From Thecamonas trahens ATCC 50062 (lineage: Eukaryota > Protista > Apusomonadida): a stretch of 64,000 nt of DNA. The notes under the pieces were generated by a model, which was not told the DNA's origin, searched no databases, and worked only from the letters and a program-made list of their open reading frames with translations. Every line of letters starts with the position of its first letter. Within the stretch, counting starts at the first letter, position 1. This document shows, in pieces, positions 1-64,000 of this stretch. Location: the NCBI RefSeq assembly GCF_000142905.1, contig NW_013657654.1, positions 362,136 to 426,135 of the forward strand, in the 5' to 3' direction. The translations under genes were made by a program, and so were the position numbers.

Positions 1-2
1 AC

Positions 3-536
3 CTGCGTGGGGCGTACAGCGGCCCGGACCCCGAGGATGGCCGTGCTCTGCGCAGGGCGTACCCGACGCAAATGTCTGCGCTGCTCCGTCAGATCCGGCA
101 CTCGCTCGCCTCGGGCATCACGTGGGACGTGAGTGGCAAGTGGCGGCTGTCGATGACGTCTGTTGGCGAAGAGGCCGAGACCATGGCACCGACGCTGGAG
201 CTAGTCCAGTCAGGCTCGGCCGTCACCGGCGCAGCCTCACTCTTCAACGGCATGGTTGCGCTCGAGGTAGACGAGGCTGCATCGGGTGCGCTCGGATCAC
301 GGCTCTTCTTCACTCTTCTCTGCGACGACCGGCGGTGGCAGTTTACGGTCCGGGCCATGCTCGCAGTCGACGGCGAGTCATTTGATGGGCTCTTCTGGTC
401 GCCGTCGGGCAACCGCGGGGTGATTTCGGCCGCCCGGGTCTCACGTCGCGAGTCGGTCAACGTCGGAGGAAGGTCATCGCGCAACCTCGAGTCACTTGCG
501 GACGCGGTGGCGAGCGCGTTGGAGAGCAGCCCTTAG
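3..536 (+). CDS. 3' part of a gene entering from the left edge; C-terminal small beta-barrel-like domain, function unknown
   Basis: The frame is open from base 3 to TAG at 534-536. The alternating beta-strand pattern WDVSGKWRLSM...LELVQSGSAVTG...FDGLFW suggests a small barrel. Confidence 0.55.
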   Translation: MRGAYSGPDPEDGRALRRAYPTQMSALLRQIRHSLASGITWDVSGKWRLSMTSVGEEAETMAPTLELVQSGSAVTGAASLFNGMVALEVDEAASGALGSRLFFTLLCDDRRWQFTVRAMLAVDGESFDGLFWSPSGNRGVISAARVSRRESVNVGGRSSRNLESLADAVASALESSP

Positions 537-603
537 CGGAGCGGTCGTTGCGCGCCGCAGAGTGAGCATGACGAATGCGTCAGCCACAGCCCTGTGGCTG
601 AGT

Positions 604-3600
604 CTAAGTTGTCATCTTTGTTTCGGCGGTGGTAGGCACCGAGTTGGTCGACCGCCGCCGTCTGTGGGCGATACGATTGATCCGAGAGAGCGTCACCGAG
701 CCTGGTGGAGTCGGTGTCGTGTCGTCTCGCGGCAAGGGCTTGAGAGCAGGGGACAAGGAAAGTGCCCGCGCCCGGGAACTGCTCCGAACCCGAACTCTCC
801 GCTTGCGGGTGACGGCATGTGAGACCTTTGAGGCGTTCGAGGCATCGGATGCGCCCGAAGCTTCGCTGCTGTTGCCATCGCCATCGATGATGCGGCTGTT
901 GCGTGCGCGAGCAACAGCCAGATGCGTCCCGACTTGACCATGGGAGGCTGACGAGACCATGTTGCGCGCCGATCTCGTGCGGAGAGCGCGTGGCTCGCGC
1001 GGGCTAGTTCTGGCCATGTTGCGGTGGGTTTTGGTGCGACGGACGGCACAACGTTCGATCTCGTATGACGACGTGTGGGCGCGGGCAGTTTGCGAGCCGT
1101 TGCGATCTTGAAGACAGGCATGGCCACGAGGCGAGATGACACCCGCAACATGATACTCGGTTGAATGGAGCGAAATCGAGCGCGGGCGGGACAGCCTGGT
1201 GCCAGACGGAGAGCGGCCGCGCGAGTTTGCGAGCCTCTCCGAGGGCGAAGTGCCCTCGATCGAGTGACGTACAAGTGCTTCGACGAGGGCAACACCGGAT
1301 GGTGGATCGGCAGCCGTGTTGGGTGGACTGCTGGTGGCGAGGGAGCTGGCCATGGGAAAGGTGTTGGTTGTTGACTTGCCGAGCGAGCTGAGCGCTTGCT
1401 TTGTAGTCATGCGATTGGCGAGCGCCGGTGCGGCCACAATGTCGCTGGGGATGGCGTCTTCGTCGGGCCAGACGCTGGCAAATACGTCACCAGTGAGCAG
1501 GATGGCTGATCTGGCGATGCGCCGCATGCGGTCGTCGGTAAAGCACAGCGAGCGAGAAGCAAGGTCAGCTGGAAGCATCTCCCAGATTTCGCACGGCTGG
1601 GCGAGGCCGCTGAAAACGAGGACAGCCAACGGCGCAAGTGCAACAGCGGAGCGGGAGGTGCTCGGGCTAGGCGATGACGACCTGGCCGAGGCGATGCGGT
1701 CAACAACTTGCCGCGAGAGCGCAATTTGGCCGCCCCAGGCGGCGTCAGTGACTAGCGTGGCGAGATTGGCCATGCCGCCAAAGTACTGGGACCTGCCCGC
1801 ACGGACGTCAAAGGCCGATGAGACGCGGCCGTAGTGAACGCCCATTCGAACGCGGATTCCGTTCCAGCACGCGGGTCTTCCCTCGGCCATGAGGCTCAGC
1901 AACCAGTTTGGCCACGACACGTCCATAAGCGCGCGTTGGACACCGCAAGTAAAGCTGATCATGGCCTCGACATCTTCATAGGCGACAAAGAAAGCGTCGC
2001 CCTCAGTCTTGAACTCGTAGCCGCCGGTGGCGGCAATGGCGGCGCGCATGATCTCGTTGTGCTTGTCGAGAACAAGGATCATCTGTTCTGGATTGGCCTC
2101 CCACAGGGCGGTCGAGTCCTGGATGTCGGTGGTGACAATAAAGATCTCGCCCTGGGGCGCCTTGTCCGCTAGTGCGGCGTGGTATGCCGAGACAGACGCT
2201 GACCGCCGCGACCGGTAGAGGAGAACAATAGCGGCGATGAGGACAAGGCACAGGACCAAAAGCGCCCCGCTCATGGCAGCCACCGTCACAATTGACAGAC
2301 CGCCCTCGGTGGTCTTGGTGTTCGGTGGACACTCCACATCTGCCGCCGAGCACATGCCACACGACTTGAGCGTCTTTCCCGAGTTGGGGATGCCATCGCA
2401 GCCGGCACACACGGTGTTGTTGCCGTAGCAAGTGCCGCAGTCGTCCTTGGCGAGATTAGAGCCAAAGCAAACGCCGCAGTCGTCCATGGCCGCGTTGTGA
2501 CCACGGCACACGCCGCAGCTATCAAGATCAGCATCGTCGCCAAAGCACACGCCACATGAGTCGCGATCGGCGTTGCCGCGGAAGCACACTCCACAAGAGT
2601 CGCGGAAAAAGTTTGCCGTGGGAATGAGCGACGTCCCGCCGGCGCACGAGTTGCACTCGTCGATGGCGGCGGTACCGCTGCAAGTTCCGGTGCAGTCGTA
2701 AATGGCGGACGAGCCGAGGACGCCGTCGCAGCCCATGATGCACGACGAGCCGTCGCCGCCACAGACACCACAGAGATCAAAGAGCGCGCCGCCGTCGGAG
2801 ACACGGATTCCGTCGCAGCCGACACACGTCGAGTTGTCGCCATCGCACACGCCACAGGCATCGAGGACTCCGGACGCACAGGTGGTGCAGGTCAGATCCT
2901 GGCCAAAGCACACGCCACACGAGTCGAGGTGGTAGTTGTACGGGAGCGGAGTCGAGACGTTGCCGCCGGCACACATGCCGCAACTGTCGATGGTGGCGTT
3001 GCCGCCGCACACGCTGTGGCAGTCGTAGTGGATGCTCGAGCCGTAGACGCCGTCGCAGCCGACGTAGCATACAGTGGCGTTGCCGCCACAAACGCCGCAC
3101 GCGTCGAAATGTGCGCCGCCTGAGGGAATCGGCACCCCGTCGCAGCCGAGGCAGGACGAGCCGTCGCCATCGCACACGCCACAGACGTCTCGGACGAGGC
3201 CCGAGTTGGGCACCCCATCGCAGCCGGCGCAGGTCGCGTTCGATCCAAAGCACACGCCGCAGCCGTCCTTGTGGGTGTTGGCGCCAAAGCAGACACCGCA
3301 GTCGTCGCGATCGGCGTTGCCGCCAAAGCACACGCCGCAGTCGTCGCGATCAGCATTGGGCAGGCGGTTGGTGGTGCCACCGGAGCAGACGTTGCATGCG
3401 TCGAGGATAGCGTTGCCATCGCAGGTGCCGGCGCAGTCCATGCCGTTAGGGTGCGCGCAGGTGGTGCAGGGCGCGCCTGGGGTGAGGCAGGCGTAGCCGG
3501 GCTCGAGCTGGCAGGAAGATGAGCAGCCATCGCCTGGAGCTGTGTTGCCATCGTCGCAGGATTCGAGGCCGGGCGTGACGACCGAGTCGCCGCAGGAGGA

Positions 3601-5021
3601 GGGCAGTGGAGATGGGGGTGGGGGTGGTGATGGGGGCGGGGGTGGTGAGGGTGGCGGCGAGGGGGTGGGGGTGGTGAGGGGGGTGGGGGTGGTGCCGGCG
3701 GCGGGGGCGGCGCTGCGACGCAGATGGTGGGAGCGTCGCCAGAGCACGACCATGGCGCAACGATGTTGCAAGAGGCATCGCAGCCATCGCCGACATTGGT
3801 GTTCCCGTCATCGCACTGTTCCGAGCTCTCGCGGAAGCCATCGCCACAGGCAACCGGCAACGGCAAAGTAGTCCAGTTTGTGGCGACACCGTTGGGTGGG
3901 ATCGAGCAGGTGATGTCTGAGGCACCGCCACAGCCAATGCCCGCGAGGTTGGCAAAGTCACCGATGCCGTTGGGTCTGAGAAGAGCGACAAGCCCCTGCT
4001 CGCAGCCGGAGAGTGTGGCAGAGGCACGCGACGAGACCTCGCCATCGGAGAGTGTTCGGTTCCAGACGCGGACGTCGCGAACCGAGCCATCAAAGCGACC
4101 CAGGTAAAGGCCACGAGTTGCAGTCTTGGCGCCGTATGTGTAGTAGGTGAAGAAAGCTGATCGGTACCAAGAGGATGAGGTGGGAGCGCCGTCGACGTAG
4201 ATGGTCCACGTGCTTGTGGTAGCGTCAAAGACCCCAGCGATGTGGCGCTCAACACCCTGGGTAAAGGTCCCGACGGGCGCGTCGGACTCGTAGCGGATGT
4301 AGCCCGGAGAGTAGCCGGCGGAAAAGGTGACAGCGTAGTCGGCGTCGGGATCGGGTCCGTACTGAGGGTTGGAATCGTCGAACATACCGACAATGAAGCG
4401 AGTGTTGTCGCCGAGAAATGCAAAGATGGTCTGAGTCGAGAACGAGTTAACAGTCACTCGCATCTCGATGGAGATGTCGGCGTCGATGTCAAGCGAGGGC
4501 CAGACACCGGGGCTGGATTCGTTGTACGCGCACGTCGGGATGGCTGGCTCGGGGGGGACGGCAAAGTCAGTGGCATCAAGACCAAGGCGGCGCTCCCAAG
4601 AAAAGGCTACGCCATCGCGCTCATTGTCTGGTGGCAAAGCCCGGAAGCGGATGGAGATCTGCGAGGCGTTGAAAAAGATGGGCTCGCCGATCCTTGCGCC
4701 GACGGGAGAGTTGCCGGACATGTCTGCGAGGACCTCTGACCAGTCGCCAACCAAGCCTCGATAGACGATGAGGTGATCGAAAGGCGGCTTTGTGTCAAAC
4801 GAGTCAAAGATGAGCTGCAGCCCGCCTTGCAAGTAGTCAAACTGGTAGATGCAATCGACTGCGGCCGGGTACCCGCCGGTGATGTTGACGTAGCCTGCGG
4901 TGACACCACTGGTCGAGTTGAAGATCTGAGACGAGCACGATGCCAAAGCGTGGGTGTGACAAGGAAAGTGCCCGAGAAGCAAGATCATGACAATGGTCAT
5001 CATCATCATCGTCATCATCAT
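604..5021 (-). CDS. Single-pass receptor adenylyl-cyclase-like protein, paralog A (signal peptide, CUB, LamG-like, Cys-rich repeats, TM, class III cyclase domain, disordered tail); frame break at ~3661-3665
   Basis: ORF 2892..5084 has CUB (YPAAVDCIY..LIFDSFDT..FDHLIVY), LamG-like (HIAGVFD..IYVDG..VRDVRVWNRTLS) and CGDG..EQCDDGN motifs. ORF 604..3771 has DxCGVCxG repeats, a TM helix and a fungal/trypanosome-type cyclase (TDIQDSTALWE, GYEFKTEGDAF, RVRMGVHYG). One extra C in a C5 run joins them, and the intact paralog at 43261..47676 confirms the architecture. Confidence 0.88.
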
Positions 5022-5778
5022 AGTACTCGTCCCCGTCCTGACTGGTACGCTGGCATGCGTTGCTATTCTTCGGCATCGTTCCATATTGGTAAGGTGTCAG
5101 GAGTGGTTTGACTCGCGACAATGAGAGATGTAAGCCGAGCAGTACAGGGATGAACGAGAGGGTGACGGCGTATGAAAGGGGAATGGTGGGGGCGGTGGTG
5201 GTGGCGGCGGCGGCAGCGGTGGTGGTGGTGGTGGCGATGTGGTGGATGGCGCGTGTGGTGTGGATGATGGCCGCGTGAAGTGCTTGCGGGTCGGGTCGTT
5301 GCGGGGAGCGGAGCGGATAGCTGTACGTTTGAGTGAGGAACAAATGTGGGATGTGTCACGGTATACAATTTGACAACGTGGTATGTGTTGACAGATACGG
5401 TGCGGGGCGTGCTGCCCAGGTCAACAAATGCCAACCGGCCGCGGCGTGGCGGAGTCGGGCTGTCGGCGCCGAGGTTGGTGGCAGACTGGGCAAGCGACAT
5501 GGACGAGTTAAAGCCGGGTGTGGGGCGACGGCGGGCAGCCATGCAGGCGCGGATGCGGTCACGGAGCACGGCAGCCGAGGTAGTCGAGTTGAGCAAGATT
5601 CGGGCGGGGCGATTCTGCGGAGCCAATTAGGTTCTGCGCCGTGACAGAGCTCAGCTGTGCCGTTTTCGGTTGGCGCCAAGTTTAGCAGTTTGGGTCGGAA
5701 GGCGGAGGCGGGTGGACACGGCAGGGACAGGCACGTCTCGCTGGAGGGAGAGAGACGGCGAGAAAGGAGACAGCGGAA

Positions 5779-8391
5779 ATGAAATCGTCGGCAGCTACGT
5801 GGAGAGCCAAGTTGGACACGCTGCAAGCACGTGTGTCGTCATACCAGGTGGCAACAGGTGCTGGAGCTCGTCAGAGCGGTCGGTCGAGGAGCAGTCTGCC
5901 AATGGGACGAGGCCGGGACGGGGACGGTAGCGGCGATGGCCATGGCCATGATCATGGTCATGATCATGATCATGACCATGGTCATGATCATGGAGAAAGA
6001 CGGGCTGATGGGGGCGGACGGGCGGTGTCGGCCGAGGCTGCGATGATGGCGACCATGCGATTGGACGAGGTCGAGGGCGAGATGACCCGGATGGGCAGAG
6101 TTGACCGGCCGAGGGAGACCCGGCGCGGTGGGCGTGGGCCACAGGAAGGCCAGGTGGCATCGCATTACGTGCTCCGGTCAGTGCCGTCGACACTGCCGCG
6201 AGGGGCGATCCGTGAACAGCCGCTGCCGGCAGCGGCAGTGTCGGCGGATGTGGCAGGTGTGCTGGCGGCACTGTCGGGATCGCCGCAAAAGGGCCACGCC
6301 ATCAACGGCACGCTCATCACCCTTGCCCAAAACGCGGCGGTGAATGTGGAGACGCTCATGCATACCATCCGCGCGCTGGATGCCGGAGTAGCCGTGCCTA
6401 CCAGCACGAGCGGTGAGGCGCGGACGACGTCGCATGGACGCGCCGGCTCGATGCCAGTGGGCATTGCGTCGACGATGCGGGTCCCGGCTGGCGGCACAGA
6501 GCCGCTGACGGTGTCGGAGCTCTCGTCGCCGGCGCCGCCGCCGATGTTGGGCGGGCCGGCGGTGACGCGGCGGGGCAATCCTCCGCCACAGCGAGCACGG
6601 TCGATGCAGCCGTGGCCGCAGGCGTCGGCGTCGGCTTCGACACAGTCGATGGCGGACATCCGGGCCGAAGCCGAGGCCAAAGTTCGGGCCGAGCTGGCAG
6701 CTGAGGCCGAGGCCGAGGCCCAGGCTGCGGCTCAGGCCGAGGCCGAGGCTGCTGCGCGGGTGCGTCAAGAGGCCGAGAACGCCGAGCTGCGCCGGCGTGC
6801 GGCCGAGCTGGAGCATCGGCTCTCGGCGCTGGAGGCTGTGACGGAAGAGTCACTGGCCTCGCCGGGGCGAGCGAGCGAGAGGCAAGTGATGTACGACGTG
6901 GCGGCGAGCCCTGTCTCGTCGATGGTGGAGGACGAGCTGCGGTGGCGTGCGGCGCAGCTGGAGGAGCGGCTCTCGCAGCTAGAAGTTGTGGAAGCACGGC
7001 GGAAGCTTAGTGCGTCGGAGCGGAGTGGGCACGACGCGCTGCTGCGTGAGCAGCAGGCGGTGCTTGCGCATCAGCGGCAGTTGCTTGCCCAGCAACAGGC
7101 GCTGGAAGCGAACATGGCTGCGCAGGAGGAGGAGCTCTCCGAGTCGCGGGCCGAGCTCGGACGGCGCGAGGCGGAGCTCAACGCTGTCCTTGATCGCCTG
7201 CTTCCGGGAGGAGATGCCGGTCCTGTGGTGGCTGTCCATGCGCCTGTGTACCGGGGCGATGTGCACCAAGTGGAGCAAGCCGGTCACACGGAGGTTGCTA
7301 GCTTGACTAAGTCTGCGCCAGAGACAGAGTCTGCCCCGGTCAACGCGCCAGCGCCGACGGTATGCGAGGCTGTACGGGTGCCCGGACGCGAAGCTGCTCA
7401 TGTGGAGATTGCGCGGATGGTGATGGAGCCGGCAAAAGCCTCGATGGAGGAGGTGGCGCGAGTGAGTGAGCCACGGGCGGTGGCCACGCCCGAGCGGATC
7501 CGGGTGTCGATGCCGAACAATGTCACGGCAGCAAGCCAGACCGAGGCCGTGGAAGCAGTGGGCGCGGCAATTCAGACCGAGGCTGTGGAGGTCGTTGGTG
7601 CGGCGATCCAGACCGAGTCTGTGGAGGTCGTTGGTGCGGCGATCCAGACCGAGGCTGTAGCGGCTACAGAGGTGTCGCGAGTCCGCAGCAGGCCGCAGCC
7701 AGCCCCAGCAGTTCCAGTGGCGTCGTGCGCGAGCGACGAGGAGGAGGACGAGTCTGCTGACGATAGACTCGCCAAGACGTGCTACGACGACGAGCGGTTG
7801 TGGCTGGGCGAGGCGCGGAGCGTGGTGCGGCGGATCAACGCGCCGACGCTGGCGAGTATGCACCAGCACTACGGTAGTGAGGAGGGCAAGATTGGGCCCG
7901 CTGGGCGGATCATCACAGTGCCACGGCTGAGTGAGGCCGAGGTCCGGTTTATTGCCGACGTGCGGTCGCGGTACGCACCGCCAGCGGCGGTGGCGTCGCG
8001 GGCCGAGGCCGAGGGCGTGCCGGTGGAGCACGTTGTGACCGGGCACGAGTTTGACATGCTGGTAGAGATCCGGCGAGCAGACGACGCAAGTGCTGCGCGT
8101 GTGGCCAAGCTGCGTGCACTCGGGGTGCTGACGCCGGCGCAGAGCACGCGGCTTCCGCGCGGCTACGGGCAGGCAATTCTCAAGACCGACGTGGCGCGGC
8201 CGTACTTTCAGTTTGCGCACATGGACGCAGCATCGCGTGCGGCCGGCTCAGCGGCTGTGGCGGCGACGATGCGGTGGTCCGACTCGCTGCGGCGGCCGCC
8301 GTCGGAGAGCCTCAAGGCCGAGGCGATCGCGCAGGCCCGCGCGGAGCAGCGGCAGGAGCTGGCGCGGCTGCTGCGCGAACGCGATGGGTGA
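5779..8391 (+). CDS. Hypothetical coiled-coil protein with His-Asp repeat and tandem xQT repeats
   Basis: 870-aa ATG ORF with a central E/A/R/Q-rich heptad region, a (GHDH)n stretch and a 12-aa repeat IQTEAVEVVGAA. Confidence 0.7.
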   Translation: MKSSAATWRAKLDTLQARVSSYQVATGAGARQSGRSRSSLPMGRGRDGDGSGDGHGHDHGHDHDHDHGHDHGERRADGGGRAVSAEAAMMATMRLDEVEGEMTRMGRVDRPRETRRGGRGPQEGQVASHYVLRSVPSTLPRGAIREQPLPAAAVSADVAGVLAALSGSPQKGHAINGTLITLAQNAAVNVETLMHTIRALDAGVAVPTSTSGEARTTSHGRAGSMPVGIASTMRVPAGGTEPLTVSELSSPAPPPMLGGPAVTRRGNPPPQRARSMQPWPQASASASTQSMADIRAEAEAKVRAELAAEAEAEAQAAAQAEAEAAARVRQEAENAELRRRAAELEHRLSALEAVTEESLASPGRASERQVMYDVAASPVSSMVEDELRWRAAQLEERLSQLEVVEARRKLSASERSGHDALLREQQAVLAHQRQLLAQQQALEANMAAQEEELSESRAELGRREAELNAVLDRLLPGGDAGPVVAVHAPVYRGDVHQVEQAGHTEVASLTKSAPETESAPVNAPAPTVCEAVRVPGREAAHVEIARMVMEPAKASMEEVARVSEPRAVATPERIRVSMPNNVTAASQTEAVEAVGAAIQTEAVEVVGAAIQTESVEVVGAAIQTEAVAATEVSRVRSRPQPAPAVPVASCASDEEEDESADDRLAKTCYDDERLWLGEARSVVRRINAPTLASMHQHYGSEEGKIGPAGRIITVPRLSEAEVRFIADVRSRYAPPAAVASRAEAEGVPVEHVVTGHEFDMLVEIRRADDASAARVAKLRALGVLTPAQSTRLPRGYGQAILKTDVARPYFQFAHMDAASRAAGSAAVAATMRWSDSLRRPPSESLKAEAIAQARAEQRQELARLLRERDG

Positions 8392-8395
8392 CGAG

Positions 8396-10396
8396 CTACT
8401 CTTCCGGCTCCTGGAACAGATAGTCGTGGTACTCGATGCAGAGCTGAACGGCTTCAGACTGCTGCTGCATGTCCATGAGGTTGGCGATCGACTCGACCGC
8501 CGGGCGGAGGATGTTGGGTGCAAAGACGACGGCGAGGTTGGAGGCGCCCATGCGGTTGGACGGCTCGTGCGACGCGACGCGAGCGAGGAAGGCCATCAGC
8601 TCCTTGGTGAGCAGGTAGTTGTCGTCCGGGAGCGAGGCGACAGCGTAGAAGAGGGCCTGTAGCTTGTCGGCGTGGTTGGATATCTTTGCGGCAGCCACAA
8701 ACGCATCGTAGTGCGAGAAGGGGAAGAGCGGCTCGGGGAGAAGGCGGAGGTAGAGCTTGAGGGCGGCGGCGACAATGTGCGGGTCAGAGAAAACGACCGG
8801 GTATGCGGCAAAGTCGCCGTCGGCAAACGACCTGGTGTTGACGAGGACAACAAAGTCGTCGAGCAACCGTTGGTTGCCCGAGATGCGGAAGAGGCCGTCG
8901 AGCTCGAGCGAGTGCGCAGTGAGATGAGCAAGGGCGGCGGCGACAAAGGCAGGAATCGGGTCGGCAGCGGTGGCAGTGGCAGTCGTGAGCTGTGCAAGCG
9001 GGACGCCAAAAACGGCGTCCGGGCCCGGAACGTAGCCGACGGCGCCGGGCGGGGCGTCCGGTCGCGGCTCGGCAGGCTCGGCGCCCGGACGGCGGACCCT
9101 GGCCTTGACGCGCGAGACAAAGGAGCGGACGCGGTCCATGGGCTCAATGCCAGGCGTTTCAGGCGGTAGGACGATCGCGGGATCGAGCTGCGGTAGTGTG
9201 GCCTGCAGCCTGTCGAGGCGCTCGATCCAGAGCTCACGGAGCGCCGGGTCACGGGCACGGAAGAGCATCGAGCGGTTCGGAGTATAGACTTCAAAGTAGG
9301 CGGCGTTCGGTGCGATGGTCGACGACGTATTGGGCGGCGGGCCGAGGAGCTCGACGACGAGAAATCCATCGGTGAGGTCGAGGCCACCCTTGAGAGGAAC
9401 GGCGGTGGGGTCGCCGGCGGCGGCGGCCTCTGCCATGGCCAGCGGGACGTAGTACTCGAGCGCGGTCGGCTTGAGGACAACCCAGCGGTACTTGTAGTGG
9501 GTGAGGACCGAGCTCCCGCCGCGTTTCTCGAGGAATGAGTGGAAGAGCTCGCCATCGCCGAGCGGGACTTCGGTCCCGTCTGACTTGGGCACAAACACTT
9601 TCATGGCGAGCATGCGGTCACGAACCCGGTTCTTGGCCTTTCGGAACATGGACTTGACCTTGGTGAGCGTGGCGAGGCTATTCGGCCGCTTGCCCTCTTG
9701 CTCAGCAGGCGTCAGAGGCGAGGGCGGGAGCGAATGCGCCGATGGTGATAGTGGCGGGGCCGAATCCGGCTCAGAGTCCCGGTCAAGGCTTGAATTCGGA
9801 GCGTCGAGGACGTCGGCTTCGGCCAGCAGCTCGGCTATGTGCGCCATAGAGGTGAGCCGTGGCTTGGGCGGCGGGACCGGGACAAAGGCCGATGGCGCCA
9901 TCGACCGGCGGCTCAGCGCCACCGACCGACGGTCGGTCCCGGGCACCGGCTTGCGCGACGGAACCGGTGGTCGAGGCTTGGGCGCAGGCTTGGGTGCAGG
10001 CTTGGGTGCAGGCTTGGGTGCAGGCTTGGGTGCCGAGTTGGGCCGAGGTCCGGAGATGCCACGCCCGCGCCCGCGTCCGCGAGCACGCGCTCGCACCTGC
10101 CCTCGTCCGCGGGGTCCAAATCGGTCAGGATCGGCGCTTGCGGCACGAGCGCGTGCGGCCGGTGGAGGAGGTAACGATAGACGATCCTCGGCGCTGGCGG
10201 ATCGATAGCGTGGGGCGGGAGTAGGGGCGGAGGTATCTCTGCCGTGGCCACGGTAGTTGTTGCCACCACGACCACGGCCTCGACCGCGACCTCCGCCACG
10301 GCCACGGTCACGGCCACGGCCACGGCCACGGCCACGGCCACGGCCACGGCCGCTTTGCGAGAGATGAGGAGGTTTGGGCTGGACCAGTCGCGGTTC
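8396..10396 (-). CDS. PH-domain plus RhoGAP protein with RG-rich and Pro-rich N-terminus; 5' exon(s) not located
   Basis: PH motifs: FLEKRGGS..YKYRWVVL..LEYY, FEVYTPNRSMLFRA..RELWIERL. RhoGAP motifs: VFGVPL, DGLFRISGN (Arg finger intact), AALKLYLRLLPEPLF, NRMGASNLAVVFAPNIL. The frame stays open upstream of the GTG at 10096 through GRGRGR to a probable acceptor (gctgat...polypyrimidine...ccag at ~10397). Confidence 0.85.
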   Translation of the reverse strand, partial: EPRLVQPKPPHLSQSGRGRGRGRGRGRGRDRGRGGGRGRGRGRGGNNYRGHGRDTSAPTPAPRYRSASAEDRLSLPPPPAARARAASADPDRFGPRGRGQVRARARGRGRGRGISGPRPNSAPKPAPKPAPKPAPKPAPKPRPPVPSRKPVPGTDRRSVALSRRSMAPSAFVPVPPPKPRLTSMAHIAELLAEADVLDAPNSSLDRDSEPDSAPPLSPSAHSLPPSPLTPAEQEGKRPNSLATLTKVKSMFRKAKNRVRDRMLAMKVFVPKSDGTEVPLGDGELFHSFLEKRGGSSVLTHYKYRWVVLKPTALEYYVPLAMAEAAAAGDPTAVPLKGGLDLTDGFLVVELLGPPPNTSSTIAPNAAYFEVYTPNRSMLFRARDPALRELWIERLDRLQATLPQLDPAIVLPPETPGIEPMDRVRSFVSRVKARVRRPGAEPAEPRPDAPPGAVGYVPGPDAVFGVPLAQLTTATATAADPIPAFVAAALAHLTAHSLELDGLFRISGNQRLLDDFVVLVNTRSFADGDFAAYPVVFSDPHIVAAALKLYLRLLPEPLFPFSHYDAFVAAAKISNHADKLQALFYAVASLPDDNYLLTKELMAFLARVASHEPSNRMGASNLAVVFAPNILRPAVESIANLMDMQQQSEAVQLCIEYHDYLFQEPEE

Positions 10397-10444
10397 TGGC
10401 CGGTGTGAGGGGGGAATCGAAAGATCAGCAACAGGCTAGTGAAG

Positions 10445-10808
10445 CCGAGTGATCAGCAGCAGGCGAGAGAAGCCGAGTGATCAGCAGCAGGCGAGTCGAA
10501 CCGAGTGATCAGCAGCAGGCGAGAGAAGCCGAGTGATCAGCAGCAGGCGAGTCGAACCGAGTGATCAGCAGCAGGCGAGTGAGGCCGAGTGATCAGCAGC
10601 AGGCGAGTCGAACCGAGTGATCAGCAGCAGGCGAGAGAAGCCGAGTGATCAGCAGCAGGCGAGTCGAACCGAGTGATCAGCAGCAGGCGAGTGAGGCCGA
10701 GTGATCAGCAGCAGGCGAGTCGAACCGAGTGATCAGCAGCAGGCGAGAGAAGCCGAGTGATCAGCAGCAGGCGAGTCGAACCGAGTGATCAGCAGCAGGC
10801 GAGTGAAG
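10445..10808. repeat. Minisatellite, 13 x 28 bp with higher-order variant pattern
   Basis: Each unit is the invariant 23-mer ccgagtgatcagcagcaggcgag plus a 5-bp variant (agaag, tcgaa, tgagg or tgaag). A degenerate extra unit lies at ~10417-10444. Confidence 0.95.
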
Positions 10809-10912
10809 CCGTGCCGAGTCGGAGCCGATACGTGCCGTGTCGAGCAACCGAGTGGACGGCGACCACAGCCGAGCGGACTGAGTACGGATAGGTATGCGTG
10901 TATACGCACCCG

Positions 10913-10949
<37 letters not shown>
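10913..10949. repeat. (TA)n(TG)n compound microsatellite
   Basis: Read directly from the sequence. Confidence 0.9.
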
Positions 10950-10950
<1 letters not shown>

Positions 10951-11532
10951 GTCTCCCCCTTCTCAATGAGTGTGCAGGGGGGCGAGGAAGGGGAGAGGGG
11001 GGGAGAGAGCTGCGTTGGTCAGGCGGTGGCCGACTGTTGGCAGTGGGTGGCCGCACCGATGGCGGAGCAGCAGTCGATCAGTGGCCGAGTAGCAGTCGGG
11101 CGATGGACAGCTGTGGATGTGTGATGAGGAGAGTCATGAGCAAAGTGTACGGAGCAAGGATGAGCATCATATATTCTTTCTCTGCAACCTTCTCCGTGGT
11201 GATGGATGTTCTCAGGATCGGTGATCTTTTTTTCGCACGAATCCCCCACGGTATCCATCCAGCCCCTCACACACACAGACACACCCACACACTTACACAC
11301 ACACGAGAATCACCTCCTTGTCCCCCTCCCCTCTTCCCCTCATCATATATCTCCTTTTTTCTGTGCTCATGTCCAACGATGTGATTGCTGCCTTCCATAG
11401 TGCCACGATCCACGGCGAATGGGAGGCGCGGGCGTCCTGCGGCAGTGCGGCACCTGGTCGGCGAGGGGACACGGCCTCGCTCTGACCAAAGCCGTCTTTG
11501 GTGGAACCGCACACTGCTCTACAACGACGACT

Positions 11533-12288
11533 ATGGCAGGGTGCTGGAACCGGGCCAAGGCCATGCATGAGGCAGCTATGGCGGATGGCGACCTCTCGTT
11601 TGACGACGTGGTGGAGGCGCTGAAGGAGATGCTCCGTGAGGGCATTGAGTGGGCGGTGAAAAAGGCGTCCAAGCGCGGCGGCTTCCTCAAGAACGACGCC
11701 ATTGCCATTCCCTGGCCGCCGCAGCTGCGGTCCATCAAGCGAAAGCTGAAGAAGCTCGGTGGCCGGAAGAAAATTGATGAGTTTGTTCGCCGCATTAACA
11801 AAGCCGCCGAAAAGGCGGCGCCCAAGGCCCTCGACGTCTTTGTTGCCGCCATCATGGGCCTCTCTCTCGACAAGGTTGATGATCTGCTCCACGGTAGCAT
11901 CGACGCCGCCACAGACTACCTCCGCGAGTCGACCTACGACGTCCTCCGTGACATGTTTGCGCCCATCATCGACAGGACGCTCGAGAAGCATGCCGTCACT
12001 GCGGTCTGGGACAACATGATCGACATCTACGACGCCATCCCCTTCCTCTCCGACCTCTCGTTCGACCTCAACGACTACTGTGTCGAGCGTGCCCTTGACG
12101 GCCTCTTCTTCCTCGTCGCAGAGCGCGAGGCCGAGCTCCGCGACTCGCCGGAGCTCGCAAAGTCAGCAAAGATCCTTGCCGTTCTCAACAACATCGACGA
12201 CTTGTTCTTCGACTCGTCCTCCTCTGATGGCGACTCGAGCTACTCGGGCTCCGGCTACGACTCGGGCGTCGACTACTCGTACTCGTAG
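11533..12288 (+). CDS. DUF4197-family protein (bacterial-type, unknown function)
   Basis: Matches the family pattern along its length: ALKEMLREG..AV...GGFLKNDAIAIPWP, INKAAEKAAP.A..VFV.AI, DAATDYLR, F.PII...L, Y.AIPFL...DL.DY..ERALDGLFFLVAERE.ELR.P. An alternative in-frame ATG is at 11419. Confidence 0.82.
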   Translation: MAGCWNRAKAMHEAAMADGDLSFDDVVEALKEMLREGIEWAVKKASKRGGFLKNDAIAIPWPPQLRSIKRKLKKLGGRKKIDEFVRRINKAAEKAAPKALDVFVAAIMGLSLDKVDDLLHGSIDAATDYLRESTYDVLRDMFAPIIDRTLEKHAVTAVWDNMIDIYDAIPFLSDLSFDLNDYCVERALDGLFFLVAEREAELRDSPELAKSAKILAVLNNIDDLFFDSSSSDGDSSYSGSGYDSGVDYSYS

Positions 12289-12327
12289 CGCAGCTGCCCG
12301 CAATTGAAGCACATACTGGCCCGCGCT

Positions 12328-15300
12328 TTACTCGTTGCTCTCCTCGCTCACCATCCGCAGCACGTCGCCGAGCAGAATACTGACCCCACCTGAGGTCCAC
12401 GCCTCGCGCTCGTCGCCCTCGATCTCGCCAACCACCTCGCCGAGCGCGTCGAGCGACGGGACGTCTGCCAGCTCGCGCGACGTCGCCACCGCGTACAGCA
12501 TCGACGACCGCAGATGCTCCTGCAGTGTCGCGTCGTCAACCGCAGACTCGACCCGGAGCTGCGCCAGCTCCGGCCACGGGTCGGCCGTCACCACCGCCCG
12601 CCACACCAGCGGCTCGAGCTCCGCCAGCGCCCCGCCTGCCCGTTCGATGAGCTCGAGCGCAAGGACAAACCGCGACTGCGCGTCGCCGCCCATCTCCTCC
12701 GAGATGTACGCGAGTACCAGCTCGCGCGGCGTCAGCACTCGCTCGGCACTCTCAGGCAGCAGCTCTTGCGCGCGGATGACATACAGCTCGTTGTCGGCGC
12801 TCGCCACAGCCTCGCTGTCAAGCGGCGCTCCGTCCGCGAGGTGTGCGAGCTTGGCCAGCGAGACCAGCGTCTTGCGCCGCGCCGCGCTCGTACGCTCCTC
12901 GCCCGCCGCACCCGACAGCAGCGCACCCGCCTTGGCCGTCTCGCCCGTGGCAAACGCGTGGATCCACGCCAGGCTCTCGCGTGACTCGAGAAAGTGGGAC
13001 AGCTGCGCAGGATACGCCTCGCCGAGCCGCAGCAGCGACGCGTGCCGCCCGCTCGCCATAAACGCCTGGAACGCTGCGTCGGCAAATCCGTCGCTCCCGT
13101 ACGTGTCCATCAGGAACGTCAGTCGATCGTCGGCGTCGTCCGCCGCAAGCGCAAGGCCCACCAGCACCGTGTACGCCCCGTACTTTTGCCCGAGCTCGTA
13201 CGCAAGCTCCGGCGCGCTCTCGGCCAGCCCGCCGATCAGCTCCTGCGCCGCATCCTGCAGCGCCACCGCCCGCGCCGCCGCAAGCTCGGGCTTCCCGACC
13301 GCCGCGTCAACGAGTTCGCCCAAAAGGCCGAGGTACACATCGAGCGCAGCGCCGGTCACCTCGATGAGAAGCTTGCCCATCGGCGAGACCAGGACGCCAA
13401 GGCTGCGGAAGAGCGAGAGCGCGAGCGTCACGTGCCCCGCAAGCTCGTTCAGCAGCTCACCGTCGTCGGACCACCACCGCGGCACTGCGCCGAGGCCCTG
13501 CACTGCTGCCGGCGTCCCTGCGCCAAAGCCGTAGACCTCGCCGTAAGACGCTGCGTACTCGCGGCCGGCCAGAAACGCCGCACCCAGCAGCGCACCCACG
13601 CCACCCACAATCGCAAACTGCGCCGCCGCCCACGCCTCGCCGTTCGCACTCGCCTCGCCGAGCACCTTTGACGACTGTTGCGCGAGGTGGGCCACAATCC
13701 GCGGCACCGTCGAGACCCTCGCGTAGAACACGTCCTGCGTCCCCAGGCCCGACCCGGCAAACGCTGTCAGGTCCACACCAGCCTCCGCGAGCACCTCATG
13801 CATTGCGCCGAGGTACACCTCTGAGAGCAGCGAGCCGGCCTCCAGCCCGAGCGCCTCCACCATGTCCTGGTGCACCTCGCGGAGCCGCTGCGCCGACGCC
13901 AGTAACTCGCCGTGCGACTGCAGCTTTGCCCGCGTCTCCACCGACAGCACCTCCCACCACCCCAGCTGCGAGAGGAGCGAGAGCAGGCTCTGGTGCTTCC
14001 GCGCCTTGGCCTCTAGCAGCCGCCGCACAATCGCCGAGCCCGCACCGGCAGCCGCAGCCTCGGCCTCGCTCACCCCGCGCTCCCCCAGCGTCGCTGCTGC
14101 CCACCGCGGGTCCGACGCCGGCGTTGCGTCCAGCAGCGCCCGCGACATGACCACCAGCGCATCGTCGAGCGCCCCACCACGCGGATCAAGCTCCGACGCC
14201 ACGCCAAGCGCCCCACCCACGTCGCCCATACAGTAGAGCGAGTACGCCGCGCCAAGCTCGGCGTTCAGCCCAGCCACCCCGTCAAACTCGCGCAGGAGCT
14301 TGGCCGCAGGCCGGAGCCCGTGCCGCGCCATCCGGCCGCCGGTACCTCCCGGAGACCAGCTTCCCTCCGCTGCTGCAACTCCGGCGTGACTGCGAGTACC
14401 CGCGAAACTCGCCTCGAGCGCATCGTCCTGCACCACACTCACCACTCCGGTCGCCGCCGTGACAAACACCGCCCGCCCCGACCCGCCGCCCCCGGCGCCG
14501 AGCACCATGTTGTCGCTACCGGAAACTGCAAACGAGTCGAGCTCGCGCTCGTCAGCCGGCACCGCCGTCAGTACAATAAGTGACGGCGTGTAGACAAATG
14601 CGGCAGACTCCGACGACTCGGGCACCACCGCCGCTACCGAGAGGAACGACGCCGGATCGTACAGCGCCTCGCGCGCCTGCTGCTCGAGCGTAAACAGCGA
14701 AGTTATGGCCCGCTCTGCGACTCGACGCCTGCGAGCACGTATCCGAGCACTTCGGCCTGGAGATCGTACGCCGCTGCGAGTACCACCGCACTCTCGCCAT
14801 GAGCCTGCACCGACCGCAGCTCGACACGGAGCGCACCAAGTCCGGCAAACGCATCGTCGCCCATGAGCTTGGCTTCGAGAGTCGCGTGGAGCTCGGCCCG
14901 CAGCGCACACTTTGCGTCGAGCCCGGTCACCTCGAACCGCAGCAAAACGCTCTCAAACAGCGCGTGGACAACGTACCGCCCAGAGCCGACACTCGCACTC
15001 GCCAGCTCGACAAAGTCACCGCCGGTAAACGGCCCAGCGACAGTAGAGTCGTCGGCCGCAGGCGCCGCCGTTGACGAGAGGCCAAAGACCGACGAGATGG
15101 CGCCGAAAATCGACGATGACGCGCCCGGCGCCGGGCCTGACGCCCGGCTCTGTCCACTTGTCTGTTGACCGGTGCTCGGCGCAACCCGGGGTCCGGCAAA
15201 CCGCAGCCCATCGTCATCGAGCGAGAGGAGAGTAAGGCCACCAGCCGAGTCAACCACGGCTGCCAGCGCCGGATCAAGGACACTCACCGCCACTACCACC

Positions 15301-15878
15301 TTGTCGTCATCCAGTTCAAGCGAGAGATCGTCGACCCTATCCACTGCCGCCGGATCCGGCCAGTAGAACACGTCTCCGCCGGCCGAGGCCATGACGACAC
15401 CGATAGGAGCATCAATCGAGTCTGCCTCCGAGAACACCACGTCAGCACGAGCGAGCATGCGCTGCGGTGCGTCGACGTGCGAGTCCGGGAGGGCCAGAAC
15501 GGTAGCCTCCGGCGTTGCCTTTCCGGGAGCCGGGAAGTTTGCAAAGACATAGATCGATGACGCCACCGCCACCATGGACACATTCCCACTGGCAGACACC
15601 GCAGCAGCCGCTTCTGTCGAGCCCGGCCCAACCACCGCAGCTGTTGCACCACGAGCCGACTTTCCGCCAGCCTTGGCGAGGGCAGCCGCCACCACTTGCG
15701 GCAGCGGCGAGACGACCGACACTGTGTGCCGCTCTGTAGCATGAAGAACAGTACCAGGAGCGAGGACCTTGCCAAGACTATCTTGCACGGCGAGACCAGC
15801 CAGATGCGGCGAGGTGGTGGTGGTGGTGGTGGTGGTGGCCGAGGTTGCCGTGTTGGTGGTGTTGGCCATGGAGGTCAT
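12328..15878 (-). CDS. NUP133: Nucleoporin Nup133; frame break at ~14709-14711
   Basis: Motifs DATPASDPRWA, LLEAKARKHQSLL, HGELLASAQRLRE, LSHFLESRESLAWIH..RRKTLVSLAKLAHLA match Nup133. The upstream ORF 14703..16085 supplies the beta-propeller; one extra G joins the two. Confidence 0.85.
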
Positions 15879-16687
15879 GGTGGTGGAGAGGTCATCCTCA
15901 CCAAGTCCTGGAGAGGGAGGAGAGGGAGGTGCGGGTGTAGCACCTGATGTACAAATAGAGAACAAGAGTGACTTGCTGTGAGTGTATATGCTGTAATGAC
16001 CTTGGTAGGGGGGATATTCCCCTTGGCGACCTGGTGCCGCTCTGCGACATGACAAAGCGACTTCATCCCGCGCCAACCCCCTCACCCCCCCTCACCCCCC
16101 CATGTACACAGAAGGGAACAATAAACATAGAACAAATATAAACACACCATTACGTCGAGACATAGATGAAGTACGTGGACGCCGACGGGCAGATCCAGGT
16201 GCGGAGCCTGGCGTTCGCCAGGGCGTCTGTACCGTCGTGAACATCCCGCCGTCTCGCAGAGGGGTGCCGGACGAACTGCCAGTGACAGAGCCATTCGCCA
16301 ACGCTGACTCGCTCGCTCGCTCACTCGCTCGCTCGAGCCACACCTTATGGCGAGGCTACGGTTGGATGTCCGATTGCAGTGACGGGATCACAGTTGCGTG
16401 TTATGCGGCGAGTAGGGGGGAAGGGGGAGGGGAAGGGGGGAGGGACGCAGATCATGCTGATTGTGATCTGTGTTACTTACTGCTGCTGACCAGGGGCCGG
16501 AGCGGGAGGGAGGGGATGCAGGAGCAGCAAGGTGATAAGGTGTGAGCGAGAGCAGCGAGATAATGGTTGCACATCAGAGCCAAAGACAGGATACAAGATG
16601 TCCAGGGTAACCCTGACACGCGATAATGTGGGCCGTCGGAGGGCTTTGGGAAAGAGCATGGCTTCCGCGGTGGCGGCCTTGTGATCG

Positions 16688-17467
16688 TTACGATCGGGTA
16701 AACCAGAAGAACCACGGGTATGATGGTGAGGCGACGAAAAAGACGGCACCAACGGTGATGACGGTAAGCGCCCAGCCGCAGCTGGCGACTGAAGCAGCAA
16801 GGGCAAGCTCGCGCCAGCTGCGCCAATTCGAGAGGCCGCCGTAGCGAGCGATGCGCTGCCATGTGTGGCGGAGACGGGTAAAGGCAAAGTAAGACCCGAT
16901 GGCGATAATGCGGACAAGGAGAAAGGTAGTCCATGCGGTACCAGGTGGAGCGATGCACCATGGGCACGATGGGGTCGACGGATCATGGACGTTGCACTTT
17001 GCCCAACCTCCAGCCCAATTGAAGGTGCACCCGCACTGAAACATGACGCCGCACGATGGGTTGTGGAAGATCCAATCAAAGGCATAGACAGCACCAACCA
17101 CAGCCATGACCTCCATCGCCAGCCGCCAAGCAGCGTCCTTGCCCACGTCAACCGTGCCATCGACGACCACCACACGGACCGACTCTCCACCAGCATCACT
17201 CGATCCCAACTCGAGATCATCACCCAGCAACGGAAGCAAGTCATCAGCGTGTCCACCATCGTGTTGTACTTGTCCACCATCATCATGCTGGGCAATACGA
17301 CCCAGTCCATTCCAGCCTCCATCAAATGCATGCTTCTTCATCCCCATCCCCATCGATCCGCTCACGGGCTCATGCTCTGGCTGCCAGTCTTCAGCCACCT
17401 GCGGTTCATGCAGTGGCTGCAGAGCGCTGTTCGTCTGACTGTAGTCCCTTGCACTAGCTTCGGTCAT
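16688..17467 (-). CDS. Small multi-pass membrane protein with Cys/His-rich loop (HNPxC..FQCGC..W.GGW..CNVH..P.CPWC)
   Basis: ATG at 17467, about 3-4 hydrophobic segments and a dense Cys/Trp/His motif. Confidence 0.65.
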   Translation of the reverse strand: MTEASARDYSQTNSALQPLHEPQVAEDWQPEHEPVSGSMGMGMKKHAFDGGWNGLGRIAQHDDGGQVQHDGGHADDLLPLLGDDLELGSSDAGGESVRVVVVDGTVDVGKDAAWRLAMEVMAVVGAVYAFDWIFHNPSCGVMFQCGCTFNWAGGWAKCNVHDPSTPSCPWCIAPPGTAWTTFLLVRIIAIGSYFAFTRLRHTWQRIARYGGLSNWRSWRELALAASVASCGWALTVITVGAVFFVASPSYPWFFWFTRS

Positions 17468-17532
17468 GGTGGAAGAGTTGAGTGGTTGCTGGACAACTCT
17501 AGCCCGTGCCACGCCCCGTCTCCTGCCGGCGT

Positions 17533-18037
17533 CTCCCAGCTGCCGTGGGTGGCGTCATCTGCGGAGGATACGGTGGAGAATTTTTTGTTGGTGATGTGCG
17601 CCGGGCACAGCACCAGTCGCACCAGTCGTGCGCTTGCCGTATTCGACCTTGTACTTGTAGAACGTCAAGCCATGCGTAGCTCGCCACTGCTTGGCTTTGT
17701 GCCATCGATCCCACGGGCAGTAGCACTCCCAGCTGCCGCGTCATCTGCGGAGGATACGGTGGAGAATTTTTTGTTGGTGATGTGCGCCGGGCACAGCACC
17801 AGTCGCACCAGTCGTGCGCTTGCCGTCATCGACCTTGTACTTGTAGAACGTCAAGCCATGCGTAGCTCGCCACTGCCTGGCTTTGTGCCATCGATCCCAC
17901 GGGCAGTAGCACTCCCAGCTGCCGTGGGTGGCGTCATCTGCGGAGTTGGTGATGTGCGCCGGGCACAGCACAAGTCGCACCAGTCGTGCGCTTGCCGTAT
18001 TCGACCTTGCACTCGTAGAACGTCAAGCCATGCGTAG
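17533..18037. repeat. Tandem duplication of a ~186-193 bp unit, ~2.6 copies, intergenic
   Basis: tcatctgcgga recurs at 17555, 17741 and 17934. The units are near-identical with small indels. Confidence 0.92.
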
Positions 18038-18101
18038 CCTTGCCGGCTGTTCGACCTTGCACTATCAATCGCTACGGTGAAAGAGTACCAGTGCCGCCAT
18101 C

Positions 18102-18496
18102 ATGGCCGCGTACGCCAGCGGCGCGTACAACCCGGCGACGTACGAGGACCCGGCGATGGCGCCCGCCTACCGCCGCAGCGTCGCGCAGCCGTCGAGCAAC
18201 GACATGACGTGTTTGCTGTCAAGGCGCTCCTCGAGCAGACTGTGCCGAAGGACAGCGGCCTGCTGGCGAGTGCCTTGCACGCAGCCGTCGCCTTGGACGC
18301 GGTGCCCGAGACGCACTACTGCCGCGAGATGTGGAAGGCGACGCGGGAGATCGGGCGGTTCGACGGCGAAGGGTCCGAGTGGTGCACCGCTGCGCTCTCT
18401 GCGCTCGTGGGCATCCCGCTCGACACGAAGCTGGAGCTGCAGCTCGATCCTAGCCCCAAGGCGTCGTCGCCGCCGCCCACCACTCCGCCAAAGTGA
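18102..18496 (+). CDS. Small hypothetical protein, probably with one frame break
   Basis: The ATG ORF at 18102 (MAAYASGAYNPATYEDP) and the -1 frame ORF ending at 18496 (DVFAVKALLEQ...) both look coding. The junction is not localised. Confidence 0.35.
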
Positions 18497-18604
18497 GCGC
18501 CGTGCTCTCCCGCTCCCTGCGCCACGCTCTCCAGTTCCCTGTCGCCGATTCGCCGGAATGTGTGCGAGTTATGCAACACTTTTCGCTGCTTCCCTCCTCC
18601 GGCC

Positions 18605-21600
18605 ATGAATGCGCTGCAACAGACGCTCACGCGTCTGCATGCGTTCTGCCGACCAGTACCGGACAACCCTGCGACAGAGGGGCTCCTCACAGCACCATCG
18701 CCGCCACTGACGCAGGTAGAGGCACTGGCAAGTGCGATGAGCTCGGGTCGGTTGCCACGGCGACATCTTCTCGCCGCGCCTGCACCGCTCCTGGCGGCCT
18801 TTCTCAAGCGATCGCTCATGGCACTGCCCGATCCGCTCCTGCCCCCGGCAGCGTACTCCCTGCTTCTGCCGACGGATTCATCGTCGCCCGATGCATGCGA
18901 CGCAGACTCTGTGGCAGCAGCCCTGAGCGCTGTTCCGCCGCAAGATCTGGCCGTCGTGCTGTCCATCTTTCATCTGGTGCACACGGCGCTGCTTGCGGTG
19001 AGAGACGAGCGCGGCGAGGGCGAATACAGTCGGTACCTGCTTGCGCTCGCAGAAGAGCTCGCGCCACCGCTCCTCCGAGCCGCGGATCTCAAGACGTCTG
19101 TGACCAACGCTGGGCGTGCTGTAGCGGTCATGGTCTCGCTTCTCGACGTCGATGCGCCATCGTGTGTTGCTGCCAGCGTGCTTGCGCGCGAGAAGAAGCT
19201 GAGCGAGTCGCTGGTCATGCCTGAGGTCTTTGGCGCAACGCTGGCGAAGGAGCATGAGCCCAGCAAGGTACCACCATTTGTGGACGCTGTCTTTGGTGCC
19301 GTCCAAACGACGCTGGCCTCGCCGCCGTCTGCGCCGTTGCTGCACACGCTCTGGGGCCTCTTCGTCCCACCGGTGGTTGGGAGCGGAGCGGCCAGCGGCT
19401 CGGCCGGCGTCTCGCTCGCCAACGACGTCCGCAAGGCTCGGGCGGGCATGGCTAAGGCCAAGTCGTGGGCAGACGCACTCAAGGGCAAGTCACCGGTCGT
19501 TCTCAGCCTGCTCTTTGTGCAGTACCTCGACGAGCTCGCCACGCCGCTCATTCCCTACGAGGTGGCGACGGCCGTACTCAGTGCAGGTGGCACAGACCAC
19601 GCTCCGCTCCTCACCCGCATGCACCCGGTCCACCAGACGGTCCTCGCCCAGCTGGTGCTCCTCCTTCAGTCGCTGGTTGCCTCGCTTGATGCTGTCGCTG
19701 GCTGGGCCAAGTCCATGGTTGGCCGTAAGACAAAGGCGCGATCGTCGCGGATTAAGGCTCGGACCGCTGAGCTGGCAGCGAGAGTCGATGCCGAAACCTC
19801 AGCCTACCGCCTCGCCACTGCGCTCGGCTCGCATCTTTTCGCCTCTCACCGCATCCCGAGTCGTTGTCGGGCAAGGCGCGCTCGGCTGCTACCGCAGTTA
19901 TCCGGCAGTGGCTGACCGGCGCTGACAACGCAACGTTCTCGGCCATGGCCTCGGCGGCGCGCAACGTGGCGCTCCCGCGGCCACAGACAGACTCGGCTTC
20001 AACACTGCCGCAGACGGGCGGCGCGTTGCAGTCGGCCTGTGCATCAGAGCCAGCCAGCTTGTCGCAGCTGGATCTGCGCGACTCGGCACCCCACCTCGAG
20101 TCGTCAACGTCGATGTCGCTGGCTTCAGCGAGCTCAGCCGTACGACCGCTCTCGTCGGTCCGCCGCCGGAACAGGCGACTCTCGGACGCGCCGATGTCTG
20201 ACTTTCTCAAGCGGCGTTCTCGGGACGCGGGCATGAGCGACGACGGCCAACAACCGGCGATGCTGAGCGTGGGTTTGCCTGGGACCCAGTCTGGACCACC
20301 AACGCCAGCATCGGGTCTCGATACACCAGCCTCGTCGATGGCCTCAGTCCCGCACTCGCCGTCGGTGGCATCAGCGAGCGGGGCCTCGGACCGCTCGCTG
20401 CAGCGAGCGTTCTCGTTTGACGACGCTGATGCGGGTTCGGATTCCGCGGCTCTGTCAACACTACTGGATGCCCTCGCAGCACCGGACGGTCTCGACTTTA
20501 CCACCATTTACCTTGCCGCAAGCTCGGTGCCGCTGCAAGACACTCTGGCTGCTATCACCAAGGTGGTAGCTGCGTTTGTTGGCCAGATGGAGCAGCGGTG
20601 GCGAGTTCGAAAGCAGTTCCGCCAACCGCAACTTGGCGAGTTGCTCGGCGCCCTTCTTGTTGTCCTCGATCCGATTGTTGATCACCGCAGGAGTACGGCT
20701 GCCGCGACTGAGCTTGGCTCCTTGGAAAGCTGGCTGGCGATGACGCAGCTGCCGACACACGACGTGGCGTTGTTGCTGCTTGCTTCGTTTGACGCACTGC
20801 TTCGTGATGTGGCTCGAAGCGGAGCTGGCCCGACGAACCAAGCTTTGAGTGCAACGTCAGCTGCGGTGCTGCTTGCCAGGCTGGCGGGCGATGCAGCCGT
20901 CCTGGCGTGCAAGGACAAGTCCGGACTGGCGCGCGGGCTTGTGATGGCAATTGCGACGTTTCTCGAGTCGGTGTGTGATGCTCTTGGCGGTGCTGGGGCT
21001 CAAGCGGCCCGGGCACGCGAGCTACTGGCACCGTGCCTTTCGCACCTTTTCGGCGCTCTGACCGAGTGTCTTTGGGTTTGCGAGGTGCGCGAGAGGGAGC
21101 TCAACGCGACGCCGAGCATCAATGCCAACTTTGTGTCGCGGACGTTCCAGGTCCTGCATCAAGTGTGGGGCGCCGTGGTCGGCGCGTTCATCGACGGGGC
21201 GCTTGGATCGCCAGCGGCGGCACGCGCGGCCGACACGTTGTATCTTTATCTGCTGTCATTACTCGAGGTGGACGCACTGCTGTGGACGCAGGACCTCGTG
21301 CTGGAGGCGGCGTCACAATGGGTGCTGGAGGCGTCAACCCGAGTCGGAATCCAGCTGGGATGCCAGGGCGCAGCTCGGGAGCCGTGGACGTCATCGCTCC
21401 GCGACGCTGTGCTGGTAGCAGTGGCACAGATGCTCGCGTTTCTCTCTGACAAGGCCTCTTCGACGCGTCTGACGTATCCAGGCATCCATGCAATCGACGC
21501 ACATGTGCCAGCCGCACTTGTGCTCCTCGCGCAGCGGCTGGCTGAAGACGGCCCAGAGGACGAGGCGACGAACGTGGCGCAACTTCTGGGCGAGGCGCTT

Positions 21601-23081
21601 GTCGACGCGGCCATGTCGACTGGAGCGCGGCAGCTGCACGCAGTCTTTACCGCGTCGGCGGTGCTAACGACACCGGCTGTGCTCGGCATAGTTCTCTCCC
21701 ACGGTGTGACGCGCGGCCTGCTGCCGCTGGCGCGAGACCGAGCAGAGGCGACCGGGTGCGTTAAGCTTCTGGCCGAGCTCATCGGGTGCGGAGTGCGGCT
21801 GGGCGGGCGCGGGGCGGATTTGGAGACGTGGGCGCGCCCAGGTGCGGCGGCGCTGCTGGCGCTGGCGTCGCGATGGATTGACTTGTTTGTCTCTGTCCCA
21901 CACGAGCGGCTGTTTGAAGAGACGCTGCTGCTCGAAAAGATGCTGGGCAAGCCGGAGAGACGGATGCCCGCAAGCACAGAGCTGGCCCAGGATGTTCTGG
22001 CACTCGCGGCGGTGCTCGCGGCGTGGTCACCGGCCGAGTCGTCGACGAGATCACTCGCACTTGTTCGGCGTTCACTAGAACGGTGCGTGGCACAGGCAGC
22101 CGGGTTCGGCGGGGCGCTGCCAAGTCTGGCGCGGGTCTTGCACGAGGAGCACGTGAGCGGCACTACGCTCGAAGCGCTTCTGCGCGAGTCGTTGGCATCG
22201 TTTGGGCCGAGCGTGTGGGCGGCGTGAACGAGGTCTCGCTCTTTCTCACCGGCGCGTACGCTCTCAGTGACGGGCATGCGCTCCTGGAGCTTGCAAGCGC
22301 GCATGCAGAGCAGTGCGCGCCGTCGGCCGGTTATGGAAGCAACGTGTTCCTGGCCGAGGCTCGGAGTCGATGCGGCGCTGCTGGCGATAGCGCCGGGCTT
22401 GGGCGCCTGATGTGGATGGAAGTAGTGTGGACGGCAAAGGGCATACCTGTGGCAAGGACACAGCTGGGCAAGGCAAGACTTGTGGCCGTGCTGCAGAACG
22501 AGGCGGCTTTGCTGGTGGCCACCATCGACGCGCTTGCAGCGCTCGAGAGCGGCGGAGCGTGGGACTTGGCACACGAGGTACTTGACGTGCTCGACGCGGT
22601 CTACGGCGACTCGCCCAAGGATCGACACGGCATCGCGCTGCGGCGAACGGGCGTGTACGAGGCAATGGCGTTGTCTGGCGAGCTTGGGCATGTAGCTCTC
22701 CCACGATGGGGCGTCATCTACCTCTACACGGGCGAGGACGGCAGCGAGCACGTGCTCGCACAACTTTCGGTTGGGCGCGAGCCATGCCTTTTGGCAACGC
22801 CCGGGCCGGAGCTGACGGCATCGCATGCGCTCTGGCTTGCAGCGCAGAACTGGCAAGCCGGGCGGTCGCTGGGCACCATGTTGGCGACGGCGACCCACAA
22901 CGGGTGTGTCGGACATGCAGTTCTCCCGCTTGAGTGCGGAGTCGATGGCATGACGTGGATGTACCTCGCCGAGGATGTGATCGAGGTCCACTTTAGTGTC
23001 AGCGGATGGAGCGCGCCGTATGTGGCGGATGCGCCTGCGGTATGGGCCGAGGTCTTTGTGGCTAGCCGAAGCGTCGAGTAA
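18605..23081 (+). CDS. Large protein with two degenerate RhoGAP-like domains followed by a helical region; frame breaks at ~19836 and probably ~22203
   Basis: RhoGAP-like segments AAFLKRSLMALPDPLLP and VFGATL..VPPFVDAVF..FVQYLDELATPLIPY..AYRLATALG. One extra T at 19836-19839 gives HLFRLSPHPESLSGK into ORF 19864..22227. ORF 22023..23081 is again in the -1 frame, but that join is less certain. Confidence 0.55.
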
Positions 23082-23093
23082 AGGCGGGCGTGA

Positions 23094-26000
23094 TCAGTGG
23101 ACGTTGACGTGGAGCTGGAAGCCGAGCCGGAGGTACTGAAGCCGAACGCGGAGATCCGAGTCGCACAGCTCGAGGGCGCGGCCGAGCATGGCATGGGCTT
23201 CGCTCAGCTCACCGTCGTTCAGAAAGTCATCGGCAAGCGCGAGAACCTCTGCGTAGATGTCGGCCTTTTCGGCGGTGATGTAGCAGAGACACGGCGTGAA
23301 CGACTGCTCGCCGTGGGCCTCGAGCTCGGCGCGGTGCGCGGCGCACGTCTCTGGATGAATGGTCAGTGTTGGAGCGGCAAGCGCCGGTGATGTGCTGGGC
23401 ACGGCATTGGGTGTACAGAACGAGTCATCGGCGTCGTCAGAGTTGCGACGGGTGGGTGTCTGGTTCGGAGTGTGGAACATCGATGGCGTTGTGGGCGAGG
23501 ACGGAGTGACCGGAGTCGACGGCGCATCGGAGAAGACGTCGGTGCTGTCGTCGAGGATAGGATGGGCCTGGGCGTCGACCATCGGATTGTTGACACTGTC
23601 GGTGCTGTCGTCGAGGGTAGGATGGGCCTGGGCGTCGACCATCGGGTTATTGACACTGTCGGTGCTGTCGTCGAGGGTAGGCCCATCCAGATCGTCGATA
23701 GCGGAGTCGGCCACTCTCTCGACCATAACATCACCAACGCCAAGTCCATCACAAAGCCCACTGTCGTTATCGCCACTTACCATGCAGGAGCCCGCATCGT
23801 TGATGAATGCCAGGTCCTCAGCAGCTGCGGCTAGATGCTCAAAGTGGACGGCAGCAGCTTTTGAGAAGAGCAGATCGTGGTCGGAGAAGCCGATGAGCGA
23901 GGCGGTGCACTCGGCGGCGATGGCGTCGAGCTCGGCGGCAACAGCCGGAGGAGCCTCGCGTTGCTCGGCATGAAGCGAGTTGAGCTGGTCCATTGTCTGC
24001 GACGACGTTGTGTCACCAAGAGCAAAGATGTCGGCAAGGTCCGACTTGGTAAAGTAGCGATAGGCGTTGTGGTCTTCGGTGACGGCCTTGATGAGGGTAC
24101 CCTTGAACACCTGCTTGCGGTAAATCTTCTCCTCGACGGTGCCTGCGCAGATGAGGCGGAAGACGACTACGTCGCGTGTCTGACCAATCCGGTACGCGCG
24201 GTCGACAGCCTGTGCATCCATCGCCGGGTTCCACTGCGGATCAAAGAGCACGACCCGGTCGGCACCGGTGAGGGTGACCCCGACGCCGCAGCTCTGGGTC
24301 GTCATCAACAGGATGAAGATGTCCGAGTCGGCAGCATTGAACGCATCGATCCGTCCCTGTCGCTCGGCAGTCGAGCTAACAGAGCCGTCGATCCGCGACC
24401 AGGTGTAGCCGTGGGCGGCGATGAGCCCCTGCAGCAGGTCGAGCATGCGAAGCGACTGTGAGAAGAGCAGGACTCGGTGGCCGTCGGCAGCCAGCCGGCG
24501 GAGAAGCTTGAGCAGAAACACGACCTTACCCGAGGCCATCTCGGCCATGCCGGGCTCGTTTGCGTCGAGGCCGAGACCGGCCGAGCAGAGTGACGACGAA
24601 GCGAGGAGAAACGGATGAGAGCAGATCTTCTTGAGCACGTCAATGGCCGCCAGTGGCGACTTGGACTGGTTGAGCGTCTCTGCAACCGTGTCCGACTCGA
24701 GAAACTGCTCGTAGATAGCATGCTGCGTCGTCGAGAGCGGAATCCAAGCAATGACGTCCTTCTTCTCCGGCATTTCGGCGGCGACAGCAGCTCCAGCGTG
24801 CTCGCGGCCGGTATCGTCGCCCGTCACCGCCCCACTGTCATCACCGGCGGAAGGCAGAACGTCGGCCTTTTCGCGACGGAGAATGTAGGGAGCGAGCGTC
24901 TCGCGTAGCGTGGACGCCAGCGCCGCGCCGCGCCGCTTTTCGTAGTACGACGCGTCTGACGCTGATGCATCGCGGATCGGGTTGGCATAGAGATTGCGGA
25001 ACGAAGCGAGGTCGCCGAGAAGGAGCCCATCGGTGAGATAGTCCATGAGCGCCCACAGCTCTTCGAGATTGTTCTGGACAGGCGTGCCGGTGAGAATGAG
25101 CTTGTGTTTGGCGGAGAGAAGACGGACAGCCCGCGAAATCTGTCGCGACGCGTTCTTGATCCGGTGGCCCTCGTCAAGAATGACATAGTCAGCAGGTGCA
25201 GCGGCGAGGACGCCGGGAGCCGATCGGACGACACCATAGGTGGTGACAACAGCACGCGGCCCACCATGTGCGGTAAACTGACTAAATCTACGGGCGCGAG
25301 TCTTTGCGCTTCCGCCGTGATGGACAAGGACGTCGAGGCGCGGAGCCCACTTGGCAAGCTCTGCGCACCACGACTCGACGACAGCGACCGGAACGATGAG
25401 CAGAACGAGGTCAAGATCGCGGGCGGCAGCAAGTGACTCGAGGAACGATGCCACCTGGACAGTCTTGCCGAGACCCATCTCGTCGGCAAGAATGCCGCCC
25501 CCGAGCGACGACGTGTGCAGCGCGTGCATCCACATCACGCCATCCTGCTGGTAAGCGTACAGCTCCGAGGCGATGGAAAACTCGGGTGGAGCCGCGTCGA
25601 CAGACTCGGGTGTCGGCGGGTTGTCGGCTGCGCGCGCAACGCCTTCCGGCGAACGCGGTGGCGTCACGTACTCGTACTCGTACTCGTAGCGACTCTCGCC
25701 ATGACCGGCCATGAGGCGACGGAACTCGACGTCAAGCTCGTACGAGTCCTCCGAGTCGGACAATACACTTGCCGCCGGACCAAGGCGCATCGACGGCGGC
25801 GGAGTGACAGATGCTGACGGCGAGGGCGATTCCGAGGGCGACGACGGTGGCGAGTCGATCGCCAGCGTCGAGAGCGCATTGACCAGCGCATCGAGCTGCG
25901 TCACGCGGTCGTCAGCCGAGTCCGAGTCCGACTGCGACTCGGAATCAGAGTCAATGACTCGCCGCTTGACCGGTTGCGGTTGCAGCTCCGGCTGCGGGTG

Positions 26001-26888
26001 AACGGGCGCGTTGGTGCGACCGAGAACTCGGTCGACACTCAGTGCACCGGCAGCAAGCATGGCGTCGATGGCGGCCTGCGAGCGGACGATGGCCTCGATA
26101 GGGATGTACTTGCCGGTCAACCACAGCCGGCGCAGGTTGCGGTCCATGAGCTCAGCCAACGGCAGCCTGGGCATGACCACAAACTCGACGGCGTAGCCTG
26201 CCTCGACCGCCATGGCCACAACAGCCTTCATGCTCGAAATCTTGGCGTTGGTGTTTCCCCACGCCAGCGGTGTCGCGTTGTCGGACATCAGCCTCTTCAT
26301 CCGTGCCTGGCACTCACGCACACCGACTCTAATGTTGGTGAACGAGTACTCGGCACATGTCTCGCTCTCGTTGCGGGCACACAAGCCATGCTTGGACGGA
26401 GAAAACCGTGCCAGCGCGTCGACCACCGCTTTCGCCAGCATCTCGCTCTCCTCGCTCGCGATAGTCGCCTTGAGCTCCTCCCGCAAATCTTCGACGTCGT
26501 ACCCGATGTGGCGACGCTGAGATTGGCTTGAGTTGGAGATAGAGTAGCGAGCGTGGTGATGATCTTGGTCGTGATGGTGATGATCTTGGTCGTGGTGGTG
26601 ATGATCTTGGTCCTGCTCTTCGACGATTTCTGCCAGAGCCGCCTTGACCAGTCCAACCTGGCTGCGTGGACTGACGTCCTCCCACAGGATGTGGTGATAC
26701 ATGCCATCAGCGTCATCGAGGCAGACATCTACGGCATCGGTCTCGGTGGCGAGGAAGTGACTCTTCCCCGAGTTGGGCGGGCCGACAGTGATGTACACCA
26801 CCGGCTTACGTGCATGCATCCCGGCATGCACCTCATCTCCAGCTCGTCCGTTTGTCACGTCCGCAAGTGGCGTCCATTGCGTCGTCAT
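23094..26888 (-). CDS. ERCC6L: SNF2-family DNA translocase ERCC6L/PICH with N-terminal P-loop (AAA_33/PNK-like) domain and C-terminal TPR
   Basis: SNF2 motifs GGILADEMGLGKT, DEGH, TGTPVQNN, QAVDRAYRIGQ. PICH-specific motifs SPLAAIDVLKKICSHP, EEKIYRKQVFK, YRYFTKSDLADIF, FSDHDLLF, and a terminal TPR. N-terminal VYITVGPPNSGKS. Confidence 0.88.
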   Translation of the reverse strand: MTTQWTPLADVTNGRAGDEVHAGMHARKPVVYITVGPPNSGKSHFLATETDAVDVCLDDADGMYHHILWEDVSPRSQVGLVKAALAEIVEEQDQDHHHHDQDHHHHDQDHHHARYSISNSSQSQRRHIGYDVEDLREELKATIASEESEMLAKAVVDALARFSPSKHGLCARNESETCAEYSFTNIRVGVRECQARMKRLMSDNATPLAWGNTNAKISSMKAVVAMAVEAGYAVEFVVMPRLPLAELMDRNLRRLWLTGKYIPIEAIVRSQAAIDAMLAAGALSVDRVLGRTNAPVHPQPELQPQPVKRRVIDSDSESQSDSDSADDRVTQLDALVNALSTLAIDSPPSSPSESPSPSASVTPPPSMRLGPAASVLSDSEDSYELDVEFRRLMAGHGESRYEYEYEYVTPPRSPEGVARAADNPPTPESVDAAPPEFSIASELYAYQQDGVMWMHALHTSSLGGGILADEMGLGKTVQVASFLESLAAARDLDLVLLIVPVAVVESWCAELAKWAPRLDVLVHHGGSAKTRARRFSQFTAHGGPRAVVTTYGVVRSAPGVLAAAPADYVILDEGHRIKNASRQISRAVRLLSAKHKLILTGTPVQNNLEELWALMDYLTDGLLLGDLASFRNLYANPIRDASASDASYYEKRRGAALASTLRETLAPYILRREKADVLPSAGDDSGAVTGDDTGREHAGAAVAAEMPEKKDVIAWIPLSTTQHAIYEQFLESDTVAETLNQSKSPLAAIDVLKKICSHPFLLASSSLCSAGLGLDANEPGMAEMASGKVVFLLKLLRRLAADGHRVLLFSQSLRMLDLLQGLIAAHGYTWSRIDGSVSSTAERQGRIDAFNAADSDIFILLMTTQSCGVGVTLTGADRVVLFDPQWNPAMDAQAVDRAYRIGQTRDVVVFRLICAGTVEEKIYRKQVFKGTLIKAVTEDHNAYRYFTKSDLADIFALGDTTSSQTMDQLNSLHAEQREAPPAVAAELDAIAAECTASLIGFSDHDLLFSKAAAVHFEHLAAAAEDLAFINDAGSCMVSGDNDSGLCDGLGVGDVMVERVADSAIDDLDGPTLDDSTDSVNNPMVDAQAHPTLDDSTDSVNNPMVDAQAHPILDDSTDVFSDAPSTPVTPSSPTTPSMFHTPNQTPTRRNSDDADDSFCTPNAVPSTSPALAAPTLTIHPETCAAHRAELEAHGEQSFTPCLCYITAEKADIYAEVLALADDFLNDGELSEAHAMLGRALELCDSDLRVRLQYLRLGFQLHVNVH
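23537..23682. repeat. Coding 60-bp tandem repeat (LDDSTDSVNNPMVDAQAHPT, ~2.4 copies)
   Basis: Read directly from the sequence. Confidence 0.85.
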
Positions 26889-27379
26889 CGTCGAGAGAGA
26901 GAGCTGTGTCTGGCCTGTGAGCCTGGTGGTTGTCGTCCTCGTCCGTGTCTCCCTTCCCCGCCCGCTTGCCTGCCTGACAAGGCGACTCGGCTCTTTTGGC
27001 GCCAACCACCAGCCACGATTGAATTACCTTGAATTAATGGTACGATTACCACCACAACAACTAATCGTATACTGCACTGCCCCACGCGCCCAACGATTAC
27101 CACCACAACAAATACTCGTACGGTGGTGGAGACCAATTATCGAGCGGCTGAAGTCAGTGTCGGGGGGGGTCATCACTCCAATACACGCCACGCACAGCCG
27201 CTACCCCCCCCCCCCCCTCCCCCCCCCACACACGCACACACGCACAACCACCACACACCATCCATATCCACACACACGCCTTGTGCTCCACAAGTGTAGT
27301 GTACTGGTAACCTCCCACACCCAGCCTCTAGCATCCACCACCACCACCACCACCACCACCACCTCGTCTCACAGTGACC

Positions 27380-30293
27380 ATGCTGAAGCCGCTCCTGGTC
27401 GCCATGGTGGTCATGGTCATGGTCATCGGCACGGCGACCACTCCAACTACGGCTGCCACCGTCACTGTCTCTCCCACAAGCTACACTGTTGCGGAGATTC
27501 AATCTGTGCTCTCATCGGTTACAGCAGGTACCACAGTGGTCGTCCCCTCGGGCACGTACACTGGCTGCGCCATCAGTGGCCCCCTCTCGTTCCCATCCTT
27601 TGCGGATAACGTGGTTCTGCAAGGTGCTGGCCTCGGACGAACCATCATTGACTGCTCTGCTGACAATGAGAGGATTGTCATGCTGGCCAACACCGGGCAA
27701 AACGCCATCGTGGAGCACATGACTTTGCGCGGCGGATCCGCGACTGATCTTGCTGCAGACAGGCACGGTGGATGTGTGGAGCATTCGGGCTCGGGCTCGT
27801 TTGTTCTGCGACATCTGCATCTGGACGGATGTAGTGTCGGCGGTAGTGGCTCGAGCATTGGCTACAAGGGCGGCGCCATCCACGTTGGTGGTTCCAGCGC
27901 CGCATCGCGGATCGAGGATGTGCGTATCACCAACTCGTACGCACAGACCGGCGGTGGTGCCCTCGCCCACACTTCGTCTACTGCGCTCACTCTCGAGCGT
28001 GTGGTCATTGAGGACTGCTCGGCGGGCATCGGCGGCGGGCTGTACATTGCTTCGACCTCCAGCTTCTTCATGATCGATTCTACTGTCCGCCGCACAACTG
28101 CTGTGGCGGACGGCGGTGGGCTGTACTTGAAGCTCTCCGGTACTCGCGACCTCTCATCGGTCACGGTTGCCGATTGCTCAGCTGGCGGCAACGGCGGCGG
28201 CATGAGTGCCACCACGGGTAACTTCCTGGTCAACTCGATCGTGCTCTCGGGCAACACTGCGGTAAGTGGCGGCGGCCTTTCCGCGTCAGCCGTCTCGGGC
28301 ACTTTTACCAATGCCTATGTTTTGGGAAACGTGGCTGTCACGGGTGGTGGTGTGCACTCGTTTGGATCTTCGAGCTTTGGCCTTGTTGGTGCCGTCATCT
28401 CTGGCAACACCGCATCTGGCGGCAACGGCGGCGGCGTGAACCTTGAAAACGGCCAACTCAGAGCCTGACCGACTCGATCCTGTCACACAACGTCGCGACC
28501 GGGTGTGGCGGCGGGATGACGACTTCCATCTCGGGCTCGACGTCGTCGTCATCCAACGTCACGTTCCTCGCCAACACGGCCAGTTCCAACGGGGGCGGCC
28601 TTTGTGCACTCGGCGCTCACACGGTCGACATATTGCCAGCGTTCTTCACTGGCAACACGGCGGGCAACCATGGCGGTGGCATCTACATTGCCGGGCCAGC
28701 GGTCAGGACCTTTGATTCGGCCAAGCTTGAGGGTAACGTCGCCACCAACGGCTCGGCCGTGTGGTTCGGCGCCGGCTCGTCGTCGTCGCTCCGCAACTCG
28801 CTTGTGACGCGCAACCTCGCCACTGGTGTCGGCGCGGTGTATCTGGAGGAGGATGGGTCCAGCTTTGTCGACTTGGACGGATCGCAAGTGTGTGGCAACT
28901 ACGGGCCGGCGCCGCAGCTCGGCCTCAACATCTACTGCGGCACCATTGGGCGTCTCTCGGGTGGTACGCCTCCCACAGGAGAGTGCCACGGGACCGGGCT
29001 CTGCGCGCACGGCCCGGACACCTGCACCTTTGCGTTTGTCCCGACCTCGTGCTCATCGTGTGCGGCAGGATGGAGCGGCCTCGAGTGCGATGTTCCTGAA
29101 AACTGCGCGGAGGTGTCCGTCTCCGGCTGCCTCGCGTGTGCACCCCAGCACGGCCTAGTCACAGAGACCTCGGCCCGGTACGGCGGGTGCGAGCACTGTG
29201 CGTCTGCTGGCAAGATCTTTGTCAGTACGTGGCAACCATGCGCGGCCGCGCCGCCACCGCCACCGCCGCCGCCGCTGTCGTGCGACGTCGGCTATGAGCC
29301 GCAGGCTTACGACAACGGTACGACGAGCTGTGTCGACGTCGACGAATGCGCCCAGGCCTCGGCCAACTGCACCGGGACCGGCGTTGTGTGCATCAACGAA
29401 GAGGGATCGTATTCGTGTGAGTGTGGTGATGGCTTTGTCAGCGCCGGAACGAACGAGTGCACAACGGCGCGTGAAACTCGGACAGCCGACGCGCTTATCT
29501 CGTTCAACTCGCCAGCGACGTCGCAGGTCTCGATCTCGGGCTACTGGCTTCTTTTCTGCTCGTTCTTGGACTGGGGTACGGCCAGTACGCGCGCGTGGTG
29601 AACCGGCGGATTGTGCGCAGCGATGACACGGTTGTGACGCTCCCGCTCCACGCCAAGATGGTGCGCGGGCATAGCCTTGTGGGCATTCTGGCTGTCCGTG
29701 CTAGCGATCCGTTCAACCGGTCGGCCCGAGTTCTCTCGCTGGCTCTCTCGTTGGCGGTCATGCTCCTCACGGTGGCACTGCTGCTCTTCGCTGATCCAGC
29801 ATCGTACGCCTCCGGCTCTGGATGGGGCGCTGACGTACTACTCAACATGCTCCTCTCGGCGGTGGTGGGCACGACGCTCTCTGCTGTTCTGGGCACCAGC
29901 GTCATTCGCTGGGCAATGCGATCGCGATCGGAGCTGCTGGCCCGCTTCGGCTTTGTCGCCGGCCTCGTCCTCGCCGGCCTGCTCACCGGCGGCATTGTGG
30001 TGCTCTTTACGCTCGCGGATCAGCTCCCGGGCTACTCGCTTCCGTTCGACAAAGTGCTCGCCTCGTGGCTTGTCTCGATCGTCATCTCATGGCTCGTCAC
30101 CGAGCCGGCCATGACCGCGTTTAAGTTCCTGGTTTTTGGCGAGGTCTTCGTGCGGGTCACCTACATCGAGCGCATGATGAGCACAGCCAAGGTTGGCCCG
30201 GCCTCGGAGCTGAATGCCGCCCTGGAATCGGCCAGCGCCATCACCAGCGACATGTCAGATTCGGCTCACTCACTCCCCTCCTCGCTTGGCTGA
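27380..30293 (+). CDS. Cell-surface protein: signal peptide, GG[A/G]-repeat beta-helix, Cys-rich/EGF-Ca, polycystin-1-like 5-TM module; frame breaks at ~28446-28454 and ~29552
   Basis: Signal peptide MLKPLLVAMVV; repeated GGAI/GGGL/GNxA motifs; EGF-Ca motif DVDECAQ..C.N.EGSYSCECGDGF; TM segments. Three ORFs (27374..28468, 28516..29601, 29595..30293) are joined by single added bases. Confidence 0.78.
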
Positions 30294-30463
30294 CAGGGGA
30301 TGTTTCTCCTCCCACACATTACTACATTTCACCAGAAACAGCGGCTGCTGTGGCGAGGCCAGGCAGCGCTGCATCGTCATCGTCGCCCGAATTTGCGTAG
30401 TTAGTTGTTCCCCGGGGAGCATTCGTCTCCAAGCTCTTCCTTCCCCGTCCACCCTCATCAAAC

Positions 30464-31101
30464 ATGACCGAGAGCGTGCCCATCCCACGCCCGACACCAA
30501 CATCACCCTGGCCACCTCACCAAATGGCAGCGTGTTTGGAACAACTCCAGGAGGTAGGTTGGCATGTCGCACGCGCGCAGCTATGTGCATGGCTGGCTGT
30601 GAGAAGGGAGGGGGAGGAGCGAGGAAGTTCAGGTGCTGCGGGTTGCCGGGACGGTTTGCGCCTGCGCAGAGTTTTCGGGAGCACAAACGCCTTCATGTTC
30701 AACGAGTTTTCTGCGCACACGCAAAGAATAGGCGCCTCTACCGCAAGCCTCACGAGCGAGGTAGAGTTGGTCGGACAGGCAAGCCAACGCAGTCGTCTCT
30801 CACTCTCTCTCTCATGCACACACATCATTGGTCGAAAATAGGTACCCGCATCACATACTCGCGTGACTCGCTGCTGCAACTACGCGATCAGCTTGGTCTC
30901 TCCCCACCGCCATCCGACATGCCTGCCATCCCAGGCATTACTGCACCCGATGACGGCTGCGACGATGACGCAGGTGTAGTGGTGGACTCCAGTGCTCATG
31001 GAGACGCCACGCCTGCTGCGGGCAGCGTCGCCGCGGCTCCGCCGCCGTCGGGCGAGCCTGATGCCGACATTGGCCAGCCGCTGTTTACCATGGATGCTTG
31101 A
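30464..31101 (+). CDS. EIF4EBP: eIF4E-binding protein (4E-BP); intron 30554..30841; frame break at ~30484-30486
   Basis: The spliced product reads ...TSPNGSVFGTTPG|GTRITYSRDSLLQLR...PSDMPAIPGIT...QPLFTMDA, giving TPGG phospho-sites, the YxxxxL-phi motif and a C-terminal TOS motif. Splice sites are G|gtagg and aaatag|G. Confidence 0.88.
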
Positions 31102-31123
31102 GGTAAAGGTGCTCACGAGCAGT

Positions 31124-33925
31124 TCACTCGTCAAGAAGTGCCCAGAGCGATATGAGCCGCCGCTCGATCTGCCAGGGGCAGAGCGGGCCGGCGAGCATGG
31201 TGTGCATGTCGGGGAGGGCACGGGCGACCATGCTCGCGATGCGGGCAGTGGCCGGGAGCGTGCGTGCCGACGGAGTTGCGGTCCTGTTCGGCAGTTGGGC
31301 GCGGCGCGCGTCGCGCCGCAAGCGCCGTGCACGCTTCTCGGCTTCAAAGTCGGCCTCGATCGGCGCGGCACGGTGGAGAAAGCCAAAGTACGCCGCCCAC
31401 TCGCCAGTCGGCGGTACCTCGCCCATGGCCCATGCCTCGGCGTAGACAGCGGCACGCAGGCCGTCGAGCGCGGTCGCAACTGCACCCTGCTGCTCTCGCC
31501 CAGCCTCGGCGACCAAGGCGAGGAGCGGACGGACGATGCTGCGCCGGCGGACAACGTCGTCGACCTCGGGCGCCGCCGCCAGCGCAGTGAGCAGTGGCAC
31601 CGCCAGCAGCGGCTCGCGCCCGGCGAGTTCGAGAAGGCTATCCATGTCCGGCTGGAGTGCCCGCGTGACTGCGCCGCCGATTCCGGGTGCAGCCACAAGT
31701 CGCGCCGCTGCTAGCCAGACCCGCCGCCGGGCGTCGTGGGGGTCGCCGTCGCGGCCGGCAAGCTTCATCAGCAGGTCGACGCCAACCTGGGCGTCGAAAA
31801 CGTCGACATGCGTAGTGTCGACCGTGGCGCCCTCGTGTGCAAAGACGTACGCCACGCTCGCCAGCAAGCACGCGCCGGCAGCCACCAGCTCGGACGAGAG
31901 GGTGGCCGACTCGGCCACAAGAACCGCCATGGCGGTGTTGATCAGGCCCGAGTCCAGCAACGTCTGTCGGTGGAGCGGGGTACAGACCAACATGCCGGTG
32001 ATGGCCGCCAGCGCCGGCAGCCGCACAAGGTCGGCGTGGTCGGCAAAGCCGACCAGGGCGAGGGTCAGGTTCTGGATTCGCACGTCCGACGGTGGAAGCG
32101 AGCGCGCCGCTACAGTGGCTGCCTCAACATGCAGCGCCGCCGCGACTACACTCGCCTCGGACAGGTGGGCTGCTGCCAGCCTTGCCGAGGCGTCCAGCAC
32201 CTGCATCCGCCAGCCGCACTCGATCTCGGCGTCGGCGACGACGCCAGCATAGACGCCGAGGACGACCGCGGCGAGGGTCGCGTCATGAACGGGAGGCGGC
32301 ACAAGATCGCATAGCACCTCGAGCCCGCCGAGCTCAACAAACCGCTTGCGGGCGTACTTGTCGGTGCTAACCGCAGCGGAGAGCAGTGCGACAAGCCCAG
32401 AGGTGAGCGTCACCGGAAGAGGGGCCGCCGGCTCGGTGGCGCAGGTCAGTGAGGCCAAGCCCACCGCCATGCCGCCGGCGGCACGAAAGGCCTCTACCTG
32501 ACTAGGGTCGGCTACCAACAGCCGCGCTAGCGCCGCACTGCATGCCTGGCCAGCCTTGAAGGCCATGTCGTCGTCGCAGCGCGCCGCCAGCGCGCCGAGC
32601 ACTTTGGACAGCGCCGCCACTAGGTGCCGCACCGTGCGTGCGCCGGTAACGTGCTCACGGCAGACCGGCGAGGCTTCGACAAGGAGCCCAATGGTGGTGG
32701 CCAGCGCTGCCACGTCGTCCAACCGAGCTGGCAATGACTCAAGCTTGAGCAGGAGCACGTAGAGAAGAGTCGGATGCTCCGGCAGCGCATACGCCGGTGG
32801 TCCGCGGAGGAGCGCGTGGCTGAGTGCAATGAGCGGCCGTCGGAGGCTGTCGCCTACCATGGCAGCGTCGAGGACGGCGCGGCAGAGAGCGGCGGCGTCG
32901 CTGGCTGCTCCTGTACTGCTCTCGTCTCCATCGTCGCTGTCATCGAGAGAGGCCGGGATGGACACACTCACCAGCACCGGCGGTGCGAGCGGAAGCAGCT
33001 GCGGGACGCGAGCTTCAAGTCGGGCGTCAAAGGTAGGCAGCATCGGCTGAGAGGCGGCCTGCTCAAGGGCAGCAAGCCATGCTTCGGGATCTGAGGCGGT
33101 GAGAACAAGCTGCGGTGAGTGTGGGGCGCGGACAAGAAGGGTCTGGCGGTCGCACGCGGTAAAGGTGACTTCGGCGACTGAGCCGAGGACAACCAGCTCG
33201 GCCGAGTCCGGCGGGGTGTGGAAGACTACATCGGAGCAGATGAGGAGCGAGTGAGCGTGAGCGAGAGCAAACTCGCTCGAGTCGGGCGTCGATCGCGCAA
33301 CCACATACCGCCTGGCCAGTGAAGAGACAAGGACTCGAGCCACGGACGCTCGCATGGTCGGCGGGGCATGGAGCTGAGCCAAGACCTGCAGAGGGAGCTC
33401 GGCGTCGTAGCCAAGGATCGTCGGCGCGACCTGGACCATGTCAGCGAGGCGGATCATCTTCTCGGCCGGCTCTGCCGCTTCGACGACGCCATCTTCAGCC
33501 GCGACCACGAGCGCCCTTGCCAGAGTGTGCGGGAAGAGGAGCGGGATGGCGAGGCGTCCCAGGGCGTGAGCTGGGATGGCCTCGAGCCGCAGTGCGCCGG
33601 GCTCGAGAGTGATCATCTCGCGGAGAATGTCAAAGAATCTCGAAGCGTAGGTGACGTGGCCTTGTTTGAGCGCAAATAGTGTGGTTTCACCTTTGTAAAA
33701 TTGTATCAGCGGAATACCGGAGCCATCGCCAGCATTCGGCCGCGGAAACGATGCGTCGGCCGCCGCCAGCTTCTCCACCAAAGTCGCCAGGTTGCTGGCG
33801 GCAGGCACATGGCCATTGCCTTTCTCCACAGCAGCAGTCACTGCAGAGAGGTCCGCAAGCGTCGCCGAATAGTCGTTGCATATGTCTTCCAGAATGTGTG
33901 CATGGTGCTGGTGGGAGGTGGTCAT
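31124..33925 (-). CDS. Armadillo-repeat protein with a degenerate PH-like (possibly DH-PH-like) N-terminal region
   Basis: ARM-like segments VEAFRAAGGM, FVELGGLEVL, LLDSGLI, QVGVDLLMKL. PH-like end LVLTASDPEAWLAALEQA. Confidence 0.6.
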   Translation of the reverse strand: MTTSHQHHAHILEDICNDYSATLADLSAVTAAVEKGNGHVPAASNLATLVEKLAAADASFPRPNAGDGSGIPLIQFYKGETTLFALKQGHVTYASRFFDILREMITLEPGALRLEAIPAHALGRLAIPLLFPHTLARALVVAAEDGVVEAAEPAEKMIRLADMVQVAPTILGYDAELPLQVLAQLHAPPTMRASVARVLVSSLARRYVVARSTPDSSEFALAHAHSLLICSDVVFHTPPDSAELVVLGSVAEVTFTACDRQTLLVRAPHSPQLVLTASDPEAWLAALEQAASQPMLPTFDARLEARVPQLLPLAPPVLVSVSIPASLDDSDDGDESSTGAASDAAALCRAVLDAAMVGDSLRRPLIALSHALLRGPPAYALPEHPTLLYVLLLKLESLPARLDDVAALATTIGLLVEASPVCREHVTGARTVRHLVAALSKVLGALAARCDDDMAFKAGQACSAALARLLVADPSQVEAFRAAGGMAVGLASLTCATEPAAPLPVTLTSGLVALLSAAVSTDKYARKRFVELGGLEVLCDLVPPPVHDATLAAVVLGVYAGVVADAEIECGWRMQVLDASARLAAAHLSEASVVAAALHVEAATVAARSLPPSDVRIQNLTLALVGFADHADLVRLPALAAITGMLVCTPLHRQTLLDSGLINTAMAVLVAESATLSSELVAAGACLLASVAYVFAHEGATVDTTHVDVFDAQVGVDLLMKLAGRDGDPHDARRRVWLAAARLVAAPGIGGAVTRALQPDMDSLLELAGREPLLAVPLLTALAAAPEVDDVVRRRSIVRPLLALVAEAGREQQGAVATALDGLRAAVYAEAWAMGEVPPTGEWAAYFGFLHRAAPIEADFEAEKRARRLRRDARRAQLPNRTATPSARTLPATARIASMVARALPDMHTMLAGPLCPWQIERRLISLWALLDE

Positions 33926-34082
33926 ACGGCCCAGCGGGGCGAGGGGTGGGGTGGGGGGGGAGAGAGAGGGAGAGTGGGGTGATCGATCACGTGGGCGATG
34001 GCCGAAGCGGGGGAGAGTAGCCATCCTCACAACAGGGGGGGGCAGGACAGTTTACGTATGCATCGATAGCCATGCTGGGCCA

Positions 34083-37000
34083 CTACTCGTCGCTGCCTTG
34101 CTGCAACTCCTTCTCGTCAATGGCGGCATCGATGGAGGAGAGGATGTCGGCGAGGAGGGCGCGCTTGGCCTTGAGCTCCGAGGTGTGGAGAGCGAGGAGG
34201 TGGCTCTTCTCGATGCCAGCGGCAAGTCGGGTGATGGTGTCCCGCTCACGGAGGAGCTGCCGGGTCTCCTGCTCGATCTGCTCGCGTGAGACGTCCTCCA
34301 GGAGCTCGGCCTCGGCGGCGAGGAGAGCGGCCTTGACGGCGGCGAGGTTCTCGGCGTACTGCGGACGGAGCTTGAGTGCATTGGAGAGCGCGGTGTGTGA
34401 GAGGCAGACAATTTGAACGTCGGTTGTCGACCGGATGGTGCGCTCAAACGGTACGTTGTAGAGGAGCTGCTTCTCGCCGAGATGCCCACCCTCGTCGAGC
34501 GCGCCGACACGCTCGCCCATGGGCATGTACACTGACGTCGAGCCCGAGGCCACAAACAAGAGCTGGCCCTTGCCGACGCCGGCCTCGACAACGGTCTCGT
34601 TGAATCCGAGCTCGATGACCTCGGAGCCAGAGACGAGGATGTCGCGGAAGGCGTCGTCGGTGTCGTCGAACATGTGGTTGGAGGCGAGGAGCCGCCGCCA
34701 GAACACAAGCGCGATGGTCCGGATGGCCTCGGACGCCAGCTTGGTTGCGGCAGCGGTGAGGGCCTTGACGTCGTCAATGGCGTCGACGTCGGTTGTTTCC
34801 AGAAGCGCTGCCATCCGCTCGCGGAGGAGCTCCGACTCGAGGCGGTCGCTCACGGTCCGCGCACGCTCGACGACACGCTGCGCGACCGGGCGAACCGACT
34901 CGAGCGAGCTGTGGACGACCAGATCGCCCAGCTGTGCCCGGTCGCTCACCAGCTGCTCGCGCACCAAGTACAGCGGCTCCTCATGCAGGCGCATAGCAAG
35001 CGACGCTGCACGGCGGCGCTCGTGGTCTGCCTGCAGCCGTGCGCGCGCGACCTGGCGAAAATGGTCGAGCAGGTCCGGATGCTGAGCAATGGCGGCGAGG
35101 AGGTCGCTCTTCGAGAGCGTGTACACCGTGACGTAGGTGACGGCCCGGACCGTAGCCGTCCGCGGGGTATCGATGAGCACTGCAATCTCACCAAAGTGGT
35201 CGGCCTCGCGGAGCCGGGCGACCTCGTCGCCAGTTTGGAGGACAACCGCGGCTTCGCCGCGGGTAAGGAACCACATGCAGTCCCCGGTCTCGCCCTCGGT
35301 GGCAATAACCGCGTTGGGAGCGTACGTCTCCTCCTTCATCTTGTGGACAAGGTCGTGGAGGAGCGACGGGTCGTCGACGGCGGCAAAAAAGGGCACGTTA
35401 GACAGTGCCTCGGCGAGGTCCTGCGCAATCGCCACGTCGGTTCCGGCCCGAAGCGCGTACTCGACCGTGTCGTCGAGCCGCTCGAGCGTTTGGTTCACCC
35501 GCTGGAGTACACCCTCGTCGCGCGGCGCGTTGACGAGGTCGTCGGTGTGCGCGTAGCAGTCACGTGCAATGTGTTCCATCGACTCGCCGAGGTGGAGCAG
35601 CTTGGCGCGTTCGCGCTCGTCGTCCGAGACCTCGGCCAAGCCGTCGAGCAGGCCCTTGACCTTCTCGACGCATGTCCGCGCGAGCGCAGCCGCCGCGCGG
35701 AGCTTGATGACGTCGCCGTCGGCGGCGTTCATCTTCATGATGACAAACCGGACGTCCTTGAGCGCAATCTCCATGGCACGCCGCCGCGAGACCCGCTCTG
35801 CCGAGTGGTCAACAATGGTGCCGGCCTTGTCGGCGCTTGCGTCATCGTTGTCGGCGTCTGATCCCGAGCCGTAAGCCGGCGACGGCGACCGCGCTCCGGC
35901 GTACGGCGGAAGCAGTGTCCGCGACGACGGGAGCTTGATGAGTGCAACCTCGGCCTTGACCGAGGCCTCAATGTCTTCAGCAGAGAGGACCGATGAGCCG
36001 GCCGAGTCGCCACGATGGACAACGCGCGACGACTGCGGCGAGAGGTGGTTGTTGTCGTGGAACGCCACTCGCCGCTGCGCCGATCCAGTCAGCGGCGAGC
36101 ACTCGTCGTCCGAGCGCGAGCCGTCCCATGACGACGCGTATGACCGGGCTTCAAACTCGTCCAGCTCCGACGGGTGGAGCAGAACATGGCGCGCAGCCGA
36201 AAGTGCTTCTGCCACCGCAGTGTCTGGCATTTCAGCATAATCGAGCAGCTCGAGTTCGGTCTGGACGCCAGCGTTGACTTGCGGGACCGCATCGCCGCCG
36301 GCCGCTGCTACCGCTGCCGCCAGCGGCACCGCAAGCGCAACGTCGACAACCGAGCTCGAGAGGTCTAGCGCGTCCTGCGGGGGGAGCAGGCCATCGGCCG
36401 CCGCCGACCCACGCCGAAGAGCTTGGACCTCGGCGTACAGCTCCTTGGCCTTGGCCTTGTACTTGGCGGTGCGCGGGTCCTTGATGGCAACCTGGACGCC
36501 GACGTCGCGAGTGGCAGCAGCAAGGGTGTCGGTGGCACTGGCTTGCGGAGAGCTCGTTGCGGCTGGCGCCGGCTGGTGCGGCGGTGACACCGCAAAGACA
36601 CCCGGCACAAACTCGACCGGCCGACGGACGGTCTTGGCTCCCACAGCAGCAGCCGCGGGGACGGAGTCCGATGCTTCGGGGGCGGCGACCGGAGAGGTGC
36701 GACGGACTCGGACCCGCTTGCGGACTCGCGGGCGGAGGGTGGCCGGATTAGGTGGATCGTCGCGGATGCGAGCGCGGTTGATCTTGGGCGCAAAGGTACA
36801 CTCGTCCGGGTCAAAGGTGTCGATGGCGAGAACGGCTGGTGGCTCCGAGGCTGCCCGAGCTTCCTCCAGCTTGGCCTTTCTTGCGGCGTTCCACTTGTAA
36901 GTCCGCTCGACGAGCGACACGCCTTCGACATCTTTCGGCCGCTTGTACGGCTTGATTCGCGGAGTAAAGGTGCACTGTGCCATGACTTCCTCGATGGCCT

Positions 37001-37643
37001 TCTCCTGCGCCCGCGCATGCTTCTCACGGTGCACATCCGCCAGCTCCACCAACCGCTGCCTTGCCGGCAGGCGGTCTCTCTCTGCCACTAGCTTTCTTGA
37101 CCGCGGAGCGAGCTGAGGCGAGAACGAGTACACCTCTTCCTGAGCCGGCAGCCTTCGACGGGTGACGTGAGAGTCGTGACCCATAGTAGCAGGAGCGCCA
37201 GAGTAAAGAGAATCGGAGGGACGATTAGCGAGGACACTATCATGACCATCGTGACCATCATGCCCATCATGCCCATCATGCCCATCATGATCATCATGAT
37301 CATGTGGCACGACGGCGTGGGTCTTGAGTCGGCTGCGATTGATTGCGGGCCAAAAAGTCAGGTCGTCATCAACAGCCATTGCCGGATATGTAAGATGATC
37401 AAGAGGCGAGACTGGTTGCAGATACCTTGGCTCATGGCTACGTGGATACTTTGAGGAGCTGTTGTTCCCTGCACCACCACCACCAGACCCAGCCCCACCA
37501 CCACCACCACCACCACCAGGACCGCCACCACCAGCACGACCTCCTCCACCAGCACGACCTCCACTACCACCACTAACCACTGTCCTCCGAGGTGTGACAC
37601 TCCCTGTCGAAGAACCTTCGTACTCTCGGAGGTACAAAGACAT
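34083..37643 (-). CDS. Cyclic-nucleotide-binding protein with two cNMP domains and N-terminal (C/Y)xFxPxI repeats
   Basis: cNMP domain 1: VPFF..EGETGDCMWFL.RG..HFGEIAVLIDTPRTATVRA. cNMP domain 2: HLGEKQLLYNVPFERTIRS. N-terminal repeats TFWPAIN, YSFSPQL, CTFTPRI, CTFAPKIN. Confidence 0.85.
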   Translation of the reverse strand: MSLYLREYEGSSTGSVTPRRTVVSGGSGGRAGGGGRAGGGGPGGGGGGGGAGSGGGGAGNNSSSKYPRSHEPRYLQPVSPLDHLTYPAMAVDDDLTFWPAINRSRLKTHAVVPHDHDDHDGHDGHDGHDGHDGHDSVLANRPSDSLYSGAPATMGHDSHVTRRRLPAQEEVYSFSPQLAPRSRKLVAERDRLPARQRLVELADVHREKHARAQEKAIEEVMAQCTFTPRIKPYKRPKDVEGVSLVERTYKWNAARKAKLEEARAASEPPAVLAIDTFDPDECTFAPKINRARIRDDPPNPATLRPRVRKRVRVRRTSPVAAPEASDSVPAAAAVGAKTVRRPVEFVPGVFAVSPPHQPAPAATSSPQASATDTLAAATRDVGVQVAIKDPRTAKYKAKAKELYAEVQALRRGSAAADGLLPPQDALDLSSSVVDVALAVPLAAAVAAAGGDAVPQVNAGVQTELELLDYAEMPDTAVAEALSAARHVLLHPSELDEFEARSYASSWDGSRSDDECSPLTGSAQRRVAFHDNNHLSPQSSRVVHRGDSAGSSVLSAEDIEASVKAEVALIKLPSSRTLLPPYAGARSPSPAYGSGSDADNDDASADKAGTIVDHSAERVSRRRAMEIALKDVRFVIMKMNAADGDVIKLRAAAALARTCVEKVKGLLDGLAEVSDDERERAKLLHLGESMEHIARDCYAHTDDLVNAPRDEGVLQRVNQTLERLDDTVEYALRAGTDVAIAQDLAEALSNVPFFAAVDDPSLLHDLVHKMKEETYAPNAVIATEGETGDCMWFLTRGEAAVVLQTGDEVARLREADHFGEIAVLIDTPRTATVRAVTYVTVYTLSKSDLLAAIAQHPDLLDHFRQVARARLQADHERRRAASLAMRLHEEPLYLVREQLVSDRAQLGDLVVHSSLESVRPVAQRVVERARTVSDRLESELLRERMAALLETTDVDAIDDVKALTAAATKLASEAIRTIALVFWRRLLASNHMFDDTDDAFRDILVSGSEVIELGFNETVVEAGVGKGQLLFVASGSTSVYMPMGERVGALDEGGHLGEKQLLYNVPFERTIRSTTDVQIVCLSHTALSNALKLRPQYAENLAAVKAALLAAEAELLEDVSREQIEQETRQLLRERDTITRLAAGIEKSHLLALHTSELKAKRALLADILSSIDAAIDEKELQQGSDE

Positions 37644-37835
37644 GTCGTCTGAAGACGGAGGGAGGTGGGGCTGTGTGGTTGGGAGGGGGGGGGGGAGGTG
37701 GGGGGTGGGGAGGAGGGGAAGGGGGAGGCCGGGGCGGCAGTTGGGCCTTGATCATGCTGCAGATCGCCATCAAATGTCCTGGCGGGGAAAGTGGAGGGCT
37801 GGATTGGGCTGGATTGGTGCGCGCGGGCGGGGGAG

Positions 37836-37837
<2 letters not shown>

Positions 37838-37895
<58 letters not shown>
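37838..37895. repeat. (GA)n microsatellite
   Basis: Read directly from the sequence. Confidence 0.95.
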
Positions 37896-37901
<6 letters not shown>

Positions 37902-38701
37902 GAGGAGGGGATGGTTAGAGGGGGAGGGGGGGGAGAGAAAGAGGGAGATTGTCCTGGATGTGCGTTTTGATGCGATATCGCGCGAATTATCCTGCGCACG
38001 CCGAGGCATGGCTGCCTTGGTTCCGGAGTAGGGGGGGAGGGTTGTGATCGTGGTGGGAACAGAGATAGATGCTAGTGAGGGACAGAGGAGGGAGGAGATG
38101 AAGGGAGAAGGGGGGTGGGGCGGGGGGGAGCACTGTGGTTGAAGTTGAGGAGCATGACCAAAGCTGCCCCGGAATTCGCGATCATTACCCGGAGCGGTAC
38201 GCTCGTTCGGACGCGTTGTCGCTTCAACACCAAGCCGACCCGAAAGGAGTTCAAGATGCATGCGCTGTGGGATCCTCGAAGCGGATGCACATGCACTTGC
38301 TTCATACTCTGCGTTCATTCACACATCCAAGAGGAGCTGACCAGACTTGCATCAGCCATCATTCTGATGGAAAACTGCTCCTGTCGGTCGCTTCAATCTA
38401 ACACAGTGATCGGTGATCGTTCCATCCCAGTCCCCTCCCTCCCCCCCCCCCTCCCCCCTCCTCCCACCCCATACTCACCCACCCAACAATAGAGCTATCA
38501 CCATCACCATCACCATCACCACCTTCACCCAAATCGTCGCCATCCCCCCCCCCCCCCACACCACACAGCCGCAATTTTTCCCCCACCCCCACCCCCACCC
38601 CCCCCCTCTCCAACCAAACCCGCCGGCGACAGACAGCAACAGCAACAACAGCGACAAGGGCGACCACCGCACCCTCCCCCACCCCGTCCTACTCGCCCAC
38701 T

Positions 38702-41700
38702 ATGCACACATACCACATCCTCACAACAATGCTATGCATACTATGTGCAATGGGCACCCTCTCTGCTGCTTCCCATGTCTTCCAGCCACCTACCAACCTT
38801 GCACACCACAAGTCCTCGGCACACCTTGCCCGTCTTGCCATGACAACCAAGTCGGCGAGTCAAGCTGCGACGAGCCAAGGCGACAACCATGATGCTGCTC
38901 ATGGTGGTGGTGAAAAGGGTGCCACCGTTCGCGCCTTTTTCCATCTTGACATGGATGCCTTGCATCCTTTGCGCTCGTCGCCACGAGGCGAGGACCGGCG
39001 AGTGATCGATGATGACGGCCAAGGCGACGATGCTCGGTGGGAGAAGGCGCTGTATCGGATGGTGCTCAAGCTGCCGATCACAGAGAAACGAAAGGCGGCG
39101 GCGATCGACTGCTTTACCGCTGTTGACGGCATGGTCTACGTCGGGGCAGAGACGTTTGTGGTGCGGGCTGAGGCTGCACCGGCCCACGGCAGCTGCGGCG
39201 CTGTGAGCGAGCACGGCCCGTGGCGTACGAGCCATGATGGGGTGGCTCATGCTGCTATTGATGGTCAGGACGAGGTGGTGATCATGGTATTCCCGGCAGC
39301 CGACGACGAGCTGGAGGCGGCGGTGGCGACGCTCCAGGCCCGGTTGGGCGGCGCGGCCCGCGTGGCGCTGACCCCGCCAGGGCTGGGGTCGGCACCACGG
39401 GCACTGCTCCGTGAAGTGCGGATTGGGGCAGTGGCGGCTGTCGGCATGGACAAGGTGCTTGCCGGGCTCGCCGAGAGTCCAATGGGTGCACTGGCTGTCG
39501 ACGTGCGCGCCGGCGTCCGGAATGCGGCGCGCGAGTTTCACAACGCGTTTGCGTCGTGGGCGGTCCAGTCGGCGCAGGCCGAGTTCCGGCCGCTGTCTAC
39601 GGCTGGCATTGACGGCTCGTCGCAGATTGTGGGCGTGGCCGACACTGGCGTCGACACTAGCTCATGCTACTTTGCAGACGTGTCCGGCGAGCCCGTGCCG
39701 TACAACCCGGCGGCCAACGCGACGGGTGCCAGTGGCAGCTCGCGGCACCGCAAGATTGTCGGCTACTTTACACAAAATGGCGATGGCGGCGACTCGCTCG
39801 CCGGGCACGGGACGCACGTGGCGGCGACGATTTGCGGCGCGGCAGCCGGGCCCGAGTCGATGGCAGCGGCGGTGGCGGAAAGCGCAAAGTTCAACGGGAT
39901 TGCAGCCGGGGCGCGGCTGGTGGTGGAGGACCTGCTCGCCGACGCCGACCAGGCACCGGCCGGGACGGTCGACGGCGGCCACCCGGACGACGTCGGCATT
40001 GATCCGAGCTACTGGCGGATCGAGAACTTGCTCGCACGGCAGTTCAGTCTCGGGGCGCGGCTCTCGTGCAACGCGTGGGGCCTGGCAGCGGATCGGTCGC
40101 AGGACATGGAGCCTGGGACGTACGGCGAGGCTGCGCGGGCTGTCGACAGGTTTGTGTGGGAGAATCCGGACATGCTCCCGCTGTTTTCGGTGGGCAACGT
40201 GGCGGCGGCACAGGTCTCGTCGCGGGCAGCGCACCAGATCTCGTCTGTGGCAACAGCCAAGAACGCGCTGTCGATCGGGGCCTCGTTTGCACCGCGCGAG
40301 TCGTGGGCGCTGGACCTCTCGCACGACGCAGTGATGCTGACGGTTGCGGGGCTAGAAGTGACGGCAGTGCCGGGTGAGTTTGGATCGCGGGTCCCGGTGC
40401 CCGAGGGCGTGGCCGGCAGCCTGCGGCTTGCAGAGCCTGTGGATGGGTGCGGGGTGTATGCCAACGCTGCGGCCTTTGCCGACGGCAGCAGCTACGCGCT
40501 GGTCCGGCGTGGCGGCTGCCGGTTTGTGACCAAGGCAGCGGCCGCGGCCGCGGCCGGCGCCATCGGCATGGTTGTGGTGAGTACGGACGAGCGGTACCTC
40601 ATCATGTCCGGCGATGCTCCCAAACTGGCGCTCGTTGCGCTTCTCGTGCGAGCGTCGGACGGCAACGCCATGGTGGCGGCAGCCGACGCGAACGGCGGCG
40701 CCGTGGCGTTTGTGGCAAGCAGCGCGAGCGATACAAACGTGGCGCCGAGCGACATTGCGGTCTCGCTCGGGTACAAGGCTTGGAACTCTGCGGCGGGCCC
40801 ATCTGTCGACGCGCGGTTCAAGCCGGAGCTCTACGCACCGGGATACAAGGTGTTTTCTGCGGCGGCGGGGCCGGGAGCGGCGGCGTGCGGCGCGGCGGCG
40901 CGGTTTGTCTCGGGCGGTACGTCGTCGGCCGTGGCTGTCGCGACCGGAACGGCGGCATTGGTGCGCGACTACTTTGTCAAGGGCTACTATCCAAGCGGGG
41001 CAGCGAGCGCGAGCGGGGCGTTCTCCCCTTCTGCCGCGCTCGTCAAGGCCGTGCTGGTCAACGGGGCGGTCCCGCTGACGATGACGTACTCGGGCGCCGG
41101 GCCGATGGTGGGCGACGTGACTGACGGTCGCGACTACGTGCCGCTCGCCGACAAGGTGCCGTCGTTCGAGCAGGGCTTTGGACGGCTGATGGCGTCGGAG
41201 AGCCTGCCACTGGCGGACGGGTCGACGTCGCCGGGCGCGTTCAAGGGGCTAAGCTGAGGCGAAAGCCGTTTGATCTGTATGTCAACGACTCTGCAGCGAT
41301 GGGCGAGAGCGGCGAGGTGCACTCAATGTGCGTGCGAGTGGTTGCGGCGGCCAAACCGCTGCGAGTCACGCTTGCGTGGACCGATTTTCCGGTGGACATG
41401 GTCCAGCGACAGTCGCTCCTGCGCAACTTGGTCAACGACCTCGACCTCGTAGTCTCGTGCTTTTCGGGCCACGACAACACGCAGACGACGTACGCTGGCA
41501 ACGGACGAATCGAAGCATCGTCGCAGGGCCTGTACTGGACTTTTGACACCATCAACAACGTGGAGACGGTCCGGGTGCCACACCCGGGCGTGGGCACGAC
41601 GTGCAAGATCAGCGTTGTGGGCGGGTCTGTGGTGCTCGGGCCGCAGCGGTACGCGCTGGTGGTGAGCGGGTACTTTGAGACAGCGACGTGCGCCGGGACC

Positions 41701-42252
41701 AACACGTGCATCGACGGGTGCTACGGGCGCGGGCTGTGTAATGACGGGGTGTGCGAGTGCCAGTCGCCGTTCAAGGGCATTGACTGCTCGCTCACTCCGC
41801 AGCCGCTCTCGACGAGCGGGCGGGTGGTGACGACCGAGATCCAAGCCAACTCGTGGGCGTACTACTCATTCCGAGTGACCGACCTCAGCATCCCGCTGTA
41901 CGTGGAAGTGAGGCGGATGTCGGGCGTCGGCGATCCAGACGTGTACATCAATCCAGAGGAGCTGCCGGACTTTACCCGGGCCGAGTGGTTTGACACGGTG
42001 ACCGACAACGGGCCGACGCCGATCAACCACCACGTGATCCGAATCGACCCCAGCGAGCTCGACACCAACAAGGTGTACTTTGTGGGCATCCACGCCTTTT
42101 GCTGTGACGACACCAAGGTTGCCATTGCGGCGCACTCGTCGGCGACGCACTCGCTGATCCTCAGCTCGTCGGCGGCGAGCGCGGGGCCTGCGGTGGCTTG
42201 GCAGTTGGTACTTGGCGCACTCGTCGCGGCAGCGGTGGGCATTGCAGTGTAG
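38702..42252 (+). CDS. Secreted or membrane-anchored subtilisin-like serine protease (S8, KP-43/TagC-like) with PA insert, jelly-roll and EGF domains; frame break at ~41245-41248
   Basis: Catalytic motifs VADTGVD, GHGTHVAATI, SVGN, KPELYAPG, GGTSSA, PSAALVKAVLVNGA, EQGFGR. PA motif ALVRRGGCRFVTKA. The downstream ORF has LRVTLAWTD..LVNDLDL..INNVETV, an EGF domain and a hydrophobic C-terminal tail. Confidence 0.9.
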
Positions 42253-42264
42253 CCGTCGCGTGTG

Positions 42265-43148
42265 CTACCACGGAATCTCTTCCAGCTCGGCAAAGAACTT
42301 GCCGTTGGGAATGTCTGGCGATGACGGAAGGGTGGCGAGATAGAGCGGAGTGATGGCGCCGACAGCGGGAGTCTTGGACGAGACTCGGCCGATGTCGGCA
42401 AAGCACGCGGTCATGTCGGTGTTGATAAAGCCCGGACAGACAGCGTTGGCGACAACGTCGCCGCCGGGAGCGAGGTTCGTCAGCTCGCGGGCGAGGCCGG
42501 TGGTGAACCGGTTGAGCGCAGCCTTGGAGACGCGGTAGCCGAGGATGGAAATGGGCGCCTTTTGGCGAGTCAGCTGGCCGGCGCGCGATGAGACGTTGAC
42601 GATGCGCCCCACTTGCCAGCGATCATCAGCGGGAGCAGGGCGCGGGTGACGGCCATGGCGCCGACGGTGTTGACGGCGATCGAGCGACGGACAGCGTCAA
42701 GGTCGAGGTCGACGACCGAGTCAGTGAGGATCTCCGTCATGACGCCGGCGTTGTTGACCAGCACATCGCAGCGGCCAAACGAGTCGGCCACAAAGCTCGC
42801 CAGCGCGGCAACATGAGTATCGTCCGTCACATCGCAGGCAAAGCCAAAGACACGCCCGTCCGCATCGCACTCTGCAGCGATCTCCTCGGCAGCTCTGGCC
42901 GCACTCTCGGCCGTCGAGGCAGTGACGACGACGTTCCATCGCGGGCTAAACGCCACAAGTCCCTTGGCAATGGCTCGGCCGATGCCGCGAGAGCCGCCCG
43001 AGACGACACAGAGCCTCGGCTCTTCGGCAACAGCAGCTCTTCGACGACGGTCCGCCGCCGCAGCTGCGCGGGTTGCGAGCATGACTCCGCCGACCATGGC
43101 TAGCGCAGCAGTGGCAATGCTTGCTGTCTTGGCCAGGTTTCCGAGCAT
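42265..43148 (-). CDS. Short-chain dehydrogenase/reductase (carbonyl-reductase-like); frame break at ~42607-42610
   Basis: Motifs VVSGGSRGIG, CDVTD, DVLVNNAG, GRIVNVSS, YRVSK, NAVCPGFINTDM. There is also an N-terminal hydrophobic segment. Confidence 0.9.
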
Positions 43149-43260
43149 GGTGGCTTGGCGGGTTGTGGGGTGCGGTGCGGGTGCTTGCATCTCTCTTTTT
43201 GTTATGTCGAATGGCGGTAGTTCTCCGGCTGCCTCTGTTCCAGCCGAGTTTAGGGAGGGG

Positions 43261-46200
43261 CTAAGGATTGAGGGTGGATGTGGCAAGTGACATGGAGCGG
43301 GATCGCGGGCGGGTGAGCGTAGAGACACCGAGGATGGCGGCGGCTGCCGAGGGCGAGGCCGTCGGCGAGAGATGGTCGCCAAGGGACGGGGAGTGGGTGA
43401 CTGATGAGTCAAAGGAGGCATTGAGGCTGTTCCCGTCGACGCTGTCTGAGTTGAGGCTCTTGGCATAGGGATTGTCAGTTGGGACGCGGCGGACATAGTT
43501 GGTGCCGACGCGGCGGCGAACGCGGCGTGACCGCGTTGCCGGCGAGGCCAGTGATGAGGCCGACTGCTGCGCGGTGGTGCGGAGCTCGGGTGACGATGGC
43601 GAGATGAGGCCGCGGTGATGGAGCTCGGCAAGCGAAGGCGGGATGGCGCGGCTCGGTTCCTTGGACGATACAAGGTCAAAATTGGCGTCTGGGGAGAAGT
43701 CGTGACTGCGCTTGGAGCGGCGTGGCGAGGGCGAGCCACGCGACATGGACGAGTTGGAGACAACGGTGCGGACAGCCGACGGCGAGCGCGAGGCAACACC
43801 CGACGGGACCGTTGCCGCCGCCGACATCGACGCTGATCGCAGATGCACAGACTCGTGAGCTAGCGGTTGCGAGGCGGCCGCGTTGGAATGGTTGCGCTTG
43901 CGCGCACGGGTCCGCGCTCGGGTCCGCACCCGGGTCCGCGACGCGGTCGAGACCCGGACGACACTCGCGAGCTCGCAGGTGGTCGCTTCGGAGCGCAATG
44001 TCCTGGCGCTGACGGGAATACCGGTTGCGAGTGGCGGCGGAGTCTCGGCAGCAAGCGGACGGGAAATGGATGCGATTTTGTTGATGCGGTCCAAGCCCAT
44101 GTCATACGCGCGGTTTGCAAGCGTCGTTGGCATGATCTCCCACACCTCGCACGATGCCGACATGCCATCAAAGGCGACGTTGGCGAGCGGGGTGACGGTG
44201 ACTTCGGCCGGCGCAAATGCAGCGTTGTCGTGCGCGTCGTCGAGATCGAGACGCGATCGGGCGGCAGCGAGCTGGTCGATGACCTCGCGCGAGGTCACAA
44301 TCTGGCCGCCGGTCCCAGTGTCGGAGACCAGCGTCGCGAGATTGACCATGCTGCCAAAGTACTGGGTCCGCCCGGCGCGGACGTCAAATGCCGACGAGAC
44401 TTGGCCATAGTGGATGCCCATGCGAACCCGGACACCGTTCCACACCGCCGGATCCCCGCTGGGAAGAACGCTGACAAGCCAGTTGGGCCAGGCAACGGCC
44501 ATCAGGTCGAGCTGGGCGCGGACGCAGCAGGCGACTGCGGCCTCGACGTCTGCGTGGGCGACAAAGAAGGCGTCACCCTCGGTCTTGAACTCGTAGCCGC
44601 CGGTGGCGGTGATGGCGGTGCGCATGATCTCGTTGTGCTTGTCGAGGACGACAATCATCTGGTCCGGGTTGATCTCCCACAGCATGGTTGAGTTCTCGAT
44701 GTCTGTGGAGATGATGAAGATCTCGCCCTGGGGAGCCTTGTCGGCGAGCGTGGCGTGGTAGGCCAAGACGGAGGCGGAGCGGCGGCGGCGGTAGGCAATG
44801 ACAAGCGCAGCAATGAGAAGAATACAGATGACGACGACCGAGCCGCCCATGGCACTGACGACCAACGGCGAGACAGTCGATGAGCGCGTAGCGGCCCTGA
44901 TGCCGTTGCATCCAGCAGCTGGCAGCGTGCAGACGCCGCAGGCATCGACGATCAGGCCCGAGTTGGGGATGCCATCGCAGCCGGCACACACGGTGTTGTT
45001 GCCGTAGCAAGTGCCACAGTCGTCCTTGGCGAGATTGGAGCCAAAGCAAGCGCCGCAGTCGTCCATGGCCGCGTTGTGACCACGGCACACGCCGCAGTCG
45101 TCGCGATCGGCGTCGCCGCCAAAGCAGACGCCACAAGAGTCGCGATCGACGTTACCGCGGAAGCAGATGCCGCAGTCGTCGCGGAAAAAGTTGGCCGTGG
45201 GAATGAGCGACGTCCCGCCGGTGCACGAGTTGCACTCGTCGATGGCGGCGGTGCCGCTGCAAGTTCCGGTGCAGTCGTAGGTGGCGGACGAGCCGAGGAC
45301 GCCGTCGCAGCCCATGATGCACGACGAGCCGTCGCCGCCACAGACACCGCAGAGATCAAAGAGCGCGCCGCCGTCAGAGACACGGATCCCGTCGCAGCCG
45401 ACGCACGTCGAGTTGTCGCCATCGCACACGCCGCAGGCATCGAGGACTCCGGACGCACAGGTGGTGCAGGTCAGATCCTGGCCAAAGCACACGCCACACG
45501 AGTCGAGGTGGTAGTTGTACGGGAGCGGAGTCGAGACGTTGCCGCCGGCACACATGCCGCAACTGTCGATGGTGGCGTTGCCGCCGCACACGCCGTGGCA
45601 GTCGTAGTGGATGCTCGAGCCGTAGACGCCGTCGCAGCCGACGTAGCATACAGTGGCGTTGCCGCCACAAACGCCACACGCGTCGAAATGTGCGCCGCCT
45701 GAGGGAATCGGCACCCCGTCGCAGCCGAGGCAGGACGAGCCGTCGCCATCGCACACGCCGCATACGTCGCGGACGAGGCCCGAGTTGGGCACCCCGTCGC
45801 AGCCGGCGCAGGTCGTGTTCGAGCCAAAGCAGACACCGCATTCGTCCTTGTGGGCGTTGGCGCCAAAGCAGACACCGCAGTCGTCGCGATCGGCGTTGCC
45901 GCCAAAGCACACGCCGCAGTCGTCGCGATCAGCGTTGGGCAGGCGGTTGGTGGTGCCACCGGAGCAGACGTTGCATGCGTCGAGGATGGCGTTGCCATCG
46001 CAGGTGCCGGCGCAGTCCATGCCGTTGGGGTGCGCACAGGTGGTGCAGGGCGCGCCTGGGGTGAGGCAGGCGTAGCCGGGCTCGAGCTGGCAGGAAGATG
46101 AGCAGCCATCGCCTGGAGCTGTGTTGCCATCGTCGCAGGATTCGAGGCCGGGCGTGACGACCGAGTCGCCGCAGGAGGAGGGCGGTGGAGGCGGCGGCGG

Positions 46201-47676
46201 GGATGGGGATGGGGGTGGTGATGGGGGTGGCGGCGGCGGTGAGGGCGGTGGTGGTGATGAGGGCGGTGGCGGTGGCGGTGGGGATGGGGGTGGAGGCGGG
46301 GGCGGCGATGGAGGTGGCGGTGGCGACGGGGGTGGTGGTGGCGGTGGTGATGGGGGCGGAGAAGGTGGCGGTGATGTCATGCTCTCGCAAATCGACGGAG
46401 CAGTCCCGGAGCATGTCCAGCCGGCCTCGACGTTGCATGTGACGGAGCAGCCATCGCCAGCGAGAGTTCCACCATCATCACACGCTTCGCCACCCTCCAC
46501 ATACCCGTCGCCACAGGTGACGGGGGCAGGAGAGGTGGTGTAGACAAGTGGTGGGAACTTGCGCGGCTGGGAGCAGATGCCAGCTCCCGGGAGGCCACCA
46601 CAGCCAATACCGGCTTCGTTGAGAGTATGCTCGATGTCAAGGCGAAAGAGGCCAATCAAGCCGGTCTCGCATCCGGTGAGTGTAGCGAGGCGATTGGTGT
46701 CAATCTCCGCTGCCGTCCGTGAGTAGTTCCACACGCGTAGATCCCACATTGCGTCAGTGACCTCCCAGCGCATGCGGTAGTAGCCGATGTGGAGGCCGAG
46801 GCTACTTGACGAAAGCGTATATGGTGAGCCGCTCTGCTTGAGCACCATGGTCGTCTGTGGCACGCCATCGACCAAGATGGACCAGGTGCCCAAGCCTGAG
46901 TCATAGATGCCGGCCAGGTGGACATCGACACCGGGAGAGACCGAGCCGGCCGGGGCTTGCGCCTCATAGTTGCCGACACCACCGGTGGCCTGGAACGCGA
47001 TGGTCCGATGAGCCTCGTTCGCAGTGCCGGGCTGGTCAAAGATGTCGTCGCCGAGAAAGCGGATGATGAACTCGGTGGTGGTAGAGCGGAACGAGAAGAC
47101 GTCGACGCGCTCGGCCATGGCTGTGGCGTCGAGGCGAAGATTGAACTCTAAGGTGGCATCGCCGGCGATCTCCAGCGAGGGCCAGCTGCCGGACGGTGGC
47201 TCGGTGTACGAGCAGTCGGGCGCGGTCAGCGGCGACGGCGGACCAGGGCTCGATGCCGAAAACGTCTTGCGCGCCCAGTCGATCGAGTACCCGGTCTGTA
47301 CGACGGAGGTGTCTGACTGAAAGACGACGACAACCTGCGAGGCCTCAAAGTACATGGTCTGACCCAGCGCCTCGGTCCCGGTTACGCGAATCTTGAGAAA
47401 CTCGGTACTCGGGCTGGTCGTCCCCTCGTAGATGTACATGTAATCGTAGCCGTTCTCAAGGTCAAAGGTGTTGAAGACGAGCTCGATGCCGCCATGGACA
47501 AAGTCAAAGGTGTAGCTGCAGTCTGCGTTGCTGATGTAGTTGGCGCCAGGTGTGGCCAGAGTTCCACTTGTAACACCTGCAGCCGAGGTGTGCATCTCAT
47601 TGGTGCATGCTGTTGCCGTTGGGATGAGAAGAGCAAGGAGAGCGAGCGCAGCGATGGCGCTGCTCGCCACCCACAT
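43261..47676 (-). CDS. Single-pass receptor adenylyl-cyclase-like protein, paralog B (intact)
   Basis: Signal peptide MWVASSAIAALALLALL; CUB (NYISNADCSY..FDLENGYDY); LamG-like; poly-Pro; Cys repeats; TM; cyclase motifs TDIENSTMLWE, GYEFKTEGDAF, RVRMGIHYG. Confidence 0.92.
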   Translation of the reverse strand: MWVASSAIAALALLALLIPTATACTNEMHTSAAGVTSGTLATPGANYISNADCSYTFDFVHGGIELVFNTFDLENGYDYMYIYEGTTSPSTEFLKIRVTGTEALGQTMYFEASQVVVVFQSDTSVVQTGYSIDWARKTFSASSPGPPSPLTAPDCSYTEPPSGSWPSLEIAGDATLEFNLRLDATAMAERVDVFSFRSTTTEFIIRFLGDDIFDQPGTANEAHRTIAFQATGGVGNYEAQAPAGSVSPGVDVHLAGIYDSGLGTWSILVDGVPQTTMVLKQSGSPYTLSSSSLGLHIGYYRMRWEVTDAMWDLRVWNYSRTAAEIDTNRLATLTGCETGLIGLFRLDIEHTLNEAGIGCGGLPGAGICSQPRKFPPLVYTTSPAPVTCGDGYVEGGEACDDGGTLAGDGCSVTCNVEAGWTCSGTAPSICESMTSPPPSPPPSPPPPPPPSPPPPPSPPPPPPPSPPPPPPPSSPPPPSPPPPPPSPPPSPSPPPPPPPSSCGDSVVTPGLESCDDGNTAPGDGCSSSCQLEPGYACLTPGAPCTTCAHPNGMDCAGTCDGNAILDACNVCSGGTTNRLPNADRDDCGVCFGGNADRDDCGVCFGANAHKDECGVCFGSNTTCAGCDGVPNSGLVRDVCGVCDGDGSSCLGCDGVPIPSGGAHFDACGVCGGNATVCYVGCDGVYGSSIHYDCHGVCGGNATIDSCGMCAGGNVSTPLPYNYHLDSCGVCFGQDLTCTTCASGVLDACGVCDGDNSTCVGCDGIRVSDGGALFDLCGVCGGDGSSCIMGCDGVLGSSATYDCTGTCSGTAAIDECNSCTGGTSLIPTANFFRDDCGICFRGNVDRDSCGVCFGGDADRDDCGVCRGHNAAMDDCGACFGSNLAKDDCGTCYGNNTVCAGCDGIPNSGLIVDACGVCTLPAAGCNGIRAATRSSTVSPLVVSAMGGSVVVICILLIAALVIAYRRRRSASVLAYHATLADKAPQGEIFIISTDIENSTMLWEINPDQMIVVLDKHNEIMRTAITATGGYEFKTEGDAFFVAHADVEAAVACCVRAQLDLMAVAWPNWLVSVLPSGDPAVWNGVRVRMGIHYGQVSSAFDVRAGRTQYFGSMVNLATLVSDTGTGGQIVTSREVIDQLAAARSRLDLDDAHDNAAFAPAEVTVTPLANVAFDGMSASCEVWEIMPTTLANRAYDMGLDRINKIASISRPLAAETPPPLATGIPVSARTLRSEATTCELASVVRVSTASRTRVRTRARTRARKRNHSNAAASQPLAHESVHLRSASMSAAATVPSGVASRSPSAVRTVVSNSSMSRGSPSPRRSKRSHDFSPDANFDLVSSKEPSRAIPPSLAELHHRGLISPSSPELRTTAQQSASSLASPATRSRRVRRRVGTNYVRRVPTDNPYAKSLNSDSVDGNSLNASFDSSVTHSPSLGDHLSPTASPSAAAAILGVSTLTRPRSRSMSLATSTLNP

Positions 47677-48048
47677 GGAGCGCTGGCCAACTGTGTGCAA
47701 ATTGGCGCTGCGGGGGCAAGGCCAGGCGATGAGGGGTTCGCTCTGTGTGAGTGCGTGTGTGTGTGGAAAGAGAGAGAGAGCGAGTGAGAGTATGTGTGTG
47801 TGTGTGTGTGTTTGGCGTGGCAGGTGTGGGGACAGGTGATGTGCTAGCAGTGGTGGTGGTAGCGGTGGTGGTGGTGGAGCTGTATTGCCCGTGAGGCCGC
47901 GCGTGCCGAGGGCGGCATTGACACGTATGGCATGGTGTGGCAATTTTTTTTGAATGTGCCGCAGGATGTGCCATGATACGCTTCGCGACAGCAGTCGAGG
48001 TTGAGTTGTGGTGGTTGGCGGCGTTGGTACTTGACTCGCTGGCACAGC

Positions 48049-48930
48049 ATGGCAGCGGTGGGCAAGGACAAGAGCAAGGCCAAGGCCAAGAGCAAGGACA
48101 AGAGCAAGGCCAAGGCCAAGAGCAAGGACAAGAGCAAGGCCAAGACTAAGGCCAAGTCCAAGTCCAAGTCCAAGAGCACGGACCATGAGGCTGTGGCTGG
48201 ACCGGCTGGGGATGGGCAGGATGCAAGCGAGGATGGCGGGGCGGGAAACGATGAGTCCGTCGAGAGGGCCAGCCAGGGGTCGAGCAAGGCCAAAGGAGGG
48301 AGAGGTGGCAAGAGCTCAAGGTACATCCTGTTTGTGGGCAATCTCGGGTACTCGACCAAGCCGGAGCATGTGATTATGCACTTTGGCGAGTATGTCGACA
48401 CCGACTCGATCGTCACCTTCCGGCTCAACACCGATCGGCACACCGGCAAGTCCAAGGGCTGCGGCTTTATCGAGTTCTCCTCACCGTCTGCCCTCCATGC
48501 GGCTGTTGTTCACGTCCACCACTCCAAGCTCCACGGCCGGGTCATCAACGTCGAGCTCACTGCCGGCGGCGGCGGCAAGGCGGCCAAGCGCCAGGAGAAG
48601 ATCCTGGTCAAGAACATCAAGTTCCGCAAGGAGGTTCGCGCCGCTGCCAAGCGCAAGCATAATGCCGATAACTCTGCCGAGCACAGCGGCCGCGGAAGCT
48701 TTGCTCCCCCGGCTAAGCGTCAACGCACGCTTGCCGCGGATGGCGGCACTGGGGCCGGTGGCGATGGTGCTGACGTGGTCAAGGGCAAGGGCAAGGGCAA
48801 GGACAAGAGCAAGGGCAAGGACAAGGACAAGAGCAAGAGCAAGAGCAAGAGCAAGAGCAAAGGCAAGGACAAGAGCACGGACTCGGCGCCGCCCGGATCG
48901 GGTGATGCCACTGCGTGGTGGAACCAATGA
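48049..48930 (+). CDS. NOP6: Nucleolar RRM protein, Nop6-like
   Basis: RYILFVGNL (RNP2), SKGCGFIEF (RNP1), HHSKLHGRVINVELTAGGGG..R.EKI..KN, and Lys-rich tails. Confidence 0.75.
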   Translation: MAAVGKDKSKAKAKSKDKSKAKAKSKDKSKAKTKAKSKSKSKSTDHEAVAGPAGDGQDASEDGGAGNDESVERASQGSSKAKGGRGGKSSRYILFVGNLGYSTKPEHVIMHFGEYVDTDSIVTFRLNTDRHTGKSKGCGFIEFSSPSALHAAVVHVHHSKLHGRVINVELTAGGGGKAAKRQEKILVKNIKFRKEVRAAAKRKHNADNSAEHSGRGSFAPPAKRQRTLAADGGTGAGGDGADVVKGKGKGKDKSKGKDKDKSKSKSKSKSKGKDKSTDSAPPGSGDATAWWNQ

Positions 48931-50177
48931 ACACAGAGCAGGCTTTGCAATCGCCAACGACCGTAGTGTCACCAGTGTAGCATGCCTGCTGGCACAGGCG
49001 TGGACCTTTCTCCCTGGTTCACAGCGGATGTATTAGGGTGAGAACGTGTGGCTGCGTTTGGTGTAGCCAGTCCCGGCAAACGCCACATGACTTGATGACC
49101 TCTCACTCACCCGCAAACTTTGGCCGACTTTCCCCGCAACCCCCGCATGGCCACGTCGGCTGCGGCTCATCCCCAGTAAGCGCACCAAGGACATGCCACA
49201 CACCACGCTTCATGCCCACATGCGTGAACAGTGTCAAGGAGCACTCAGCGGACATGGCATGGCCCCAATACTGTTGGCCCGGGCTAGGAACAAATTCGGC
49301 CACGCGTGGGCGGTCACGCACATCCGCCGGGTCGGAGCGAGCGCGTGCGATAATTGGGGAATGCGCGTGCCCGAATCCAGCTGCGCGTGCGGAATGCGGA
49401 CTACTTTGCCACTCGTCTCAGTGCCACCCACGGTCGCCGCTCCTGTATGTATTCCCCCGTCCCTCCCCCCCCTCCCCCTCTCCCCCTCCCCCACCACACC
49501 TTTACACCAACAGATACATATCACCCCCTTTCCCCTCCGCCACCTTTGCTCAACCGTTCCACATGTACCATGCTAGCGGCTGGCCGTGGTCCTCCTTGGA
49601 GTGTCGTCGTCTTGACTATCGTCGGCTGCCACTGAGCACGAGCCTTTGCCAACTCTCAGCCTCATTGGCCACGCTGCATGGCCATCACCGCCACCCCTCG
49701 GCACCCAGGAACACACCCACCACCACCCATCGTTCTGCATCCTTCTCTTGCACCCGGCAGCTACCTTTACGGTTCACCCTCGTTCCAGCAGCCCCCCCTC
49801 CCCCCCCCCCCTTCCCCCCTCCCCCCCGCATTTCGTCATTCGCGGCACGCGCAACTCGAACAGCGGCGCCTCACGTGCTGACCCGATATTGTGCCGGTGT
49901 TTTGGTTGAACTGGCCATCGTGGCATTTACTTGTTGAATGATGCCAATATCTGGCCAATTCACGGCCGTCAAAACTTTTTCCCTGCCTCTCTTGTTTGTC
50001 CTTGAATGGGCGATGAAATAGGGGAAAAAGTTGCGTTGCAAACTCACACCACGCGCTCACCACAACGTTGCAACAGTGCTACACTTCACAACTCCTCCCC
50101 TCCCTCCCCCCCCCCCCCTTCCTCTCAGAGCCCAGGACCACACCCTACACTTGCTGGTTGTGGCCTGCTTTGCAGAT

Positions 50178-51374
50178 ATGCCGCTCTCACCGCGGTCGTC
50201 GCGGACGCGGTCTGCCGAGCCACGGTCCATGAGCTCACCTCACAGCCTCGAACAGGCGCTCCGTATCAACGACCTTATTGCTTCCCAGGCGCTCGCCGCC
50301 GACTCGCTGGACGTGGCACTGAAGCACGCGCGCGAGTCGACCTGGGCACTCGAGTCGGCGGTCGGAGTCGGGGCCAAGCGTCGCCGGCGGCCGCTCGACA
50401 CCGTCTCGGAGTCGACTGAGCGCTCGCTCTCGTCCGAGTCGTCGCTGAGGTCGCGCACGCGGACATACTCCCGGTCACGTGATGCCTCACACTCGTCGTC
50501 ATCGCGGAGCCTTGTCCAGCTTGGGCCTCTTGACTCACAAAAGGGCCTCTCCCTGGGATCGCCCGGCCTCCCGCTACTCGAGCTCTCGCCCGGCCTCCCA
50601 CTACTCGAGCTCTCGCCCGACCTCCTCCGCCCGCCGGTGGTCTCGCCAACCCAGACGCGGCCATGCAAGCGGCAGCGGAGGTCGTCGCTCGGCGCGGGAG
50701 CGCTGAACACACCGCCAATCATTTCGGGCGGTGGTCCGCCGCTCACGCTCTCGTCGTCGGCTCGGTCGTCTGCAGAGAATATTGCGCTCTCGCCGCGTAC
50801 GCTGGCAGCGCACATGGAGAGCCGGCGTCCGCAGTCGCTCTCGGGTTCGCCGCCCTCGGCCGGCTTGCACTCGGCGCCGGTCCTCTCGGGCCGCTCGCGC
50901 AGGCGCAACCTCTCGCCACGCTCGCTGCGGGCGTCCACCATGGGCGGTGCCACTGAAGGCCCGTCGATGGAGGCGCCCATGCTCGGCCCCATTTTTGAGG
51001 ACGCTCGCCCCGTCATCTGCACAATGGACATGTTCCCGCCGCGCCGTACTGGGCGCCGCGCTACCACTGCCGCCGCCGGCAACGTTGGGGTCGACGTCGG
51101 GGTTGACGTTGACGACGACCTCTCCCGTGCCATGTCCTCGCTCTGGGGCTCGTCACGCCGCTCGCCGCCATGTTCTAAGTCCTCCGGCAAGCGCTCAAAC
51201 CCCTCGTCCTCGGATCCTCAGCACGCGACCCTCTCACGCACCCACTCGGCGTCGCTCGGTTCGGCGCCGCGTGGCTTTGCTTCGCTCTCTGAAGTCTCCG
51301 ACTCGGACTCCTATGACGACGATGACATCGACTTTATTGCTGATGTGCTTGCGTCCGACTCGTCCGACTCGTAG
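50178..51374 (+). CDS. Hypothetical Ser/Arg/Pro-rich disordered protein
   Basis: Long ORF with many SP motifs, an internal 27-bp duplication (SPGLPLLEL x2) and an acidic C-terminus. It may have an upstream exon (ttgcag lies just before the ATG). Confidence 0.55.
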   Translation: MPLSPRSSRTRSAEPRSMSSPHSLEQALRINDLIASQALAADSLDVALKHARESTWALESAVGVGAKRRRRPLDTVSESTERSLSSESSLRSRTRTYSRSRDASHSSSSRSLVQLGPLDSQKGLSLGSPGLPLLELSPGLPLLELSPDLLRPPVVSPTQTRPCKRQRRSSLGAGALNTPPIISGGGPPLTLSSSARSSAENIALSPRTLAAHMESRRPQSLSGSPPSAGLHSAPVLSGRSRRRNLSPRSLRASTMGGATEGPSMEAPMLGPIFEDARPVICTMDMFPPRRTGRRATTAAAGNVGVDVGVDVDDDLSRAMSSLWGSSRRSPPCSKSSGKRSNPSSSDPQHATLSRTHSASLGSAPRGFASLSEVSDSDSYDDDDIDFIADVLASDSSDS

Positions 51375-51438
51375 CTAGCTGCCTCTTCTTCTGGCCACCT
51401 ACATCAAACAGTCCTGAACACAGTATGCCATGACCGAC

Positions 51439-53989
51439 TCACCGCGCCACGACAGCCACCTCATACCCGCACTCCGCCAACGCCGAACCCCATGCTCCCT
51501 GGTACCACACGAGAAAACCTATCGTCGCCGCCTCCACGGCAGCGTATACCACCTGCTGCGTTGCAAAGAGCTCCAGGCGGAGGCGGCGTGTGTGCAGGGC
51601 CCACATCAGCGTCGTGAGCGAAGCCACGCCTGTGAGCCCCGCCGTCGGGAGCCATCGCTGGAGTGTGAGACCTGCTGGCGGCGCCAATGCCTGCCGTGCG
51701 AGCAGCAGCGTGCTTGCCGAGAGGCCACATATTGTGAGCCCGGTGAGCGCAACATGTGCCGCCTCACCTGTTACTTCTGACACCAGGCCCGAGCCAATCA
51801 TCGCTAGTCCACTGAGCCAGCCCGTGGCTCGAATCGCGCCATTGTTGAGCGCAGCGGCGAGGATCTCGCCAGTTGTCGCGGTAACTAAGCCGCTGATGGC
51901 GGCGCCGACCGGATACCAGCCCGCACCGTACGGCATGACTGCAGCATCGGAGACCAGTGGCAGCCGCGCTACACAGCCAGCGCCCGAGCCCAGGCATGCC
52001 ACTGCTGTCGTGCCGACGGTACCGACCGCCACAGCAGCCATCATCACGACCCGAAGCGTGCCGATGCCGACGGCGGCAACAAGCTGTCCACTCGGCGAAA
52101 GTGGCGTTGCTGGAGCGCGGGCTTGTTGGTTATTGCCTCGTGCGGCAGCCTGTGCCACAATCTGGCACAGCGCGCTCCACCGGCACACACATGCCACAGA
52201 GCATGGAAGATGCGAAACTCCGGATCGTCCCTGGTAAGGCCAAGGACAAACCAAAAGAGAGCAAGTACGGTGAGCAGAGCCGTGACAGCACGGGTAGGTG
52301 AGCGCCAGGCAATGTCTCTCGGCGCTGCTGCACCGCCATTTGGGGCAAGGGCGGCAAGTAGCGCACCAGCAATCGGGAGCACGAGCGCGCGCGGCTCCCA
52401 TGGAGCATACACCTGAATGGCAAGCGCAACTAGGCCGAGTCCGAGCCGAAGCAGCGGCGGCGGGCCGCGGATAGCCCAAGCTCCAGTCCGCAGAAACAGC
52501 GCCTGGACCATCAGCACCGCAGCGAGATTGTCGAGCCGGTGCCAAGATCCAGCCGGGATGCCGGCGACTGATGGTGCCAGAGTCACGTCGGACCAGTGGT
52601 AGCCGGAAGAAGCAACAACAACCGCCACGCCGATGAGAGCCTCGGTCTTCCAGCCACGGGCCAGAGCAGCGGCCACTGCTGGTACAAACGCGGCGTTGGT
52701 GGCAAAGGTAAGCATCCAGTTAGCGAGCGCTAGTCTTCTTCCTCCGGCGACCACGGCAGCTGCACTCGTGGCGCCGACGCCGAGTGCTGTCGCTCGCATC
52801 TCCGCGTCGACCCAATCGGTATCGTGGGCTGCGTGAGCTGCAAACCAAATGCGCGCCGGTAGCACGCCGCGGCGGGCCTGCCAGGTGTCGGGCTCGCGAG
52901 AGTCGCGGGCGAGTACGAGTGCGCGAGCCTGAGCAGACGCCAGCGCCTCTGTGAAGCACTCGACAGCGAGCAGCTCGTCTGGCGCAATCGCAACCGCAGC
53001 CCAGGCATATTCATCGCGCGGGAGTGTCATCGTCTCGGGATAGAGTGGTTGCGGTCGGAGGAGGGCAAGGCGGCTGCAGCGAATGCCGACACTGAGCACG
53101 ATGCGACCGTTGTCGTCGATGCCGACGCGGGTGATTGCGTCGCCTGCGGCCTCGGCAAATACTGTGTGGATGTGGTGGGGAGGCAGCGTGCGGTCGTCAT
53201 CTAGCGAGTAAATAGCAACGCCCGGTCGATGACGAAGTACCGCCGCGCCGGCAAAGCTGCTGGTTCGAAGGCGGCTCCGCATGGAAACGGCGACGAGGGT
53301 AGCACGTCGGTCGAGAGCGACAGCGTCGCCATAACTCACCAGGTCGGCAATATCATCAGCTGGGGGCGAGAGAGTCCACAACGGCATTGCTTCGGTGGCG
53401 GCCTCGCATACGCTCCACGCCACCGCCGAGCCGATGTCGGAGGTAGACCCCGAGTGGATGACGGCGACGAGGAGACCGTCAGCCAGGGCCATGCTGCGCC
53501 CGACCTCGCGCCGATTGCCGCCTACATGAGATAATGGGAGCGAGATGACGGGGCCAGGCGTGATGATGATAGGCGACCGTGGATGAAGCTGAGATCTGCG
53601 ACGAGCGATCGTAAAGACCGCCAGGCGGAGGCGGACGTGATCAGCGATGACAAGGAAGTTGTCGGCAGCGGCAAGGGAGATGTACGGATCGTAGGCAAGC
53701 GAACGCTCGCGGTAGGCATCCGCCAGAAGCAGTGCAATGTCGACGGTTTGAATGAGGGCGTAACCGTCACATTGTGGCGCAAAGGCGAGTTGAGTCGCCG
53801 AGTCGCGGTAGACAAGGGTGAGGCAGGGCGTGTCGAGTCGTGGGTGAGCGAGAGTGAGAGTATGGAGGCCGGAGAAGAAAGAAAAGGTGGATGGCGGGAG
53901 GATGGCAAGAGTGGTGGGGGAAGGAGAAGCAAGCGGCAGTGATAGTGTGGCGAGGAGGAGGAGAGCGAGGGATAGTGTGGGCGGGGCAT
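51439..53989 (-). CDS. Membrane protein: signal peptide, luminal beta-rich domain, TMEM8/DUF3522 (CREST) domain, then Frag1/DRAM/Sfk1 (PGAP2)-like domain; frame breaks at ~53983-53986 and ~52177
   Basis: CREST motifs TNAAFVPA..TEALIG..SSGYHWSD..WHRLDN..FHALWH. Frag1-like motifs LPLVSDAA..AAHVALTGL..YAAVEAATIGFLVWY. One extra C after the ATG at 53989 gives MPPPTLSLALLLL. Confidence 0.65.
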
Positions 53990-54102
53990 GTGTGTGGCGA
54001 GTGACGTGGTCGGCGCCAACCGAGAGGCGGTCCTCCTGGGGTGAGATGTCGCCTACTTGGCGTGGGAAGCACAACGGAGGAGGGAAGAGGACAGCTTGGT
54101 GT

Positions 54103-55665
54103 TCACTGGGAATAGTCCATGGTAGACTCACCACGGGAGAGCGAGAGGTTTGTCTTGCGGAGGCGAGAGATTTCCTTCTTGAGGCGGATGTTGTCCATCT
54201 TGAGCTGCTGCTCGCGCTCCTTAATGGCGCACTCGCGCTCGTCGCCGAGGTCGCGCAGACCATCGAGCTCTGCCTGGAGCTCTGCGCGTTGGCGTTTGAA
54301 CGACTTTGCCTCCTGGGCAAAGGTCTTGGAGAGGATGTCGTTCTTGCGCTCCCAGCACTCGATGACGTCGTCCTTCTCGTCGAGGAGGTTGTCCTTCTCG
54401 GCGAGCTTGACCTTCATGATGTGTACGTCGCGGGCAAGGGCGTCGTACAGCTCTGCGGCAATGAGCTCCTGGCCGTCCTCGTCGACAAAGACGCCGCCGC
54501 CGGGGCGGCGTGGTGTCGCCATCATACCAGCGTGGCGCGGCGAGATGTGGGCGGTATCTGAGAGCGAGCGAGAGAGTGTGTCGAGGCGGCCGGAGAGTTG
54601 GTTGATGCGCTGGTGCTGCGACTGGATGATCTTCTCCTTACCGGCAACAGTCTCCATGACGCGCTCGAGCTCGGCCTTGAGGCCGCGGCGCTCCTCGTAC
54701 CACTCGCGGAACTTGACGCCGCCCTGCGACGATGCCATCTCCTCTGCGACGGCGTCGAGTTCGTCGTCGCGCTTGCGGAGCATGTTGTCCATGCGCTCGA
54801 GGTCCTCCTGCAGAGTGTGGATGGCACGCTCCTTGTTGCGGATGCCAGTTTCGAGCTGGCGGACATATTCTTCCGACTGGGCACGAGCCTCGAGCTCGAG
54901 CTGCAGCTTCTCGATGGCGGTGGTCTTGACACGGCAAAGGTTGTTGAGGAGCTTGTTCTCCTCGTTGAGCTCGTCAATCTTGTGCGAGAGCTCGCGGACC
55001 TTGCCGTCGAGCTGGGCCACGTCCTCGTACGACTGAGCCTGGGCACGGAGGTCGTCCTGAAGCTTGTCGATGAACGCGTCCTTCCGCTTGAGCTGCAGGT
55101 CCATGGTCTTGCGGTCCTTCCACAGCTCTTTGATCTCAGCATCCTTGGCCTTGATCTCGTTCTCCAGCCGGTCCAGCAGTTGGAAGTACGACTGATCCGG
55201 AACGTCCTTGAACGCCGCCGCCGCCGAGCCCGCTGCGCTGCCTGCGCTCCCGCGCGCCTCCTTCATCTTGGTGTTCATCTCCTCGAGCATCCGCACATCC
55301 TTGGACAGCTCCTCGTTGCGCTCGTGCGCGCGAAGGAGCTCGGTGTTCGCTTGCTCCAGCGCCGAGCTCTTGGTCACCAGCAGCTGCGACAGCGTCTCAT
55401 TCTTGTCGTGCAGCTGGTCGACCTGCTCCAGCGTCTCACGCAGCTGGCCCTGCAGCCGGACCATGGCCTCGGACGGGTCCGCCACGGCCGAGTCGAGCGC
55501 CGCCAGCCGCTTCCGCCGCCGAGCAGGGACGGCGTTCTCCAGCTGGTGGACCTCATGGTAGAGCGCTTCTAGCTGGGCACACTTTTGCAGATACAGCTCG
55601 GTCTGCGCATCCTCGTCTTGCACCTCGGCAGCCATGACAGACGCCACTGCCTCCCGCCGCGCCAT
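54103..55665 (-). CDS. MAP70-like coiled-coil protein (putative microtubule-associated)
   Basis: The blocks EENKLLNNLCRVKTTAIEKL, VKFREWYEERRGLKAEL and LYDALARDV..EKDNLLDEKDDVIE..KNDILSKTFAQEAK parallel plant MAP70 blocks in the same order. Confidence 0.75.
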   Translation of the reverse strand: MARREAVASVMAAEVQDEDAQTELYLQKCAQLEALYHEVHQLENAVPARRRKRLAALDSAVADPSEAMVRLQGQLRETLEQVDQLHDKNETLSQLLVTKSSALEQANTELLRAHERNEELSKDVRMLEEMNTKMKEARGSAGSAAGSAAAAFKDVPDQSYFQLLDRLENEIKAKDAEIKELWKDRKTMDLQLKRKDAFIDKLQDDLRAQAQSYEDVAQLDGKVRELSHKIDELNEENKLLNNLCRVKTTAIEKLQLELEARAQSEEYVRQLETGIRNKERAIHTLQEDLERMDNMLRKRDDELDAVAEEMASSQGGVKFREWYEERRGLKAELERVMETVAGKEKIIQSQHQRINQLSGRLDTLSRSLSDTAHISPRHAGMMATPRRPGGGVFVDEDGQELIAAELYDALARDVHIMKVKLAEKDNLLDEKDDVIECWERKNDILSKTFAQEAKSFKRQRAELQAELDGLRDLGDERECAIKEREQQLKMDNIRLKKEISRLRKTNLSLSRGESTMDYSQ

Positions 55666-56122
55666 CCGTCATCAGTGTGAGTCTCTCCCCGGCGACAGCG
55701 TCGCTCGCACCTCCAAAGATGGCGGCTCGGCTCCTCCGCGCGGCACCGCTGGCCACCAAAAATGTAGGCCACCAGACGCAACGCGTACACAGCCGTGGGT
55801 GCGCAGAAGGCGGCCACAGGCAGTAGAGACAGGGCTTAGGGCATGGCGCTGAGGGAGGGTGTGGGTATGAAGCATGTGTGTAAGGGAGTGGCAATGGGCA
55901 AGCCTGCTGTACGTACTCGTGTCCAAGGAGTGGTGGAGTGTGTGCGACGGGCGTTGGCCAACGGGGCTGGTGACGGTTGCTGGGCATTTGGGGCTGGCTA
56001 GTCTGCCGGCCCGAGGGGTGGTCGCTCGGCAACGGGCGGGTGGCCTGGCAACTGATGGTGGTGAGGGAGGTGTAGCGGTGGAGCGCCACTGCTCTAGGCG
56101 CCATTAGACCGGTTACACGGCT

Positions 56123-57571
56123 ATGATGGGCTTTCGGTTGACGGTGGTGGTGGCAGTGGTGGCACTGGCACTGGCTGGCTGCTTGGCGGAGGAGTCGCTG
56201 CTGGACACAGCGACGTCGCCCGAGGCAGCCGATGAGCTGCAGGAGTGGCTGGTGGCGGACGGCGGGCTACCGCTGAAGCTGCGGACGAGGTTGCAACCGA
56301 TAGAGGGCATGGGCATTGGTGTGGTTGCGAGCGAGGCGATCGGCAAGGGCGAAGCGTACTTTGCGCTTCCACACAGGCTCGCCATCTCGCGGGCTGTCAT
56401 CGACCGGTCGCCGGTAGGGACGATCGTGGCGAGGCTAGGGCAGCGACTGGAGGCGGCCAGTAGCGCGAGGGACTTGCCGCGCGGATTCACAGGCTCGGGC
56501 AGCGCTGGTTCGATCGGCAACGACGTCGCGTTTGTGGTCTGGCTGGCGGCAGCAAGGTTTGGTCCGGTCTCGCTCGGCTTTGACGAGGGCGCGGCGGTTT
56601 ACGTCGAGGCACTGCCAGAAGTGTTTGGCACGCCGCTATACTTTGACGCTGGCGAACTGGCGGCGTTGGAGGGGTGCGTGCTGGCGGGACAGGCTGCCGA
56701 TGATGCGGTACGGGTGCGCGAAATGGCGAGCTGGCTACGCAGTGCGGTGATCGAGCTCGCGCTCCCGCTCCCAGTCACAGTTTTTGCCAACGATGCGGTC
56801 AAGTGGGCTTGGTCAGTCGTGGCGTCGCGGCGAATCAACGTCGGCAACGCACCCAGCAAGGCCGGTGGTAGCGCGCACCTGCTCCCATACATCGACATGA
56901 TCAACGCCAAGGAGTCATCGGACCGGACGTTCACCTCGTACTCGGCCAAACTTGACGCGGTGGTCATGTACGCCGACGAGGATTACGCTGCCGGCGACCA
57001 AGTGTTTGAGACTTACGGCAACAAGACCAACTCGGGCTATCTCCGGTACAACGGCTTCATGTATGTCGGCAACCCGAACGACTGCGGAATGCTCGACGTT
57101 GACGTGCGGCGGTATGGCGAGAGGCTGATGGCGAGCGAGATGGATCCGTTCCGGCAGGCGCTTGGGTTCGGCTCACGGAGCGCCACGGTGTGGTCCAAAT
57201 GCGTGAGGTCAAAGCTGGCCGGCAACGACGGCATTGTCGGGCTCAGCATGCTGCTCAGTGTTCTCTCGGAAGAACTTGCGGCGGCGGTTGCGAGCCGGCT
57301 CTCGCCGTCGAGCCGGCTCGCGAGCCAGCTGACAACTGCCGAGCAGGCTGCAGGGTACCGGATGCTTGCGCAGGTGCTTGCTGACAAGCTGGCGCGGTAT
57401 CCGACGCGGGCCAAGGATGACAAAGCAGCGCTCAAAGCTAGCGGGCTGGGCGAGAACATGCGCGCTGCGATCGAGTTCCGACTGGCGGAGAAGCGGACGT
57501 TTTTGAAGCTGCGGCGTGCGGCGAAGGCACAGGCACAGAGGCTCGAGGCTGCGATGCGTGATGAACTGTAG
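56123..57571 (+). CDS. SETD3/Rubisco-LSMT-class SET-domain protein with signal peptide and C-terminal RDEL
   Basis: Motifs GMGIGVVASEAI.KGE, WAWSVVASR, LLPYIDMIN, GDQVFETYG.K.N...RYNGF, and an LSMT substrate-binding tail (LARYPT..DD...AIEFRLAEK). Confidence 0.85.
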   Translation: MMGFRLTVVVAVVALALAGCLAEESLLDTATSPEAADELQEWLVADGGLPLKLRTRLQPIEGMGIGVVASEAIGKGEAYFALPHRLAISRAVIDRSPVGTIVARLGQRLEAASSARDLPRGFTGSGSAGSIGNDVAFVVWLAAARFGPVSLGFDEGAAVYVEALPEVFGTPLYFDAGELAALEGCVLAGQAADDAVRVREMASWLRSAVIELALPLPVTVFANDAVKWAWSVVASRRINVGNAPSKAGGSAHLLPYIDMINAKESSDRTFTSYSAKLDAVVMYADEDYAAGDQVFETYGNKTNSGYLRYNGFMYVGNPNDCGMLDVDVRRYGERLMASEMDPFRQALGFGSRSATVWSKCVRSKLAGNDGIVGLSMLLSVLSEELAAAVASRLSPSSRLASQLTTAEQAAGYRMLAQVLADKLARYPTRAKDDKAALKASGLGENMRAAIEFRLAEKRTFLKLRRAAKAQAQRLEAAMRDEL

Positions 57572-58145
57572 CGTGTGGTAGAGTGATTGCTCTAGTGTTG
57601 ACTTGTGTGGCGTGAGATGGACCGAGCGGCCGTGGCTGGAGAGCCAAGTGAGCTCGCCGACATCCACCAGCCCGTCGAGGCACCGATACTCAGAGACCGA
57701 CCCTCAGCGCCGAGTGCGTCACGCTCGACCATTACCCGCGACCGCCGGGTCTCGAGCCACCTTGTCCAGCCCGCGATGCTCCGTAGCCCCAACGTGAGTC
57801 GGACATGCCGCGCTCGTGCGGCAATTGTTGCCCGACCAGGCGGTGGCACGCGTGCTGACAGGACTAGGAGGAGGGAGAAAGAAAAAAAAAACGCGCCATT
57901 GTTCGCGCACTTTCGCGTAGAATCTTTCGTCTGCATCAGTTTTTCGCATCGAATCATTGGAGTCCCTAACAGCAAAGTGTGCAAGGAGGGGGAGGAGGAG
58001 GAGGACGGCGGTACGGAGGCGGGGCAAGCGAAGAGGGTAGGAGCGAGACACCCCTGTCTTGAACACGGCCGACTGTCAAGCGCTTCCCTTTGTACGTGGG
58101 AGTGGGCGGCAGCAGGTACAACAACACCGCACGTGGTTAAGGAGT

Positions 58146-60773
58146 ATGTCGCAGGCTTTGTACCCGAGCAGGGAGGAGGAGCGTGGCGGAGGCGGCGGTA
58201 GCCGCAGCGAGACGGTGGTGACGACGCGACCTCGGTCGGGGGCGGTGCTGCAGCGGAACGGGCGGGCGGTGGTGGACTCTGCTGGCCGCAAGGCAGTCCG
58301 TGAGCTGCGGCACAAACCATACTCGCTGGCGACGGGGACAGGGCGTGCGCTTGCCGACGTGGAGCCCAATGTGCTTGCCGGCCCGGGTGGCACACGTGTG
58401 GCGCGGCGGTCTTCGGAGGCTGGGAGGGTTAATTCGCTGCCGCCCGGCCCGCTACCGTCGGCAGGGCTCTCTATCAAGGAACGGCGGGTGAGGACAGGTG
58501 TGTCGTCGTTGTCAACGTCGTACACAGCGTCGTCGGTCTCGTCGTTGGTGACGTCGGCCGGCTCGGCGCCGCGGATGCAGATTTTTGACGAGGGGGCTCA
58601 GGAGCCGTCGCCGACGCGTATGCGTCCGGTGGCCGGGACGATCCGCGCTGCGGACGGGACAGTCTCGCTGGTACACCGGACAACGGGCGAGCGTGTGGCG
58701 ACGTCAGCGTCGCCGCGGCGGTCGCTCTCGTCACGAAGGGCGGCGGAAGTGCGGCGGGAGTCGCGGGCGTCGTCGACGCGTTCGCGCGGCTCCAGCTCGC
58801 GGGCGTCGCGGCTGGCGCGGTCGGGCTCGTCGTCGTCGTCGATAGGCACGTCGCCGCTGATGCCGTCGCCCAACGATGAGCTGCAGCGGCTGCGGGCACA
58901 GGTCCAGCACGAAGCTGGTGAGTTGGATCCCGAGGTGCAGGGCGTGCTGGCGTTGGCGCGGACGAGGGCGCTGTCGCACGTTATCGCACGGCCGCGGCCA
59001 CGGCTCCGGCGGTCGCACTCGATGGCAGCACCGTTTAACGTGCACGCCAACGGTGTGCGTGACTCGCCGTCGAAACTCATGCGCAGCCTCTCGCTCTACT
59101 CGCCGCACTCGCAGCATAAGCGGCGCGATCTCCCGACGCCAGACCTCGATGTTGGAGCGATGGAGCTCTCTGTCGATGTTGGCAACTCACAGGGCGGGGC
59201 CGGAGGAGGCCGGACGGTCACGCCTTGGCGGGCCGAATACCTCGATGGCCCGCTCCCGACGACGCGCAACATGGTCCGCGAGTGCTCGGGCGTGTCTGCG
59301 GACCTTGTGGCGCAGCTACTTGTGGAGACGCAGCAGGCGCCAGCGAGCCGCGAGCTTAACTTTCTCATCATCGACTGCCGGTATCCGTACGAGTACCAAC
59401 ACGGACACATTGCGAGTGCGGTCAACTTGTGGACGCGGTCGTCGCTCATCGATGCACTGATCCAGTCGCCGTTGCCGGCCAACTTTCGGCTCATTTTCCA
59501 CTGCGAGTTCTCGACACAGCGCGGGCCAGACCTGTGCTCGATGCTGAGGCTGGCGGACCGGCACGTAGGGATGGAGAAGTATGGAGTGGCGTTTGATGAG
59601 AGCCATCTTCACTATCCCAACTGCTACGTGCTCCGCGGCGGATACAAAGAGTTCTTTGGTGCGTACCCGGAGCTCTGCACACCGAGCGCGTACATGACGA
59701 TGGACGATGAGCGGTACAAGTATCAGCTCGCGGCGTGCCGGCGCCACCGGTCCTCGTCAATTCGCGAGCGGTCGCGGTCGTGCTCGGACCTGGCAGCAGT
59801 ACTCGCCGGCGAGCCGACACTGTTCGCGCCGGCGGCGAGCCAGCCGCCGCCTCTCTCCAGGAACAAGCTCGCGACGCCGGGGCGATGGAACCACGCCCCG
59901 CGGTGGGAGCGGGAGAACGCCATGCCCGAGTTTGCGTCAATTCTGGCGCAAGCTCTCCCGGACGTGACTGAGGAGAACGCAAGCGTGCACCCGCTCATTC
60001 GGCGGGCGCGTATGGAGCTTGCACATGCGCTGGCTACCACGCCTCTGGCGTCGCGTGCCGCGTCTGCAGCGCTGTTTGCGCCGGAGCGTGCACTGGCGTC
60101 GCGGGCATCCAACGCAGCGTCGATCTCGGACTCGGACGACGACTGCTCGACGGTCTGGGTGGACTCTCAGCAACGGGCCGGCTGTGGGCTGAGCGGGTAT
60201 GTGTCGTTTGACGACGACGACGAAGACGACGACGACGTGTGCCCCGAGAACAGTGTGGAAACAGCAGATCACCTCGTGTTACCGCCTGGGACCGGATCGC
60301 CGCGTGCCGTGCCTCGACCGATTTCATCGCGGCGTGCCCTGGTGCGGCACCTCTCGCTATCTGCCATCACTGAGGATGACAGGGATTTTGAGAGCCCAAG
60401 CGGGTTGTGCGCATCGCCGGCATCAGGCGTGTTCAGTTCAGGGTCCCAGACGACGATCTCGCTCAGGGGAGCAGCAGAGCGTCCGTACAAGTTGGGCAGG
60501 CGGTCGCGACAGTTGTTGCAAGCAAGTGTGGCTGGATGCGAGTCGGACATCGACTCGGATGATGAGGACTCGTCGTCGTCGTCGTCGTCAGGCCCGATCA
60601 TTTTCGCAGGGACAGCGGTGTCGACCTCGAACGGGATTGTGACGTCGGCCTCGCTTTCAACACTACTGGGTGAGTCGAGCGCACCGTCATCGCCGATGGT
60701 CATGGCGCCTGAGCCCCGGCTAGCGTCGTCGGATGAGGCACCGCTGTTTGTTATGGACGAGAGTGACGAATAA
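58146..60773 (+). CDS. CDC25: M-phase inducer phosphatase Cdc25
   Basis: Motifs IIDCRYPYEYQHGHI, IFHCEFSTQRGP, LHYPNCYVLRGGYKEFF, C.PSAYMTMD. Long disordered flanks carry RxxS and SP sites. Confidence 0.93.
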   Translation: MSQALYPSREEERGGGGGSRSETVVTTRPRSGAVLQRNGRAVVDSAGRKAVRELRHKPYSLATGTGRALADVEPNVLAGPGGTRVARRSSEAGRVNSLPPGPLPSAGLSIKERRVRTGVSSLSTSYTASSVSSLVTSAGSAPRMQIFDEGAQEPSPTRMRPVAGTIRAADGTVSLVHRTTGERVATSASPRRSLSSRRAAEVRRESRASSTRSRGSSSRASRLARSGSSSSSIGTSPLMPSPNDELQRLRAQVQHEAGELDPEVQGVLALARTRALSHVIARPRPRLRRSHSMAAPFNVHANGVRDSPSKLMRSLSLYSPHSQHKRRDLPTPDLDVGAMELSVDVGNSQGGAGGGRTVTPWRAEYLDGPLPTTRNMVRECSGVSADLVAQLLVETQQAPASRELNFLIIDCRYPYEYQHGHIASAVNLWTRSSLIDALIQSPLPANFRLIFHCEFSTQRGPDLCSMLRLADRHVGMEKYGVAFDESHLHYPNCYVLRGGYKEFFGAYPELCTPSAYMTMDDERYKYQLAACRRHRSSSIRERSRSCSDLAAVLAGEPTLFAPAASQPPPLSRNKLATPGRWNHAPRWERENAMPEFASILAQALPDVTEENASVHPLIRRARMELAHALATTPLASRAASAALFAPERALASRASNAASISDSDDDCSTVWVDSQQRAGCGLSGYVSFDDDDEDDDDVCPENSVETADHLVLPPGTGSPRAVPRPISSRRALVRHLSLSAITEDDRDFESPSGLCASPASGVFSSGSQTTISLRGAAERPYKLGRRSRQLLQASVAGCESDIDSDDEDSSSSSSSGPIIFAGTAVSTSNGIVTSASLSTLLGESSAPSSPMVMAPEPRLASSDEAPLFVMDESDE

Positions 60774-62694
60774 GTGTGTAGTAGCCGCAAAGCAAGGCAA
60801 TGGAGTGTAGACACAGCTGCTTTGGCAGGTTGAGGATGTGGCGAGACAGATACGAGGAGCACAGGCAAGGAGGGGGATGATGTTTAGCACTGGCGCTGAG
60901 AACGCGGCTAAGCGAGATGATGCTGGGGAGGAGGAGAGGGCTTGGTACTCCCAAGTTGACGTAAGAATGCGAGTGCCACGACATGGAGAATCAGAATGTG
61001 GCGGGTGGACTACGAGAGCTTACGATGGCGACCAGAGGCGGCGGAGGAAGGCACGGAGGGGACGGTGGCGGGCAATCGGCGCAAGTGGCGGCTGGCGATG
61101 AGCAGGCTGGCGGTGACTGTGATGGGTAAGACAGGAAGTGCGAGGGAAGGAGTGGGTTGGAGAGCAAACTGGTAGTGTTTGCCATTGATATAGCTATCCG
61201 TATGCATCGCCTCCGATGCTCCGTCGATGGCTAGCTTGCCCTTGGCGGTGCCGGTGGTGGTCGGTCGGCGGCGGCGAGCAGCCGGCGATTGGCAGCGATG
61301 CTGTTGACGGGTTGGCGTCGGCTGATGTCAATATCGGGGCAAGTGAAGTGGATGCTTGGGTTTGCAGGGGTGATGGACATGTGTGGTGTAGGTGTGGTGG
61401 TTGTGGGTGAAGATGGTGGGGAGTGGGGGTCGGAGATGGGCCCGGGGAGGAGAGGTCAGCAGGTGGTTGTGGCTAGGATGATAGTGATGGTGGTGGGGTA
61501 GGGGGTGGAGGTGGTCGTTTGTGGTGACGGGTGGTAATGAGTATGGTAGGGGGGATGAGGGGGTCGTGACGTGGGTGACGGGACGGGCGAAGGGGTGGTG
61601 GGTATGGCGATTGGGCTTGAGCATTGATGAAAGTGAGTATGATACGGCTGATGGGTGTGTGTAGGGTGTGGGCGATAGGGGCGGCGGGTACTTGGCTGGC
61701 AGAGGGAAGGCGGCGGACGTTAATTGAGTTGAACGTTGAATTAATTGAAGAAAAGCCGGAACGGGCATCAAACGAGGCAATGACGTCCACAACAACAACC
61801 AAAGATCATACATGGCTTGCACAGCACACGTATGAGTACGCCAACAGGAACTGGATATGGCTGGCAGGCAATGGGATGAACTCGGGTGACGTTCAGGTCG
61901 ATGAGGCAGACCGAGGTTGATCGATCAGATCTGCAGATCAACCATTACCACGACACAACAGGGTCAACACAAAATACACCGCATGCAAAACTATTAACCA
62001 TGACTGACAACAACAAAGTTGAGAATCGATAGTGTAGTGAGCAGGCCCGATGGTGGATGTGGAAGTCAAGCTCGAAGAAAACAGGAGAATCAAGAACAAA
62101 TGAAGCATGACGAATAATGATCCAAAGCAACGAGAAGAACGAAGACAATGATCAATGAAGATGCATGTCGATTGTAGTCAACCATCAAAGGCAAAAGTAA
62201 CCACAGCAGAACATGAAGGCCGACAAAAGCAACAACAAAGCATGTGGAAACATGAACGGCAAAGAACAAAGAGCAAGGTCAGCCGACAAGAACAAAAAAA
62301 GAAAGAATCGAATGATCAATTGACAATGATCAATGACAATCAATTGAACATCAAACAATCGAACGAGTGACGAGCGGCGAATCATGAAAATGTTGAATGA
62401 CATTCATGTCACCCACCAACCCGCACATGCCACTCGGCCGAACAAGTGACACGGGCAAGTGTCAATGGGGGGATGGGGATTGTGAATCAGCATCAAAGAC
62501 TCAAATCACGCCCATGAACAGCCATGCACATGATGGGATGGAGGATGAGTATGGTGGCGTGGGTGGGAAAGTGGATGTGGGTCATGGATGGGATGCACAG
62601 GGGTGGCAAGGGGGCAGTGAGCGGCAAGTGGAGTGAGTGGTGGTCGGTGGGGAGGAATGGGGTGGGGCTAGGGTTGATGAGGCATCAGCTAGAG

Positions 62695-62826
62695 TTAGGG
62701 TTAGGGTTAGGGTTAGGGTTAGGGTTAGGGTTAGGGTTAGGGTTAGGGTTAGGGTTAGGGTTAGGGTTAGGTAGGTAGGTAGGTAGGTAGGGTTAGGGTT
62801 AGGGTTAGGGTAGGTAGGTAGGTAGG
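62695..62826 (+). repeat. Telomeric (TTAGGG)n array interrupted by (TAGG)n blocks
   Basis: About 12 TTAGGG units, then TAGG x~5, TTAGGG x3 and TAGG x4. The G-rich strand runs toward the gap. Confidence 0.95.
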
Positions 62827-62926
62827 NNNNNNNNNNNNNNNNNNNNNNNNNNNNNNNNNNNNNNNNNNNNNNNNNNNNNNNNNNNNNNNNNNNNNNNNNN
62901 NNNNNNNNNNNNNNNNNNNNNNNNNN
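62827..62926. other. Assembly gap (100 N)
   Basis: Run of N. Confidence 1.
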
Positions 62927-63600
62927 GTTCTTGATATCGTTTCGTGTCCTGGGCTGGGTCAGGATCCGTATCAAAAGAGGGAGCCAGTCGGAGTATATGC
63001 CCGGGTCAGCGGGGTGGCGCTTCACATTCCGGCCGCAACGCCCAGAATGCCGAGGCAGCAACTCTTCGTCCCGAATCATAGGCATTTCTCAAGCGACCGC
63101 ATATCGCCGTTGCCCTTTCCTCATTCCGTCTGCGGCTCGAGATAATCGATTTTGCGAGTCCGCCAAATGGGGCTCTGGGGGGGGGGAAGGGGAGGGAGCG
63201 GACGGAAGGATGTGCATGCACGTCACATTTTCTTCCATTCCATATGTTTTTTTTGATGAGAGAATCGAATGTCAAGTGAAAATGATTATGTCTTTTTGTT
63301 TGGGGGGGGGGGGGGGGGGAAGGGGTTGGCTGAAGGCGGATGCGTGGCTAACAGCGCGCTGAGGGGGAGGGCGGCAGCATGGCGCGAGCAAGATGGCAGG
63401 GACCAAGGCTGGGCGCAAGATCCAAGGCATGGCAGAGTCGGCGTACTCGCGGACACCGGCGGGGAAGCGGTATGCGGAGCGGAAGATGTAAAAGCTGCGG
63501 GCAGAGGAGGACGCGTTTCCTGATCGATCTCATGGAGGCTCAGTTTGACGCGGAGACGATGACGGGCAGTTTTTTTTCTCCCCCCAAAACAAAAACAGGG

Positions 63601-64000
63601 GCAGAGCTTGCTCTCGTTGGTGTACGGGCGCGCGGGCGCGGCGGCCAGGTGGACCTGACGCCCGAGGCTCTTCCCGGCTGGGCCGGAACACCGCTGGCCG
63701 ATGGCGAGTTTGAGGTCGGCGTCTGCGCCGCGAGCGAGGACGTCGAGTTTGCGAACGCCCTTGCCGAGGTCCTCATCGAGGGCGGGTTCTCGGTCACGAC
63801 GGCCCCCGCGGCGCTCCATAACACGCGAGTGTTTGTCCTTGTCTACTCGGAGTTTACCGTCGCCGAGGCGCCGTCGCGGCTCCTCACCGACGCATCATCG
63901 CGGTTCAACAATGGGCTCACGACTATCATTCCTGTCGTCCACCCGCGATGCTCGCCGTACGTGCTGGACAAAATCCCCGACTCGCTCGCGTACGCGCTCG
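63601..64000 (+). CDS. Partial ORF with a degenerate TIR-like domain, running off the window
   Basis: My translation reads FEVGVCAASEDVEFANALAEVLIEGGFSV..ALHNTRVFVLVYSEFTV..IIPVVH. The frame is also open back to ATGs at 63532 and 63379; a possible acceptor lies at ~63598. Confidence 0.5.

What the first reader, a model, noticed from the sequence alone, without database searches (positions are those of the whole stretch)
56123..57571. SET-domain methyltransferase addressed to the ER lumen (signal peptide plus RDEL)
Seen: a classical N-terminal signal peptide (MMGFRLTVVVAVVALALAGCLA-EE), a full SETD3/LSMT-type SET and substrate-binding domain, and C-terminal -RDEL*. Known: RDEL is a KDEL-receptor retrieval signal, and characterised SET enzymes act in cytosol, nucleus or plastid. 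Inference: this is either a lumenal protein Lys/His methylation system, which would need SAM import, or a SET fold repurposed as an ER chaperone or binder. Two SAM-site positions deviate: the usual NH is NA and YGF is NGF.
Basis: partly seen in the sequence, partly recalled or inferred. Interest (0 to 1): 0.8.

Follow-up and report, generated by a model that had tools for sequence, protein, structure and literature searches.

The report
ER-targeted SET-domain methyltransferase, conserved in protists
A protist gene encodes a SETD3/LSMT-type protein methyltransferase with a signal peptide and an ER-retention tail, and dozens of relatives in other protist lineages share that layout, pointing to an undescribed methylation system inside the secretory pathway.

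Summary
ORF 56123-57571 (+) is Thecamonas trahens AMSG_06270. It has a signal-peptide-like N-terminus, a full SETD3/LSMT-type fold (AlphaFold pLDDT 87.5; TM about 0.7 to SETD3, LSMT and SETD6) and a C-terminal RDEL.

The ER reading is well supported in silico:
- In the same genome GRP170 and an FKBP isomerase end in RDEL. BiP, UGGT and PDIs end in HDEL, HEDL or HEEL. An ERD2 receptor gene is present.
- All five LSMT-like SET genes of Thecamonas have hydrophobic N-termini, and two others end in KDDL and KTDL.
- 31 of the 150 best relatives end in -x[DENQTG]EL, and 21 of those have signal-like N-termini. Named sources include Bodo, Rhodelphis and cryptists.
- This clade carries a co-occurring cysteine pair that the cytosolic relatives lack.

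The SAM-contact residues are kept (E61, R236, N261, Y298, F312). The "NH to NA" change hits a residue that contacts SAM through its main chain. "NGF" also occurs in true SETD3 orthologues.

Most likely this is an active ER-lumenal protein methyltransferase, with two MFS_5 (Golgi SAM transporter family) genes as candidate SAM importers. It is not a SETD3 orthologue.

No paper describing such a family was found. Localisation and activity are untested. First readers of this scan flagged two paralogues elsewhere in this genome.

The parts
55894..55908 (+). 5' coding mini-exon (MGKPA) of the deposited gene model AMSG_06270
   Evidence: Joining 55894-55908 to 56108-57568 reproduces P0001 exactly (492 aa).
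55909..56107 (+). Intron of the deposited model (GTACGT...CATTAG)
   Evidence: Canonical GT/AG ends read in the window. The in-frame TAG at 56105-56107 lies within the acceptor.
56108..57571 (+). Main coding exon with stop codon. The uninterrupted ORF from the second ATG is 56123-57571.
56123..56188 (+). Signal-peptide-like segment M1-A22 (MMGFRLTVVVAVVALALAGCLA), with predicted cleavage before EES
   Evidence: It contains the highest hydropathy of the protein and has small residues at -3 and -1. It resembles the N-termini of GRP94, FKBP and P4H-like ER proteins of this genome. No SignalP was run.
56228..57067 (+). Split SET domain with inserted iSET helices (about residues 36-315)
   Evidence: Pfam SET covers residues 64-299. 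The AlphaFold model and Foldseek matches to SETD3, LSMT and SETD6 agree.
56903..56908 (+). N261-A262, the position of the canonical 'NH' motif (SETD3 N278-H279)
   Evidence: HMMER alignment to SETD3. Asn is present in 77 of 80 aligned relatives. At position 262 the counts are H 42, C 27, Y 4, A 3, S 2.
57014..57016 (+). Y298, equivalent to the catalytic Tyr313 of SETD3
   Evidence: Tyr in 78 of 80. Its role in SETD3 is described in PMC6400499.
57083..57085 (+). C321, first member of the clade-specific cysteine pair
   Evidence: Co-occurs with C360: 32 sequences have both, 40 have neither, 8 have one. It lies just before strand 322-327 of the model.
57200..57202 (+). C360, second member of the cysteine pair
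   Evidence: It lies in strand 356-361 of the model.
57083..57532 (+). C-terminal Rubisco-LSMT-type substrate-binding lobe (about residues 321-470)
   Evidence: Pfam PF09273 covers residues 384-458 and is above its cut-off. The fold matches run over the full length.
57557..57571 (+). C-terminal RDEL followed by TAG
   Evidence: The same tetrapeptide ends GRP170 and an FKBP isomerase in this genome.

Best explanation
AMSG_06270 is a soluble resident of the ER lumen (early secretory pathway) of Thecamonas trahens, and is probably an active SAM-dependent protein methyltransferase.

Proposed mechanism, all inferred:
- It is made with a cleavable signal peptide and translocated.
- It probably forms a C321-C360 disulfide.
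- It is returned from the Golgi by the ERD2 receptor through its C-terminal RDEL.
- It uses its SETD3/LSMT/SETD6-type SET domain and C-terminal substrate-binding lobe to methylate lumenal or secretory client proteins. Lysine is more likely than histidine as the target.
- SAM would enter through an MFS_5-type transporter.

Shown here: the sequence features, the fold, retention of the cofactor-contact and catalytic residues, the local use of RDEL/HDEL by ER residents, and conservation of the layout in a broad protist clade.
For: (1) Signal-like N-terminus and RDEL are present in both possible gene models.

(2) The local retrieval code was read from the genome. BiP ends HDEL, GRP170 RDEL, UGGT HDEL, GRP94 HEDL, one PDI HEDL and a PDI-like protein HEEL. 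ERD2 is present.

(3) A genome-wide pattern scan found 16 HDEL-stop and 8 RDEL-stop sites. The RDEL sites that close long frames include GRP170 and an FKBP isomerase with a signal peptide.

(4) All five LSMT-like SET genes of the genome have hydrophobic N-termini. Two others end in KDDL and KTDL.

(5) 31 of the 150 best relatives end in -x[DENQTG]EL, and 21 of these have signal-like N-termini. None of these 31 is one of the SETD3 orthologues recognisable by an MGKK/MGRK-type N-terminus. Further bodonid-type homologues end in KDEL, RDEL, SDEL, TDEL, NDEL, KEEL, REEL and similar.

(6) The careful ML tree places the query in a 24-row clade of 'NC-type' modules with support 95/92. Fourteen of those rows are from proteins ending in xEL.

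(7) The cysteine pair C321/C360 co-occurs (32 both, 40 neither, 8 one; Fisher p = 6e-14). It tracks signal/xEL proteins, 25 of 32 against 6 of 48.

(8) Cofactor and catalytic residues are kept: E61, R236, N261, Y298, F312 and D258. In SETD3, His279 and Ser325 contact AdoHcy by main chain only (PMC6400499).

(9) There are two MFS_5 loci in the genome. That family contains the plant Golgi SAM transporters GoSAMT1-3 and C. elegans SAMT1 (bioRxiv 10.1101/2021.07.06.451061).
Against: - No localisation, transcript or enzymatic data exist.
- The signal peptide was judged by hydropathy and the -3/-1 rule only.
- The His of the NH motif is Ala. The family-wide Ser of the 'SFW' motif is Glu (E155). The Pfam SET score is just under its cut-off.
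- The pocket residue is Phe in LSMT and SETD6 (cation-pi contact with lysine) and Asn in SETD3. Here it is Ile, so the target residue is unclear.
- The closest subfamily member with a complete sequence (Palpitomonas P0018/P0154) has a signal peptide but no xDEL.
- The AU test did not reject placing the query with the cytosolic NH-type clade (p = 0.09).
- Two RDEL-ending frames in this genome (an LRR protein and a 162-aa unknown) may be chance.
- MFS_5 transporters are documented for the Golgi, not the ER.
- METTL9 shows that a putative signal peptide on a methyltransferase need not determine localisation (PMC8571522).
Confidence: 0.5

Rival explanations
1. It is ER-lumenal but catalytically dead. 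The SET/LSMT fold would be kept as a substrate-binding or chaperone-like module, that is, a pseudoenzyme.
For: H279-equivalent is Ala and S155-equivalent is Glu. The Pfam SET score is under its cut-off. Two Thecamonas paralogues (L002 ending KDDL, and L031) have lost both the motif Asn and the catalytic Tyr, so pseudoenzymes do occur in this family. The query sits on a long branch (1.74).
Against: Every residue that contacts AdoHcy through a side chain in SETD3 and that is shared with LSMT (E104, R254, N278, F327), plus the catalytic Tyr, is retained. The substituted His contacts the cofactor only by main chain. The whole secretory clade replaces it with an invariant Cys while keeping the other residues.
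Confidence: 0.2
2. It enters the secretory pathway but is not an ER resident. It would be secreted or act in the Golgi, lysosome or cell surface, with RDEL weak or masked, or it would stay membrane-anchored by an uncleaved signal anchor.
For: Several homologues have a signal peptide without xDEL. Paralogue L003 has a polybasic tail instead. The oomycete homologue P0159 has an N-terminal anchor-like segment. The hydrophobic stretch here is 17 residues. The C-terminal tail is predicted helical up to RDEL.
Against: RDEL is exactly the tetrapeptide on GRP170 and an ER-type FKBP in this genome. The small residues at -3 and -1, followed by acidic residues, favour cleavage. The xDEL tail recurs across dozens of homologues whose preceding tails are unrelated.
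Confidence: 0.12
3. It is not secretory at all. The protein would be cytosolic or organellar, the hydrophobic N-terminus would be a gene-model artefact or another kind of targeting sequence, and RDEL would be chance.
For: There are no transcript data. Chance RDEL endings exist in the genome. METTL9 is a precedent for a putative signal peptide that is dispensable for localisation. The AU test does not exclude kinship with cytosolic SET proteins.
Against: The first two ATGs of the long exon directly precede the hydrophobic segment, and the deposited model keeps it. The chance of [KRH]DEL at a given C-terminus is about 3e-5. The joint signal plus xDEL layout and the clade-specific Cys pair recur in many lineages.
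Confidence: 0.08

Closest known systems
Human SETD3 (actin His73 N-methyltransferase; PDB 6mbj, 6icv, 3smt)
   Same: Best sequence and fold match (E = 1.8e-13; TM 0.67-0.73 over about 455-472 alignment columns). The architecture is the same: split SET, iSET and a C-terminal LSMT-like lobe. R254, N278, Y313, F327 and E104 have equivalents.
   Different: SETD3 is cytosolic, with no signal peptide or xDEL. Its His-specific determinants N256 and W274 are Ile and Ile here. H279 is Ala. SETD3 lacks the Cys pair. The query lies outside the SETD3 clade in the tree, so it is not an orthologue.
Pea Rubisco LSMT (PDB 1mlv, 1ozv, 2h2j) and human SETD6 (3qxy)
   Same: Same fold class (TM 0.64-0.76). Pfam Rubis-subs-bind domain. 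They methylate lysines of non-histone proteins, which is the most likely chemistry here.
   Different: They act in the plastid stroma or the cytosol and nucleus. The Phe that gives a cation-pi contact to the lysine (PMC6400499) is Ile here. They keep NH.
The uncharacterised 'NC-type' secretory SET/LSMT clade of protists (for example Bodo saltans 'membrane-associated protein' P0123, Rhodelphis marinus P0062, Guillardia theta GUITHDRAFT_141487)
   Same: Signal-like N-terminus. The tail is xDEL/xEEL in P0123 (SDEL) and P0062 (HDEL) and in many unnamed clade members, but not in the probably truncated Guillardia model. The His of NH is replaced (mostly by Cys). Conserved Cys pair. The query falls in this clade with 95/92 support.
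   Different: The query is a long-branch member with Ala rather than Cys after the motif Asn. Many members are tandem two-module proteins of 800-1000 aa. None has been studied experimentally, as far as the searched literature shows.
METTL9 (7-beta-strand histidine methyltransferase with a putative signal peptide, localised to the ER)
   Same: A protein methyltransferase associated with the ER that carries an N-terminal signal-like sequence (PMC8571522).
   Different: Unrelated fold. It has no KDEL-type tail. Its signal peptide is dispensable for localisation and its topology is unresolved.
Golgi-lumenal polysaccharide and glycan methylation supplied by MFS_5 SAM transporters (GoSAMT1-3, C. elegans SAMT1)
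   Same: A precedent that SAM-dependent methylation occurs inside the secretory pathway and needs SAM import. Thecamonas has two MFS_5 loci.
   Different: Those substrates are cell-wall polysaccharides and glycans rather than proteins, and they are methylated in the Golgi. From memory, the methyltransferases involved are not SET-fold enzymes; this was not checked.

Membership tests
SET-domain methyltransferases of the LSMT/SETD3/SETD6 class | SET fold with inserted iSET and a C-terminal Rubisco-LSMT substrate-binding lobe | tested here: met
   AlphaFold model with pLDDT 87.5. Foldseek matches SETD3, LSMT and SETD6 at TM 0.64-0.76 over the full length. PF09273 scores 31.1 bits against a 21.6 cut-off.
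SET-domain methyltransferases of the LSMT/SETD3/SETD6 class | Pfam SET (PF00856) above its gathering score | tested here: not met
   20.0 bits against a 22.4 cut-off, with the envelope at residues 64-299. This is marginal. From memory, the split SET domain of this class often scores low.
SET-domain methyltransferases of the LSMT/SETD3/SETD6 class | Side-chain SAM contacts and the catalytic Tyr (SETD3 E104, R254, N278, F327, Y313) | tested here: met
   E61, R236, N261, F312 and Y298. Their roles are taken from PMC6400499.
SET-domain methyltransferases of the LSMT/SETD3/SETD6 class | Canonical NH dipeptide | tested here: not met
   It is N261-A262. In SETD3 the His contacts adenine N6 and N7 by main chain only. 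The secretory clade has Cys here.
SET-domain methyltransferases of the LSMT/SETD3/SETD6 class | SAM binding and methyl transfer | not testable with these tools
   This needs a biochemical assay.
SETD3 orthologues (actin His73 methyltransferase) | His-pocket residues N256 and W274, and membership of the SETD3 clade | tested here: not met
   I238 and I257 occupy those positions. The query groups with the NC-type clade and not with the MGKK-type SETD3 sequences. The AU test gave p = 0.09 for a union with the whole NH-type clade.
Soluble ER residents retrieved by the KDEL receptor | Cleavable N-terminal signal peptide | tested here: inconclusive
   Hydropathy and the -3/-1 rule fit, and the segment resembles the signal peptides of local ER proteins. 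No dedicated predictor or experiment was available.
Soluble ER residents retrieved by the KDEL receptor | C-terminal [KRH]DEL-type tetrapeptide at the true C-terminus | tested here: met
   RDEL is followed by TAG and is retained in the deposited model.
Soluble ER residents retrieved by the KDEL receptor | The receptor is present and the same signal is used by bona fide ER residents in the organism | tested here: met
   ERD2 (PF00810) at 1.7e-51. GRP170 and an FKBP end in RDEL. BiP, UGGT and PDIs end in HDEL.
Soluble ER residents retrieved by the KDEL receptor | Demonstrated ER-lumenal localisation | not testable with these tools
   This needs tagging and protease protection.

The most novel reading that the evidence does not exclude
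Many protist lineages (apusomonads, kinetoplastids, cryptists, Rhodelphis, stramenopiles) share an ancient protein-methylation system inside the ER and secretory pathway that is missing from the usual model organisms. It would consist of SET/LSMT-type writers with signal peptides and xDEL tails, active and pseudoenzyme paralogues, SAM supply through MFS_5 transporters, and possibly a lumenal JmjC-type oxygenase as a counterpart. Thecamonas has a JmjC_2 protein ending in RDEL.
Probability: 0.3. Interest if true: 0.85.

Novelty: new variant of a known kind. Interest (0 to 1): 0.7.

Why it matters
All characterised SET-domain enzymes act in the cytosol, nucleus or plastid. I know of no SET-type protein methyltransferase that acts inside the ER lumen, and the literature searches found no report of one.

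If this conserved clade is active, three things follow:
- Secretory and ER-resident proteins of many protists carry an unexplored methyl-lysine (or other) modification.
- SAM must reach the ER lumen.
- The SET/LSMT family had a secretory branch early in eukaryote evolution that animals, fungi and plants may lack. That absence was not tested here.

The work also gives a concrete set of genes on which lumenal protein methylation can be tested: this one, its four Thecamonas paralogues, and the Bodo saltans and Guillardia homologues.

Tried and rejected
- The word-indexed homologue search with the query alone returned only the protein itself. The exhaustive HMMER search was needed.
- Searching with the Bodo saltans member found only bodonid and environmental relatives and no named trypanosomatid orthologue. 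No TrypTag or RNAi data could therefore be brought in.
- Five literature searches for ER-lumenal or KDEL-bearing SET proteins, and one for the locus tag, found nothing relevant. The library lacks most subscription journals.
- The ESM Atlas structure library was not available. The feature search only showed SET/LSMT clusters, with Euglenozoa the commonest taxon.
- The FastTree of 204 modules left the query unresolved. The mixture-model tree resolved it, but the AU test against placement with the cytosolic clade gave p = 0.09, which is not a rejection.
- Model coordinates are not exposed, so the C321-C360 distance could not be measured.
- Rejected: SETD3 orthology, because the pocket residues and the tree disagree.
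- Rejected: plastid-type bipartite targeting. The SET domain starts about 15 residues after the predicted cleavage site, which leaves little room for a transit peptide. From memory, Thecamonas has no plastid.
- Rejected: 'NGF' as a sign of lost SAM binding.
- The genome-wide pattern count as a whole (41 sites) is no higher than the reversed-pattern control (44). Only the stop-terminated HDEL class is clearly enriched.
Full report
**What is there.** Window 56123-57571 (+) is one uninterrupted 482-codon ORF. It starts MMGFRLTVVVAVVALALAGCLA-EES and ends -AAMRDEL, followed by TAG. It is 100% identical to the NCBI protein AMSG_06270 of Thecamonas trahens ATCC 50062, an apusomonad. The window is contig 26 of that genome. 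The deposited 492-aa model adds a five-codon 5' exon (55894-55908) and a 199-nt GT..AG intron. I reproduced that model exactly from the window. Both possible N-termini keep the hydrophobic segment, and both models end in RDEL.

**Fold and family.**
- Pfam finds the Rubisco-LSMT substrate-binding domain above its cut-off, and the SET domain just below its cut-off.
- HMMER against PDB sequences finds SETD3 at E = 1.8e-13 over residues 159-469.
- An AlphaFold2 model built on 80 homologues is confident (pLDDT 87.5, pTM 0.87).
- Foldseek aligns the model over about 455-472 columns to SETD3 (TM 0.67-0.73), pea LSMT (0.64-0.73) and SETD6 (0.66/0.76).

The protein is therefore a complete member of the LSMT/SETD3/SETD6 structural class.

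**Is the ER address credible in this organism?** I read the C-termini of classical ER residents straight from the genome.
- The BiP-like HSP70 ends in HDEL and the GRP170/HYOU1-like HSP70 ends in RDEL.
- UGGT ends in HDEL, a PDI in HEDL and a PDI-like protein in HEEL.
- The GRP94-like HSP90 has a signal peptide and ends in HEDL.
- An ERD2/KDEL-receptor gene is present.

A genome-wide scan for (His/Arg/Gln)-Asp-Glu-Leu-stop found 16 HDEL, 8 RDEL and 3 QDEL sites. When TGG stands in place of the stop, the counts are 3, 10 and 1, so HDEL-stop is clearly enriched and RDEL-stop is mixed. Six of the eight RDEL sites close long frames (the other two close frames of 23 and 39 codons): GRP170, an FKBP-type isomerase with a signal peptide, a JmjC_2 protein with a hydrophobic N-terminus, this SET protein, an LRR protein and a 162-aa unknown. 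RDEL is thus a signal that recognised ER residents use here, although not every occurrence need be functional. A composition-based estimate gives about 3e-5 for [KRH]DEL at any one C-terminus.

**It is not a one-off.** Thecamonas has five LSMT-like SET genes, and all five open frames begin with a signal-like hydrophobic segment.
- L002 ends in KDDL.
- L004 ends in KTDL.
- L003 ends in a polybasic tail.
- L031 ends in QLLL.
- L002 and L031 have lost both the motif Asn and the catalytic Tyr, so they look like pseudoenzymes.

First readers of this scan had independently flagged the KDDL paralogue and the polybasic-tail paralogue.

The exhaustive HMMER search found 950 relatives. Of the best 150, 31 end in -x[DENQTG]EL, and 21 of those have a signal-like N-termini by a crude hydropathy rule. 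Only two of the 31 have any NH-type module, each in a two-module protein, and none is a recognisable SETD3 orthologue. A further set of bodonid-type homologues ends in KDEL, RDEL, SDEL, TDEL, NDEL, KEEL, REEL, HDDL and similar, after otherwise unrelated tails.

Named sources of these homologues are:
- Bodo saltans and a prokinetoplastid;
- Rhodelphis marinus;
- Guillardia, Proteomonas and Palpitomonas;
- Aphanomyces;
- Mallomonas.

Most other members come from environmental assemblies. Many are tandem two-module proteins of 800-1000 aa.

**Phylogeny.** A FastTree of 204 modules left the query unresolved. A careful IQ-TREE mixture-model tree of 51 modules placed it in a 24-row clade with support 95/92. 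That clade consists of modules in which the His of the NH motif is replaced, mostly by Cys. Fourteen of its rows come from xEL-ending proteins and four more from proteins with a signal peptide only. The nearest branches are the cryptist sequences, which share the ETYGNK[ST]N and YNGF motifs. The query branch is long. An AU test did not reject forcing it together with the cytosolic NH-type clade (p = 0.09). Clade membership is therefore favoured but not proven.

**A compartment signature independent of the termini.** Two cysteines, C321 (NDC) and C360 (KCV), are invariant (C321) or nearly invariant (C360) in the alignment of secretory-clade members. Across 80 single-module homologues they co-occur: 32 have both, 40 have neither and 8 have one. 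They track the signal/xEL proteins, 25 of 32 against 6 of 48 (the counts are not phylogenetically independent). They are absent from the cytosolic sequences inspected, including the SETD3 orthologues. In the model one lies just before strand 322-327 and the other lies in strand 356-361. A disulfide, as expected in an oxidising lumen, is a reasonable inference. I could not measure the distance.

**Active or dead?** I mapped the SETD3 residues described in PMC6400499 through the HMMER and MAFFT alignments.

| SETD3 residue | Role in SETD3 | Query |
|---|---|---|
| E104 | stacks on adenine | E61 |
| R254 | binds the AdoHcy carboxylate | R236 |
| N278 | binds ribose and amine; N278A cripples kcat | N261 |
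| F327 | pi-stacks on adenine | F312 |
| Y313 | catalytic Tyr | Y298 |
| D275 | main-chain carbonyl bonds N3 of His73 | D258 |
| H279 | binds adenine N6/N7 by main chain only | A262 |
| S325 | binds ribose by main-chain carbonyl only | N310 |

The first six rows are all retained. Asn at the second of them also occurs in genuine SETD3 orthologues. Neither change argues against SAM binding.

There are real departures. E155 replaces a Ser that is present in 73 of 80 relatives. The pocket residue is Ile: it is Phe in LSMT and SETD6 (cation-pi contact with lysine) and Asn in SETD3 (histidine), and Ile is also the secretory-clade consensus. W274 of SETD3 is likewise Ile here. The protein is therefore not a SETD3 orthologue, and its target residue is open. 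I consider lysine more likely than histidine.

**SAM supply.** The genome has two MFS_5 loci. This family includes the Arabidopsis Golgi SAM transporters GoSAMT1-3 and the proposed C. elegans Golgi transporter SAMT1 (bioRxiv 10.1101/2021.07.06.451061). They are candidates only. Their localisation and substrate in Thecamonas are unknown.

**Comparison with the known, and novelty.** The closest characterised proteins (SETD3, LSMT, SETD6) act in the cytosol, nucleus or plastid stroma. METTL9 is an ER-associated methyltransferase with a putative signal peptide. It has an unrelated fold, and its signal peptide is dispensable for localisation (PMC8571522), which is a caution for this case. Six full-text searches found no description of a SET-domain protein with a KDEL-type signal or a lumenal location. 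I therefore class this as a new variant of a known kind: a familiar enzyme fold in a compartment where it has not been described, and conserved as a clade across several eukaryotic supergroups.

**Verdict.**
- Observation: confirmed.
- ER-lumenal residence: likely, about 0.7-0.75 on my estimate.
- Catalytic competence given that location: more likely than not.
- Combined best explanation: about 0.5.
- Main rivals: a lumenal pseudoenzyme, a post-ER or anchored secretory protein, and a non-secretory protein with chance signals.

Noticed in passing
L049 / L067:2976-4505 (G000:C15, stop near 413807): A JmjC_2 (PF08007) protein with a long hydrophobic N-terminal segment ends in SRDEL. It may be an ER-lumenal JmjC-type oxygenase in the same genome and could be a counterpart of the lumenal SET proteins. 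From memory, human JMJD8 is an ER-lumenal JmjC protein.
   Followed up: partly
L002 (G000:C67:109417-110451, -) and L031 (G000:C10:172039-172335, +): Two SET/LSMT paralogues have signal-like N-termini and have lost both the motif Asn and the catalytic Tyr, so they are probably pseudoenzymes. L002 ends in KDDL.
   Followed up: partly
L020 (GRP94-like), L026 (PDI), L028 (PDI-like): Thecamonas ER residents use the unusual tails HEDL (GRP94 and PDI) and HEEL beside HDEL and RDEL. The local retrieval code therefore seems to accept Asp at the -2 position, which makes the KDDL and KTDL tails of the SET paralogues plausible signals.
   Followed up: partly
L053 (G000:C29, HDEL stop at 313512-313526, -): A 2OG-Fe(II) oxygenase (PF13640, prolyl-4-hydroxylase-like) has a signal peptide and HDEL. 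Several HDEL-ending proteins with signal peptides and no Pfam match (L037, L038, L063) are candidate novel ER residents.
   Followed up: no
L022 (G000:C1:284527-285435) and L023/L024 (G000:C56:17177-18255): Two MFS_5 (GoSAMT/SAMT-1/MFSD5 family) transporter genes are candidate SAM importers of the secretory pathway.
   Followed up: partly
P0002-P0013 and other 800-1000 aa hits: Many relatives are tandem fusions of two different SET/LSMT modules: an N-terminal 'EDYGDN' type and a C-terminal 'NC...ENYGQ-PNH' type. The two module types form separate clades in the tree, which suggests an old duplication and fusion.
   Followed up: partly
window 54103-55665 (-) and 58059-60773 (+): The flanking genes are a MAP70-like ORF on the minus strand and a long ORF that first readers noted as Cdc25. 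They show no evident functional link to the SET gene.
   Followed up: no
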